Positions 1 to 14,224 of a stretch of 14,224 nt of DNA are shown in pieces. How positions within the stretch are numbered: the first letter of the stretch is position 1; the number at the start of each line of letters is the position of its first letter. The stretch lies in the IMG/VR virus record IMGVR_UViG_2565956613_000004, positions 1 to 14,224 of that record, one strand, 5' to 3'. The DNA comes from a virus. Lineage: Duplodnaviria > Heunggongvirae > Uroviricota > Caudoviricetes. The position numbers were made by a program, and so were the translations under genes. The notes beneath the pieces are model-generated. The model did no database searches. It was given only the letters and a program-made list of their open reading frames with translations, and was not told where the DNA came from.

Positions 1-63
1 CACGGTAGGAATTGTGATGGCGGCAGCACTGGGTTTGTATTCAATTTGTCGCTGGTGGTAACG

Positions 64-297
64 ATGGGAAAAATAACTTTTGTAGTCGAATTTGAGGATG
101 GCAAAGAGCCACCTGTTAGCGCCAATCTTGATGTTGCTGGTGGCAGGCTTGTTTCGGTTCTATTTGGTGACTACCGAGATGACTTCTTCCAACCAGAAGA
201 AGTTGATGTAGTGCGAGAGGCATTAAACGAGTTAAGTGTTGATAACGATGATGCTCATGCGGAAATCATCCAAAAAATGGAACTGCTAACTCACTAA
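64..297 (+). CDS. hypothetical small strongly acidic protein (77 aa from ATG 64; frame open from 46)
   Basis: ORF track 46..297; first ATG at 64 preceded by GGTGG Shine-Dalgarno-like motif; about 18 Asp/Glu versus 6 Lys/Arg; no recognisable family. Confidence 0.4.
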   Translation: MGKITFVVEFEDGKEPPVSANLDVAGGRLVSVLFGDYRDDFFQPEEVDVVREALNELSVDNDDAHAEIIQKMELLTH

Positions 298-475
298 ATT
301 ATCAATTATGGTGCTATCACCTACGACACCGAGAGAAAATTTATAATGTCAAAAGTAAATGTTTTGATTTTTTCAGCAATTGTTGGCTTTGGTTTTACTG
401 CCGGAGTGCAGATTTATATTACGTGGGAAAAAATCATCAACTACGCATGGAGTTGTTTTATTAAGTGAGGTAAGT

Positions 476-769
476 ATGTGGAGAGGTAATAGTCATGGCA
501 AAAGCCAGATGATACTTACCGAATATCAGTTTGACCATAAAACCAATAAATCACGTTCAGTATATTTGCTTCGGCACAATAGCCGCGTAAGGAATACCGT
601 GCTGGAGCAAAATCTGACTGTTGAAATAGATAATTACGGGGGCTTCAAGCCAACAATTTCGCTTGATGATTTTCCTCGTGGTTTAAGCGAAAGAGAAGCA
701 ATGCTGAAATTAGCAGAATGGCTACAAAGATTAAGCATTGCTATTGAAGATAACTGGTCTGAACCTTAA
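476..769 (+). CDS. hypothetical protein (97 aa from ATG 476)
   Basis: ORF track 380..769; in-frame ATG at 476 preceded by GAGGT 5 nt upstream; same strand and tight spacing with the following ORFs. Confidence 0.45.
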   Translation: MWRGNSHGKSQMILTEYQFDHKTNKSRSVYLLRHNSRVRNTVLEQNLTVEIDNYGGFKPTISLDDFPRGLSEREAMLKLAEWLQRLSIAIEDNWSEP

Positions 770-775
770 ATTTAT

Positions 776-1150
776 ATGATGACACTAAAACATTTTCTTG
801 ACCGCCCATTATGGGCGGCAGCCGCAGGCTATGACTTTAATTATATGGATTGCATGTCTTATACCGCCAATGCATACGACTATTCCTTCAGTCTGCTGCT
901 TAATTCTTTAAGAATATTGCCGCAAACAGAAGTTGGAGAGCTTCATTTATGGCTATTGGGCTTTATCGCGGCTGGAGTTGGTATTGCTGTATGGCCTTTT
1001 ATTTTCTGGCTGGTGGCTGTTGTAGTGTGGTTTAAGTGCAAGACGTACCGGAGAAAGTATTTCTTAGGTGATGGAATGACTGATATTGCCAAAATGAACA
1101 TTGAAAAATGGACTAAGGAATGTGAAAAGAAATGGCGCAAAAAGAAATGA
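776..1150 (+). CDS. hypothetical membrane protein (124 aa), one long hydrophobic helix and a Lys-rich C-terminus
   Basis: ORF track; hydrophobic stretch LWLLGFIAAGVGIAVWPFIFWLVAVVVWF; starts 6 nt after the previous stop and overlaps the next ORF by 19 nt. Confidence 0.5.
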   Translation: MMTLKHFLDRPLWAAAAGYDFNYMDCMSYTANAYDYSFSLLLNSLRILPQTEVGELHLWLLGFIAAGVGIAVWPFIFWLVAVVVWFKCKTYRRKYFLGDGMTDIAKMNIEKWTKECEKKWRKKK

Positions 1151-2064
1151 CCAGAATCACTGAAGAGCGTATATCAGAGATTATTTCCCGTATCGAAATG
1201 TATGGTCACGGTGCTGGATATACGGCAGATGAAGTATTGGCACTTGCCCAAATGGCTTTGGCGGCTTGCAAAGATGATAAAAAAATGAAGTTTATCGACT
1301 TGTTAGTGAAGGAACTGCCTAAGTGCGGCGGGTGGCCTGATGGAATGAGTTATTGTTACCTACCCAGTGTCAATTTAATGGCACCATGCGCGACTTTTGC
1401 TTTTGGCTCAGACCACAAAAAAGACACTTTCTTTGGGCGCAATTTTTGTTGTGAGATTGAGCTTCCAATTGGTGACCTTGATAGCGATGAATACCAGTCA
1501 GTTGTCACTCGCGAACAATACGAATCAGCTCTCATAGCGTCGCAGAAAGTCGAGTTCAATGGTGATGAACTTGAAAGTAAGACTTACAGGTTGGATTTTG
1601 GGCAATGGCTGGAACAGCAACGCGGGAAAATCGATGTGGACTGTGGTTGTGTGTCCACTGAAACATTCATGCACTGGCTGCGGGTAGCTTACGAGGCTGG
1701 CAACTATCCGGATATTCCGGATAGTTCGGTGCCAGCACCAGGAAAGGGCGTCACCGGTGAACGTATCCGAATTAAGCCGCATGTTTATCGCGAACTGGTT
1801 AACCGTCTCCACGATACAGCGATCAAGTGTGCTGGCACCCAGCAATTACGAGAAAGAATTAGCCGTGTTTTGGGCGACGTTATTACACCAGATCATCATA
1901 AACAAGCCGAGAAAAGTGGCCTGGAAAGGTGTCACCTTGAGGCGGCATTAAACATTAAGCCGGGGCATACGCTTGGCATTATTGATGCACTATTGGTTCA
2001 TAAGATGGCCAGGGCTTTATTGCCGCTGGTGGATGCTGGCGATACAAGCGAGGGTGAAGTATGA
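1132..2064 (+). CDS. hypothetical Cys-rich protein (310 aa)
   Basis: Longest ORF in the left block; several Cys pairs (FCCEIELP, DVDCGCVS); stop overlaps the next start (ATGA); no motif I recognise such as Walker A or HNH. Confidence 0.55.
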   Translation: MAQKEMTRITEERISEIISRIEMYGHGAGYTADEVLALAQMALAACKDDKKMKFIDLLVKELPKCGGWPDGMSYCYLPSVNLMAPCATFAFGSDHKKDTFFGRNFCCEIELPIGDLDSDEYQSVVTREQYESALIASQKVEFNGDELESKTYRLDFGQWLEQQRGKIDVDCGCVSTETFMHWLRVAYEAGNYPDIPDSSVPAPGKGVTGERIRIKPHVYRELVNRLHDTAIKCAGTQQLRERISRVLGDVITPDHHKQAEKSGLERCHLEAALNIKPGHTLGIIDALLVHKMARALLPLVDAGDTSEGEV

Positions 2065-2423
2065 GAGTTGCAGATCACATCAAACACCTTGAAAGAATTA
2101 TCGAAAACGGTGAACTCTTAAGAGATCAGATGAGACGCACGGCAGAAGTCAGAGAGGCGATAATCCGCAGTCAGGCTGGTAAATTAAAGCAATTATCAGA
2201 GATTAACGCGCTATACAAGAACAGACGTAACCGGGCGGCGCTGCGGCTTCAGAAAGCACGTAATGAAATTAAATTGGTGGAGGCAAAACTGAAAAAACAG
2301 ATTCAGCGTTACGATCAGCAAGATGCTTTTTATGCCGCCATCAAGGCGGCTGCTAATGAAATAGGCATCTGGAAGTTGCTGGTGGAGAAAGCAAAGACGA
2401 AGTTAAATGCCAACGAAAGCTGA
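2061..2423 (+). CDS. hypothetical charged, probably coiled-coil protein (120 aa)
   Basis: ATG overlaps the stop of the 310-aa ORF; composition rich in K/R/E/Q/A/L typical of coiled coil. Confidence 0.5.
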   Translation: MRVADHIKHLERIIENGELLRDQMRRTAEVREAIIRSQAGKLKQLSEINALYKNRRNRAALRLQKARNEIKLVEAKLKKQIQRYDQQDAFYAAIKAAANEIGIWKLLVEKAKTKLNANES

Positions 2424-2497
2424 ACTACAGGTACCCACCAGCACATACAGAAAATGATTGTTTCCACATCAAGGAGATTTTAATGTTTCACTGAACA

Positions 2498-2635
2498 TTA
2501 AGTAAGCCAGTGCATAATTCCATTTTTTACTGACCTTAAAAGCAAAATCAAAACGATGATGAGGATGATCGCCAGAATCTGGCTAATAACAGGCGCATCT
2601 AAAAATGCACTCAGGAACTGAAAAAAAGCAGTCAT
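2498..2635 (-). CDS. candidate small hydrophobic peptide (45 aa; MTAFFQFLSAFLDAPVISQILAIILIIVLILLLRSVKNGIMHWLT)
   Basis: Translated by hand from the minus strand (below the ORF-track length cutoff); ATG at 2635, TAA at 2498..2500; AGGAA about 10 nt upstream; one predicted transmembrane helix; convergent with the upstream operon. Confidence 0.3.
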   Translation of the reverse strand: MTAFFQFLSAFLDAPVISQILAIILIIVLILLLRSVKNGIMHWLT

Positions 2636-2670
2636 TAAGGTGGTTCCTTGTCAAATGTAAAGGAGCACTT

Positions 2671-2739
2671 GCTCACGTTGACGTAGAAACCCAACCCCTA
2701 TATAGTTGGATTCGGTGAAAGAAAGTCGTTAACGTGAGC
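2671..2739. repeat. nested inverted repeat: 13-bp arms GCTCACGTTGACG / CGTTAACGTGAGC (12 of 13) enclosing an inner CCAAC...GTTGG palindrome
   Basis: Read directly from the sequence; lies in the 660-bp non-coding gap immediately upstream (minus-strand sense) of the 45-aa ORF. Confidence 0.4.
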
Positions 2740-3084
2740 TTACGGCACATGTTTTCGGAACAACATCAGGGAACGGCTAATTCCTTGATGCGGATGGGGT
2801 CTGTAATGCAGACCCTATCTATTAACGTCATGATTGCATCTCAAATTTTCTCCTTATCTTCATTAATCAAAATTCATTTCATTTGTGAAACATCACAATA
2901 TTTAGAAAATGGCCCTCTTGCAAGTGCATAACTTTGTGGATAAATCAGGAAGAAAAAAGTTGATTCTGCGCACGGCAAGGCAGATAAGCTGTGCACAAAA
3001 ATCAATGGGAAAAGAAAAAAAATTAAAAGTTACTTTGCTGGTTAAATAATAGTCGTTACGCAATTGTTCTGGATGGGATTTGAT

Positions 3085-3336
3085 ATGCACGATTGGAATA
3101 TTGCAGCTAAAAGTCAGGAAGAACGGGATAAGGTTAACGTTGATCTGGCTGCCAGCGGTGTGGCGTACAAAGAGCGATTGAACATACCTGTCATAGCTGA
3201 ACAGGTAGCCCGCGAGCAACCAGAGAATCTGCGCACCTATTTCATGGAACGGTTACGGCACTATCGGCAGTTAAGCCTCCAGTTGCCAAAAGGGAGCGAT
3301 CCGGTGTATCAGAACGAGGATGCACCAAAAAAATAA
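3085..3336 (+). CDS. hot: Hot, homolog of DNA polymerase III theta subunit (HolE)
   Basis: Segment [43 protein letters not shown] aligns with E. coli HolE ([43 protein letters not shown]); start placed at the ATG giving MHDWNIAAK (ORF track opens at a TTG at 3064). Confidence 0.8.
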
Positions 3337-3421
3337 CGGCAAGATGGGGGAGAAATGTGATTAGCCCCCAGCGTGGCGCGCCTACAAACCCCGCTTTCAC
3401 AAACTATGCCTTTTCAATGTA

Positions 3422-3441
3422 TACTGTATGAATAAACAGTA
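3422..3441. promoter_or_regulatory. LexA (SOS) box TACTGTATGAATAAACAGTA overlapping a TATACT -10 element
   Basis: CTGT-N8-ACAG with flanking TA, about 17 of 20 matches to the consensus TACTGTATATATATACAGTA; sits 19 bp upstream of the humD start codon. Confidence 0.75.
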
Positions 3442-3459
3442 TCATTGAGGTAAAACGCT

Positions 3460-3849
3460 ATGGGCTTCCCTTCTCCTGCGGCGGATTATGTTGAAAGCCG
3501 AATTTCTCTTGATCAGCAGATAATTAGACATCCTTCAGCGACCTACTTCATGCGGGCAGCTGATAGCCATCACCGTGAGGGAATATTGCAGGGTGCTTTG
3601 CTGGTGGTTGATTCCTCGCTTACTCCGGTTGATGGTTCTCTGCTTGTGTGCGCTATGGAGGGTGAATATCGCATAAAGAGATACAGGAAGTATCCGCGCC
3701 AGCACCTGGAGGATTTAAGCACCGGGAAGAAAGAGGCGTTACCAGTAGATGACGATGGATACACGGGCAGTAATGCTGTTTTTGGTGTGATCACTCATGT
3801 CATCAATGATGCCCGAAGTGGGGAATTTGATGATTGTCCGGTTATTTAA
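3460..3849 (+). CDS. humD: HumD, UmuD'-like translesion-synthesis accessory protein encoded in the already-processed form
   Basis: N-terminus [30 protein letters not shown] matches UmuD' starting at Gly25 ([29 protein letters not shown]); FGVITHV matches UmuD FGVVIHV; GAGG RBS; LexA box upstream. Confidence 0.85.
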   Translation: [129 protein letters not shown]

Positions 3850-3884
3850 GCTGCAAAGTGCTGGTGCTTTATGCCTGTGAAGTT

Positions 3885-3915
3885 TATAATTGTGTACACA
3901 TAACGAGTACACGAG
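3885..3915 (+). promoter_or_regulatory. phd-doc promoter with palindromic autoregulatory operator (TATAAT followed by TGTGTACACA and GAGTACAC)
   Basis: TATAAT at 3885..3890; perfect 10-bp palindrome TGTGTACACA at 3891..3900 and a related GTACAC half-site just before the phd RBS, consistent with known Phd/Doc autorepression. Confidence 0.55.
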
Positions 3916-3921
3916 GTGTTT

Positions 3922-4143
3922 ATGCAATCCATTAACTTCCGTACCGCGCGTGGCAACCTTTCTGAAGTGCTCAACAATGTTGAAGCCGGGGAAGAGGTTG
4001 AAATCACCCGCAGAGGCCGTGAGCCAGCAGTAATTGTCAGCAAGGCTACTTTCGAAGCCTACAAAAAAGCGGCGCTGGATGCTGAATTTGCATCCCTGTT
4101 TGACACCCTGGACTCCACCAACAAGGAACTGGTTAACCGATAA
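3922..4143 (+). CDS. phd: Phd antitoxin (prevent host death), 73 aa
   Basis: [49 protein letters not shown]... recognised as P1 Phd; GAGG RBS before ATG 3922 (ORF track opens at an upstream GTG); stop overlaps the doc start (TAATG). Confidence 0.85.
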
Positions 4144-4523
4144 TGAGGCATATATCACCGGAAGAACTTATTGCGCTTCATGATGCGAATATAAGCCGCT
4201 ACGGCGGCCTGCCGGGAATGTCTGATCCGGGTAGGGCAGAGGCCATTATCGGGAGAGTTCAGGCCAGAGTTGCCTACGAAGAGATCACCGACCTTTTCGA
4301 AGTCTCCGCCACCTACCTGGTGGCTACAGCGAGAGGGCATATATTCAATGATGCCAATAAGCGTACCGCGCTAAACAGTGCGCTGCTATTTCTACGCCGT
4401 AACGGGGTGCAGGTATTTGATTCACCTGAACTGGCAGACCTTACTGTAGGCGCTGCGACTGGCGAGATATCTGTATCTTCTGTCGCCGACACGTTACGTA
4501 GATTGTATGGTTCTGCGGAGTAG
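4143..4523 (+). CDS. doc: Doc toxin (death on curing), Fic-fold kinase, 126 aa
   Basis: Fic-type motif [11 protein letters not shown]; size and position right after phd with a 1-nt overlap; sequence recognised as P1 Doc. Confidence 0.9.
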
Positions 4524-4527
4524 ATTA

Positions 4528-4707
4528 ATGGCACGCAAATACAACAAATTGTCCCGTGAAGCGTTAAAGATGCTTCTTGATGGCGCGAGTCGCCGCAAGG
4601 TAAAGCAATACCTGGTTGGTAAGCAAATTGGAGTCAGGACCGCTATTGCTGTGTTATGCCGTCAGGAAATGGTTGTGCTTAAACAGAGAATGCCGGGCAG
4701 CAGATAA
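4528..4707 (+). CDS. pdcA: small basic protein, PdcA-like (post-doc), 59 aa from ATG 4528
   Basis: ORF track 4507..4707; the ATG at 4528 lies 5 nt after the doc stop with GGAG 8 nt upstream; assignment as pdcA is by position in the P1 gene order as I recall it. Confidence 0.45.
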   Translation: MARKYNKLSREALKMLLDGASRRKVKQYLVGKQIGVRTAIAVLCRQEMVVLKQRMPGSR

Positions 4708-4734
4708 AGCCCAATCAGTGATTAAAGGTGTGAT

Positions 4735-5778
4735 GTGAAAGCCGTAATTACTCCCTTTGTACAGAAAGAGCTTGGCCTCGCCACGTTCAAAGTGGATCAG
4801 GAGGTCAGAAAGCTGGTGGAGGCTGGCCGTAAATTTATTATGGAGCCGGTGCCGCGTGAGTTAATCGAGCACATGGAAGACGGCCTCGTTGTTACCGAGC
4901 AAACCATGGCAACAAATGAGGCGTTGCAGCCGTTTTTTAACAGCGATGAACTGTTTCGCCGTATTGGTGGAATTGACGCGCTGGTGGCGTGGTTGCGTAG
5001 GAAAGAGGGTCAATGCCAGGCCGCAGATCGTAGTTGGTGTGACAACCATATTGTCCACGCTGAACGAGACAATAGCGCGGTGTTGTTGTGCTGGCATCAC
5101 GATAACCATTACCGGATGCGTGGTTTTAATGAGCTGAAAGAAACGCTGCACAATAATCGCGTTAACTGGATACTGGATGTCGCCCGTCAGGAAATGGGCC
5201 TTTCAAATAGCCATGATTTAAGTATTCAGGAGCTGTGCTGGTGGGCTTTCATGCGCAACATGATGCACCTGATGCCGGAAGAAGTCTGCCGCATATCAAT
5301 AAATAAGATGAAGGCTACTCCGCAGGATAGCGGACCTCTGAAAGAGGCGGATATTCGCCCGTATGACGATCGCGCTACAGCATATGTTCAGATGATGGAA
5401 GAACGCGCCGCGCCGATGCGTGCAAAAGTATGCCCTGTGGATGTTGACGCCGACCCTGGCATGGCGCATTTCAAAATACCAAAACTTCAATCGCTAAAAT
5501 TGCCCGAGTACATGGATTTTGTGGCTTCCCGTCCATGCTGTGGCTGTGGAGCTGCGGGAGCTGGCGCTCACATTACGCCTTATATCGTTCGTCATAGTCG
5601 ATTATGCGCGCATGACATTTATGCTGTTCCTCTGTGCCAGTCATGCCAGCGTGATATTGAGCGTGACCGCGATAATTGGGAGAAGACGCACGGTAGGCTG
5701 GCGATGCATCAACGATTGTTCTTTGATTACGCGCTTGGAGTCGGCGCTATCACAAGTCATTCGTCGAGCGTTAGATAA
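4735..5778 (+). CDS. pdcB: PdcB-like protein with two Cys/His-rich putative zinc-binding clusters, 347 aa
   Basis: GTG start with AAGGTG 4 nt upstream; clusters [25 protein letters not shown] and CCGCG...H...C.HD...PLCQSCQ suggest a zinc-finger or HNH-like nucleic-acid-binding fold; name from recalled P1 gene order. Confidence 0.65.
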
Positions 5779-5779
5779 A

Positions 5780-5796
5780 ATTGCTCTAATGTATTG
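5780..5796 (+). promoter_or_regulatory. C1 repressor operator-like site ATTGCTCTAATGTATTG upstream of lpa
   Basis: 13 of 17 match to the P1 C1 operator consensus ATTGCTCTAATAAATTT; lpa is known to be C1-controlled in P1. Confidence 0.6.
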
Positions 5797-5866
5797 CTAT
5801 TTCTTTAATCGAGGGTATTATATTCGACGTTGATTAGTTGACATGGGCTAATCAGTAGGTGACAGG

Positions 5867-6319
5867 ATGTTACTTAACTGGCAGGGACGCCACTTCATGG
5901 AAATAAATCACTCACGAATAACATCGTACGAGATTGCGGATTACATGATCCGCACTAAATCTCTTCTATCAGCGAAAGATCTCGCAGCAATTCTTGAAAA
6001 GGAATACCCGCATCTGGATGTCGATAAGCGCGATGTTTATCTGCGCTTAAAGGCTATCGCTGTGTCTAAGTATTCGTCTGTTTTGATTGATGACAGTACA
6101 CGCCCACGTAGATTTCAGATCCACTCTCTGAATCCTGAATTCTTTCGCCGCAGCCGCGCTCCGCGCCGGTTTGATGAAAAACTCCAGAACGAACTCTATA
6201 TGACGCAGGACGAAAAGGAACGCCGGGAGCACCAGCCTTGGGTGATGGCGCGTCAACTTTTCAATAAGGTGGTCCGTCAGCACCGTCATTACGGTAATGC
6301 CACATCCGCACGTATCTGA
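5867..6319 (+). CDS. lpa: Lpa, late promoter activator (gp10)
   Basis: 150-aa ORF with AGGTGA RBS, located between pdcB and pacA behind a C1 operator as in P1; sequence recalled as P1 Lpa, less certain than cre or c1. Confidence 0.65.
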   Translation: MLLNWQGRHFMEINHSRITSYEIADYMIRTKSLLSAKDLAAILEKEYPHLDVDKRDVYLRLKAIAVSKYSSVLIDDSTRPRRFQIHSLNPEFFRRSRAPRRFDEKLQNELYMTQDEKERREHQPWVMARQLFNKVVRQHRHYGNATSARI

Positions 6320-6405
6320 TTGATTGCTTGCCCGTTCCGGGCCTTTTGACATGTGACTTTCGTTACCCTCGCGTCAAAAAGAGTTTTATACGAAAGGAAG
6401 CATAA

Positions 6406-7599
6406 GTGACCTGGGACGATCACAAGAAGAATTTTGCTCGCCTGGCGCGAGATGGTGGTTACACCATCGCACAATATGCCGCCGAGTTTAATCTCAACCC
6501 AAACACCGCACGTCGTTATCTCCGTGCATTCAAAGAAGACACCGGAACAGCGGACAGCCGTAAGCCAAATAAGCCTGTCAGAAAACCACTAAAAAGCATG
6601 ATCATTGATCACGCTAATGATCAACGTGCAGGTGATCACATTGTGGCTGAAATGGCTGAAAAACAAAGAGTTAATGCTGTTGTCAGTGCCGCAGTCGAGA
6701 ACGCGAAGCGCCAGAATAAGCGCATAAATGATCGTTCTGATGATCATGACGTGATCACCCGCGCCCACCGGACCTTACGTGATCGCCTGGAACGCGACAC
6801 CCTGGATGATGATGGTGAACGCTTTGAATTCGAAGCTGGCGATTACCTGATAGATAACGTTGAAGCGCGGAAGGCCGCGCGCGCTATGTTGCGTCGGTCC
6901 GGGGCCGATGTTCTGGAAACCACTCTTCTGGAAAAGTCTCTTTCTCATCTCCTTATGCTGGAGAACGCCAGGGATACGTGTATTCGCCTGGTGCAGGAAA
7001 TGCGCGATCAGCAAAAAGACGATGATGAAGGTACTCCGCCTGAATACCGTATCGCGAGCATGCTAAACAGCTGTTCCGCGCAGATAAGCAGCCTGATCAA
7101 CACCATTTACAGCATCCGGAATAACTATCGAAAAGAAAGCCGGGAGGCGGAAAAGCACGCTTTGTCTATGGGGCAAGCTGGCATTGTTAAGCTGGCATAC
7201 GAACGAAAGCGTGAAAATAACTGGTCAGTGCTGGAAGCAGCTGAATTCATCGAGGCGCATGGCGGGAAAGTGCCGCCCCTGATGCTGGAGCAAATCAAAG
7301 CCGATCTGCGTGCTCCTAAGACCAATACCGATGATGAGGAAAGGCAAACAGCCGTCGGTGGCCCTTCTCTTGAAGATCTGGACAAAGTTGCGCGAGAACG
7401 GGCCGCCAACCGCCGCGCCGATGCCGCATTGTGGATTGAGCAGCGTAGGGAAGAAATCGCCGATATCGTTGATACAGGCGGTTATGGAGATGTTGATACT
7501 GAAGGTGTATCAAACGACCCATGGCTGGAACAAGACCTGGACGAAGACGAGGAGGAAGACGAAGAAGTTACCCGCAAGCTATACGGGGATGATGATTAA
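6406..7599 (+). CDS. pacA: PacA, terminase small (pac-recognition) subunit, 397 aa
   Basis: GTG start with AAGGAAG RBS; contains the pac hexamer clusters internally; acidic C-terminal tail ([11 protein letters not shown]); stop overlaps the pacB start. Confidence 0.9.
6599..6757. other. pac packaging site: four TGATCA hexamers (6599, 6606, 6618, 6633) and three TGATC(A/G) hexamers (6729, 6741, 6752) flanking the cleavage region
   Basis: Hexamers read directly from the sequence; the 4 + 3 arrangement over about 160 bp inside pacA matches the known Dam-methylation-sensitive P1 pac site. Confidence 0.8.
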
Positions 7600-9083
7600 T
7601 GGCCAGAAGTTGCGTAACGGATCCACGTTGGCGCGAGCTGGTGGCGCTATATCGTTATGACTGGATTGCGGCCGCTGATGTTTTGTTCGGCAAAACACCT
7701 ACCTGGCAGCAGGATCTGATTATTGAGTCTGTGCAGGAACAGGGTAGCAAGACATCTGTTTCGTCTGGTCACGGTACCGGGAAATCAGACATGACTTCTA
7801 TCATGATCATGTTGTTCATAATCATGTATCCAGGTGCCCGTGCCATTATCGTTGCGAACAAAATTCAGCAGGTAATGACCGGTATATTCAAGTACATCAA
7901 GATAAACTGGGCTACTGCCACCAGCCGTTTCCCATGGCTTGCTGATTATTTTGTTCTGACAGAAACCGCTTTCTATGAGATTACTGGTAAAGGTGTATGG
8001 ACTGTAGTACCGAAGGGCTTTCGTCTGGGAAGTGAAGAAGCTCTCGCCGGTGAACACGCAGATCATCTTCTGTATATTATCGATGAAGCCTCCGGTGTCA
8101 GTGATAGAGCTTTCGGTATCATCACCGGTGCTCTTACCGGACAGGATAACCGCATCTTATTGCTGTCACAGCCTACACGCCCAAGCGGCTATTTCTACGA
8201 TACACACCATAAACTGGCCAAGCGTCCTGGTAACCCTGATGGCGTTTATACGGCGATCACGCTTAACAGTGAGGAATCACCGTTGGTAACGCCAGCATTT
8301 ATCAAAATGAAGCTGGCGGAGTACGGCGGGCGTGATAACCCTATGTACATGATTAAGGTACGCGGCCTATTCCCTAAATCACAGGATGGCTTCCTTCTTG
8401 GACGTGATGAGGTTGAACGTGCAACGCGGCGGAAAGTCAAGATTGCAAAAGGATGGGGCTGGCTTGCATGTGTGGACGTTGCTGGTGGTACGGGACGGGA
8501 TAAGTCCGTTATCAATATCATGATGGTGTCCGGCCAGCGAAATAAACGCCGTGTAATCAACTATCGAATGCTGGAATACACAGACGTTACAGAAACGCAG
8601 CTTGCCGCCAAAATTTTCGCAGAATGTAATCCTGAGCGATTCCCAAATATCACCATAGCGATAGACGGCGATGGCCTGGGTAAAGCAACGGCGGATCTGA
8701 TGTACGAGTATTATGGTATTACCGTACAGCGTATACGCTGGGGTAAAAAGATGCATAGCCGTGAAGATAAGAGCCTGTACTTTGATAAACGTGCTTATGC
8801 CAACGTTCAAGCCGCAGAGGCCGTAAAATCTGGTCGTATGAGACTGGATAAGGGTAATGAAACTATTGAGGAAGCGTCGAAAATCCCTGTAGGGATTAAC
8901 TCCGCAGGTCAATGGAAGGTGATGAGTAAGGAGGATATGAAGAAAAAACTCAACCTGCACTCACCAGACCATTGGGATACATATTGTTTCGCTATGCTGG
9001 CTGATTATGTTCCCCAGGATGAAGTGCTTAGCGTCGAAGACGAAGCGCAGGTTGATGAAGCTCTGGCATGGCTTAATGAATAA
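7599..9083 (+). CDS. pacB: PacB, terminase large subunit, 494 aa
   Basis: P-loop-like [10 protein letters not shown] near the N-terminus; ATG overlaps the pacA stop (TAATG); size and position as for P1 PacB. Confidence 0.9.
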
Positions 9084-9107
9084 CTCATTGACCATGCCGG
9101 ATAGAAA

Positions 9108-9959
9108 CTATTGCGCGCTTTCGGGGTTGTCGTTTACTGGCTGCCCCTTCTTAGTTTTACGGCTGCGCGTAACTGATGCGGCTGATTTGACCTTTTTCTC
9201 TTCGCGAGTGATGGCAATTTGTTTTTTTACATTTTCAATATCTGCCAGGCGATATATTTTTGCCTGCGGCCAGCGGTCGCAGATGATCGGTTCTATAGAG
9301 TCATAAAGGCTAAATTTTGCTTTCTCGAATTCACCGTTGATGATGATTCCATCACGGAGAGTTTCATCGCAGATAAACACACCACACAGCGGCACATGGT
9401 AACTAACTGATTTACCATCATTGTAGTTAGGGCTACTGGAAATGTAGTGGACGCGCAGCATTGTTTCGCTAAAGCCGTGTACACGCATACGGAATTTTTC
9501 ATCCTCCGGGTACTGCTTCATTAGCTCTTTTGTTGCTTCCAGGTTCTCTATGTATTTCGCACTGTGCTCATTGATCCCCGCGCTTTTCTGGATGCGAATG
9601 TCCTTATCAATCAGATGAATAATGCGGCCAGCGGTCATGTTGACGCTGTTCACAGCTTCTGTCTGATAAGTCGTAACCTTACGCACACCGCGAAGGATGT
9701 TAGGCACAGGATATAAAATAGTCTTTGGGATATTGAGGTCTGGGTACTGTTCCAGTTCCCGCGCCATTAAAGTCCATTTATCAATTTCAGCCTGAATGCT
9801 GTCCGTTTCTTTGAACGGTAGAACGACAACCGGGCGTACAGGACGACCGTCGCTGGCGGCATCAACGTGTTGGGCGCGTGCAACAGCTTTTTTTAGAAAG
9901 AGATCCCTGAAGCTGACGAACTCCTGGTACAGTTGTTCGCCGTAGACATAATTTATCAT
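9108..9959 (-). CDS. c1: C1 repressor of lysis (primary immunity repressor), 283 aa
   Basis: 283-aa protein beginning MINYVYGEQLYQEFVSFRDLF recognised as P1 C1; GGAGGAGGA RBS; preceded by coi and operator sites; matching operators occur elsewhere in the window. Confidence 0.9.
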   Translation of the reverse strand: MINYVYGEQLYQEFVSFRDLFLKKAVARAQHVDAASDGRPVRPVVVLPFKETDSIQAEIDKWTLMARELEQYPDLNIPKTILYPVPNILRGVRKVTTYQTEAVNSVNMTAGRIIHLIDKDIRIQKSAGINEHSAKYIENLEATKELMKQYPEDEKFRMRVHGFSETMLRVHYISSSPNYNDGKSVSYHVPLCGVFICDETLRDGIIINGEFEKAKFSLYDSIEPIICDRWPQAKIYRLADIENVKKQIAITREEKKVKSAASVTRSRKTKKGQPVNDNPESAQ

Positions 9960-9981
9960 TGATCCTCCTCCAGAATTGACA

Positions 9982-10024
9982 TGGCCAACAACTCACAGCG
10001 GATTACACTGGGAGTTGTTGGCCA
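9982..10024. repeat. perfect 13-bp inverted repeat TGGCCAACAACTC / GAGTTGTTGGCCA with a 17-nt loop, between coi and c1
   Basis: Read directly; lies in the coi-c1 intercistronic region just upstream of the c1 RBS; no T-run follows on either strand. Confidence 0.4.
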
Positions 10025-10069
10025 CCATTATAGAAGGATCCAACGAAAATAATAGATTTATTAGTGCAT

Positions 10070-10279
10070 TTATTGTGAGTCTGGCTGGTTAGTGGCCATG
10101 AGATATTCGATTGTGTCAGTGAGATCATCCAGGTCGTCTTGGGTGATGCGGTACTCCTGATTGGATATCTTTGAGTAGTGTTCAGCAATGGCGCGGGCAG
10201 CGTCGGTTTCGGCAGGGTCTACAGATAAAGCGTTAGAGCAATGTCTAACGTCGTCGATGGTTGGTGGAATGAAAGCCAT
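10070..10279 (-). CDS. coi: Coi, C1 inactivator, 69 aa
   Basis: 69-aa ORF directly upstream of c1 on the same strand, downstream of operator sites; size and sequence recalled as P1 Coi. Confidence 0.8.
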   Translation of the reverse strand: MAFIPPTIDDVRHCSNALSVDPAETDAARAIAEHYSKISNQEYRITQDDLDDLTDTIEYLMATNQPDSQ

Positions 10280-10517
10280 AATTATGCCTCACTGTATTGA
10301 CAACACAGAGCCTGAAGCTCTGACCTACTGTTTCACCCATGATCCATGCTGGGGTAATCTAACAACATTGCGCTGTGTGTAAGATGAGCAATGCATAGCT
10401 GTAATGCCGTTGTATAAGGTTTCCCTGTTTGCTCATTTCCTTCTGAGCCGCTCTACAACGCTGAAGACACATTAAATAGTGAATCCAAAGTCGTATTACG
10501 AAACGGCGGCAAAACTA

Positions 10518-10534
10518 TAATTTATTAGAGCAAT
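10518..10534 (-). promoter_or_regulatory. C1 operator (Op99-type), minus-strand sense ATTGCTCTAATAAATTA
   Basis: 16 of 17 match to the C1 operator consensus; about 240 bp upstream of the coi start. Confidence 0.65.
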
Positions 10535-10600
10535 TGTCAAACAACTATGAAAAACAATCCAGTTTTTGGCTGGTGGAGTGGGATTTTTCTCTCAAAATTT

Positions 10601-10617
10601 ATTGCTCTAATAATTCT
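10601..10617 (+). promoter_or_regulatory. C1 operator (Op99-type) ATTGCTCTAATAATTCT
   Basis: 14 of 17 match to consensus; opposite orientation to the site at 10518, in the coi/c1 control region. Confidence 0.6.
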
Positions 10618-10729
10618 TGATTTTTATGCGCAGCTGGACGTAAACTCCTCTTCGGGCCCTTAAGGGTTATTGAACATGATTAATTTACCTGTAAATCCAT
10701 ACAGTTCAATACCTTATCAGGTCAAATAG

Positions 10730-10751
10730 TGATCACTTGATCATTTGATCA
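10730..10751. promoter_or_regulatory. three TGATCA (Dam GATC) hexamers phased 8 bp apart in the cre upstream region
   Basis: TGATCActTGATCAttTGATCA read directly; a Dam-regulated cre promoter is described for P1 (recalled). Confidence 0.5.
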
Positions 10752-10756
10752 AGGTT

Positions 10757-10815
10757 GCGCTACGTAAAATCTGCGAAATGTTGGCAGTGTTAGTGCTCCA
10801 GATTTCGCGTAGCGC
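10757..10815. repeat. imperfect 17-bp inverted repeat GCGCTACGTAAAATCTG ... CAGATTTCGCGTAGCGC (15 of 17), 25-bp spacer
   Basis: Read directly; ends about 30 bp upstream of the RBS of the 73-aa ORF; no T-run, so more likely a protein-binding site or RNA structure than a terminator. Confidence 0.4.
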
Positions 10816-10847
10816 ACTTAGCACCACCAATCAATCAGAGGTGAAAA

Positions 10848-11069
10848 ATGGGATATTCAGCTGCTAAAGTGTCCACTCATATTGAGCTTGAGAAAAACCG
10901 TGGTTACTGGCGGGCAAAAGGGTTTGATCGTGATAGTTGTCAACTGTCATTATCGCGCGGTGAAGAGAAAATAGAACGCACGCGCGGTCGCTGGCGTTTC
11001 TATGACGAGAACCATAAACAGGTAAAGGCAGAGCCGATCCTGTACACTTTACTTAAAACCATTATCTGA
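10848..11069 (+). CDS. hypothetical 73-aa protein immediately upstream of cre
   Basis: ATG with AGAGGTG RBS at optimal spacing; stop 7 nt before the cre ATG, suggesting co-transcription; no recognisable family. Confidence 0.45.
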   Translation: MGYSAAKVSTHIELEKNRGYWRAKGFDRDSCQLSLSRGEEKIERTRGRWRFYDENHKQVKAEPILYTLLKTII

Positions 11070-11076
11070 GTGTTAA

Positions 11077-12108
11077 ATGTCCAATTTACTGACCGTACAC
11101 CAAAATTTGCCTGCATTACCGGTCGATGCAACGAGTGATGAGGTTCGCAAGAACCTGATGGACATGTTCAGGGATCGCCAGGCGTTTTCTGAGCATACCT
11201 GGAAAATGCTTCTGTCCGTTTGCCGGTCGTGGGCGGCATGGTGCAAGTTGAATAACCGGAAATGGTTTCCCGCAGAACCTGAAGATGTTCGCGATTATCT
11301 TCTATATCTTCAGGCGCGCGGTCTGGCAGTAAAAACTATCCAGCAACATTTGGGCCAGCTAAACATGCTTCATCGTCGGTCCGGGCTGCCACGACCAAGT
11401 GACAGTAATGCTGTTTCACTGGTCATGCGACGGATCCGAAAAGAAAACGTTGATGCCGGTGAACGTGCAAAACAGGCACTGGCGTTCGAACGCACTGATT
11501 TCGACCAGGTTCGTTCACTCATGGAAAATAGCGATCGCTGCCAGGATATACGTAATCTGGCATTTCTGGGGATTGCTTATAACACCCTGTTACGTATAGC
11601 CGAAATTTCCAGGATCAGGGTTAAAGATATCTCACGTACTGACGGTGGGAGAATGTTAATCCATATTGGCAGAACGAAAACGCTGGTTAGCACCGCTGGT
11701 GTAGAGAAGGCACTTAGCCTGGGGGTAACTAAACTGGTTGAGCGATGGATTTCTGTCTCTGGTGTAGCTGATGATCCGAATAACTACCTGTTTTGCCGCG
11801 TCAGAAAAAATGGTGTTGCCGCTCCATCATCCACCAGCCAGCTATCAACTCGCGCCCTGGAAGGGATTTTTGAAGCAACTCACCGATTGATTTACGGGGC
11901 AAAAGATGACTCTGGTCAGCGATACCTGGCCTGGTCTGGACATAGTGCCCGTGTCGGTGCCGCGCGAGATATGGCCCGAGCCGGAGTTTCTATACCGGAG
12001 ATCATGCAAGCTGGTGGCTGGACCAACGTAAATATTGTCATGAACTACATTCGTAACCTGGATAGTGAAACGGGGGCAATGGTGCGCCTGCTGGAAGATG
12101 GCGATTAG
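11077..12108 (+). CDS. cre: Cre tyrosine site-specific recombinase, 343 aa
   Basis: Near-identical to P1 Cre as I recall it (MSNLLTVHQNLPALPVDATSDEVRKNLMDMFRDRQAFSEHTWKMLLSVCRSWAAWCK...); C-terminal catalytic region with HSARVGAARDMARAG and GGWTNVNIVMNYIRNLDSE; differs from my recalled P1 sequence at two positions (IAEISRIRV, APSSTSQ). Confidence 0.97.
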   Translation: MSNLLTVHQNLPALPVDATSDEVRKNLMDMFRDRQAFSEHTWKMLLSVCRSWAAWCKLNNRKWFPAEPEDVRDYLLYLQARGLAVKTIQQHLGQLNMLHRRSGLPRPSDSNAVSLVMRRIRKENVDAGERAKQALAFERTDFDQVRSLMENSDRCQDIRNLAFLGIAYNTLLRIAEISRIRVKDISRTDGGRMLIHIGRTKTLVSTAGVEKALSLGVTKLVERWISVSGVADDPNNYLFCRVRKNGVAAPSSTSQLSTRALEGIFEATHRLIYGAKDDSGQRYLAWSGHSARVGAARDMARAGVSIPEIMQAGGWTNVNIVMNYIRNLDSETGAMVRLLEDGD

Positions 12109-12125
12109 CCGTTCATTTGCTCTTT

Positions 12126-12142
12126 ATTGCTCTAATTATTTG
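12126..12142 (+). promoter_or_regulatory. C1 operator-like site ATTGCTCTAATTATTTG with a partial copy (ATTTGCTCT) just upstream
   Basis: 14 of 17 match to consensus; 18 bp after the cre stop and 17 bp before the 103-aa ORF; resembles the Op2 arrangement that controls ref in P1. Confidence 0.55.
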
Positions 12143-12158
12143 ATATTTATGGTTACAC

Positions 12159-12470
12159 ATGCGGAAGGATTTCAAAATAGACGGAAAATATGTGGTGCTG
12201 TCTGTAAGCTCTCAAATTCAGTCACCATCTGTCATTGTCACCGTAAAGTTGAGCGATAGGATGCCTGATATCGACTCGATATCTGTTGCGTTCCCCGTTA
12301 AAAGCATGCGGAGTGCTGAACATTTTGTGATGAATGCAACGGAGGAGGAAGCACGGCGCGGGCTTACTAGAGTGATGGCGGAATTTGGCGAACTCCTGGG
12401 TAAGGTAAACAATGCCCTTTCAATCAGTTCAGCAAGATCCAAAGCGTTAACAGCTTCCATGATGAAATAA
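12159..12470 (+). CDS. hypothetical 103-aa protein behind a C1 operator (no Cys, one His)
   Basis: ORF track; ends immediately before the hairpin at 12476..12496; weak RBS; preferred over the overlapping minus-strand ORF, which needs a TTG start and spans the hairpin. Confidence 0.4.
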   Translation: MRKDFKIDGKYVVLSVSSQIQSPSVIVTVKLSDRMPDIDSISVAFPVKSMRSAEHFVMNATEEEARRGLTRVMAEFGELLGKVNNALSISSARSKALTASMMK

Positions 12471-12475
12471 AAAAA

Positions 12476-12496
12476 AGCCTGGCAAGGAGCCAGGCT
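12476..12496 (-). terminator. rho-independent terminator for the minus-strand antirepressor-like transcript (stem AGCCTGGC / GCCAGGCT, loop AAGGA, U-run on the minus strand)
   Basis: Plus strand reads A8-GCCTGGC-AAGGA-GCCAGGC; on the minus strand the hairpin is followed by a T8 run; on the plus strand no T-run follows. Confidence 0.5.
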
Positions 12497-12618
12497 GCAC
12501 AAAAGAGCGGGGTTGTATTCCGCATCCAATCAATCAAGAAGGAGTATAGCACACAGGTACTGAAGAGAAAAAATGTGATTCGCGATAGATAAAATAGCCA
12601 CTATTGTTATAATTAATT

Positions 12619-12699
12619 GCCATAATTGAGTTATGGCTTTAGTCAACTACGAAGACATTGCCATTATAGACTCCGTGACATCATTGGCGGCCGAAAGGC
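12619..12699 (+). ncRNA. candidate ~80-nt small RNA: extended -10 promoter (TGTTATAAT at 12605..12613), 5' hairpin GCCATAA-TTGAG-TTATGGC, 3' intrinsic terminator
   Basis: All elements read directly; no convincing ORF (the 72-aa ORF 12633..12851 runs through the terminator); complementary to the 3' UTR of the convergent minus-strand mRNA. Not tested. Confidence 0.2.
12676..12699 (+). terminator. strong rho-independent terminator on the plus strand (GGCGGCC-GAAA-GGCCGCC followed by TTTTTT)
   Basis: Perfect 7-bp GC stem with GAAA tetraloop and a T6 run, read directly; ends the cre-side transcription unit and/or a short transcript from the promoter at 12605..12613. Confidence 0.7.
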
Positions 12700-12711
12700 C
12701 GCCTTTTTTAA

Positions 12712-13770
12712 TCATTCAGCCGCCACCGGTTTTAACAAGCCAGCATCGAGCAGTTTACGCGTCAACCACTGTTGGCCTTTCCCCGTTAATTGAGGCGTCA
12801 GCCGTATCTGATAGCCATCTTCATCATCCAGCACCACTTCTTTCACTGTGAAATATCCGGCGTTTATGTACTGCTGAAACGGTACATTTTTACGTCCGCC
12901 GGACGCAATCAGGATGCCGTTCTCCCGTAACCAGGTAAACAACGCGTTTTGCTTAAGCCCAACAACCTTTGCAAAATTTCCAATCAGGATCCCCTTGGCC
13001 CCTGATACCCGGTCGGCAAAATCGACTTTAGGGGCGGCGGCCACCAGCTGCTGATTTAGCTGGTGGGCTTTCTGTTCCAGAAGTTGCTTTTGTTCAGCCA
13101 GCTCGGCAGCCAGGCGCAGAGCTTCGGGGAGTGTTTGGGGAATCACTGGAGAAGCAGTGCTAGCCTGCTGCAATTCCTCCAGTTTGTCGATCAGCGAACG
13201 GCGGACCGCTTTTGACTCGCGCGCGGCAACTCTCAGGGCTTGTTTGTAGGTCATGGAGATAGTTTCAGATGTTGTGTTGTTTAATTTTTGCACTACGAAA
13301 ATTTCGTAGTACTCACCATCCAGTTCATCCTTAACTCTGGCAATAAAATCATTATTGCGAACTGGTTTTTCGCTACATAATTTCCGCGCTTCATTGACCA
13401 TCTTTAACAGCGTCTGGCTGTCGATTGTGTCTCCGGTGTTGGGGATAGCATCCATGGCCGTTGCTGGTGTGGTTGCTGTCAAAGGCTTTGTAACGACAAC
13501 ATCTGGTTTGCTTGCTTTCATTCTGTGTGCCTCCTTGCGTGTTTCGGCTGCGACGGTTGCGTAATTCAGATGCCCCTGTTCGAGCAGGTATTCGCGAATA
13601 TCAGACAGCAGGATACGGTGAACCGCGTTCTTGTCCTTTCTCCGGTAAAGTTGTTTGGTGATCATGAAGTAGTTGGCAATAACACCCGGTATATCCCTGG
13701 TACTGATACAGGCAGTGTGCTGTTCAATTGCCTCAATCATCTCTTCACGGGTGACTAATGACGTTCTCAT
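12712..13770 (-). CDS. antirepressor-like protein with a C-terminal KilA-C/ANT-type domain, 352 aa
   Basis: Strong GGAGGG RBS 4 nt before the ATG; C-terminal segment FADRVSGAKGILIGNFAKVVGLKQNALFTWLRENGIL...NVPFQQYINAGYFTVKEV...TPQLTGKGQQWL resembles phage antirepressor C-terminal (KilA-C/ANT) domains; the N-terminal ~80 aa may be Rha-like, which is uncertain. Confidence 0.75.
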   Translation of the reverse strand: MRTSLVTREEMIEAIEQHTACISTRDIPGVIANYFMITKQLYRRKDKNAVHRILLSDIREYLLEQGHLNYATVAAETRKEAHRMKASKPDVVVTKPLTATTPATAMDAIPNTGDTIDSQTLLKMVNEARKLCSEKPVRNNDFIARVKDELDGEYYEIFVVQKLNNTTSETISMTYKQALRVAARESKAVRRSLIDKLEELQQASTASPVIPQTLPEALRLAAELAEQKQLLEQKAHQLNQQLVAAAPKVDFADRVSGAKGILIGNFAKVVGLKQNALFTWLRENGILIASGGRKNVPFQQYINAGYFTVKEVVLDDEDGYQIRLTPQLTGKGQQWLTRKLLDAGLLKPVAAE

Positions 13771-13988
13771 AGTCCCTCCTGAGCAGAAGCGTTAACAGGG
13801 AGGCACCAGTAACTGAGAGAATTGCGCGAATCGGTAGAAAAACGGGCGGAGAAAATGCAGGGAGCATCCGGAAGCTGAGAACGTGCCTCATCTTCTGTTG
13901 GTGCGATAACGAAGTGATAGTGACGTTTTTGACAAGAATAGAAGCGCCAGATGAATTCAGGGCGTGCGCAAGGATTGGCATTAACCAT
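13767..13988 (-). CDS. possible 73-aa ORF upstream of and overlapping (ATGA) the antirepressor-like gene
   Basis: ORF track; GAGG 9 nt upstream of the ATG; the stop overlapping the downstream ATG is forced by the frame, so support is weak. Confidence 0.25.
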   Translation of the reverse strand: MVNANPCARPEFIWRFYSCQKRHYHFVIAPTEDEARSQLPDAPCIFSARFSTDSRNSLSYWCLPVNASAQEGL

Positions 13989-14224
13989 AGTTACGGCCTC
14001 ACTAACAGGTTTAACAACCTGCTACCCGCTGCTAAACAGGTGGCAGGACGTGACGGGGTTAGCAGACTGGCGTTAGTGAAACCAGCAGGCCGAAGCCTCC
14101 CCATCACGCCCCACCATAATTTGGGCGTAACGCGGTTTTACGGACACAAAAATACCGCAATATCGGATATCTGCGGTTGTCCACACTAACATTCAGGCTG
14201 CTAAACCCGGTCGCAGAATTTGCT

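Follow-up and report, generated by a model that had tools for sequence, protein, structure and literature searches.

What do the small, tightly packed genes at positions 64–2,423 of this P1-like element do, and do they act as a unit? The block lies near the start of the window, by which we mean the whole 14,224-nucleotide stretch of DNA that was analysed. The window derives from a P1-like phage-plasmid of the SJ46/813R1 type; it is 99.9% identical to phage vB_EcoM-813R1 and 97.4% identical to SJ46, and the published plasmid NZ_CP023381.1 matches it at 100%. The genes 3' of the block are upfM/N/O, hot, humD, phd/doc, lpa, pacAB, c1 and cre. GC content is about 40% in the block, compared with 47% in the remaining window. 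The locus corresponds to one of eight 'highly variable regions' of P1-like phage-plasmids (PMC9603915); it is an ordinary variable region, catalogued before now.

All five ORFs described in the initial annotation were recovered in the ORF listing, on the + strand and with the same coordinates, but a sixth, of 40 aa at 346–468, had been overlooked, and the count of five therefore did not stand. The block thus contains the following genes:

64–297, + strand: 77-aa acidic protein (phrog_3876, E 5e-53)
346–468, + strand: 40-aa small membrane protein (phrog_5525, E 1e-24, 40/40 positions)
476–769, + strand: 97-aa soluble protein (phrog_1258, E 3e-49, full length)
776–1150, + strand: 124-aa single-pass membrane protein (phrog_2638, E 1e-62)
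1132–2064, + strand: 310-aa modular protein, whole ORF (from alignments)
2061–2423, + strand: pmgV, 120-aa basic helical protein (phrog_4403; 120/120 residues identical to P1_gp097)

The coordinates confirm the tight packing noted earlier, which is consistent with putative translational coupling. The spacing is 7 nt between the 40-aa and 97-aa ORFs and 6 nt between the 97-aa and 124-aa ORFs; the 310-aa ORF has its first 19 nt in common with the end of the 124-aa ORF, and it overlaps the 120-aa ORF in an ATGA. A Shine-Dalgarno sequence, GTGAGGT, precedes the ATG at 476 of the 97-aa ORF, and the 40-aa ORF is an annotated CDS in both 813R1 and SJ46. Comparison with SJ46 revealed 10 synonymous and 2 non-synonymous differences in the 77-aa ORF (dN/dS 0.05) and ratios of 0.1–0.35, from few substitutions, in the four other comparable ORFs; for the 40-aa ORF, with one non-synonymous and zero synonymous differences, the ratio is not computable. 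By these substitution patterns, the five comparable ORFs are under purifying selection.

The initial annotation had recognized no motif in these proteins, and this was upheld: nothing exceeded threshold in Pfam, NCBIfam or PADLOC, and across these, PDB and fold searches no match assigned a function to any product. The best hit of the six proteins to PADLOC-DB defence models had an E value of only 0.058, PF13935 (Ead_Ea22) matched none of the six window proteins at E <= 1, and all of the PHROGs matched by block proteins carry the label 'unknown function'.

Two of the products can nevertheless be tied to P1 genes, and the earlier guess that the block might hold P1 pmg/upf genes or accessory DNA proved right on each count. 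The 120-aa ORF is PmgV, and the C-terminus of the 310-aa protein is PmgU (P1_gp096, 111 aa), with 105/111 residues identical to aa 200–310 (95%). As for accessory DNA, window positions 1–1688 fall within a 4,994-bp segment that reference P1 lacks. PmgT (P1_gp095) showed no significant similarity to the 310-aa ORF (best E 1.4); the true pmgT orthologue, intact at 242 aa and 99% identical over aa 1–232, is located upstream, outside the window, as seen in the near-identical 813R1. The block occupies the same slot as P1 pmgT-pmgU-pmgV (P1_gp095–097), between pap and upfM/N/O-hot, and pmgV is followed by upfM/N/O and hot as in P1. In contrast to P1, however, the PmgU sequence here forms the end of a 310-aa protein, with four further genes before it. 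PmgV is essentially restricted to P1-like phages, with distant 34% matches in Klebsiella phages. Its sequence is coiled-coil-like, in line with the earlier proposal: it contains no proline, and hydrophobic residues occupy 68% of a/d positions against 42% overall, a figure for the best register in a crude check.

The alignment with P1 also locates the deletion junction. It falls at window 1688/1689, inside the part of the 310-aa protein designated module C below, and the gap spans from pmgT codon 232 to codon 186 of the 310-aa gene. What P1 has as pmgU is the C-terminal fragment left as an orphan, with a GTG start inside a linker, and P1 pmgT carries a 77-aa out-of-frame tail. On this alignment, the pmgT/pmgU overlap of P1 looks like the out-of-frame scar of the 4,994-bp deletion.

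Upstream of the block, the sequence ATTGCTCTAATAAATAT (L003 4805–4821) is a 17-bp C1 operator with one mismatch to consensus, and the 240 bp around it are 98% identical to the annotated OpmgT/P1pmgT/P2pmgT region of P1; by this alignment the upstream operator is conserved. OpmgT (formerly Op88) lies ~4.2 kb upstream of window position 1, just after pap, and no C1 operator was found in window positions 1–5700. From the operator to pmgV, every gene is on one strand. The order is an intact pmgT, small ORFs, two Ead/Ea22-like genes (Ead_Ea22 matches at E 1e-16 and 4e-37), a DUF7739 gene, a DUF551 gene and the six window ORFs, the last of which is pmgV. Consensus scans of the stretch from the operator to the block detected no strong terminator, and none in the block detected a sigma-70-like + strand site, although a simple scan of this kind may overlook promoters and Rho-dependent terminators. 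From strand, spacing and the absence of consensus signals, we infer that the block is co-transcribed from PpmgT across ~6.6 kb. The timing of its genes in the present element would then presumably be early.

These observations bear on the name of the P1 genes. Historically, pmgT, pmgU and pmgV were annotated in P1 as having a 'putative morphogenetic function', and as assembly chaperones or minor virion components they would be in keeping with the coiled-coil-like nature of PmgV, which recalls some scaffolding and assembly proteins. However, the promoter upstream of the genes is early and C1-controlled, not late, and homologues are placed in the early-left (exo-xis-type) or nin regions of lambdoid phages or in early operons of N15-like elements, and in no case within a structural module. 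In P1, in-frame deletions of pmgT, pmgU and pmgV were made (PMC9024508). Essentiality was limited to pmgA, B, C, G and R; the other 24 knockouts showed no change in plating or in antirestriction, the latter in assays that covered few restriction systems and one host (PMC9024508). CRISPRi likewise scored pmgT/U/V as non-essential (PMC10695390). Loss of pmgT, pmgU or pmgV thus leaves P1 plating normal (PMC9024508, PMC10695390), pmgU and pmgV are dispensable in P1, and reference P1 forms normal virions even though it lacks window 1–1688. A morphogenetic role for pmgU and pmgV is largely refuted by the P1 deletion mutants, and for the genes of the block it is highly improbable.

The largest product had been described as a protein with several Cys pairs. 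It does contain 10 Cys, including CC at 107–108 and CGC at 171–173, but it is a chain of modules and not a single Cys-pair protein, and conservation of its cysteines is limited to the CxC..H of one module, which alone is widely kept. The alignments show a protein assembled from portable modules in series, with conserved 'AGNxPxIPD' linkers between them:

1132–1266, + strand: module A, aa 1–45, 'TRITxERI...YGxG...LAxxALA' (phrog_3126, phrog_3323)
1267–1572, + strand: module B, aa 46–147, a Cys-containing alpha/beta domain (phrog_7798)
1573–1731, + strand: module C with linker, aa 148–200, 'FxQWLxQQxGxIDVxCGCVxTExFxHWLRVAYEAGN-YPDIPDSS'
1744–1905, + strand: module D, aa 205–258, the first half of P1 PmgU (PmgU alignment, 95%)
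1909–2031, + strand: module E, aa 260–300, helical, the C-terminal core of PmgU, 'LERxxLEAALxIKPGHTLGxIDAxLVHxMAxALLPL'

Module borders were taken from alignments and not from structure, because the AlphaFold model of the protein is of low confidence (pLDDT 63, with disordered linkers); PDB fold and profile searches gave no match. Module B is the best-modelled part (pLDDT 70–86). Each module has its own distribution. Module A is common to P7 Upf89.5 and to the 295-aa DUF551 protein encoded upstream in the same operon (39% identity, E 1e-4); the PF04448 (DUF551) model matches that upstream protein and finds no match in the 310-aa protein. Module B is absent from many close relatives (P0033, P0051, P0057) and exists as a stand-alone gene in virulent siphophages of Salmonella and E. 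coli, at 35–41% identity in seszw, SeSz-2, Akira, BS5 and swi2. Module C is the most widespread and takes most of the 558 representative matches. Its C171, C173 and H181 are kept in ~48/56 representatives, its partner domains are DUF551 (in 17/60 relatives with module C), Ead_Ea22, Lar and ASCH/DUF3850, and in Stx phages it is found in genes annotated EaA, DUF551 and Ea22. Module D is deleted in some relatives (P0012, P0024, P0027 and others), and several PHROGs match aa 210–260 only. All 27 invariant columns of alignment A1 fall within aa 261–299, in module E. In P0130, a genuine Ead/Ea22 protein, the Pfam Ead_Ea22 N-domain is joined to a C-terminus like that of PmgU.

If the block were a coherent unit, as first supposed, its genes would be expected to travel together. 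Instead, they are distributed independently across plasmids and occur singly in unrelated phages. Of 454 PLSDB records with any part of the block, 119 carry at least 80% of it; the 77+40-aa segment is found in 225 records, pmgV in 200, and the 97+124-aa segment in 310, of which 254 cover at least 80% of that segment. Homology breaks at 52, 470, 1574, 1689/1695, 1727 and 2032/2035, all gene or module borders, and plasmid homology frequently stops at the last of these, the end of module E. By sequence comparison, then, the gene identities are established and their distribution is mosaic. Independence in this sense leaves room for partnerships between pairs of genes: the 97-aa gene is found with the 124-aa gene in 254/310 records, and the 77-aa and 40-aa genes move together.

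Such variability could mean that the block is evolutionary debris, that is, transcribed leftovers of recombination with no selected function. Extreme mosaicism and presence/absence variation, the out-of-frame scar in P1 itself, a frameshift in the 310-aa gene of the 813R1 record and dispensability in the laboratory would all fit this reading. Against it stand the dN/dS values of 0.05–0.35 in the five ORFs with a computable ratio and the families themselves, in which length and motifs are preserved across genera and phage types even at 44–55% identity; the invariance of module E and retention of the module C CxC..H likewise argue for selected function. We therefore consider debris a rather improbable account of the block.

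Where the smaller genes occur in other phages provides a further indication of their role. Homologues of the 97-aa protein are present in 42 phage records, including N15 gp44 (55%) and phiKO2 gp43 (67%), and in P22-like and lambdoid phages at 42% identity; in the nin region of mEp235, the homologue mEp235_051 (42%) is situated between ninF and rusA. The 124-aa protein was confirmed as a membrane protein with a Lys-rich tail, as the initial annotation had it, with a hydrophobic stretch at ~aa 53–89 and the end ...KKWRKKK; by the positive-inside rule, this basic tail is probably cytoplasmic. Its family, phrog_2638, is small (only 16 clusters). In N15-like phage-plasmids, homologues with 52–56% identity have an RNase_T exonuclease gene on one side and dam on the other, and others occur in Yersinia, Klebsiella and Proteus phages; in the Proteus phages, the 97-aa and 124-aa homologues are ~6 kb apart. 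The 40-aa protein has one hydrophobic helix (window aa 3–25). As in the lambdoid nin region and the early operons of N15 and phiKO2, the genes here are small, tightly packed and lacking in assigned function, and gene neighbours there vary from phage to phage.

Phage exclusion systems typically use small single-pass membrane proteins, and the 40-aa and 124-aa proteins, perhaps with their neighbours, could accordingly be pictured as a superinfection-exclusion or abortive-infection defence expressed in the lysogen. The hypervariability of the region, which resembles that of defence islands, and the low GC content of the block relative to the remaining window are in line with this. However, PADLOC gives no match, and no sigma-70-like + strand promoter was seen within or just upstream of the block. 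The sole mapped control element is the C1 operator, so that the genes would be off in a lysogen, and the N15-like homologues are part of lytic early operons, adjoining exonuclease and dam genes. A lysogenic exclusion function is thus quite improbable.

The 77-aa protein invites a different comparison. Its strong acidity, reported in the initial annotation, was confirmed (net charge -12, pI 4.2) and is shared across its family (median -12, range -16 to -5, n=40). The family comprises 104 homologues of 76–83 aa, all of them in Enterobacteriaceae phage-plasmids or lambdoid prophages; the N-terminal 40 aa are almost invariant, and the MGK start and the length are preserved down to 44% identity. 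In Citrobacter prophages, the gene ends the RecT/Gam/Dam early-left operon, directly upstream of xis/int, and the other block genes are absent there. The predicted fold consists of a beta-hairpin (aa 18–36) followed by two helices (aa 44–74), with a pLDDT of 84. Foldseek against the PDB returned a best E of 0.6 and query-normalised TM-scores below 0.4, no BFVD match was obtained at E <= 0.001, and phmmer and profile searches against the PDB found nothing.

It had been suggested that this protein resembles DNA-mimic anti-restriction proteins. On that proposal it would, like Ocr, ArdA or Ugi, inhibit a DNA-binding defence enzyme of the host early in infection, for instance a type I restriction enzyme or RecBCD, and the block would be an anti-restriction module. 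The protein is like T7 Ocr, ArdA and PBS2 Ugi in its small size, strong negative charge and putative early expression; the family-wide charge, the strong purifying selection on the ORF and its early-operon location, which in lambdoid prophages is next to genes for recombination and a methylase, are consistent with the proposal. Yet the suggestion was founded on composition, a weak guide given how many small phage proteins are acidic. Unlike those mimics in sequence and fold, the protein has no sequence, profile or fold similarity to solved or predicted structures, and even its fairly confident model matches nothing in the PDB or BFVD, although known mimics share no common fold and a missing fold match is thus not decisive. 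The best-conserved part is also the less acidic N-terminal half: the near-invariant aa 1–42 carry a charge of only -4, whereas the charge is concentrated in the helical C-terminal half, which varies in sequence and in charge. In addition, Pfam and PADLOC signals are absent, and P1-like phages already possess the Dar anti-restriction system. DNA mimicry is therefore unlikely for this protein.

Taken together, these results suggest that the block is probably the promoter-distal part of an early-lytic operon of dispensable, exchangeable accessory genes that are host-directed and non-structural. The six ORFs would form a mosaic cassette and no dedicated machine, similar to the lambdoid exo-xis (ea) and nin regions and the early operons of N15-like phages. 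Once C1 repression is lifted, their products would be made early and may act through protein-protein contacts, two of them at the membrane, to adjust the physiology of the host, the balance between lysis and lysogeny, or counter-defence. A mode of action of this kind has been proposed for exo-xis genes, ea22 among them. The host-directed early role is drawn by analogy with exo-xis and nin regions, whose own mechanisms are poorly known.

A close parallel is the lambdoid exo-xis region with its Ead/Ea22 proteins (PF13935; lambda Ea22, PMC10834534, PMC7093339), which likewise comprises early, dispensable, highly mosaic small genes. Mosaicism is documented for Ea22 proteins, and DUF551 is among their portable C-terminal domains (PMC10834534); the 310-aa protein is built in the same way, from a shared N-terminal segment followed by domains that are portable. 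Moreover, two Ead_Ea22 genes and a DUF551 gene are present in the block's own operon. In contrast, the block proteins themselves have no Ead_Ea22 or DUF551 Pfam match, and the present element is a P1-type plasmid prophage under C1/Op control, not CI/pL control with N antitermination.

A bolder proposal is that the PmgU-type, Ead/Ea22 and DUF551 proteins make up a combinatorial set of early effectors, that the 77-aa protein is a new DNA mimic or inhibitor of a defence enzyme, or both. In such a set, module E and the CxC..H could serve as a constant oligomerisation or effector core, and swapped N-terminal and central modules could retarget it to host defence or cell-cycle proteins. This is conceivable but unlikely; were it true, 'variable region 8' of P1 would be a counter-defence hotspot of resistance-spreading phage-plasmids.

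Clinical E. coli and Salmonella frequently harbour P1-like phage-plasmids, and these carry resistance genes, which makes a defined early accessory operon worth searching for determinants of host range or counter-defence, although no function of that kind was found here. Reference P1 looks like a deletion derivative at this locus and hence does not represent the fuller arrangement. The 'putative morphogenetic' labels of P1 pmgU and pmgV mislead, and these genes are better described as accessory early genes of the exo-xis/Ea22 type; the practical value of the analysis lies in annotation. For P1-like phage-plasmids, the locus is a recombination-driven variable region, in which genes and modules are swapped with lambdoid and N15-like phages.

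The block at window positions 64-2423 is an accessory region of P1-like phage-plasmids that is hypervariable and has been catalogued before. The first 3 kb of the window are 99.9% identical to Escherichia phage vB_EcoM-813R1 and 97.4% identical to Salmonella phage SJ46, positions 1-2500 are 100% identical to one PLSDB plasmid, and reference P1 aligns to the first 3 kb only from position 1689 on. The genes upfM/N/O, hot, humD, phd/doc, pdcB, lpa, pacA/B, c1 and cre lie 3' of the block. Together, these identities and the downstream P1 gene set indicate that the window is part of a P1-like phage-plasmid. GC content is ~40% over positions 1-1500 and 47% over the whole window, which fits accessory DNA gained by horizontal transfer. 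The lxr gene, found between hot and humD in P1, was not matched by tblastn over the entire window; the hot-humD gap is just 123 nt (3337-3459), and a LexA-box-like CTGTATGAATAAACAG persists at 3424.

The block had been described as five tightly packed ORFs. All five are present, but a sixth, encoding 40 aa between the acidic and 97-aa ORFs, had been missed:
64-297, + strand, 77-aa acidic protein (net charge -12)
346-468, + strand, 40-aa protein with one transmembrane helix
476-769, + strand, 97-aa protein
776-1150, + strand, 124-aa protein with a single hydrophobic helix and a Lys-rich tail
1132-2064, + strand, 310-aa protein with ten Cys
2061-2423, + strand, 120-aa protein, basic and without proline

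The packing and the compositions originally noted were confirmed, with gaps of 6-7 nt, one 19-nt overlap and one ATGA overlap. The 40-aa ORF matches phrog_5525, a family of 40 residues, from end to end, and both SJ46 and 813R1 have it annotated. Relative to SJ46, the acidic ORF carries 10 synonymous and 2 non-synonymous changes (dN/dS 0.05), and dN/dS is 0.1-0.35 for four of the five remaining ORFs; the 40-aa ORF has one non-synonymous and no synonymous difference, so that no ratio is computable. Length and start codon are retained in the 77-aa family down to 44% identity. From these comparisons, the ORFs look like real genes. In the 813R1 record (L003 10132-11063, equivalent to window 1132-2064), the 310-aa gene appears as two CDSs, owing to a frameshift near codon 51. 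The gene is a single open frame in the window and in SJ46, and the frameshift is either a sequencing error in that record or a recent mutation.

Correspondence to P1 pmg genes had been suggested, and this proved right for two of the products: the 120-aa ORF is PmgV (120/120 residues identical), and the 310-aa ORF ends in PmgU (its final 111 residues, 95% identity). The 310-aa ORF is not a diverged PmgT, since its first 199 residues are unrelated to that protein. Instead, 813R1, which shares the window sequence, carries an intact 242-aa pmgT ~3.3 kb upstream of window position 1, whose product shares 99% identity with residues 1-232 of P1 PmgT and has the C-terminal end ...NPWVWVIEFKRIQE. A three-way DNA alignment revealed that P1 fuses pmgT codon 232 straight to window position 1689, at a junction (CCCTGGGT/TACGAGG) with a microhomology of one base. 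Missing from reference P1 are 4,994 bp of 813R1 (L003 5694-10687; position 4001 of the P1 record, L001; window 1688/1689). The junction is out of frame, joining pmgT codon 232 onto codon 186 of the 310-aa gene, and annotated P1 PmgT residues 233-309 come from reading, in a shifted frame, DNA whose product here is the linker YEAGNYPDIPDSS and the first part of PmgU. The P1 pmgU start codon is a GTG within this same linker. Because the junction is out of frame and the 4,994 bp are absent from P1, PmgT residues 233-309 and the separate "pmgU" seem to have arisen from a deletion scar. At the pmgT/pmgU locus, reference P1 is read most simply as derived by deletion, a direction that we infer. The opposite direction, insertion into a P1-type arrangement, is much less likely since it would need two reading frames to be restored exactly. 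The intact pmgT orthologue in 813R1 (L003 4999-5727) is labelled "3'-phosphatase, 5'-polynucleotide kinase" in that record; neither Pfam nor PHROGs gave a kinase or phosphatase signal for it, and the label appears unfounded. The hint of RNA repair from an upstream kinase was dropped along with it.

In the P1 record, the C1 operator OpmgT (formerly Op88) overlaps two predicted sigma-70 promoters directly after pap. This 240-bp operator/promoter region is 98% identical between P1 and 813R1, the 813R1 operator is one mismatch off consensus, and all annotated genes from the operator to pmgV are co-oriented. Consensus scans found no + strand promoter inside the block and no strong terminator, and no C1 operator was found in window 1-5700; a C1 operator or promoter belonging to the block itself was therefore dropped as an idea. 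The conserved operator, the single coding strand, and the lack of a terminator, internal promoter or C1 operator in these scans suggest that the block forms the promoter-distal end of an early operon, ~6.6 kb long, that C1 would repress. Between pmgT and the window, this stretch encodes two Pfam Ead_Ea22 proteins, one DUF7739 protein and one 295-aa DUF551 protein, the last directly upstream (L003 8094-8981, ending 20 bp ahead of window position 1). The DUF551 protein and the 310-aa protein have in common an N-terminal module (39% identity, E 1e-4) and an AGNxPxxPDS linker, so that the operon would hold two paralogous mosaic proteins.

Across the window, five matches to the C1 operator consensus were found with up to three mismatches (0.1 expected by chance), none of them in the block:
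5780-5796, C1 operator match at the position of P1's annotated lpa operator (Olpa/Op94)
10054-10070, 10518-10534, 10601-10617 and 12126-12142, C1 operator matches between c1 and cre or just downstream of cre

An RNA gene inside the block was also considered and dropped, since the sole Rfam match in the window lies far 3' of the block:
14036-14121, - strand, C4 antisense RNA, the P1 immI regulatory RNA (70 bits, E 3e-12)

Alignment of close relatives divides the 310-aa protein into five segments, each independently present or absent:
aa 1-45, module A
aa 46-147, module B, with most of the Cys residues
aa 148-200, module C
aa 205-258, module D
aa 260-300, module E, with 27/27 invariant alignment columns within aa 261-299

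DNA homology breakpoints among plasmids and phages, at window positions 1574, 1689/1695, 1727 and 2032/2035, coincide with module borders. When the protein was searched against 1.84 billion representatives, 558 matches were returned, mostly to module C, and no named or functionally assigned member was found among them. Partner domains, scored in 60 of these relatives, were DUF551 (17), Ead_Ea22 (2), Lar (2) and DUF3850/ASCH; to our knowledge, all but Lar are uncharacterised. One relative, P0130, is a true Ead_Ea22 protein carrying a PmgU-like C-terminus, module C is present in Stx-phage genes labelled EaA, Ea22 or DUF551, and module B is a stand-alone gene in virulent siphophages. Lambdoid Ea22 proteins combine a common N-terminal part with portable C-terminal domains, DUF551 included (PMC10834534), and the 310-aa protein has this same modular architecture. 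As a useful by-product, PmgU can be placed among the Ea22-type portable C-terminal domains. Most of the Cys residues of the 310-aa protein, first highlighted as several pairs, vary among close relatives. Conservation is limited to a CxC...H motif in module C (C171, C173 and H181; window 1642-1674), retained in about 48 of 56 distant representatives, and zinc-finger-like pairs were rejected; the motif could serve in metal binding or at a dimer interface.

The remaining genes are distributed separately. In Citrobacter lambdoid prophages, the 77-aa gene is the last of the early-left operon, adjoining xis/int and preceded by Gam/RecT/exonuclease, methylase, DUF1382, TraR-like, DUF4222 and DUF7694 genes, and no other block genes are present at these loci. 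Identities of the 97-aa protein are 55% with N15 gp44, 67% with phiKO2 gp43 and 42% with an mEp235 ORF between ninF and rusA. The 124-aa protein has few relatives, and those with context sit between an RNase_T exonuclease gene and dam in N15-like elements, while PmgV is essentially restricted to P1-like phages. Among plasmid records, 225 carry the 77+40-aa segment, 310 the 97+124-aa segment, 200 pmgV and 119 at least 80% of the whole block. These single-gene occurrences and differing counts indicate that the block is a cassette of independently exchanged genes and not a conserved system.

As the initial annotation had found, the products carry no recognisable motif: Pfam, NCBIfam and PADLOC scans of the six proteins gave nothing above threshold, and PHROGs matches were to "unknown function" families only. 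PDB sequence searches with the 310-, 77- and 97-aa proteins and profile searches (A3, A2) gave nothing significant. A model of the 310-aa protein (pLDDT 63) had no match in the PDB, although it is too weak for this negative to carry much weight. The model of the 77-aa protein is fairly confident (pLDDT 84), a beta-hairpin and two helices, and its fold had no counterpart in the PDB or BFVD. This acidic protein had been likened to DNA mimics. The strong acidity stands and runs through the family (median -12, range -16 to -5), and selection acts on the gene. However, the N-terminal 42 residues, which form the invariant part, are mildly acidic (-4), the acidic helical half varies, and known mimics show no resemblance to the protein. 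A DNA mimic is thus possible but unsupported, and we consider it improbable.

Experimental data cover the P1 homologues of block genes. In P1, where pmgT, pmgU and pmgV were among the genes deleted in frame, pmgA, B, C, G and R alone were essential, and the other 24 knockouts left plating and antirestriction unchanged (PMC9024508). CRISPRi agrees with these results (PMC10695390). P1 is without the remaining four block genes, yet is fully viable. Given the null knockouts and CRISPRi and the viability of P1, a morphogenetic role for the block is very unlikely. Overall, the initial observations were correct apart from the one missed ORF, and their interpretation was right in part; the re-reading of P1 pmgT/pmgU as a deletion scar is a useful by-product. 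Accessory early proteins that probably act on the host are suggested by the location behind an early operator, the relatedness to exo-xis, nin and N15 early genes, and the speed at which modules are shuffled. By analogy with exo-xis genes, these proteins may modulate lysogeny and induction or the physiology of the host, or may act against its defences.

Follow-up and report, generated by a model that had tools for sequence, protein, structure and literature searches.

The gap between pmgV and hot in a P1-type phage-plasmid (positions 2424–3084 of the window, the whole 14,224-nt stretch of DNA that was analyzed) holds a self-contained cassette of approximately 540 bp (~2434–2973), which moves as a unit among P1-family phage-plasmids. 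We read this cassette as a new, putative type I toxin-antitoxin-like pair with an ldr/rdl-type layout, a tentative reading to which we give a little less than an even chance. The layout was read in this way because the small RNA would lie opposite the 5′ UTR, as in ldr/rdl and hok/sok. What we observed are sequence features, the conservation pattern, promoter homology, and a strand-biased fold; from these we infer transcription on both strands, translation, RNA–RNA control, and toxicity. The initial annotation had recognized the pattern of type I toxins here, and the layout does match that pattern, whereas the peptide falls in no known toxin family and the RNA in no Rfam family. As judged from profile searches, the cassette belongs to no known toxin or sRNA family. 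The features of the gap are as follows, with RNA helices taken from the predicted fold.

2498–2635 (stop codon included), minus strand: ORF45, an ATG ORF and small membrane peptide gene
2646–2650, minus strand: Shine-Dalgarno of ORF45, AAGGA, 9 nt before the AUG
2671–2739, minus strand: nested inverted repeat, arms 2671–2683 and 2727–2739, 13 nt, 92% complementary
2673–2863, no strand assigned: highly conserved non-coding block, under stronger constraint than any other part of the gap
2678–2706, plus strand: predicted sigma-70 promoter, TTGACG (2678–2683), 17-nt spacer, TATAGT (2701–2706)
2714–2858, plus strand: predicted structured RNA, ~145 nt, or ~110 nt if it ends after SL3 at ~2823
2714–2726 with 2845–2858, plus strand: closing helix of the structured RNA
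2727–2757, plus strand: SL1 of the structured RNA
2764–2773 with 2781–2790, plus strand: SL2 of the structured RNA
2792–2804 with 2808–2820, plus strand: SL3 of the structured RNA
2837–2856, minus strand: strong Shine-Dalgarno and mini-ORF in the leader, UAAGGAG (2856–2850), AUG 2839–2837
2894–2922, minus strand: nrdA-type promoter facing ORF45, −35 TTGCAA (2922–2917), 17-nt spacer, −10 TATTGT (2899–2894)
2936–2944, minus strand: consensus DnaA box TTATCCACA, upstream of the nrdA-type promoter

ORF45 and the conserved block were found in 217 and 218 records, respectively, and in 215 and 216 of 5426 complete E. coli genomes. They stay together in P7-type elements, where hot is replaced, and in pRHB27-C18_2, where a restriction-modification gene lies upstream of the cassette. 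The earlier statement that the gap holds no long ORF is roughly right: the ORF list contains mechanical frames of 65 aa (GTG start, plus strand), 46 aa (plus strand), and 105 aa (minus strand, overlapping hot), none of which is conserved. Rfam searches of the gap on both strands, at gathering thresholds and at E up to 10, returned no match. The sole Rfam match in the window is the known c4 RNA, outside the gap. A literature search returned nothing on the locus, on upf gene function, on P1 transcript maps of the region, or on protein accessions. According to PMC10695390 and the deletion survey cited there, the region is not needed for P1 lytic growth, which is compatible with the cassette proposal and lends it no support.

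The coordinates of the 45-aa hydrophobic minus-strand ORF proposed by the initial annotation were confirmed. In its predicted product, MTAFFQFLSAFLDAPVISQILAIILIIVLILLLRSVKNGIMHWLT, a short helix at the N-terminus is followed by a break at D13-A14-P15 and then by a long hydrophobic helix; a short tail is basic/aromatic in character (R34, K37, H42, and W43). An AlphaFold2 model (pLDDT 88) placed helices at residues 2–12 and 15–44 with a break between them. With a GRAVY of 1.62 and a maximum 19-residue Kyte-Doolittle window of 3.08, the peptide has the size and hydrophobicity of a type I toxin (<~60 aa with a predicted transmembrane helix). Among 3000 dinucleotide-preserving shuffles of 2424–3084, only 0.23% contained an ATG ORF that reached 40 aa and a GRAVY of 1.5, and none contained one that also had a Shine-Dalgarno; the hydrophobicity is therefore not a composition effect.

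Conservation in related plasmids, which had been put forward as a check on the peptide, was then borne out in every copy examined: ORF45 is intact in 53 of 53 IMG/VR viral loci and in 15 metagenome loci, representing five alleles. Its length is the same in the window, P1, P7-type, and diverged alleles, including one with 22% nucleotide divergence. The frame carries 31 substitutions and no indel, and its start, stop, Shine-Dalgarno, and hydrophobic character are kept, whereas at least six indel events have occurred in the flanks across alleles. Amino-acid replacements preserve hydrophobicity, and W43 is invariant. In the diverged allele, the Shine-Dalgarno is GAGGA at 8 nt, retained in the alignment amid flanking substitutions and a 1-nt deletion. 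The dN/dS of 0.45 was not significantly below 1 (Fisher p = 0.09), and a simulation gave a joint P of ~0.03 for the frame staying intact and equally similar under random substitution; taken alone, coding constraint on ORF45 is moderate. PGAP labels ORF45 as WP_000123562.1, ‘hypothetical protein’, and the P1 reference annotation lacks it. ORF45 thus looks like a real, conserved gene for a predicted small membrane protein. Of the earlier candidates, a small toxin or a membrane peptide, the membrane peptide is supported by conservation, a Shine-Dalgarno, and a frame intact in all alleles, and no known toxin family was matched.

No significant match to ORF45 was found in PHROGs, Pfam, NCBIfam, or PADLOC, the best PHROG being phrog_1184, of unknown function (E = 0.056). 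Both a word-indexed search of 5.8 billion proteins and a full HMMER scan of 1.84 billion representatives yielded only truncated or frameshifted forms of ORF45, with no distant relatives. Among species-representative genomes, neither the DNA word nor a confirmed relative of the peptide turned up. Three conserved DNA words retrieved the same 53 loci from IMG/VR each time, and the 15 loci retrieved from metagenomes with the back-translated peptide carried the same three alleles. Comparisons were confined to three lineages, and comparative power is accordingly limited. Ldr membership was considered for ORF45 on account of a shared local motif, L-x-A-P-V-I-x-x-I-L-A, with 8/15 identities by BLASTP (E of 0.001, computed on the pair alone), and was rejected: hhalign gave a probability of 7% (7.2%), and none of the three ORF45 alleles matched the Pfam family Ldr_toxin (PF13940) at E up to 10, a profile on which LdrA, LdrB, and LdrD score 86–94 bits.

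The strongest signal in the gap came from the flank that the initial annotation had described as structured and possibly antisense-encoding. Structure and conservation held up there, in a near-invariant block with its own strong predicted promoter and plus-biased folding; the antisense role is predicted. When the window is aligned with the pRHB27-type allele, differences fall in 18 of 193 columns of the block, and in only 2 of 86 in its 2673–2758 sub-part, compared with 77.5% identity for ORF45 and 43–64% for the flanks. The block is 91–98% identical (2–9% different), whereas the synonymous sites of neighboring hot and ORF45 differ by 36–40%, or ~38% (hot in the same divergent segment: pS 0.40, dS 0.56). 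The binomial P of this conservation against the synonymous rate was 1e-15 to 1e-19. The contrast recurs in 23 complete plasmid records from E. coli, with 90–95% identity in the block and 60–80% in ORF45. Given that the backbone genes of these plasmids are 93–96% identical, recombination mosaicism could account for part of the small-scale alternation of conserved and diverged patches.

The plus-strand sigma-70 promoter has 10 of 12 consensus matches and is the best promoter-like site of the region. Both hexamers are invariant across all alleles, the predicted start is ~G2714, and AF234172 (P1) annotates the promoter as predicted under the name ‘PupfN’. Folding of 2713–2860 gave −49.4 kcal/mol (z −4.3) for the plus strand vs. 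−35.5 kcal/mol (z −2.3) for the minus strand, an advantage of ~14 kcal/mol, and folding of 2713–2825 gave −43.8 vs. −30.2 kcal/mol; 2762–2822 on the plus strand reached z = −6.8 against shuffles. Several G.U pairs in the plus-strand helices would be A.C mismatches on the minus strand. The perfect hairpin GGGTCTG-TAATG-CAGACCC reported earlier is present at 2797–2815 and extends to 11–13 bp, as SL3, and the structured block that holds it proved near-invariant across the related plasmids. A compensatory change, U-A to C-G, was observed at 2800/2812, and changes in SL2 were limited to the loop and closing pair; covariation rests on the one clean compensatory pair because only three lineages are available. 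The end of the conserved block (2863) lies near that of the closing helix (2858). A weak U-tract after SL3 (UAUCUAUU) leaves the 3′ end of the plus-strand RNA uncertain, and a search for intrinsic terminators gave no clear one for either transcript, plus or minus. The plus-strand RNA matched no Rfam family, and its predicted pairing in trans with the region around the ORF45 start did not exceed that of shuffles. Minus-strand frames of 21 and 25 aa inside the block were considered and rejected, as they have no Shine-Dalgarno and their changes follow RNA pairing, not codons.

A second promoter, on the minus strand, faces ORF45. At this position, M95666 already marks an ‘nrdA-like promoter’ and a DnaA box on the complement strand. 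Across the 115 nt of 2905–3019, the sequence shares 83% identity with the DNA preceding nrdA in E. coli, a region with DnaA boxes and the overlapping ‘ypaB’. The core TTATCCACAAAGTTATGCACTTGCAA, which covers the −35 hexamer and DnaA box, is identical in E. coli, and the DnaA box is invariant across all alleles and E. coli. The orientation is also conserved, with nrdA and ORF45 on the same side and strand of the promoter, but the homology ends at the −10 hexamer, where the cassette leader and ORF45 follow instead of nrdA. Homology to the proven E. coli PnrdA was thus found in the −35 hexamer, DnaA box, and orientation, and activity of the promoter here is predicted. The hexamers were placed by homology and the published nrdA start, which we take to lie ~110 nt upstream of the nrdA ATG. 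The predicted start is ~2887, implying a leader of ~250 nt, and because the promoter at ~2890 points towards ORF45, the plus-strand RNA would be antisense to this leader.

Within the leader, 2837–2856 is a candidate leader or standby ribosome site. Its mini-ORF has three codons (MQS and a stop) in the window and reads AUG-UAA in the diverged allele. To cover this site, the plus-strand RNA would have to extend to at least 2856. When the leaders of the three alleles were folded at full length, the ORF45 Shine-Dalgarno was predicted to be paired, its G-G-A core having a probability of ~0.9–1.0 at most positions, although long-range folds of 330 nt are unreliable. A consensus leader fold has a partly compensatory anti-Shine-Dalgarno helix (GUUCC:GGAAC to AUACC:GG-AU), with the same caveat for long-range folds. 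The nested inverted repeat, reported earlier and confirmed here, contains an inner CCAAC/GTTGG stem with G.U pairs on the minus strand only, and its fold has a z of ~−4.6 on both strands. Because it spans the plus-strand promoter, with its left arm upstream of the predicted plus-strand start, it would fold only in the minus-strand leader RNA or act at the DNA level.

Together, these features suggest a mechanism. A minus-strand mRNA would start at ~2887 from a promoter that is a derivative or homolog of host PnrdA, and would consist of the leader followed by the gene for a single-pass membrane peptide. Inside the leader, the convergent sigma-70 promoter would make a compact structured RNA of ~110–145 nt, perfectly complementary to it. 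When abundant, this antisense RNA may pair with the leader and cover the strong-Shine-Dalgarno/mini-ORF standby site or trigger duplex cleavage. The Shine-Dalgarno of ORF45 is predicted to be folded away in the leader, and pairing and sequestration together would hold peptide synthesis off. Were the cassette or its antisense RNA lost or outpaced, the peptide would be made and may insert into the inner membrane. A fuller proposal, which we consider rather unlikely to hold in all its parts, is that phage-plasmids of the P1 family have, beside phd/doc, a second addiction or abortive module, this one under RNA control and representing a new type I toxin-antitoxin family. It would have captured a host nrdA promoter with DnaA boxes, tying peptide synthesis to replication or nucleotide status; its 110–145-nt antisense RNA would block a start-stop/strong-Shine-Dalgarno standby site, and upfM, upfN, and upfO would be annotation artefacts over the RNA locus.

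The closest layout is that of ldr/rdl. The LDR unit is ~0.5 kb, and the cassette is of about the same size, with a small hydrophobic peptide behind a long 5′ UTR. In ldr/rdl, it is the 5′ UTR, not the start codon, that the antisense RNA faces, and a small leader ORF or its Shine-Dalgarno has been proposed as the actual target (PMC4147584); the predicted antisense RNA of the cassette is placed likewise. The differences are in detail: ORF45 has 45 aa vs. 35 aa for Ldr, the predicted RNA has 110–145 nt and three to four helices vs. ~60 nt for rdl, neither strand matched the RdlD Rfam family at E up to 10, and ldr/rdl are chromosomal whereas the cassette is borne by a phage-plasmid. Ldr and Fst also share a conserved Trp directly after the transmembrane helix, followed by a charged cluster (PMC2887945), whereas in ORF45 two or three basic residues come before W43, which sits at the very end of the C-terminus with no charged cluster behind it. 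Resemblance to hok/sok (and pnd and srnB) lies in a mobile element carrying a cassette of ~0.5–0.6 kb, a long structured leader with a Shine-Dalgarno predicted here to be sequestered, a strong antisense promoter inside the leader, and a plausible role in plasmid stabilization beside another addiction module. However, ORF45 has no Hok/Gef match in Pfam or NCBIfam and no Cys-containing periplasmic domain, the gap has no Sok or hok-mRNA match in Rfam, and no mok-like frame overlaps ORF45, whose leader has a single ORF, of 1–3 codons and ~200 nt upstream. In tisB/istR-1, zorO/orzO, and dinQ/agrB, the target of the sRNA is in the 5′ UTR, well upstream of a toxin ribosome binding site that is sequestered by structure (PMC4147584), and the strong upstream ribosome-loading site of the cassette is a candidate target of this kind. 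The sRNAs of those systems are divergent with short complementarity, whereas that of the cassette would be convergent and fully cis-antisense; the promoter facing ORF45 is nrdA-type with a DnaA box and not LexA-controlled, and sequence similarity between these systems and the cassette was not found.

Phage P1 is both a classic model and a workhorse tool. P1-like phage-plasmids, which often carry resistance genes, occur in ~4% of complete E. coli genomes (216/5426). If the cassette works as a toxin/antisense-RNA pair, P1-like elements would have a second stabilization or stress module, a new toxin family and a new sRNA family would be defined, and a replication-linked host promoter (nrdA, with its DnaA box) would have been recruited to drive a mobile-element gene. 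On a minimal reading, the gap holds a predicted, unannotated non-coding RNA locus under very strong constraint.

Several other explanations were weighed against the toxin-antitoxin reading. ORF45 may encode a real small membrane protein, controlled by the antisense RNA or the leader, that is no toxin and part of no addiction module, for example, a lysogenic-conversion, superinfection-exclusion, or membrane-modulator peptide whose expression is tied to replication via the nrdA-type promoter. All of the gene and RNA evidence would fit equally well, many E. coli membrane proteins of ~30–50 aa act as modulators rather than toxins, ORF45 has neither the Ldr/Fst signature nor a toxin-family match, and phd/doc is already present on P1, ~0.8 kb from the gap. 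We nevertheless consider this unlikely, if with a real chance of being right, as a strong convergent sRNA promoter in a long leader is typical of type I loci (PMC4147584) and extreme constraint on the RNA block would be expected where lost repression is lethal.

Somewhat less probable still is that the plus-strand RNA alone is functional, as a trans-acting sRNA or as the structured 5′ leader of hot or another downstream gene, and that ORF45 is a fortuitous frame on a T-rich strand. The block is far better conserved than ORF45, whose dN/dS is not significantly below 1; the P7-type and diverged ORF45 alleles are not called by PGAP, and two of the three main alleles are absent from a 15-billion-protein collection. 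With no convincing terminator after SL3, the RNA, if reading through, could be a mere leader for hot, which begins 370 nt downstream in two of the three lineages. Against this, ORF45 came through its substitutions with start, stop, length, Shine-Dalgarno, and hydrophobicity beyond composition intact while its flanks gathered indels, and it always accompanies the block. A dedicated hot leader also fits poorly with P7-type elements, in which PGAP sees no plus-strand gene downstream of the cassette.

We consider it quite improbable that the block gives no functional RNA and is instead a DNA-level element (a regulatory or protein-binding region for the two convergent promoters, a DnaA or replication site, or a single-strand initiation-type structure) or a by-product of recombination mosaicism. 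With backbone genes as similar as they are, a block 91–98% identical could be a backbone-age patch in an older allele; the 13-bp inverted-repeat arms flank the plus-strand promoter like an operator pair, and DnaA boxes and the nrdA-type promoter adjoin the block. Sites in duplex DNA, however, would leave the strong strand asymmetry of the fold unexplained, and a C1 operator was sought in the gap and found absent. The block also matches no other allele exactly, its changes are structure-aware (a compensatory pair and loop-only changes), and patches alternating over 40–200 bp fit differential constraint better than multiple crossovers.

Lastly, it is very improbable that the P1 annotation is correct and that the gap codes for the small plus-strand proteins UpfM, UpfN, and UpfO, which are annotated in AF234172 and NC_005856, as UpfM's own PHROG (phrog_31823) and the similarity of UpfO to E. 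coli ‘YpaB’ would reflect merely DNA conservation of the RNA/promoter region, and neither Shine-Dalgarno-based nor family support was found for these frames. From the comparison of alleles, upfM, upfN, and upfO are probably not genes, which, if true, would correct the reference annotation. The frames are broken even in conserved DNA: the diverged alleles pRHB27-C18_2 and pESA118_2 carry in-frame stops or frameshifts, and in P7-type elements, UpfN and UpfO are changed in frame or sequence even where the DNA is nearly invariant.

The window is a P1-type phage-plasmid encoding Cre, C1, PacA/PacB, Phd/Doc, HumD and Hot, and its gap between pmgV and hot was 99% identical to that of phage P1. PMC9603915 counts the gap region as one of the variable regions in P1-like elements, and our literature search found no paper describing the locus. 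The P1 reference record AF234172 marks three small plus-strand genes there; it also lists LPhot, a late promoter, and several promoters labelled as predicted. The older record M95666 adds a promoter on the complementary strand.

Existing annotation in and around the gap
2423, end of pmgV
2605–2718, plus strand, upfM (AF234172)
2734–2931, plus strand, upfN (AF234172)
2909–3049, plus strand, upfO (AF234172)
~2904–2959, complement, 'nrdA-like promoter' with a DnaA box (M95666)
3085, ATG of hot

The initial annotation described a 45-aa hydrophobic ORF on the minus strand, a nested inverted repeat and a hairpin, and all three were located. The ORF (ORF45) lies at 2498–2635, the repeat has 13-nt arms (2671–2683 and 2727–2739, 92% complementary), and the stem of the hairpin GGGTCTG-TAATG-CAGACCC extends to 11–13 bp. 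ORF45 is unannotated in both AF234172 and M95666, and automated pipelines have called it a 'hypothetical protein' (JL22 gp107, SJ46 J46_0085 and, by PGAP, WP_000123562.1). PGAP annotation was limited to the window-type allele (WP_000123562.1; plasmid records L007, L008 and L009 versus L010); the P7-type and diverged alleles were intact yet unannotated. The window-type and P7-type sequences were also missing from a 15-billion-protein collection.

Both the peptide and its DNA were confined to P1-like elements from Escherichia, Salmonella and Shigella. In DNA searches, 317 plasmid records matched the gap at least in part, of which ~226 carried most of it and ~90 matched the nrdA-like segment only; the locus was also present in 53 IMG/VR contigs and 15 metagenome contigs. 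Among species-representative genomes, the DNA word was unmatched and no peptide relative was confirmed, and exhaustive protein searches with ORF45 did not find distant relatives. Three lineages were distinguished: the window/P1 type, a P7 type at ~96% identity, and a diverged type represented by pRHB27-C18_2 and pESA118_2, with identities of ~78% over the gap and ~81% over the whole 2436–3314 segment. ORF45 co-occurred with a conserved non-coding block at 2673–2863 (217 vs. 218 records), and the block was found in 216 of 5426 complete E. coli genomes, on plasmids in all copies but one. A cassette of ~540 bp (~2434–2973) stayed together while its neighbors changed: P7-type elements have other DNA in place of hot, pRHB27-C18_2 has a restriction-modification gene upstream, and pIPCEC31_2 has an adjoining IS1. 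In this last plasmid (L135, NZ_AP026785.1, ~400–1165), IS1 adjoins or lies inside the 3' end of ORF45, and the protein accession of the ORF there differs (WP_170988307.1).

Whether ORF45 is a gene or a chance frame was examined along several lines, which point to a gene, none decisively. Of 3000 dinucleotide shuffles of the gap, 0.23% contained an ATG ORF with a length ≥40 aa and a GRAVY ≥1.5, in no case together with a Shine-Dalgarno sequence, so the hydrophobic character of ORF45 is not an artefact of composition; ORF45 itself has AAGGA 9 nt upstream of its ATG. AlphaFold2, run on the single sequence, predicted a helix at residues 2–12, a break at D13-A14 before P15, and a helix at 15–44 (pLDDT 88). 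The diverged allele differs at 31 of 138 nucleotides and keeps the start, stop, 45-codon length and Shine-Dalgarno sequence (AAGGA to GAGGA). Its replacements are conservative (I/V/L/F, R/K), and the allele alignment held no indels within ORF45 vs. at least six indel events in the flanks. Under random substitution with the same transition and transversion counts, the frame stayed intact in 17% of trials, and 16% of those were as similar as observed (joint P ~0.03). The dN/dS of 0.45 (dS 0.49) was suggestive and alone not significant (Fisher p = 0.09). An intact 45-codon frame was present in 53/53 viral loci (five alleles), and 15 metagenome loci matched over 44–45 residues. Four frameshifted or truncated variants (P0001–P0004) occur in public assemblies, reflecting either real change or assembly error in the A-run.

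The non-coding block was more constrained still. Only 18 of 193 aligned columns differed, and 2 of 86 in 2673–2758, against synonymous differences (pS) of 0.36 in ORF45 and 0.40 in hot (dS 0.56, dN 0.056 in the divergent segment); the binomial P against the synonymous rate was 1e-15 to 1e-19. The same contrast held across 23 complete plasmids (block 90–95% identical, ORF45 60–80%). Backbone genes were 93–96% identical, so a recombination mosaic could account for part of this pattern. Protein coding on the plus strand does not explain it, since in the diverged allele upfM, upfN and upfO are interrupted by stops or frameshifts, even over almost invariant DNA. In E. coli, upfO corresponds to 'ypaB', a frame that simply lies on top of the DnaA boxes and promoter of nrdA, and all four are probably annotation artefacts. 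By CRISPRi, upfN and upfO were non-essential for lytic growth, upfM being outside the target set (PMC10695390); a deletion survey, as cited in that paper, lists all three as non-essential for lytic growth.

A structured plus-strand RNA is predicted from the block, as follows.

Predicted plus-strand features
2678–2706, promoter TTGACG-17-TATAGT (10/12 matches, the best promoter-like site of the region)
~G2714, RNA start
2714–2726 with 2845–2858, closing helix, 12 bp
Stem-loop SL1, weaker
2764–2773 with 2781–2790, stem-loop SL2, 10 bp
2792–2804 with 2808–2820, stem-loop SL3, 13 bp

Both promoter hexamers were invariant across alleles, and the block end (2863) coincides with the end of the closing helix. 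The predicted fold favored the plus strand over 2713–2860 (−49.4 kcal/mol, z −4.3, vs. −35.5, z −2.3) and over 2713–2825 (−43.8 vs. −30.2), because the minus strand would have A.C mismatches in place of several G.U pairs. Substitutions in the block are few and respect the modeled structure: U-A becomes C-G at 2800/2812, a compensatory change; SL2 varies in the loop and at the closing base pair; and A2794 is replaced by G in P1 and P7, making a G.U pair. With just three lineages, covariation support for the fold is thin, and no Rfam family matched either strand of the gap. The nested inverted repeat (2671–2739) extends left of the predicted RNA start and spans the plus-strand promoter, which restricts its folding to a minus-strand RNA; G.U pairs occur in the inner stem on that strand only.

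Facing this promoter, 2905–3019 shared 83% identity with the sequence preceding nrdA in E. coli. Both have the same core, TTATCCACAAAGTTATGCACTTGCAA, in which a DnaA box is joined by a second box-like element and by the −35 hexamer; similarity stops at the −10 hexamer. With the two regions in their shared orientation, nrdA is a minus-strand gene on the left, as is ORF45.

Predicted minus-strand features
2922–2917, −35 TTGCAA, placed by homology
2899–2894, −10 TATTGT, placed by homology (TATCTT in E. coli)
2856–2850, very strong Shine-Dalgarno UAAGGAG inside the block and leader, followed by AUG 2839 (site 2837–2856)

By homology, the minus-strand transcript would start near 2887 with a leader of ~250 nt. 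These placements make the predicted promoters convergent, with a perfect antisense match expected between the plus-strand RNA and leader positions ~+30 to +174. AUG 2839 opens a three-codon ORF (MQS*) in the window and an AUG-UAA start-stop in the diverged allele, which makes it a possible standby or leader site for ribosomes. The ORF45 Shine-Dalgarno is predicted to be paired, and changes in its anti-SD helix are partly compensatory, a weak, fold-based indication. Neither predicted transcript has a clear terminator, and on the plus strand transcription of the RNA might continue towards hot.

The nrdA-like promoter core also occurs upstream of a humD homolog in two IncFIB phage-plasmids of ~110 kb (L118, NZ_CP020118.1, minus strand, ~1395–1630 and 1007–1090; and L119). 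There it faces a ~80-nt stretch, a possible sRNA, closed by a strong bidirectional terminator, AAAAAGCCCAG...CTGGGCTTTTT. An unrelated ORF of 27 aa, MVNLLFKIVPPMFAIIKAIIEYVNQRP, follows farther along and has a Shine-Dalgarno and a terminator of its own.

Taken as a whole, the cassette probably holds a real peptide gene with a cis-antisense structured RNA, whatever the role of the peptide. A type I toxin-antitoxin-like pair is, tentatively, the best explanation: a small hydrophobic peptide would be encoded behind a long leader, a structured antisense RNA would arise from a stronger promoter within that leader, and the sRNA would overlap the UTR, not the start codon. The same three features characterize ldr/rdl and hok/sok, loci of a type in which the sRNA is thought to act via a leader ORF or standby site (PMC4147584). 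The initial reading of a candidate small toxin or membrane peptide with possibly antisense-encoding flanks was partly supported: the ORF is conserved and SD-bearing, the block is constrained and predicted to be structured, and no known toxin family matched. ORF45 shares the local motif LxAPVIxxILA with Ldr toxins (8/15 identities). Neither the Pfam Ldr profile nor hhalign (7%) recognized it as one, and it does not reproduce the Ldr/Fst signature described in the literature. [quoted passage not shown] The main gain is the unannotated, strongly constrained candidate antisense RNA locus with its opposing nrdA-type promoter, which together make a coherent cassette of what had been a hydrophobic ORF on its own.

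Elsewhere in the window, the c4 antisense RNA of the P1 immI region was recovered at 14036–14121, minus strand (Rfam RF01695, 70 bits, E = 3e-12). The window lineage lacks lxr, the 573-nt LexA-regulated minus-strand gene between hot and humD in P1; here 123 nt (3337–3459) separate the end of hot (3336) from the start of humD (3460). The C1 operator consensus ATTGCTCTAATAAATTT had no match inside the gap and five in the window at ≤3 mismatches, vs. 0.1 expected by chance.

C1 operator consensus matches
10518–10534, minus strand
10601–10617, plus strand
10054–10070, minus strand
12126–12142, plus strand
5780–5796, plus strand

The best of these lie upstream of c1/coi.

Follow-up and report, generated by a model that had tools for sequence, protein, structure and literature searches.

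The closest described counterparts of this locus are the immC-loxP-cra-cre regions of phage P1 (NC_005856.1, 93231-94800 plus 1-1467), phiW39 (AY751748) and P7 (AY751747), in which c1, coi, imcB and imcA are followed by the lox site and then by cra, cre and c8. In the P1 record, loxP occupies positions 94784..94800 plus 1..17 and cre starts at position 436, which leaves 418 nt between them. The window described below has exactly this spacing, which refutes the suggestion, made in the preliminary description of this DNA, that the position expected for loxP might be wrong.

The stretch of DNA analysed here (hereafter, the window) is the whole of the draft Escherichia coli scaffold KI521589.1 (14,224 bp; assembly GCA_000485615.1). 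It represents the late-gene / phd-doc / pacAB / immC / cre end of a P1-type (Punavirus) phage-plasmid and contains only 14.2 kb of the roughly 95-kb plasmid. Many E. coli plasmids are 99.0-99.5% identical to its first 12.7 kb, and the interval 10280-11076 shows 98-99.5% identity to the immC-lox-cra region of phiW39, SJ46, 813R1, P7 and others; the surrounding 14 kb is wild-type mosaic P1-like sequence with nothing unusual about it. The genes run in the order c1-coi-imcBA-cra-cre-c8, which is the P1 layout and which the window shares with all three reference regions, with no gap besides the lox site. The operators, the LexA box and the Dam-regulated cre promoters of P1 also lie where synteny places them. 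The genes and regulatory elements are as follows.

9108-9959, minus strand: c1 repressor gene (283 aa)
10070-10279, minus strand: coi, encoding the C1 inactivator (69 aa)
10245-10340, minus strand: imcB, transferred from the phiW39 annotation through a gapless alignment
10359-10472, minus strand: imcA, transferred in the same way
10511-10540, minus strand: promoter P1coi, coordinates mapped gaplessly from P1; in this region the direct sequence comparison with P1 covered Oc1d alone
10518-10534, within P1coi: C1 operator Oc1d, sequence directly compared with P1
10601-10617, plus strand: C1 operator Oc1e, ATTGCTCTAATAATTCT, from the P1 annotation and identical to P1
10617-10646, plus strand: promoter P4cre, identical to P1, just upstream of the missing lox site
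10678-10681, plus strand: position of Dam methylation site 1 in the P1 annotation, reading GATT and not GATC
10682-10709, minus strand: promoter P2coi, overlapping the LexA box
10687-10706: LexA box ACCTGTAAATCCATACAGTT, identical to P1
10739-10742 and 10747-10750: Dam sites 2 and 3 (GATC), associated with P3cre
10745-10770, plus strand: promoter P3cre, identical to P1
10848-11069, plus strand: cra, Cre-associated gene (73 aa)
11077-12108, plus strand: cre (343 aa)
12159-12470, plus strand: c8

Downstream of c8, the window departs from P1 and phiW39, both of which carry ref at this point. In its place there is an ant/icd module on the minus strand (12710-13988), consisting of a gene for a KilAC antirepressor (Ant, 352 aa, 12712-13770) and an icd-like gene (13767-13988). 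The alignment of most relatives to the window ends at 12709, and in a collection of 15 billion proteins the exact Ant protein of the window was found in a single contig, namely this one.

The preliminary description called the Cre protein almost identical to that of P1 and placed c1 and coi upstream of its gene; both statements hold. Window Cre matches P1 Cre at 341 of 343 positions, the only differences being A178S and A252S, and the catalytic residues R173, E176, K201, H289, R292, W315 and Y324 are all unchanged, as in a P1-family Cre-loxP module; the product also matches the Pfam Phage_integrase family. The cre gene is intact and the same as the common allele: the protein collection has the exact window Cre in 3,987 of its blocks and the exact Cra in 17,720. 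We noticed that many public records (e.g. CP148519.1, ON470617.2 and OQ595196.1) name cra 'creatininase' and the native cre 'GST-loxP-cre recombinase fusion protein'; these labels look like annotation-transfer errors.

The central observation of the preliminary description, that no canonical loxP accompanies this near-P1 cre, was borne out: the window contains neither loxP nor any lox-like site. The strings that it quoted, two short fragments of loxP and the palindromic elements of the interval upstream of cre, are all present at the positions given.

6386-6394: fragment TTATACGAA
10491-10502: fragment TCGTATTACGAA
10657-10666: palindrome CCCTTAAGGG
10665-10675: inverted-repeat half GGTTATTGAAC
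10683-10696: ATTTACCTGTAAAT
10704-10713: inverted-repeat half GTTCAATACC

Single loxP arms with up to three mismatches occur three times in the whole window, against 3.5 expected, and never in 10280-11076. No 13-8-13 site with up to three mismatches was found in the window, and the best candidate of that architecture there has mismatches at 10 of the 26 arm positions, the same as in shuffled sequence. The 34-bp loxP that should lie about 0.4 kb upstream of cre is accordingly missing from the deposited sequence, a statement that concerns the record only.

Alignment with P1 shows precisely what is missing. Gapless blocks join P1 93000-94776 to window 8877-10653 and P1 19-1600 to window 10660-12241; the stretch left between the two blocks measures 42 nt in P1 and 6 nt in the window, and the distance from window position 10659 to 11076 reproduces the 418-nt spacing to cre. 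Alignment with phiW39, 813R1 and P7 places the gap between 10658 and 10659, where BLAST blocks stop and restart, and fixes its size at exactly 36 bp, TAATAACTTCGTATAGCATACATTATACGAAGTTAT, which consists of TA and the 34-bp loxP. Where the relatives read ...CTTCGGGCC TAATAACTTCGTATAGCATACATTATACGAAGTTAT CTTAAGGG..., the window reads ...CTTCGGGCC CTTAAGGG...; in other words, the loxP-bearing relatives have these 36 bp between GGGCC and CTTAAGGG. The end points are unambiguous, no microhomology was found at the deletion ends, and the join is continuous in a window that contains no N. Compared with plasmid NZ_LR890200, gene coordinates are the same through coi and are then offset by 36, the sole length change in 12.7 kb. 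The P1 alignment of 10280..11076 that had been proposed as a check found unbroken synteny, together with an absence of 36 bp at 10658/10659 and no lox variant. The idea that the site was displaced or had diverged in this element is not supported by such a clean absence with gapless P1 homology on both sides. Nor do the other palindromes, proposed as possible Cre targets, provide a substitute lox: they correspond to the LexA box and P2coi and are identical to P1, whereas CCCTTAAGGG is a scar, which, like the GGGCCC hexamer, is generated by the junction GGGCC/CTTAAGGG.

The nearby regulatory sites are intact in the window. Dam site 1 reads GATT also in other members of this group (16 of 83 related loci), and its T variant is a natural polymorphism. 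An assembly error was considered for this substitution, which lies 23 bp from the junction, and was rejected, the T variant being common in related loci. Loci with GATT have lost one of the three annotated Dam sites of the cre regulatory region.

Public records show how rare a loxP-less junction is. The region has about 700 matches among the plasmids of PLSDB and about 700 among the records of complete E. coli genomes, and every match listed came in two pieces, with 35-36 bp more than the query. Junction-specific queries with three left-flank alleles returned no loxP-less record from PLSDB or the complete E. coli genomes; a positive control of the same length recovered 332 plasmids. Species-representative genome and metagenome collections likewise yielded no loxP-less junction. 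Among draft contigs with the exact Cre or Cra, 20 of 20 sampled keep loxP, with a coi-cra spacing of 605 nt (569 nt in the window), and the loxP spacing was kept in all ten sampled contigs that encode the exact window Cre. In the loxP-bearing loci that were fetched, loxP was exact in each case (85/85). The bases that touch it vary, with TA or TG before and C or A after the site, and the left flank further out reads AGACC, GGACC, GGGCC, AGATC or AGGCC. An invariant loxP between variable flanks signifies strong purifying selection on the site itself.

The exceptions came from IMG/VR, which was scanned with any 0-14 nt allowed between conserved anchors. Only two contigs, IMGVR_UViG_2565956626_000007 and IMGVR_UViG_2565956617_000003, lack loxP, which is present in all 82 others. 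The genome ids of the two differ by 9, and ids of the form 2565956xxx do not occur among the 82 contigs with loxP. Membership of this id series by both loxP-less contigs (2/2) as against 0/82 loxP-bearing ones indicates a batch effect among the IMG/VR records.

The three loxP-less records do not form a single lineage. Over 8.1 kb, the window and the 2565956626 contig share 98.4% identity; for the 2565956617 contig, identity is 97.7% with the window and 98.8% with the 2565956626 contig. Immediately next to the junction, 3 and 5 bp from it, the 2565956626 contig reads AGACC and the window GGGCC, so that the losses must be regarded as independent, and the same loss must therefore have occurred at least three times. 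On each side of the junction, a 250-bp flank of the 2565956626 contig is identical to loxP-bearing contigs. That contig lacks 36 bp, as does the window, and in the nearest intact haplotypes of both, loxP is always followed by C. In the 2565956617 contig 37 bp are missing (junction AGACC/TTAAGGG), and A follows loxP in every one of its nearest intact haplotypes; the A allele of this contig is taken from these nearest haplotypes, its GAAT right-flank type occurring with C as well. The loss is accordingly independent of phylogeny, affecting three haplotypes that are 97.7-98.8% identical, and, for the two IMG contigs, is tied to a data batch by ids of a single series.

Both lengths match a laboratory oligonucleotide. 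In 454 Titanium 8-kb paired-end libraries, a 42-bp loxP linker is joined by Cre (PMC6992861); the sequence of the 454 paired-end linker is TCGTATAACTTCGTATAATGTATGCTATACGAAGTTATTACG, with the reverse complement CGTAATAACTTCGTATAGCATACATTATACGAAGTTATACGA (PMC5199103, PMC7038657). Adapters containing loxP are also used in Illumina Cre-lox mate pairs (PMC6992861). When the native sequence is compared with the reverse strand of the linker, CG-TAATAACTTCGTATAGCATACATTATACGAAGTTAT-ACGA, their longest exact match is precisely the 36 bp that are missing. In alleles where A follows loxP, it extends to 37 bp, which yielded a prediction that was then tested: the 2565956617 contig agrees with it. What is missing is in each case the maximal exact linker match, 36 bp (TA...C) or 37 bp (TA...A).

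We consider it very probable that the missing loxP was removed in silico, as linker or adaptor, by the pipeline of one project. A linker/adaptor screen would have taken the native TA+loxP(+A) for the library linker, would have excised the exactly matching span and would have left the two flanks joined. We infer that software was the agent, and we likewise infer the stage at which it acted, be it read splitting by the assembler, clean-up of contigs at the sequencing centre or the response of the submitter to an adaptor screen. An excision of this kind lies outside the options offered in the preliminary description, and the absence of the site is best filed as something other than a real biological feature. 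The underlying DNA most likely has loxP despite the record, and we conclude that in the real plasmid an ordinary loxP lies 418 nt upstream of cre.

The main rival is a natural deletion, in which a P1-type sub-lineage lost loxP, for example by palindrome-stimulated excision, and kept cre. We regard it as very unlikely, even though the deposited records read through the junction without Ns and the loss is seen in three of them. The inverted-repeat structure of loxP also speaks for such a loss, since repeats of this kind can be unstable. Against it stand the different haplotypes, one of them with SNPs 3 and 5 bp off the junction, which would require three independent identical events, and the ends of the gap, which match a synthetic linker to the base and move from a 36-bp to a 37-bp span according to the flanking allele, as no natural mechanism predicts. 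The gap ends follow the boundary of identity with a synthetic oligonucleotide, and a natural process has no reason to do so. The lack of microhomology counts against a natural deletion as well, and it led us to reject slipped-strand deletion in particular. Further, no loxP-less junction was found among the approximately 1,400 matching plasmid and complete-genome records, both other cases fall in one IMG id batch, and the window has the common allele of cre in intact form. It is very unlikely that P1-type phage-plasmids repeatedly and precisely lose loxP, along with 2-3 flanking nucleotides, in nature while cre stays intact; if they did, Cre-positive, lox-negative plasmids would have to cyclise and to resolve dimers in some other way. 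A reaction of Cre with a secondary site was rejected on established mechanism. Strand exchange by Cre takes place within the 8-bp spacer, which gives a hybrid lox and never the loss of a whole site; here the whole site plus 2 nt has gone and there is no hybrid lox.

That lox moved elsewhere on the replicon, or diverged beyond recognition, is highly improbable. The scaffold does cover just 14.2 kb of a plasmid of roughly 95 kb, which leaves room for a relocated site, but its flanks show 98-100% identity to loxP-bearing relatives as far as the very edge of the gap, the block is simply absent, the window has no 13-8-13 site beyond chance and, in all sampled contigs, the same Cre protein adjoins a canonical loxP in its canonical place. 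An engineered deletion of loxP is scarcely credible. It would explain why GGGCCC, an ApaI site and hence a potential cloning scar, falls exactly at the junction; GGGCC, however, is a natural left-flank allele (found in 813R1 and in two IMG/VR contigs) and the sixth base, C, is the natural base after loxP. Moreover, the joins in the other two loxP-less records, AGACCC and AGACCT, have no ApaI site, and the 14 kb around the junction are wild-type in character. Removal of a linker look-alike in silico remains the explanation that we prefer.

One of the relatives used here, phage vB_EcoM-813R1 (ON470617.2), has peculiarities of its own. Its c1 (1857-2680) and cre (3834-4865) are each annotated as two CDS, and over 3.4 kb on the upstream side of lox its only differences from the window are three single-base gaps, with no substitution; the split CDS and the single-base gaps are probably indel errors in that record. 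In the comparison with window positions 7277-12709, there are no substitutions up to lox and about 94% identity downstream, through cre and c8, so that the two sides of lox differ in ancestry. The divergence becomes dense from about position 11200, inside cre.

In biological terms the finding is minor, since apart from the site missing in the record this is a standard P1-type immC-lox-cre region. It is a warning about data quality: where native sequence happens to be the same as a linker, an adaptor or a piece of vector used in the laboratory, it can be cut out of public assemblies unnoticed, and the loxP of P1-like plasmids is a clear example. Such records would pass for natural loss in studies that survey lox sites, the joint occurrence of Cre and lox or the stability functions of phage-plasmids. 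It is advisable to screen older draft assemblies of Enterobacteriaceae that carry P1 for the scar, RGRCC followed directly by CTTAAGGG or TTAAGGG. The loxP-less read-through of the junction is GGGCCCTTAAGGG, and the wider scar pattern is CTCTTC-RGRCC(TG)?-C?TTAAGGGTTATTGAA.

Set beside P1, the window has Oc1d, Oc1e, P4cre, the LexA box and P3cre with identical sequence, and its record differs in lacking the 34-bp loxP with the preceding 2 nt and in the GATT at Dam site 1. Set beside the trimming artefacts known from the 454 Titanium loxP linker, it shares their hallmarks, in that the missing bases are the maximal linker match and that the loss recurs on unrelated haplotypes and is limited to entries whose database ids are neighbours. 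It differs in one respect: the usual linker handling at the read level splits reads and would break the contig, whereas in the window the flanks are rejoined directly. This seamless join without Ns suggests an excision at the contig level, e.g. during clean-up at the centre or in response to an adaptor screen, or else an unusual pipeline.

Follow-up and report, generated by a model that had tools for sequence, protein, structure and literature searches.

The 103-aa ORF directly downstream of cre in the window (the whole 14,224-nt stretch of DNA analysed here, from viral record IMGVR_UViG_2565956613_000004) is almost certainly the ortholog of phage P1 gene c8, and it occupies the canonical place of c8 in the order c1-coi-lox-cra-cre-c8. 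The best overall explanation, to which we assign a probability of roughly 0.7, is that this c8 ortholog is a real plus-strand gene whose probable promoter lies within a predicted C1 operator. The identity of c8 was already known: the P1 genome record of 2004 lists the gene, and hundreds of database entries contain it. New are the conserved core of the operator-like site together with a minority allele in P1 and P7, distant C8 homologs in synteny, and a confident fold model. An earlier note on this DNA had described an operator-like site before a gene of unknown function, at a variable position where cra or ref was expected. The site and the ORF are borne out, the unknown gene dissolves into c8, and the remaining value is for P1 specialists.

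Identity and neighbourhood of the ORF following cre

The genes and elements on both sides of the ORF are listed below.

9108-9959, minus strand: c1 repressor gene, cognate for the operator; product identical to P1 C1.100 at 282 of 283 residues
10848-11069, plus strand: cra (cre-associated ORF, 73 aa), placed and sized as P1_gp002; PHROG 804, E=8e-35
11077-12108, plus strand: cre recombinase gene, 343 aa (ORF list; cre annotated under the BLAST matches); stop codon TAG at 12106-12108
12159-12470, plus strand: c8 ortholog ("lysogeny establishment protein"); match to P1 C8 and PHROG 1968
12468-12496, minus strand: intrinsic terminator with U-run 12468-12475 and hairpin 12476-12496 (terminator scan; fold)
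12586-12619, plus strand: relic ref promoter/operator region (alignment to P1 Oref 1962-1978; promoter scan)
12686-12703, plus strand: terminator/attenuator hairpin of the former ref leader (terminator scan and fold)
12712-13770, minus strand: Ant-like antirepressor gene, 352 aa, in the place of ref (Pfam ANT/KilAC, E=2e-31; PHROG 63, E=1e-116)
13767-13988, minus strand: icd-like ORF of the leftward module, 73 aa (annotation in plasmid pB19429_2)
14036-14121, minus strand: C4 antisense RNA gene of the leftward module (Rfam RF01695)

The ORF list with translations confirms a product of 103 aa with no Cys and a single His. This product shares 91% amino acid identity with P1 C8 (P1_gp004, YP_006473.1) over 103/103 residues (E=1e-70), and the statement that it matches nothing therefore does not hold. 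P1_gp004 lies at 1518-1829 in P1 and has the same length. The ORF also matches PHROG 1968 (E=1.8e-52, profile positions 7-109 of 110), and 135 close homologs bear the name "lysogeny establishment protein". At the DNA level, the c8 region is 88% identical to P1 1411-2069 and 94.6% identical to RCS47, with c8 annotated beneath the match. The c8 ATG lies 50 nt past the cre stop on the same strand, as it does in P1 (1467 to 1518) and RCS47, and c8 is annotated directly 3' of cre in P1, P7, RCS47, SJ46 and others. The window C8 resembles those of P1 and P7 (AAQ07479.1) in length, position and 3' hairpin; the window differs from P1 in having no ref after c8.

The P1 record itself marks the assignment of the c8 locus to this ORF as putative ("establishment of lysogeny, putative"). 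As cited in PMC8201110, the clear-plaque genetics of Scott (1977) tied c8 to lysogeny establishment. Transcription of c8 has been seen in P1vir infection (PMC8201110), and plaques form without the gene, which is non-essential for plaque formation (CRISPRi EOP 1.5; PMC10695390).

Searches of the ORF against Pfam, NCBIfam, PADLOC and PDB sequence profiles returned no match. A hit to Fibulin_C (E=0.013, under its cut-off) was regarded as noise. The Pfam RecA_dep_nuc/HNH family of Ref (PF16786) was not matched, consistent with the earlier view that the ORF is not Ref, and neither was PHROG 804 (Cra). The lack of Pfam, NCBIfam and PDB matches, together with the true absence of ref from the window, is what could be said for a new gene of unknown function, under repressor control, that displaced cra or ref at a variable post-cre position. 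The match to P1_gp004, a known P1 product with the same offset from cre, already refutes that reading and leaves it next to no probability. It also presupposed a wrong gene order: the order in P1 is cra-cre-c8-ref, with cra upstream of cre in the window too. Finally, 86 of the 87 related loci carry an intact c8 of 103 aa, whichever gene follows it.

Among the loci examined, the gene following c8 is ref in 68, a leftward ant module in 14 and something else in 4. The variable position among P1-like elements is thus after c8, not c8 itself. In the window, a leftward C4-RNA/icd/ant module stands where ref would be. The ant region shares about 80% DNA identity with the P1 immI region, the icd-like ORF is annotated as "host cell division inhibitor Icd-like protein" in plasmid pB19429_2 (100% identical), and the C4 RNA match to RF01695 scores 70 bits (gathering score 45; E=3e-12). 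The hairpin at the 3' end of c8 (dG -17.7 kcal/mol, z -4.4) has its U8 tail on the minus-strand RNA only and terminates leftward transcription, not c8; it is 100% conserved in P1 and RCS47 except for the length of the A-run.

Remnants of the ref control region are still present beyond this terminator. The relic keeps a P2ref-like promoter (TAGATA-16-TATAAT with TG), and at 12603-12619, where Oref would lie, decay has left ATTGTTATAATTAATTG, which scores 13.9 bits against 20.7 bits for P1 Oref with a weight matrix (PWM) made from 20 annotated P1 operators. Windle et al. (1988), as cited in PMC10695390, mention attenuator control of ref in their title. Homology to P1 stops just past the 12686-12703 hairpin, and no ref homology was found in the window beyond 12709.

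Coding strand of c8

Several features place the coding sequence of c8 on the plus strand. Besides remaining intact, the ORF has variable sites distributed 25/15/61 over the three codon positions, and in-frame deletions of 3 and 6 aa are seen. Replacements in the plus frame are conservative (mean BLOSUM62 +0.2 versus -0.3 expected), and those in the mirror frame on the minus strand are not (-0.5 versus -0.4 expected). The start codon is preceded by a possible ribosome-binding sequence.

12151-12155, plus strand: weak Shine-Dalgarno-like GGTTA, 3 nt before the c8 ATG (column counts)

The corresponding sequence is GGTGA in 42 of 43 haplotypes; the window differs from the P1 C8 locus in carrying GGTTA. 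Both are taken as Shine-Dalgarno-like on account of their presumed complementarity to the 3' end of 16S rRNA.

A mirror ORF of the same length (103 aa) lies on the minus strand at 12218-12529, and the coding sequence could in principle be this ORF, or neither frame might code. The antisense frame is indeed open through the c8 overlap in all haplotypes (stops in 0/52). The two frames share third codon positions, crude synonymous/non-synonymous counts are nearly alike (50/40 versus 50/43), and a third-position test of transversions by degeneracy gave no separation of the strands. Against these points, conservative replacements occur in the plus frame only, and coding on the minus strand would require second codon positions to vary more than first (25 versus 15). 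Translation of the minus ORF would also cross the terminator hairpin and U-run, and a 1-nt indel in the A-run of RCS47 separates its start from its body. The remote homologs and the structural model described below back a plus-strand protein, and the conserved promoter/operator sequence points toward the plus ORF. Coding by the minus strand or by neither frame is consequently highly improbable, and the plus-strand gene is retained in what follows.

A conserved C1 operator-like site before c8

The intergenic region between cre and c8 contains three elements relevant to regulation.

12109-12125, no strand assigned: variable spacer from the cre stop to the operator-like site (71% mean column identity, 43 haplotypes)
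12126-12142, plus strand: C1 operator-like 17-mer ATTGCTCTAATTATTTG, proposed name Oc8 (3 mismatches, 21.7 bits, conserved core)
12128-12136, plus strand: extended -10-like TGcTCTAAT within the 17-mer, candidate c8 promoter (nonamer arranged as in PkilA/P53)

The 17-mer begins at the 18th base past the cre stop and is a strong C1-operator match, in agreement with the operator-like site of the earlier note. It differs from the C1 consensus ATTGCTCTAATAAATTT (quoted in PMC8546580) at three positions, with positions 1-11 perfect. Five sites with ≤3 mismatches occur in the window, versus 0.10 expected from shuffles, and the remaining four are the annotated P1 operators Olpa, Oc1a, Oc1d and Oc1e, identical in sequence to those of P1. 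The PWM score of Oc8 exceeds that of 8 of the 20 annotated operators, among them Oref (20.7 bits), Olpa (19.1 bits) and Orlf (17.4 bits). Across 43 haplotypes, the core (12126-12137) is 98.8% conserved, compared with 71% in the adjoining spacer. An adjacent partial copy had also been proposed, namely ATTTGCTCTTT (12115-12125). It scores -20.8 bits, falls in the least conserved intergenic stretch and is common only to two loci of identical sequence, and is thus attributable to chance. The likeness drawn to an Op2 pair controlling ref in P1 fails as well: Op2a and Op2b are Oref and Omat, not one ref-controlling pair.

The site shares individual features with established P1 operators. Its first 14 nt (ATTGCTCTAATTAT) are the same as those of Orlf (Op55), the T at position 12 is found in Orlf, Oref (Op2a) and Ossb (Op21), and the G at position 17 is found in Oref and Olpa. 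Like Oc8, Orlf, Oref and Ossb are monovalent asymmetric 17-mers.

Position 7 distinguishes the window and most wild relatives, which carry the operator-consensus C, from P1 and P7, which carry A. Among 92 IMG/VR contigs, C is present in 85 (~92%) and A in 7. In the P1 and P7 sequence, ATTGCTATAAT, this A breaks the near-invariant C7 of the operator. Even so weakened, the P1 allele is the top unannotated PWM site in the entire 94.8-kb P1 genome. The curated P1 and P7 records show no operator upstream of c8, and Oc8 lies outside the annotated set of 20; in these two phages, C1 control of c8 may be weak or absent. What is new relative to these records is a conserved, predicted C1 site before c8 in most wild P1-like plasmids, not in laboratory P1 and P7.

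The same sequence has promoter features. The TGcTCTAAT nonamer would place a candidate c8 transcription start near 12143. In P1, the 17-mer of OrepL-PkilA (formerly Op53/P53) starts with (A/T)TTGCTCTAAT, as the c8 site does, and the PkilA/P53 -10 TCTAAT lies inside the operator OrepL with a poor -35, in a like arrangement. If TGcTCTAAT acts as the -10 inside the 17-mer, repressor site and -10 are one sequence both at PkilA/OrepL and at the c8 site. The two differ in their 3' halves (TTATTTG at the c8 site versus AAATTT in OrepL), and Op53/P53 is an annotated, established operator and promoter, whereas the c8 site is predicted. A generic two-hexamer promoter scan called nothing at 12126-12142. 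The TGcTCTAAT within this site equals the PkilA/P53 -10. The P1 and P7 records instead predict a c8 promoter (Pc8) within cre, with a 20-bp spacer. Its equivalent in the window (TTGTCA at 12035-12040 and GATAGT at 12061-12066) was judged weak because of that spacer. A further candidate, -35 TTGCTC and -10 TATGGT at 15-bp spacing, which would yield a leaderless mRNA, was not adopted owing to its poor spacing and lack of support.

These features raise the alternative that ATTGCTCTAAT is conserved as the extended -10 of c8 and not for C1 binding, in which case c8 would be constitutive or weakly regulated and expressed in the lysogen too. P1 and P7 have a perfect TGcTATAAT at this place; they lack the operator-critical C7, and their records annotate no operator there. 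Conservation across the 43 haplotypes also runs on past the 17-mer up to the c8 ATG, and this unbroken conservation means that the footprint alone cannot tell an operator from a promoter plus leader. The column pattern, however, speaks for C1 binding: all operator-core positions are kept, even A1 and T2 (43/43 haplotypes), to which the extended -10 does not reach. An A at position 7 would yield a perfect TATAAT, yet the promoter-weakening C prevails in the contigs. The PWM score above that of eight accepted operators argues in the same direction. Moreover, the P53/PkilA sequence serves as both -10 and operator, and the two roles are therefore not exclusive. Conservation for promoter function alone appears rather unlikely, and we consider it probable that the predicted Oc8 17-mer is a functional C1 operator.

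A site expected to bind C1 ahead of the ORF makes repression of c8 in the lysogen, and derepression upon induction, plausible. If Oc8 works as an operator, the C1 regulon gains c8, and the sole P1 gene whose annotation concerns lysogeny establishment specifically and nothing else would acquire a regulatory logic, being on before C1 accumulates and off afterwards. The C-to-A allele (TGcTATAAT) of textbook P1 and P7 would then have hidden this C1 control, and the c8 locus of laboratory P1 and P7 would be atypical. This would matter for quantitative models of the lysis-lysogeny decision of P1, which rest on these two phages.

Distant homologs, fold model and possible role of C8

Homologs of C8 with 24-43% amino acid identity were found in distant P1-like elements in c1-cre-c8-ref synteny, and the family occurs only in P1-like phage-plasmids. 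Alignments to the remote homologs span residues 5 to about 90. At 24-33% identity, the conserved block consists of a C1-like repressor, a Cre-like integrase, zero to three genes and the c8 homolog. When three distant c8-homolog loci (L090-L092) were scanned with the P1 operator matrix, no convincing P1-type operator emerged. A comparison of the repressor-integrase intergenic region with the c8-homolog operon for lineage-specific operator repeats gave chance-level repeats only.

The persistence of the c8 homolog in the repressor/integrase block at such low identity might suggest that C8 is an accessory of Cre/lox recombination, in cyclisation or dimer resolution, and not part of the immunity circuit; its link to the establishment of lysogeny would then run via plasmid formation. 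Cre, however, needs no partner in vitro or in heterologous hosts. At the distant loci, 1-3 unrelated genes, including a colicin cassette, lie between the integrase and the c8 homolog, and the block also holds ref and the repressor, so that synteny does not single out Cre. A role as a Cre accessory is accordingly considered distinctly improbable.

In the favoured reading, the extended -10 inside the predicted C1 operator would be the c8 promoter, as P53/PkilA is in OrepL. C1 on the predicted operator would hold c8 off in the lysogen. The gene would be transcribed briefly after infection, before C1 builds up, and again after induction, a timing that would suit a factor biasing the lysis-lysogeny decision. 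Such behaviour would be analogous to that of lambda cII and cIII, which are establishment factors transcribed from repressor-controlled early promoters. C8 is likewise proposed to be an establishment factor whose own transcription would be shut off by the maintenance repressor; the lambda proteins and C8 share no sequence or fold relationship.

A C8 model built from a shallow alignment reached a pLDDT of 64, too weak for interpretation. The AF2 model rebuilt with the distant homologs reached a pLDDT of 84.9 and a pTM of 0.70, and this confident model presents C8 as a small basic protein with four beta-strands and two helices. Members of the C8 family are mostly basic, and C8 has a basic pI and a basic tail. 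Nothing significant came out of Foldseek structure searches with the C8 model (lowest E-values 0.13 in the PDB and 0.036 in BFVD). The top PDB matches of both models were PUR-alpha/PC4/Whirly-type folds (E at least 0.13; TM 0.38 when query-normalised and 0.58 when target-normalised). The beta-beta-beta-beta-alpha folds of the PUR-alpha repeat, PC4 and Whirly have four antiparallel strands followed by a helix, as in the C8 model; C8 adds a second long helix and shares no sequence similarity with them, and the resemblance is a lead only. Work on C8 function can start from the confident model, the distant homologs and the conservation of the c1-cre-c8-ref block.

The basic pI, the basic tail and the non-significant PUR/PC4-like resemblance suggest that C8 may act by binding nucleic acid or an immunity protein. 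Every specific proposal for the biochemistry of C8 is doubtful at best. A more complete proposal combines a genuine Oc8, a minority allele in P1 and P7 that is operator-down and promoter-up, and a C8 family of PUR/PC4-like basic proteins acting on immunity nucleic acid; as a whole it is improbable. Under this proposal, C8 could, for example, act on the ref leader/attenuator, on C4 RNA or on the targets of this RNA.

Identity, coding strand and start of the gene after cre

The window comes from a P1-like (Punavirus) phage-plasmid; in it, phd/doc and lpa/pacAB are followed by c1, coi, lox, cra, cre and then the region of interest.

Genes at the cre locus
10848-11069: cra, a 73-aa ORF upstream of cre, the same gene as P1 cra
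11077-12108: cre, stop codon TAG at 12106-12108
12159-12470, plus strand: c8, a 103-aa ORF with no Cys and one His

The size and the Cys and His content of the 103-aa ORF, as described in the earlier note, were confirmed, but its product does not lack recognisable relatives as claimed there. The protein shares 91% amino acid identity with P1 C8 over all 103 residues, making it a known P1 product at this position, and matches PHROG 1968 (E=1.8e-52). Nearly all of its 135 close database relatives are named 'lysogeny establishment protein'. In a megablast search against phage records, 12050-12720 matches P1, P7, RCS47, SJ46, phiW39 and others with 86-95% identity, and the annotation under the match reads 'c8', 'C8' or 'putative lysogeny establishment protein'. 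The ORF is best explained as c8, a real gene in the immC-cre block that encodes a small basic protein. This gene was known before, and public plasmid records contain the identical DNA sequence. The additions made here are modest and of specialist interest: an unannotated conserved candidate operator, an atypical P1/P7 allele, distant homologs and a fold model. An 84%-identical C8 is encoded by a 411-bp contig labelled Acinetobacter idrijaensis (JQCU01000589.1), which, from its length and content, probably represents contaminating DNA of an enterobacterial P1-like element.

The expectation of cra or ref directly after cre was misplaced, because the P1 order is cra (207-428), cre (436-1467), c8 (1518-1829), ref (2077-2637) and mat, with the same gene order in RCS47 and P7. 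The post-cre position is also not where these elements vary. Of 87 related loci, 86 keep an uninterrupted 103-aa ORF, and the remaining one has lost just the stop codon; the variable position lies after c8, where the next gene is ref in 68 of the 87 loci, an ant module in 14 and something else in 4. A novel gene in a variable slot, as first proposed, has negligible probability against the match to P1 C8.

The function of c8 is given as 'putative' in the P1 record and as 'putative regulator of lytic functions' in the P7 record. PMC8201110 ties c8 to establishment of lysogeny through the clear-plaque genetics of Scott 1977; in the same paper the gene is transcribed in the course of P1vir infection, at a higher level in a dksA host. 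PMC10695390 gives P1_gp004 as non-essential for plaque formation, at a CRISPRi EOP of 1.5, and names no previous experimental source.

A wrong strand or a spurious ORF was considered, since a mirror ORF (12218-12529, minus strand) is likewise open in 52 of 52 haplotypes. Variable sites among the related loci are distributed 25/15/61 over the codon positions of the c8 frame. Third codon positions of the two frames coincide, so crude synonymous/non-synonymous counts are uninformative and did not separate the strands. Replacements, however, are more conservative than random in the plus frame only (mean BLOSUM62 +0.2 vs -0.3 expected; minus frame -0.5 vs -0.4 expected), and reading the minus frame would make second positions more variable than first positions. 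Translation of the minus ORF would cross a terminator hairpin and U-run, and RCS47 carries a 1-nt A-run indel within it. In an exhaustive profile search, homologs at 24-43% identity align with the plus-strand protein from residue 5 to about 90. The coding strand of c8 is the plus strand, and the contrary reading is very improbable. The distant homologs keep the N-terminal strands (F5, I-D-G motif) and align from residue 5, which supports the full 103-aa reading from 12159 over the 69-aa (start Met35) and 91-aa (start Val13) gene models given by many automatic annotations of public data (P0018-P0119).

A candidate C1 operator upstream of c8

The resemblance of the 17-mer to a C1 operator, described in the earlier note, was borne out. 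The 17-mer has 3 mismatches to the consensus ATTGCTCTAATAAATTT (quoted in PMC8546580) and scores 21.7 bits on a weight matrix built from the 20 monovalent C1 operators annotated in NC_005856.

The cre-c8 intergenic region (mean column identity among 43 distinct haplotypes)
12109-12125: spacer, 71%
12126-12142: C1 operator-like 17-mer ATTGCTCTAATTATTTG
12126-12137: operator core, 98.8%
12143-12158: stretch beyond the 17-mer, 94%

The window holds five sites with ≤3 mismatches to the consensus, vs 0.10 expected from shuffles, and the remaining four lie exactly at the positions of P1's annotated Olpa, Oc1a, Oc1d and Oc1e. The matrix score exceeds those of OpmgRb, Oref, Omat, Oppp, Olpa, Orlf, Oc1c and Oc1b, and the 17-mer agrees with annotated Orlf throughout its first 14 nt. 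The 'adjacent partial copy' reported at 12115-12125 scores -20.8 bits, lies where the intergenic region is least conserved and is regarded as chance. The C1 encoded in the window is identical to P1 C1.100 at 282 of 283 residues, and therefore the same specificity is expected.

Neither the P1 nor the P7 record annotates an operator before c8. Laboratory P1 (1485-1501 of the P1 stretch L001) and P7 (188-204 of L094) read ATTGCTATAAT here, in which C7, present in 19 of the 20 annotated operators, is replaced by A, giving a perfect TGcTATAAT. The P1 allele still scores 17.9 bits, the best unannotated site across the whole P1 genome. Among IMG/VR contigs the C allele occurs 85 times and the A allele 7 times, and the two reference phages appear atypical at this site.

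The operator core also contains an extended -10-like TGcTCTAAT. A promoter at c8 without C1 control would account for this motif and for the P1/P7 allele. However, most elements retain the promoter-weakening C, and A1 and T2, outside the extended -10, are invariant, which argues for selection on repressor binding besides promoter function. PkilA (former P53) of P1, an annotated promoter with a poor -35, has exactly TCTAAT as its -10 hexamer inside OrepL, a direct precedent for one sequence serving as operator and -10. We consider a promoter alone rather unlikely, and estimate roughly 0.65 for C1 binding and repression at 12126-12142. In the favoured reading, with C1 control, transcription of c8 would start from a promoter embedded in the operator; the gene would be expressed after infection until C1 accumulates, kept off in the lysogen and expressed again on induction. 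Such off-in-lysogen, on-early timing, itself inferred, would fit an establishment factor. The P1 record places a predicted promoter, 'Pc8', within cre, with a spacer of 20 bp.

At 12154 the window has T, vs G in 42 of 43 haplotypes, changing the Shine-Dalgarno-like GGTGA before the c8 ATG to GGTTA, and c8 may be translated more weakly in this particular element. Two further sites were noticed in P1. An unannotated operator-like site, ATTGCCCTAATGTATTT (16.7 bits; P1 17166-17182, plus strand; about 12597-12613 of the P1 stretch L088), lies near the darB 5' end and the PdarB/LPpro region, and its 3' half resembles Olpa. Omat (L001 2628-2645) is annotated in NC_005856 on the minus strand with 18 nt, while the plus strand gives its operator-like sequence CATGCACTAATAAATAT; the strand annotation looks like a slip.

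Region downstream of c8

P1 homology continues past c8 through a decayed Oref and the ref-leader hairpin and ends near 12709. The ref gene is absent from the window, and a leftward immI-like module (12712-14121, minus strand), with about 80% identity to the immI region of P1 itself, takes its place.

Features downstream of c8
12476-12496 (with U-run, 12468-12496): hairpin, dG about -17 kcal/mol, U-run on minus-strand RNA only
12586-12703: ref control relic without ref, P2ref-like promoter intact (TAGATA-16-TATAAT, upstream TG)
12603-12619: decayed Oref ATTGTTATAATTAATTG, 13.9 bits vs 20.7 in P1
12686-12703: ref-leader terminator/attenuator hairpin, retained, abutting the stop of convergent ant
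12712-13770, minus strand: ant, Ant/KilAC antirepressor
13767-13988, minus strand: icd-like ORF
14036-14121, minus strand: C4 antisense RNA (Rfam RF01695, 70 bits)

Because its U-run is on the minus-strand RNA only, the hairpin at 12468-12496 is read from sequence as a terminator of leftward transcription, plausibly here of the c4-icd-ant operon, and not of c8, for which no intrinsic terminator of its own was found. The hairpin is just as well conserved in P1 and RCS47, whose neighbouring ref points rightward. The c8-ant arrangement is shared by 55 PLSDB plasmids over at least 80% of 12000-14224, with pB19429_2 at 100% identity. Further ant/icd copies occur elsewhere in pB19429_2, indicating that antirepressor modules are duplicated in these elements.

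Distant homologs and predicted fold of C8

The distant homologs lie in a conserved block comprising a C1-like repressor (PF27008, minus strand), a Cre-like integrase, 0-3 other genes, the c8 homolog and further genes, with Ref (PF16786) downstream in 2 of the 3 elements examined. A role of C8 as a Cre accessory, which the integrase neighbour would suit, is regarded as unlikely. In one distant locus (L091), the c8 homolog has insertions of bacteriocin genes (colicin Ia-type and cloacin/pyocin-S-type), with an immunity gene, on either side (2636-4838 and 8121-10345), one insertion between integrase and c8 homolog and the other beyond ref, indicating that the block accepts cargo.

C8 has no match in Pfam, NCBIfam, PADLOC or PDB sequences. 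With the distant homologs in the alignment, AlphaFold2 gave a confident model (pLDDT 84.9, pTM 0.70).

Predicted secondary structure of C8 (AlphaFold2, residues)
2-7, 10-17, 24-30, 40-46: strands
50-59: helix
from 62: long helix, its end low-confidence

V25, A53, F56, V57, R67 and G68 are invariant, and F5, L14, P46 and A60 nearly so. Foldseek returned no significant match in PDB or BFVD. The top PDB matches, non-significant, are PUR-alpha repeats (E 0.13 or worse; TM 0.38 query-normalised, 0.58 target-normalised), with PC4 and Whirly proteins lower in the list; the best BFVD matches are uncharacterised phage proteins. The family is mostly basic (pI 7.8-9.9 in 21 of 23 members), with a basic, poorly conserved tail. 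Any biochemical mechanism of C8 would be conjectural; these features are compatible with nucleic-acid binding.

Follow-up and report, generated by a model that had tools for sequence, protein, structure and literature searches.

The short promoter-terminator unit between c8 and the antirepressor gene of the window (the whole 14,224-nucleotide stretch of DNA analysed here) is best explained as the orphaned promoter-attenuator leader of the P1 gene ref, a reading that we hold at a probability of roughly 70%. Facing terminators would here insulate two convergent gene modules from each other, and any short RNA read from the unit would be a by-product. The evidence consists of homology and colinearity with the c8-ref region of P1-like phages, the position at which that homology breaks off, one junction shared by the relatives that carry the same arrangement, and strong conservation of both terminators next to a leader that varies at a roughly neutral rate. 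The leader RNA is thus most likely an ordinary relic and not a purpose-built antisense RNA.

Gene content of the window

The window is, as read from its sequence, a segment of a P1-like phage-plasmid, and its ORF layout agrees with that of the immC-lox-cre segment of P1. The plus strand carries the modules pacAB, lox, cra, cre and c8, and a c4-icd-ant1 operon runs towards them from the opposite side. Based on the ORF layout, pacA was placed at 6406-7599, pacB at 7599-9083 and cra at 10848-11069, with c1 as a 283-aa ORF on the minus strand (9108-9959). The cre gene (11077-12108, plus strand), encoding a 343-aa integrase-family protein, forms the left module together with c8 (12159-12470, plus strand), a 103-aa ORF that aligns with the annotated c8 of phiW39, P7 and P1. 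Five sites in the window match the C1 operator consensus with three or fewer mismatches, against 0.10 expected. The closest plasmid relative, L004 (NZ_CP142921.1; 99.8% identical at the leader), has an extra ash-icd-ant cassette (4122-5590) between pacB and c1, which is absent from the window, where pacB runs to 9083 and c1 begins at 9108.

The minus-strand gene at 12712-13770, called antirepressor-like in the original prediction, encodes a 352-aa antirepressor with a KilAC domain (Pfam PF03374, 1.6e-31). The protein is 73% identical to P1 Ant1, and the gene is approximately 80% identical in nucleotides to ant1/ant2 of P1, P7 and RCS47 (megablast). The upstream gene of the operon is an icd homolog (13767-13988, minus strand) that overlaps the annotated icd in the P1, P7 and RCS47 matches; a 99.8%-identical plasmid bears an Icd-like annotation on it and has the same gene order as the window. 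The C4 antisense RNA gene lies at 14036-14121 on the minus strand (Rfam RF01695, 70 bits versus a gathering score of 45, E 3.2e-12). Consistent with these assignments, a megablast search with 12100-14224 returned c8 in the phiW39 and P7 immC records and ant1/ant2-icd-c4 in P1, P7 and RCS47. Given a complete c4-icd-ant operon encoding a KilAC protein that is ~73% identical to P1 Ant1, the gene is a genuine ant1 homolog. As the C4 RNA is encoded in the same window, in its normal place and arrangement, ant already has its normal RNA control, and this weighs against a second antisense control of the kind considered below.

Homology to the P1 ref leader

From 12440 to 12709, the window is colinear with the c8-ref intergenic region of P1 (1800-2071), phiW39 and P7, with a mean column identity of 92% in an alignment of window positions 12440-12760 with the three phages. 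The c8-side region is 92.8% identical to phiW39 and 86.5% identical to the P7 immC record by megablast. As in the P1 ref leader, the homologous segment sits directly downstream of c8 and ends in a GC hairpin with a T-run, and the likeness to P1 extends to the hairpin stem, a conserved block within the leader and a terminator on the minus strand. In P1, P7 and phiW39, the hairpin GGCGGCC-ATTA-GGCCGCC-T8 sits 5 nt before the ATG of ref. The P1 record (NC_005856) annotates P2ref at 1957-1985 (as 'promoter 2 for ref', after the original study of the gene) and the operator Oref at 1962-1978, as well as a second predicted promoter, P1ref. A promoter-operator and an attenuator ahead of ref were proposed in 1988 (Windle, Laufer and Hays). 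The gene belongs to the lytic cycle and is under C1 control; RT-qPCR showed its induction once C1 was inactivated (Ronayne et al. 2016, PMC4713147), and its 5' region is bound and silenced by H-NS (PMC4713147).

The window differs from the P1 ref region in lacking ref and in having a convergent ant 2 nt past the T-run. Homology to P1, P7 and phiW39 stops with the T-run, whose final T is 12709; the stop codon of ant occupies 12712-12714, homology to ant begins at approximately 12722-12728, and the last two Ant codons differ from those of P1. The recombination junction between ref leader and ant, defined by this switch in homology, falls at 12710-12722 and has no strand. Ref and Mat gave no match in the window by tblastn. 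A leader controlling a downstream ref was also considered for the window and ruled out, ref being absent and the convergent ant standing in its place.

It would appear that ref, probably along with the genes that follow it, gave way to an inverted c4-icd-ant cassette, with the breakpoint precisely behind the last T of the T-run. The idea that the unit had been built around ant did not survive the comparison: ant is joined to the same intergenic region that separates c8 from ref in P1, P7 and phiW39, ref having been replaced at the T-run. The promoter-terminator unit is therefore older than its juxtaposition with ant and is the same in ref-carrying phages, which argues against a role dedicated to ant.

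Two facing terminators

The plus-strand intrinsic terminator (12686-12709), the 'attenuator' hairpin of the ref leader with its T6, lies at the module boundary. Its stem and loop, GGCGGCC-GAAA-GGCCGCC, span 12686-12703 with 7 of 7 G-C pairs and a loop of 4, and the six Ts follow at 12704-12709. Its P1 homolog is 2046-2071, ending 5 nt ahead of the ref ATG; relatives share a practically unchanged stem, identical to that of P1, but differ in the loop. The GC hairpin and T6 had been predicted correctly, but the predicted feature end at 12699 cuts the 3' arm of the terminator, which in fact ends at 12709. The T-run itself is T6 in the window versus T8 in P1.

A G+C-rich stem, a short loop and a U-tract are found together on the plus strand only. 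In the minus-strand reading, AAUGAUG takes the place of a U-tract after the GC hairpin; a bidirectional terminator also serving ant was for this reason rejected as a canonical one. The next canonical minus-strand terminator past ant lies at 12469-12496, with a stem at 12496-12476 (8 pairs, 6 of them G-C) and the tail TTTTTTTATT, whose T-run extends to the c8 stop codon; P1 has it too, at 1855-1835. On the plus strand, no T-run follows the hairpin next to c8, so that transcription from cre-c8 would meet its first terminator at 12686-12709.

Since the GC hairpin lacks a U-tract on the minus strand, transcripts of ant may run on to 12496-12476. The claim that the ant mRNA ends only at 12476-12496 agrees with the position of the next canonical terminator, but that terminator is equally conserved in ref phages, which have no nearby convergent gene. 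Read-through of this kind would plausibly leave a 236-nt 3' UTR complementary to the plus-strand RNA and spanning the whole of it, and this opens the way for a cis-antisense or convergent type of control. The plus-strand RNA would then pair with the 3' UTR of ant read-through transcripts, or the converging polymerases would collide, with the processing or stability of the ant mRNA altered and a further layer of immunity added to that of C4. We regard such control as improbable. The two RNAs would overlap only past the ant stop codon, where collision or cleavage would spare the coding region, and the GC hairpin immediately past the stop would still be expected to cap or protect the 3' end of the message. 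Nor is the minus-strand terminator particular to this setting, given its equal conservation next to ref. The geometry put forward in the original prediction does permit complementarity between the RNA and the ant 3' UTR; of a dedicated role in the control of ant, there was no sign.

If the unit is an orphaned ref leader, the plus-strand terminator would keep transcripts of cre-c8 and of the leftover ref promoter from running into ant in antisense, and the minus-strand terminator after c8 would stop ant read-through before it reaches c8 and cre. Together, the two would act as a face-to-face insulator at the module boundary. Any firing of the promoter would yield a terminated leader RNA of ~75-90 nt as a by-product, and its complementarity to the ant 3' UTR would be a matter of geometry only. 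The other option that had been raised, that the terminator merely ends read-through from cre, is retained as part of this explanation, in which the leftover ref leader is also involved.

A side observation concerns the segment between c8 and the ref promoter, where a small minus-strand transcript may be encoded (window 12469-12571; P1 NC_005856 approximately 1828-1930). P1 has a promoter-like TTTTCA-17-TATACT with TG there, running from 1930 to 1902 (window equivalent approximately 12571 to 12543), and the terminator at 12496-12476, ending at the c8 stop, follows after ~70 nt. The segment has a nucleotide diversity of 0.005-0.05, compared with 0.16-0.17 at c8 third positions, in ref-linked and ant-linked elements alike. 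It folds at -23.2 kcal/mol (z = -3.1), and the P1 record has no annotation at this position. Conserved next to c8 in all P1-like elements, the candidate is perhaps of wider use.

Promoter-like site and operator homolog upstream of the leader

A promoter-like site at 12586-12613 (plus strand) combines TAGATA at 12586-12591, a 16-bp spacer and the extended -10 TGTTATAAT at 12605-12613, where the extended -10 had been predicted. With 10 of 12 matches plus the TG, it is the best match in 11000-14224. Scans of the region found promoter-like and terminator-like sites in numbers not above chance (4 versus 3.7 ± 2.1 and 6 versus 3.3 ± 1.9 expected, respectively), so that the credibility of both elements rests on their homology to the annotated P1 ref promoter region. 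The predicted order of a promoter and, ~75-90 nt further on, a strong intrinsic terminator with no ORF in between was confirmed, and the homolog of this promoter in the P1 record is annotated as P2ref, together with a C1 operator. A terminated leader RNA of ~75-90 nt is accordingly a plausible product of the unit, judging by these elements.

The assignment of individual elements had to be revised. TGTTATAAT does not correspond to the P1 -10, whose homolog is 14 bp further downstream, but to the place that the operator Oref occupies in P1. The homolog of Oref itself (12603-12619, plus strand), located by the alignment and the P1 annotation, is degraded, reading ATTGTTATAATTAATTG in the window versus ATTGCTCTAATTGATTG in P1. 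It has four mismatches to the consensus, among them both core C positions, which are kept in the eight operators compared from P1 and the window, and a search for C1 operators with three or fewer mismatches misses it. The core itself went from ATTGCTCTAAT in P1 to ATTGTTATAAT in the window. The homolog of the P2ref extended -10 lies at 12618-12626 (plus strand) and reads TGCCATAAT, versus TGCTATAAT in P1; the first base of the -10 has changed, TATAAT becoming CATAAT. At this position (12621), 51 of 53 unique sequences have T, and two, including the window, have C.

The exact promoter string of the window, ATTGTTATAATTAATTGCCATAAT, was found in only five of the related loci compared, and the G at 12588, an A-to-G change that turns the -35 from TAAATA into the better TAGATA, is present in the window alone among the 53 unique sequences. 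Within the sequences compared, the promoter variant with TGTTATAAT is specific to the sublineage of the window. The site CGATAAA, reported as an H-NS site in the P1 ref 5' region (PMC4713147), reads CGATAGA in the window (12583-12589), and the G at 12588 that alters it is the same one that improves the -35 of the new promoter.

How active the leftover promoter might be bears on a further alternative, in which it is inactive or negligible, the hairpin only ends transcription of cre-c8 and no discrete short RNA is made. The position of 12686-12709 as the first plus-strand terminator past cre-c8 would suit this alternative, as would the weak -35 elements (TAGATA in the window, CTATCA-like in P1) and the promoter-like matches being no commoner than chance. 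An extended -10 can do without a good -35, however, and TGTTATAAT in the window is a consensus extended -10. The homologous P1 promoter, moreover, carries the annotation 'promoter 2 for ref', which goes back to the first study of ref. Work on P1 can be cited on both sides, with binding and silencing of the ref 5' region by H-NS in favor and induction of ref upon C1 inactivation, seen by RT-qPCR, against (both PMC4713147). Overall, a terminator with no short RNA is an unlikely description of the unit.

The orphaned-leader reading does not by itself account for everything that happened to the promoter. In the sublineage of the window, three changes build a better upstream promoter (TGTTATAAT and the -35 change from TAAATA to TAGATA) and the operator core is lost, a combination that simple decay does not predict. 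With the core gone and the new extended -10 placed 14 bp upstream, the RNA may escape C1 repression in this sublineage. A near-consensus extended -10 free of the C1 operator core could allow the RNA to be made in lysogens, which is a point in favor of antisense control of ant. In most relatives, including most ant-linked elements, Oref is intact, however, and there the RNA would be off in lysogens, precisely when ant needs silencing. A TATAAT-like -10 is kept in all ant-linked leader haplotypes (10 of 10), which also suits antisense control, and it could mean that the promoter is still under selection. It is doubtful, though conceivable for the sublineage of the window, that the orphan leader has been re-purposed into a constitutive ~90-nt RNA that would tune 3'-end processing or stability of the ant mRNA beside C4, by pairing or by head-on transcription.

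The motif ATTGCT[C/A]TAAT deserves separate mention. Depending on one base, it reads as a C1 operator core (CTCTAAT) or as an extended -10 (TGCTATAAT), and it occurs at 12126-12142 and 12603-12619 in the window and at 1485-1501 and 1962-1978 in P1 (L001). The cre-c8 spacer has the promoter-like form in P1 and the operator-like form in the window, and the Oref site shows the reverse. That the operator core and the extended -10 are one base apart is perhaps of wider use.

Relatives carrying ref or ant

Loci were gathered via the C8 protein and the junction pattern and combined with the window and annotated records, giving 101 loci with the c8-terminator anchor. Past the T-run, 68 of these continue with ref and 30 with ant, and the remaining 3 have other insertions upstream of the hairpin. 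The junction, TTTTTT followed by AATCAYTCAGCCGC, is identical in every ant-linked locus (30/30). At 88-99.8% identity, the convergent arrangement of c8 and ant recurs in 56 plasmid records and in 54 complete genomes of E. coli.

Ref-linked and ant-linked loci do not have separate sets of leader haplotypes; these have been shuffled between the two classes. One leader (L091) is P1-like on its left side and window-like on its right, and two ref-linked loci (L082 and L084) have a leader otherwise seen with ant. The hairpin and T-run therefore belong to the left, c8-side module and mark the boundary of the cassette. A cassette boundary at this place fits the variable region 'RD-1' of P1-like plasmids, in which pSvP1 carries icd-ant1/2 homologs (PMC6906374). 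Three IMG/VR contigs (L073, L033 and L080) have foreign DNA inside the leader, upstream of the hairpin; the insert of L073 starts with GGGGTCGTTTGCGGGAGGGGGCGGAATCC and resembles a transposon terminal repeat. The region downstream of c8 is thus suggested to be a hot spot for insertions.

Sequence diversity was calculated as mean pairwise differences per site for 10 ant-linked haplotypes and 57 ref-linked sequences. It was lowest in the minus-strand terminator (0.007 ant-linked, 0.005 ref-linked) and the plus-strand terminator (0.015 in both classes), and both terminators are strongly conserved whichever gene follows. The promoter/operator region reached 0.175 in ant-linked and 0.087 in ref-linked elements, the leader body 0.164 and 0.052, and the third codon positions of c8 0.171 and 0.162, respectively. 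In ant-linked elements, promoter and leader body hence drift at about the synonymous rate, which hints at relaxed constraint, although this comparison of the two classes is weak because it is confounded by mosaic recombination as well as by the small sample of 10 ant-linked haplotypes. A leader body varying at a near-neutral rate is not what would be expected of an antisense RNA acting on ant.

Structure and coding potential of the leader RNA

No credible ORF had been predicted in the leader, and this was borne out, as the start codons of both mechanical ORFs are not conserved. A leader peptide at 12626-12793 was rejected on these grounds (G at 12628 in 30 of 53 unique sequences), as was one at 12633-12851 (A at 12633 in 3 of 53). 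The 7-bp hairpin predicted directly after the -10 is present as the inverted repeat GCCATAA-TTGAG-TTATGGC (12619-12637, plus strand), but it is confined to the sublineage of the window, being absent from P1, P7, phiW39 and the other leader haplotypes, and it lies outside the minimum-energy and consensus folds. Covariation had been named as a check on the hairpins. RNAalifold on 17 diverse leaders recovered the terminator in the consensus, with two one-sided changes that each keep a wobble pair, and returned no other conserved structure and no compensatory pairs; covariation speaks neither for nor against any leader structure beyond the terminator.

In the P1 leader, with the 3' arm of the terminator blocked, GAGCCGC near the 5' end can pair with GCGGCC of the 5' arm (-18.0 versus -25.4 kcal/mol), and in this fold model the pairing is a plausible antiterminator. 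It requires a transcript that starts at or before P1 1987, upstream of the expected P2ref start, and may therefore concern mostly transcripts that read through from c8. The P1 segment GCCGC that is able to pair with the 5' arm has become TTATGGC in the window, where transcripts starting at 12620 or later have only weak alternative pairings. Termination at the window hairpin would therefore likely be constitutive.

A block within the leader, GTCAACTACGAAGAC (12642-12656, plus strand), scarcely varies among 53 unique leaders, regardless of the gene downstream. It invites the thought of a trans-acting RNA of the Hfq-binding type, conserved in P1-like elements and with targets elsewhere in the phage or host; the terminator with its U6-U8 tail would suit the architecture of such an RNA, and the fold z-score of the leader (-4.2) points the same way. 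Searches for family and target relationships gave a different picture. Rfam at gathering thresholds returned only C4 (14036-14121) in the whole window, and a permissive scan of 12440-12760 gave generic sRNA-like matches that track the terminators and are far below gathering scores (best plus-strand scores 15-21 bits versus gathering 37-55), with no C4 match in this interval even at E up to 10. The block has no complementary site elsewhere in the window, and the best predicted duplex of the leader RNA with the immI operon RNA was equalled or beaten by 14 of 100 shuffles. A P1vir/hfq preprint contains nothing on the leader region. Conservation of the block could just as well reflect the alternative pairing of the leader or a DNA site, and a trans-acting function is very unlikely.

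Implications and comparison with known RNA systems

If the plain reading of an orphaned ref leader is right, P1-like phage-plasmids swap cassettes exactly at terminator boundaries, and leftover promoter-leader units can mimic small RNA genes in sequence-only scans. Should it instead be true that the orphan leader RNA affects expression of the antirepressor, a phage immunity switch would be under RNA control exerted at the mRNA 3' end, and plasmids that occur naturally in E. coli would lend themselves to its study.

Three known systems bear a resemblance to the unit. The sar RNA of the phage P22 immI region is a small ORF-less RNA convergent to ant that overlaps the ant ribosome-binding region and blocks translation. 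The leader RNA of the window (approximately 12620-12709) would overlap only sequence past the ant stop codon and has no complementarity of the sar type to the translation-initiation region of ant, which starts at 13770. The C4 RNA of P1 and P7 immI (RF01695) is an RNA regulator of the same antirepressor operon; according to its annotation, it is transcribed together with icd-ant, ahead of the two genes, and targets sites at the 5' end of their mRNA, in contrast to the window leader, which has no match to C4.

A parallel in arrangement is the PaskilA (P53as) RNA of P1, likewise a short transcript convergent with ant, with a terminator T-run that abuts the ant stop codon (start site L085:1001, terminator L085:1147-1184, ant1 stop at L085:1185). 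It has no sequence homology to the window leader, is ~180 nt by its coordinates versus ~75-90 nt, and is annotated as antisense to kilA, covering the kilA 5' region and the PkilA promoter, and not to ant. The existence in canonical P1 of another short convergent RNA at this position can be counted in favor of antisense control of ant. As P53as ends at the ant stop in P1, a short convergent RNA at the ant stop codon is a feature of the native neighborhood of ant too.

Follow-up and report, generated by a model that had tools for sequence, protein, structure and literature searches.

The window analysed here, a stretch of 14,224 nucleotides from the IMG/VR virus record IMGVR_UViG_2565956613_000004, carries beside cre a second, complete copy of the immI operon of phage P1, consisting of a C4 antisense RNA, Icd and Ant1/Ant2, at the place where a preliminary description of the same DNA had seen an extra antirepressor. 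A megablast search of phage genomes aligned positions 12728–14224 at approximately 80% DNA identity with c4-icd-ant1/2 of P1, P7 and their relatives. Judging from the sequence, we consider it probable, with good confidence, that this module is a complete second immI of the P1/P7 kind on a P1-like phage-plasmid, that it has taken the place of ref, that it is regulated by a C4 RNA of its own, and that it adds an immunity specificity to the element. The module represents a known type of operon at an unusual, already recorded location, not a new type of regulator, and its most likely role would be to provide a second antirepressor under independent antisense control, together with a second immunity specificity.

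The module genes are homologues of icd and ant1/ant2

The larger gene of the module, ant1 (12712–13770, minus strand), encodes a 352-aa antirepressor that is homologous to P1 Ant1/Ant2 over its full length, with 73% identity to P1 Ant1 from end to end, and its ATG is preceded at 5 nt by the strong ribosome-binding site AGGAGG. The only family found to cover the entire protein is PHROG phrog_63, 'anti-repressor Ant' (9.8e-117, aa 1–352); the NCBIfam search assigned no family to it. A KilAC domain was detected at aa 240–341 with Pfam ANT/KilAC (PF03374), scoring 109 bits against a cut-off of 25.3 (E=1.6e-31), whereas for the N-terminal 240 aa Pfam returned nothing but a sub-threshold chance match. 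Ant1 consists of three parts, namely an N-terminal Ant1-specific extension, a central domain (aa 115–202) and the KilAC domain. Nested in frame within ant1 is ant2 (12712–13521, minus strand; 269 aa), which begins at M84; its ATG (13519–13521) aligns with the annotated start of P1 ant2, matching the position of M84 in P1 Ant1, and has an AAGGAGG Shine-Dalgarno sequence 8 nt upstream. Two products, Ant1 and the nested Ant2, are predicted from this arrangement.

The smaller gene, icd (13767–13988, minus strand), encodes the 73-aa cell-division inhibitor, with 82% identity to P1 Icd and matches to phrog_1426 (6.9e-47) and to NCBIfam NF033153 (phage_ICD_like). It overlaps ant1 by the four bases ATGA, an overlap that would couple icd translation to that of ant1.

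At the level of reading frames, these results agree with the preliminary description, which had reported, convergent to cre, a 352-aa ORF with a KilA-C/ANT-type C-terminal domain and a strong ribosome-binding site, possibly preceded by an overlapping 73-aa ORF; both ORFs converge on cre and c8. It had, however, set the protein apart from the known immI genes, a view contradicted by the identities to Ant1 and Icd and by the C4 RNA encoded upstream, and the span that it gave (12712–13988) takes in both ORFs but omits the upstream part of the operon, that is, C4 and target sites reaching to 14204.

C4 RNA, target sites and transcript ends

Upstream of icd lies a c4 antisense RNA gene (14036–14121, minus strand), which matches Rfam RF01695 over the full model (1–87) at 70 bits (gathering score 45; E=3.2e-12). 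Motif searches placed its b' element, TCACTAAC, in a hairpin loop (14072–14079, minus strand) and its a' element, CTGCTAA, in a single-stranded segment (14059–14065, minus strand). In the c4 leader, we found an a1 target, TTAGCAG, of P7 type (14198–14204, minus strand), which is the exact complement of a' and aligns with the annotated P1 a1, along with a b1 target, GTTAGTG, of P1 type (14184–14190, minus strand), recognised by its complementarity to b'. The icd-ant mRNA likewise carries an a2 target, TTAGCAG (14029–14035, minus strand), and a b2 target, GTTAGTGA (13999–14006, minus strand), which are exact complements of a' and b' and align with the annotated P1 a2 and b2; b2 overlaps the icd Shine-Dalgarno sequence GAGG (13997–14000). 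Within the window module, all three copies of the a element agree with one another, as do those of the b element. The Rfam c4-a1b1 element (RF03163) was found at the equivalent spot in pB19429_2, a plasmid with 99.9% identity across the module; in the window, this element crosses the window end.

The promoters and the C1 operator of the module would lie just past the window end; in pB19429_2, a P51b-like promoter (TTGATC/TATAGT) and an Op51-like C1 operator, GTTGCTCTAATAAATTT, occupy the places of P1 P51b and Op51, corresponding to 85–100 bp beyond the last position of the window. On the opposite side, a terminator-like hairpin with a T-run (12476–12496, minus strand), found by a terminator scan as a consensus match only, follows right after the c8 stop and is a candidate for the end of the c4-icd-ant transcript.

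A C1-operator-like site, ATTGCTCTAATTATTTG, with 3 mismatches is present at 12126–12142 (plus strand), where the 3' end of cre adjoins the start of the region before c8; among the P1 record rows listed, none annotated a C1 operator at this place. Further C1-operator-like sites occur at 5780, 10054, 10518 and 10601; such sites are expected in the vicinity of lpa and c1/coi.

The module replaces ref between c8 and mat

In P1 and many P1-like plasmids, such as pNord122_1, the gene order is cre-c8-ref-mat, followed by variable defence cargo. The window retains the first part of this backbone, comprising cre (11077–12108, plus strand; Pfam Phage_integrase, 2.8e-32), the 103-aa backbone gene c8 (12159–12470, plus strand; P1 c8 annotation and phrog_1968), which is convergent with the module and 92.8% identical in DNA to phiW39 c8, and the c8-ref intergenic region (12471–12709, plus strand), as seen in alignments with P1 and the module-less pNord122_1. 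Backbone homology stops at 12709, 2 nt short of the ant stop codon (12712–12714), and many plasmids that are more than 99% identical to window positions 1–12709 diverge thereafter. On the far side, relatives carry the mat operator and then mat. Because the backbone ends beside the ant stop and the mat operator and mat follow on the other side, the module replaces the ref ORF exactly.

This is not the map position of P1 immI, which lies between sim and kilA-repL; the window module instead occupies the c8/mat interval, runs convergently with cre-c8, and is not followed by kilA-repL. Map position is a feature of how P1 is laid out, not of how the operon works. The preliminary description was right that P1 has no antirepressor gene here, and the comparison of gene order that it proposed recovered the cre-c8-module-mat layout in at least 56 PLSDB plasmids and 53 complete E. 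coli genomes. In PLSDB, roughly 800 P1-like plasmids matched this region.

Traces of ref control are still visible ahead of the replaced gene. The Oref operator is represented by a degenerate relic at about 12602–12618 (plus strand), where P1 ATTGCTCTAATTGATTG corresponds to window ATTGTTATAATTAATTG, more than 3 mismatches from the C1 operator consensus. Within the ref promoter relic (12586–12709, plus strand), the former Oref now contains an extended −10 element, TGTTATAAT, as part of a promoter-like TAGATA-16-TATAAT, and about 75 nt downstream of this match stands a strong hairpin followed by six T residues (GGCGGCCGAAAGGCCGCC-TTTTTT; 12686–12709, plus strand), which in P1 precedes the ref start codon. 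This relic could give rise to a short orphan transcript of approximately 90 nt, or could simply shield ant from convergent transcription.

Related plasmids carry further modules at other sites

All eight complete module-bearing plasmids that were checked (p779-3 and seven others from E. coli, E. fergusonii and E. albertii) also have a second module of immI type at the normal site, adjacent to kilA-repL, with ant intact in seven of them; in these relatives, the cre-side antirepressor is an extra one, as had been supposed. The best whole-window match, p779-3 (97.6%), carries the cre-side module together with a normal c4-icd-ant-kilA-repL region, and each of its two modules has its own C4 and a1b1 element. 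In pB19429_2, a third module is located between pacB and c1; the window lacks a module at that place, as pacB ends at 9083 and c1 starts at 9108.

Modules at these positions have been recorded before. Venturini et al. 2019 (PMC6906374) reported 'homologs of P1 icd-ant1/2' in the res-mod region (RD-1) of pSvP1, extra genes of immI type that lie, like the window module, in the variable region following cre-c8, and an ant insertion between pacB and c1 in pTZ20_1P/RCS47. Unlike the present analysis, that paper lists the pSvP1 genes only, and C4 RNA, code and the relation to the normal immI are undescribed there. A second c4/icd region has also been noted for a D6-like plasmid. Many sequenced plasmids contain the cre-side module, and it has been mentioned in print; our literature search found no functional study of it.

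The loss or modification of immI in pSvP1 goes with the presence of the res-mod icd-ant1/2 homologues (Venturini et al. 2019, PMC6906374), which raises the question of whether the window module is a substitute and not an addition: the normal immI of the source element, a locus outside the window, might have been lost or broken, making the cre-side module its only working c4-icd-ant. Such a case is illustrated by pHYEC7-mcr1 (NZ_KX518745.1; 1769–3798 and 48157–48854), in which IS1 interrupts the normal-site ant and the cre-side module is intact. Against this explanation stand the retention of the kilA-repL-adjacent module in every one of the eight plasmids and the presence of both modules in p779-3, the best whole-window match, and we regard substitution as unlikely. 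Like the other explanations weighed below, it is less likely than a second immI.

In pHYEC7-mcr1, another IS1 lies immediately upstream of the cre-side c4, and mcr-1/ISApl1 cargo is found in the same variable region, beyond mat.

Divergence, domain composition and selection

All normal-site Ants are at least 90% identical to P1 Ant1. The cre-side Ants are consistently divergent and form two groups, one of 352-aa proteins, including that of the window, with 73–77% identity to P1 Ant1, and another of 370-aa proteins with 55–57%. In the window protein, most of the 27% divergence from P1 Ant1 falls in the N-terminal part and in the central domain; relative to its P1/P7 counterparts, the protein has an insertion of 7 aa, and its central segment is of Stx-phage type. 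This segment (aa 115–202; window 13165–13428, minus strand) matches the N-terminal domain of the 244-aa 'antirepressor' proteins found in Stx2a-converting lambdoid phages, with an identity of 91% for DNA and 93% for protein; the C-terminal domain of these phage proteins is unlike that of Ant. This match shows Ant to be a domain mosaic, the result of domain shuffling between lambdoid and P1-like antirepressors.

Given its 27% divergence from P1 Ant1, the target of the cre-side Ant could differ. The protein might accordingly hit the repressor of a co-resident lambdoid or Stx prophage, or a divergent repressor of P1/D6 type, and so act as an inducer across elements, as the Stx2a-phage-like central domain and the consistent divergence of cre-side Ants would suggest. 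We consider this quite improbable, since the KilAC domain and the overall architecture, at 73% identity from end to end, are those of P1 Ant1/Ant2, and the C1 operator kept by the module in pB19429_2 places it in the C1 regulon. Under the second-immI explanation, by analogy with P1, the Ant1/Ant2 of the module are predicted to bind and inactivate C1.

The dN/dS ratio is 0.03–0.12 for icd and 0.11–0.19 for ant, and dS is approximately 1 for the module compared both with P1 and with the co-resident normal-site copy (p779-3 normal-site ant); from the low dN/dS and this dS, the module is an old paralogue that has been kept under purifying selection. We also considered whether the resident immI had been duplicated recently and rejected this on the same dS values. 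That the module is a functionless leftover of recombination between P1-like elements, as its position in the mosaic hot-spot RD-1 with highly variable cargo (Venturini et al. 2019, PMC6906374) might suggest, is barely credible in view of ORFs that are intact in dozens of plasmids, dN/dS of 0.03–0.19, co-variation of all three copies of both RNA sites, conserved ribosome-binding sites, and an operator conserved in pB19429_2.

The C4 recognition code is a hybrid of P1 and P7

The a and b sites of the window module combine two known codes. In P1 immI, the P1-type a-site TTGACAG goes with the P1-type b-site GTTAGTGA, and in P7 immI the P7-type a-site TTAGCAG goes with the P7-type b-site GATTGTGA, whereas the cre-side code of the window pairs the P7-type TTAGCAG with the P1-type GTTAGTGA. 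The two modules of p779-3 show other combinations, the cre-side code consisting of a P7-type a-site and a third type of b-site, GTACATG, and the normal-site code of a P1-type a-site and a P7-type b-site.

A pattern scan of IMG/VR yielded 96 C4 loci, among which each of two a types is found with each of three common b types, giving six combinations. At 94 of these loci there was enough flanking sequence for the target sites to be checked, and in 93 of the 94 the local C4 is exactly complementary to a1, b1, a2 and b2. Since the target sites co-vary with the local C4 in this manner, there is strong support for selection on the RNA-RNA pairing. Further b variants were seen at one IMG/VR locus (L072) and in plasmids. 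This locus (IMGVR_UViG_2675903633_000003), with a rare b type (TTGAA), is the sole one in which b2 does not match the C4 b' element, and it may represent a decaying or escaping module.

The code of the window is also present at normal sites (for example, loci L010 and L056) and is therefore not specific to the cre side. Near-identical Ants were found with differing C4 codes, so the code and the Ant protein recombine independently. Our literature search returned no description of hybrid or combinatorial C4 codes; an earlier one may exist.

In the 16 elements with two or three modules, no identical codes were found between co-residents (16/16), and some co-resident pairs have one of the two sites in common. 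Selection against identical co-resident codes was considered as a cause and dropped. A pooled null gives about 0.21 identical codes per random pair, under which 0 of 16 would seem significant; a site-aware estimate, made by hand from the listed codes, gives about 0.5 identical pairs expected, against which 0 of 16 is not statistically significant. Codes at the cre side, mostly with b=ATGTA, are largely distinct from those at the normal site, mostly with b=ACAAT, and the missing identical pairs are for this reason not evidence of selection.

At 12 other IMG/VR loci (L007, L008, L013, L015, L024, L029, L034, L053, L059, L064, L088 and L089), a P1-type C4 with matching a and b sites is followed by icd and then by an unrelated protein of about 235 aa (16–20% identity to Ant); neither kilA nor cre/c8 was detected at these loci in the 1.2 kb screened downstream. 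The C4-icd control cassette appears to be re-used ahead of other effector genes in other elements.

Proposed mechanism and relation to known systems

In the established biology of P1, immI is controlled by C4, and Ant acts against the C1 repressor. By this scheme, a leftward transcript from the P51b-like promoter of the module would contain a1/b1, the C4 RNA, a2/b2, icd, and ant1 with the nested ant2. Processed C4 would pair with a2/b2 and block the translation of icd, and through translational coupling and polarity this block would extend to ant. Where C4 is absent or mismatched, Ant1/Ant2 would be made and the C1 repressor inactivated. We infer that the module is regulated independently of the normal-site immI, because co-resident codes differ in all 16 elements. 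In a prophage, the second C4 would then silence incoming phages of the same code and broaden immunity; in an incoming phage, the second Ant would escape a resident's non-matching C4 and so bypass immunity. The earlier suggestion that the module could modulate immunity or act on another resident element is plausible.

More tentatively, and with less than even confidence, C4 and its targets could be read as a two-part antisense address, an a-site combined with a b-site, in which the parts recombine freely and modules are stacked in an RNA-coded immunity arms race. If so, two a-types and three or more b-types would provide at least 6–8 immunity codes, and one element could hold as many as three c4-icd-ant modules, all differing in code, at three fixed positions: adjacent to kilA-repL, beside cre in place of ref, and between pacB and c1. 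In an arms race among incompatible plasmid prophages, an extra module would both widen the immunity of the resident and escape that of its rivals. P1/P7 heteroimmunity is the classic case of an immunity specificity set by antisense RNA. Natural P1-like phage-plasmids commonly carry resistance genes in E. coli, and they often have more than one C4 module, with recombinant codes. If the modules are independent, sets of C4 codes would help to predict exclusion, tolerance and induction among P1-like elements, which matters for how mcr-1 and ESBL phage-plasmids spread, and the modules would also supply a small natural collection of orthogonal RNA repressor/target pairs.

The window module resembles P1/P7 immI in its gene order and overlaps, in a C4 RNA with a' and b' elements facing a1/b1 and a2/b2, in the position of b2 over the icd Shine-Dalgarno sequence, and in a 73-aa Icd and nested Ant1/Ant2; in the near-identical pB19429_2, a C1 operator is also seen upstream. 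In addition to its location and the changes in Ant, it is unlike them in its recombinant code, with a of P7 and b of P1. The immI region of Salmonella phage P22 combines ant, the repressors Mnt and Arc, and an antisense RNA, sar. Like the window module, it is a second immunity region with an antirepressor that is silent in the lysogen, partly by means of antisense RNA, but its control proteins and RNA are unrelated, it has no icd, and its antirepressor belongs to a different family.

A more distant variant is present in pB19429_2, where two divergent antirepressor modules, L001 (8445–10040, plus strand) and L104 (7145–8718, minus strand), lie between pacB and c1 and at the normal site. Each comprises isrK (RF01394), C4 (RF01695), an 'ash family' ORF call overlapping the RNA, an icd-like gene and ant; the IsrK locus of Gifsy-1 in Salmonella is reportedly an antirepressor module of this isrK-C4 type. 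As in the window module, an antisense RNA of the C4 clan is encoded upstream of icd-like and ant genes. The isrK loop carries an a1-type complement of the local C4 and co-varies with it, TTGAGA facing an a' of TCTCAA in one module and TTGGAA facing TTCCAA in the other. Their C4 and leader are much more divergent, whereas the window module is of the classical P1/P7 type.
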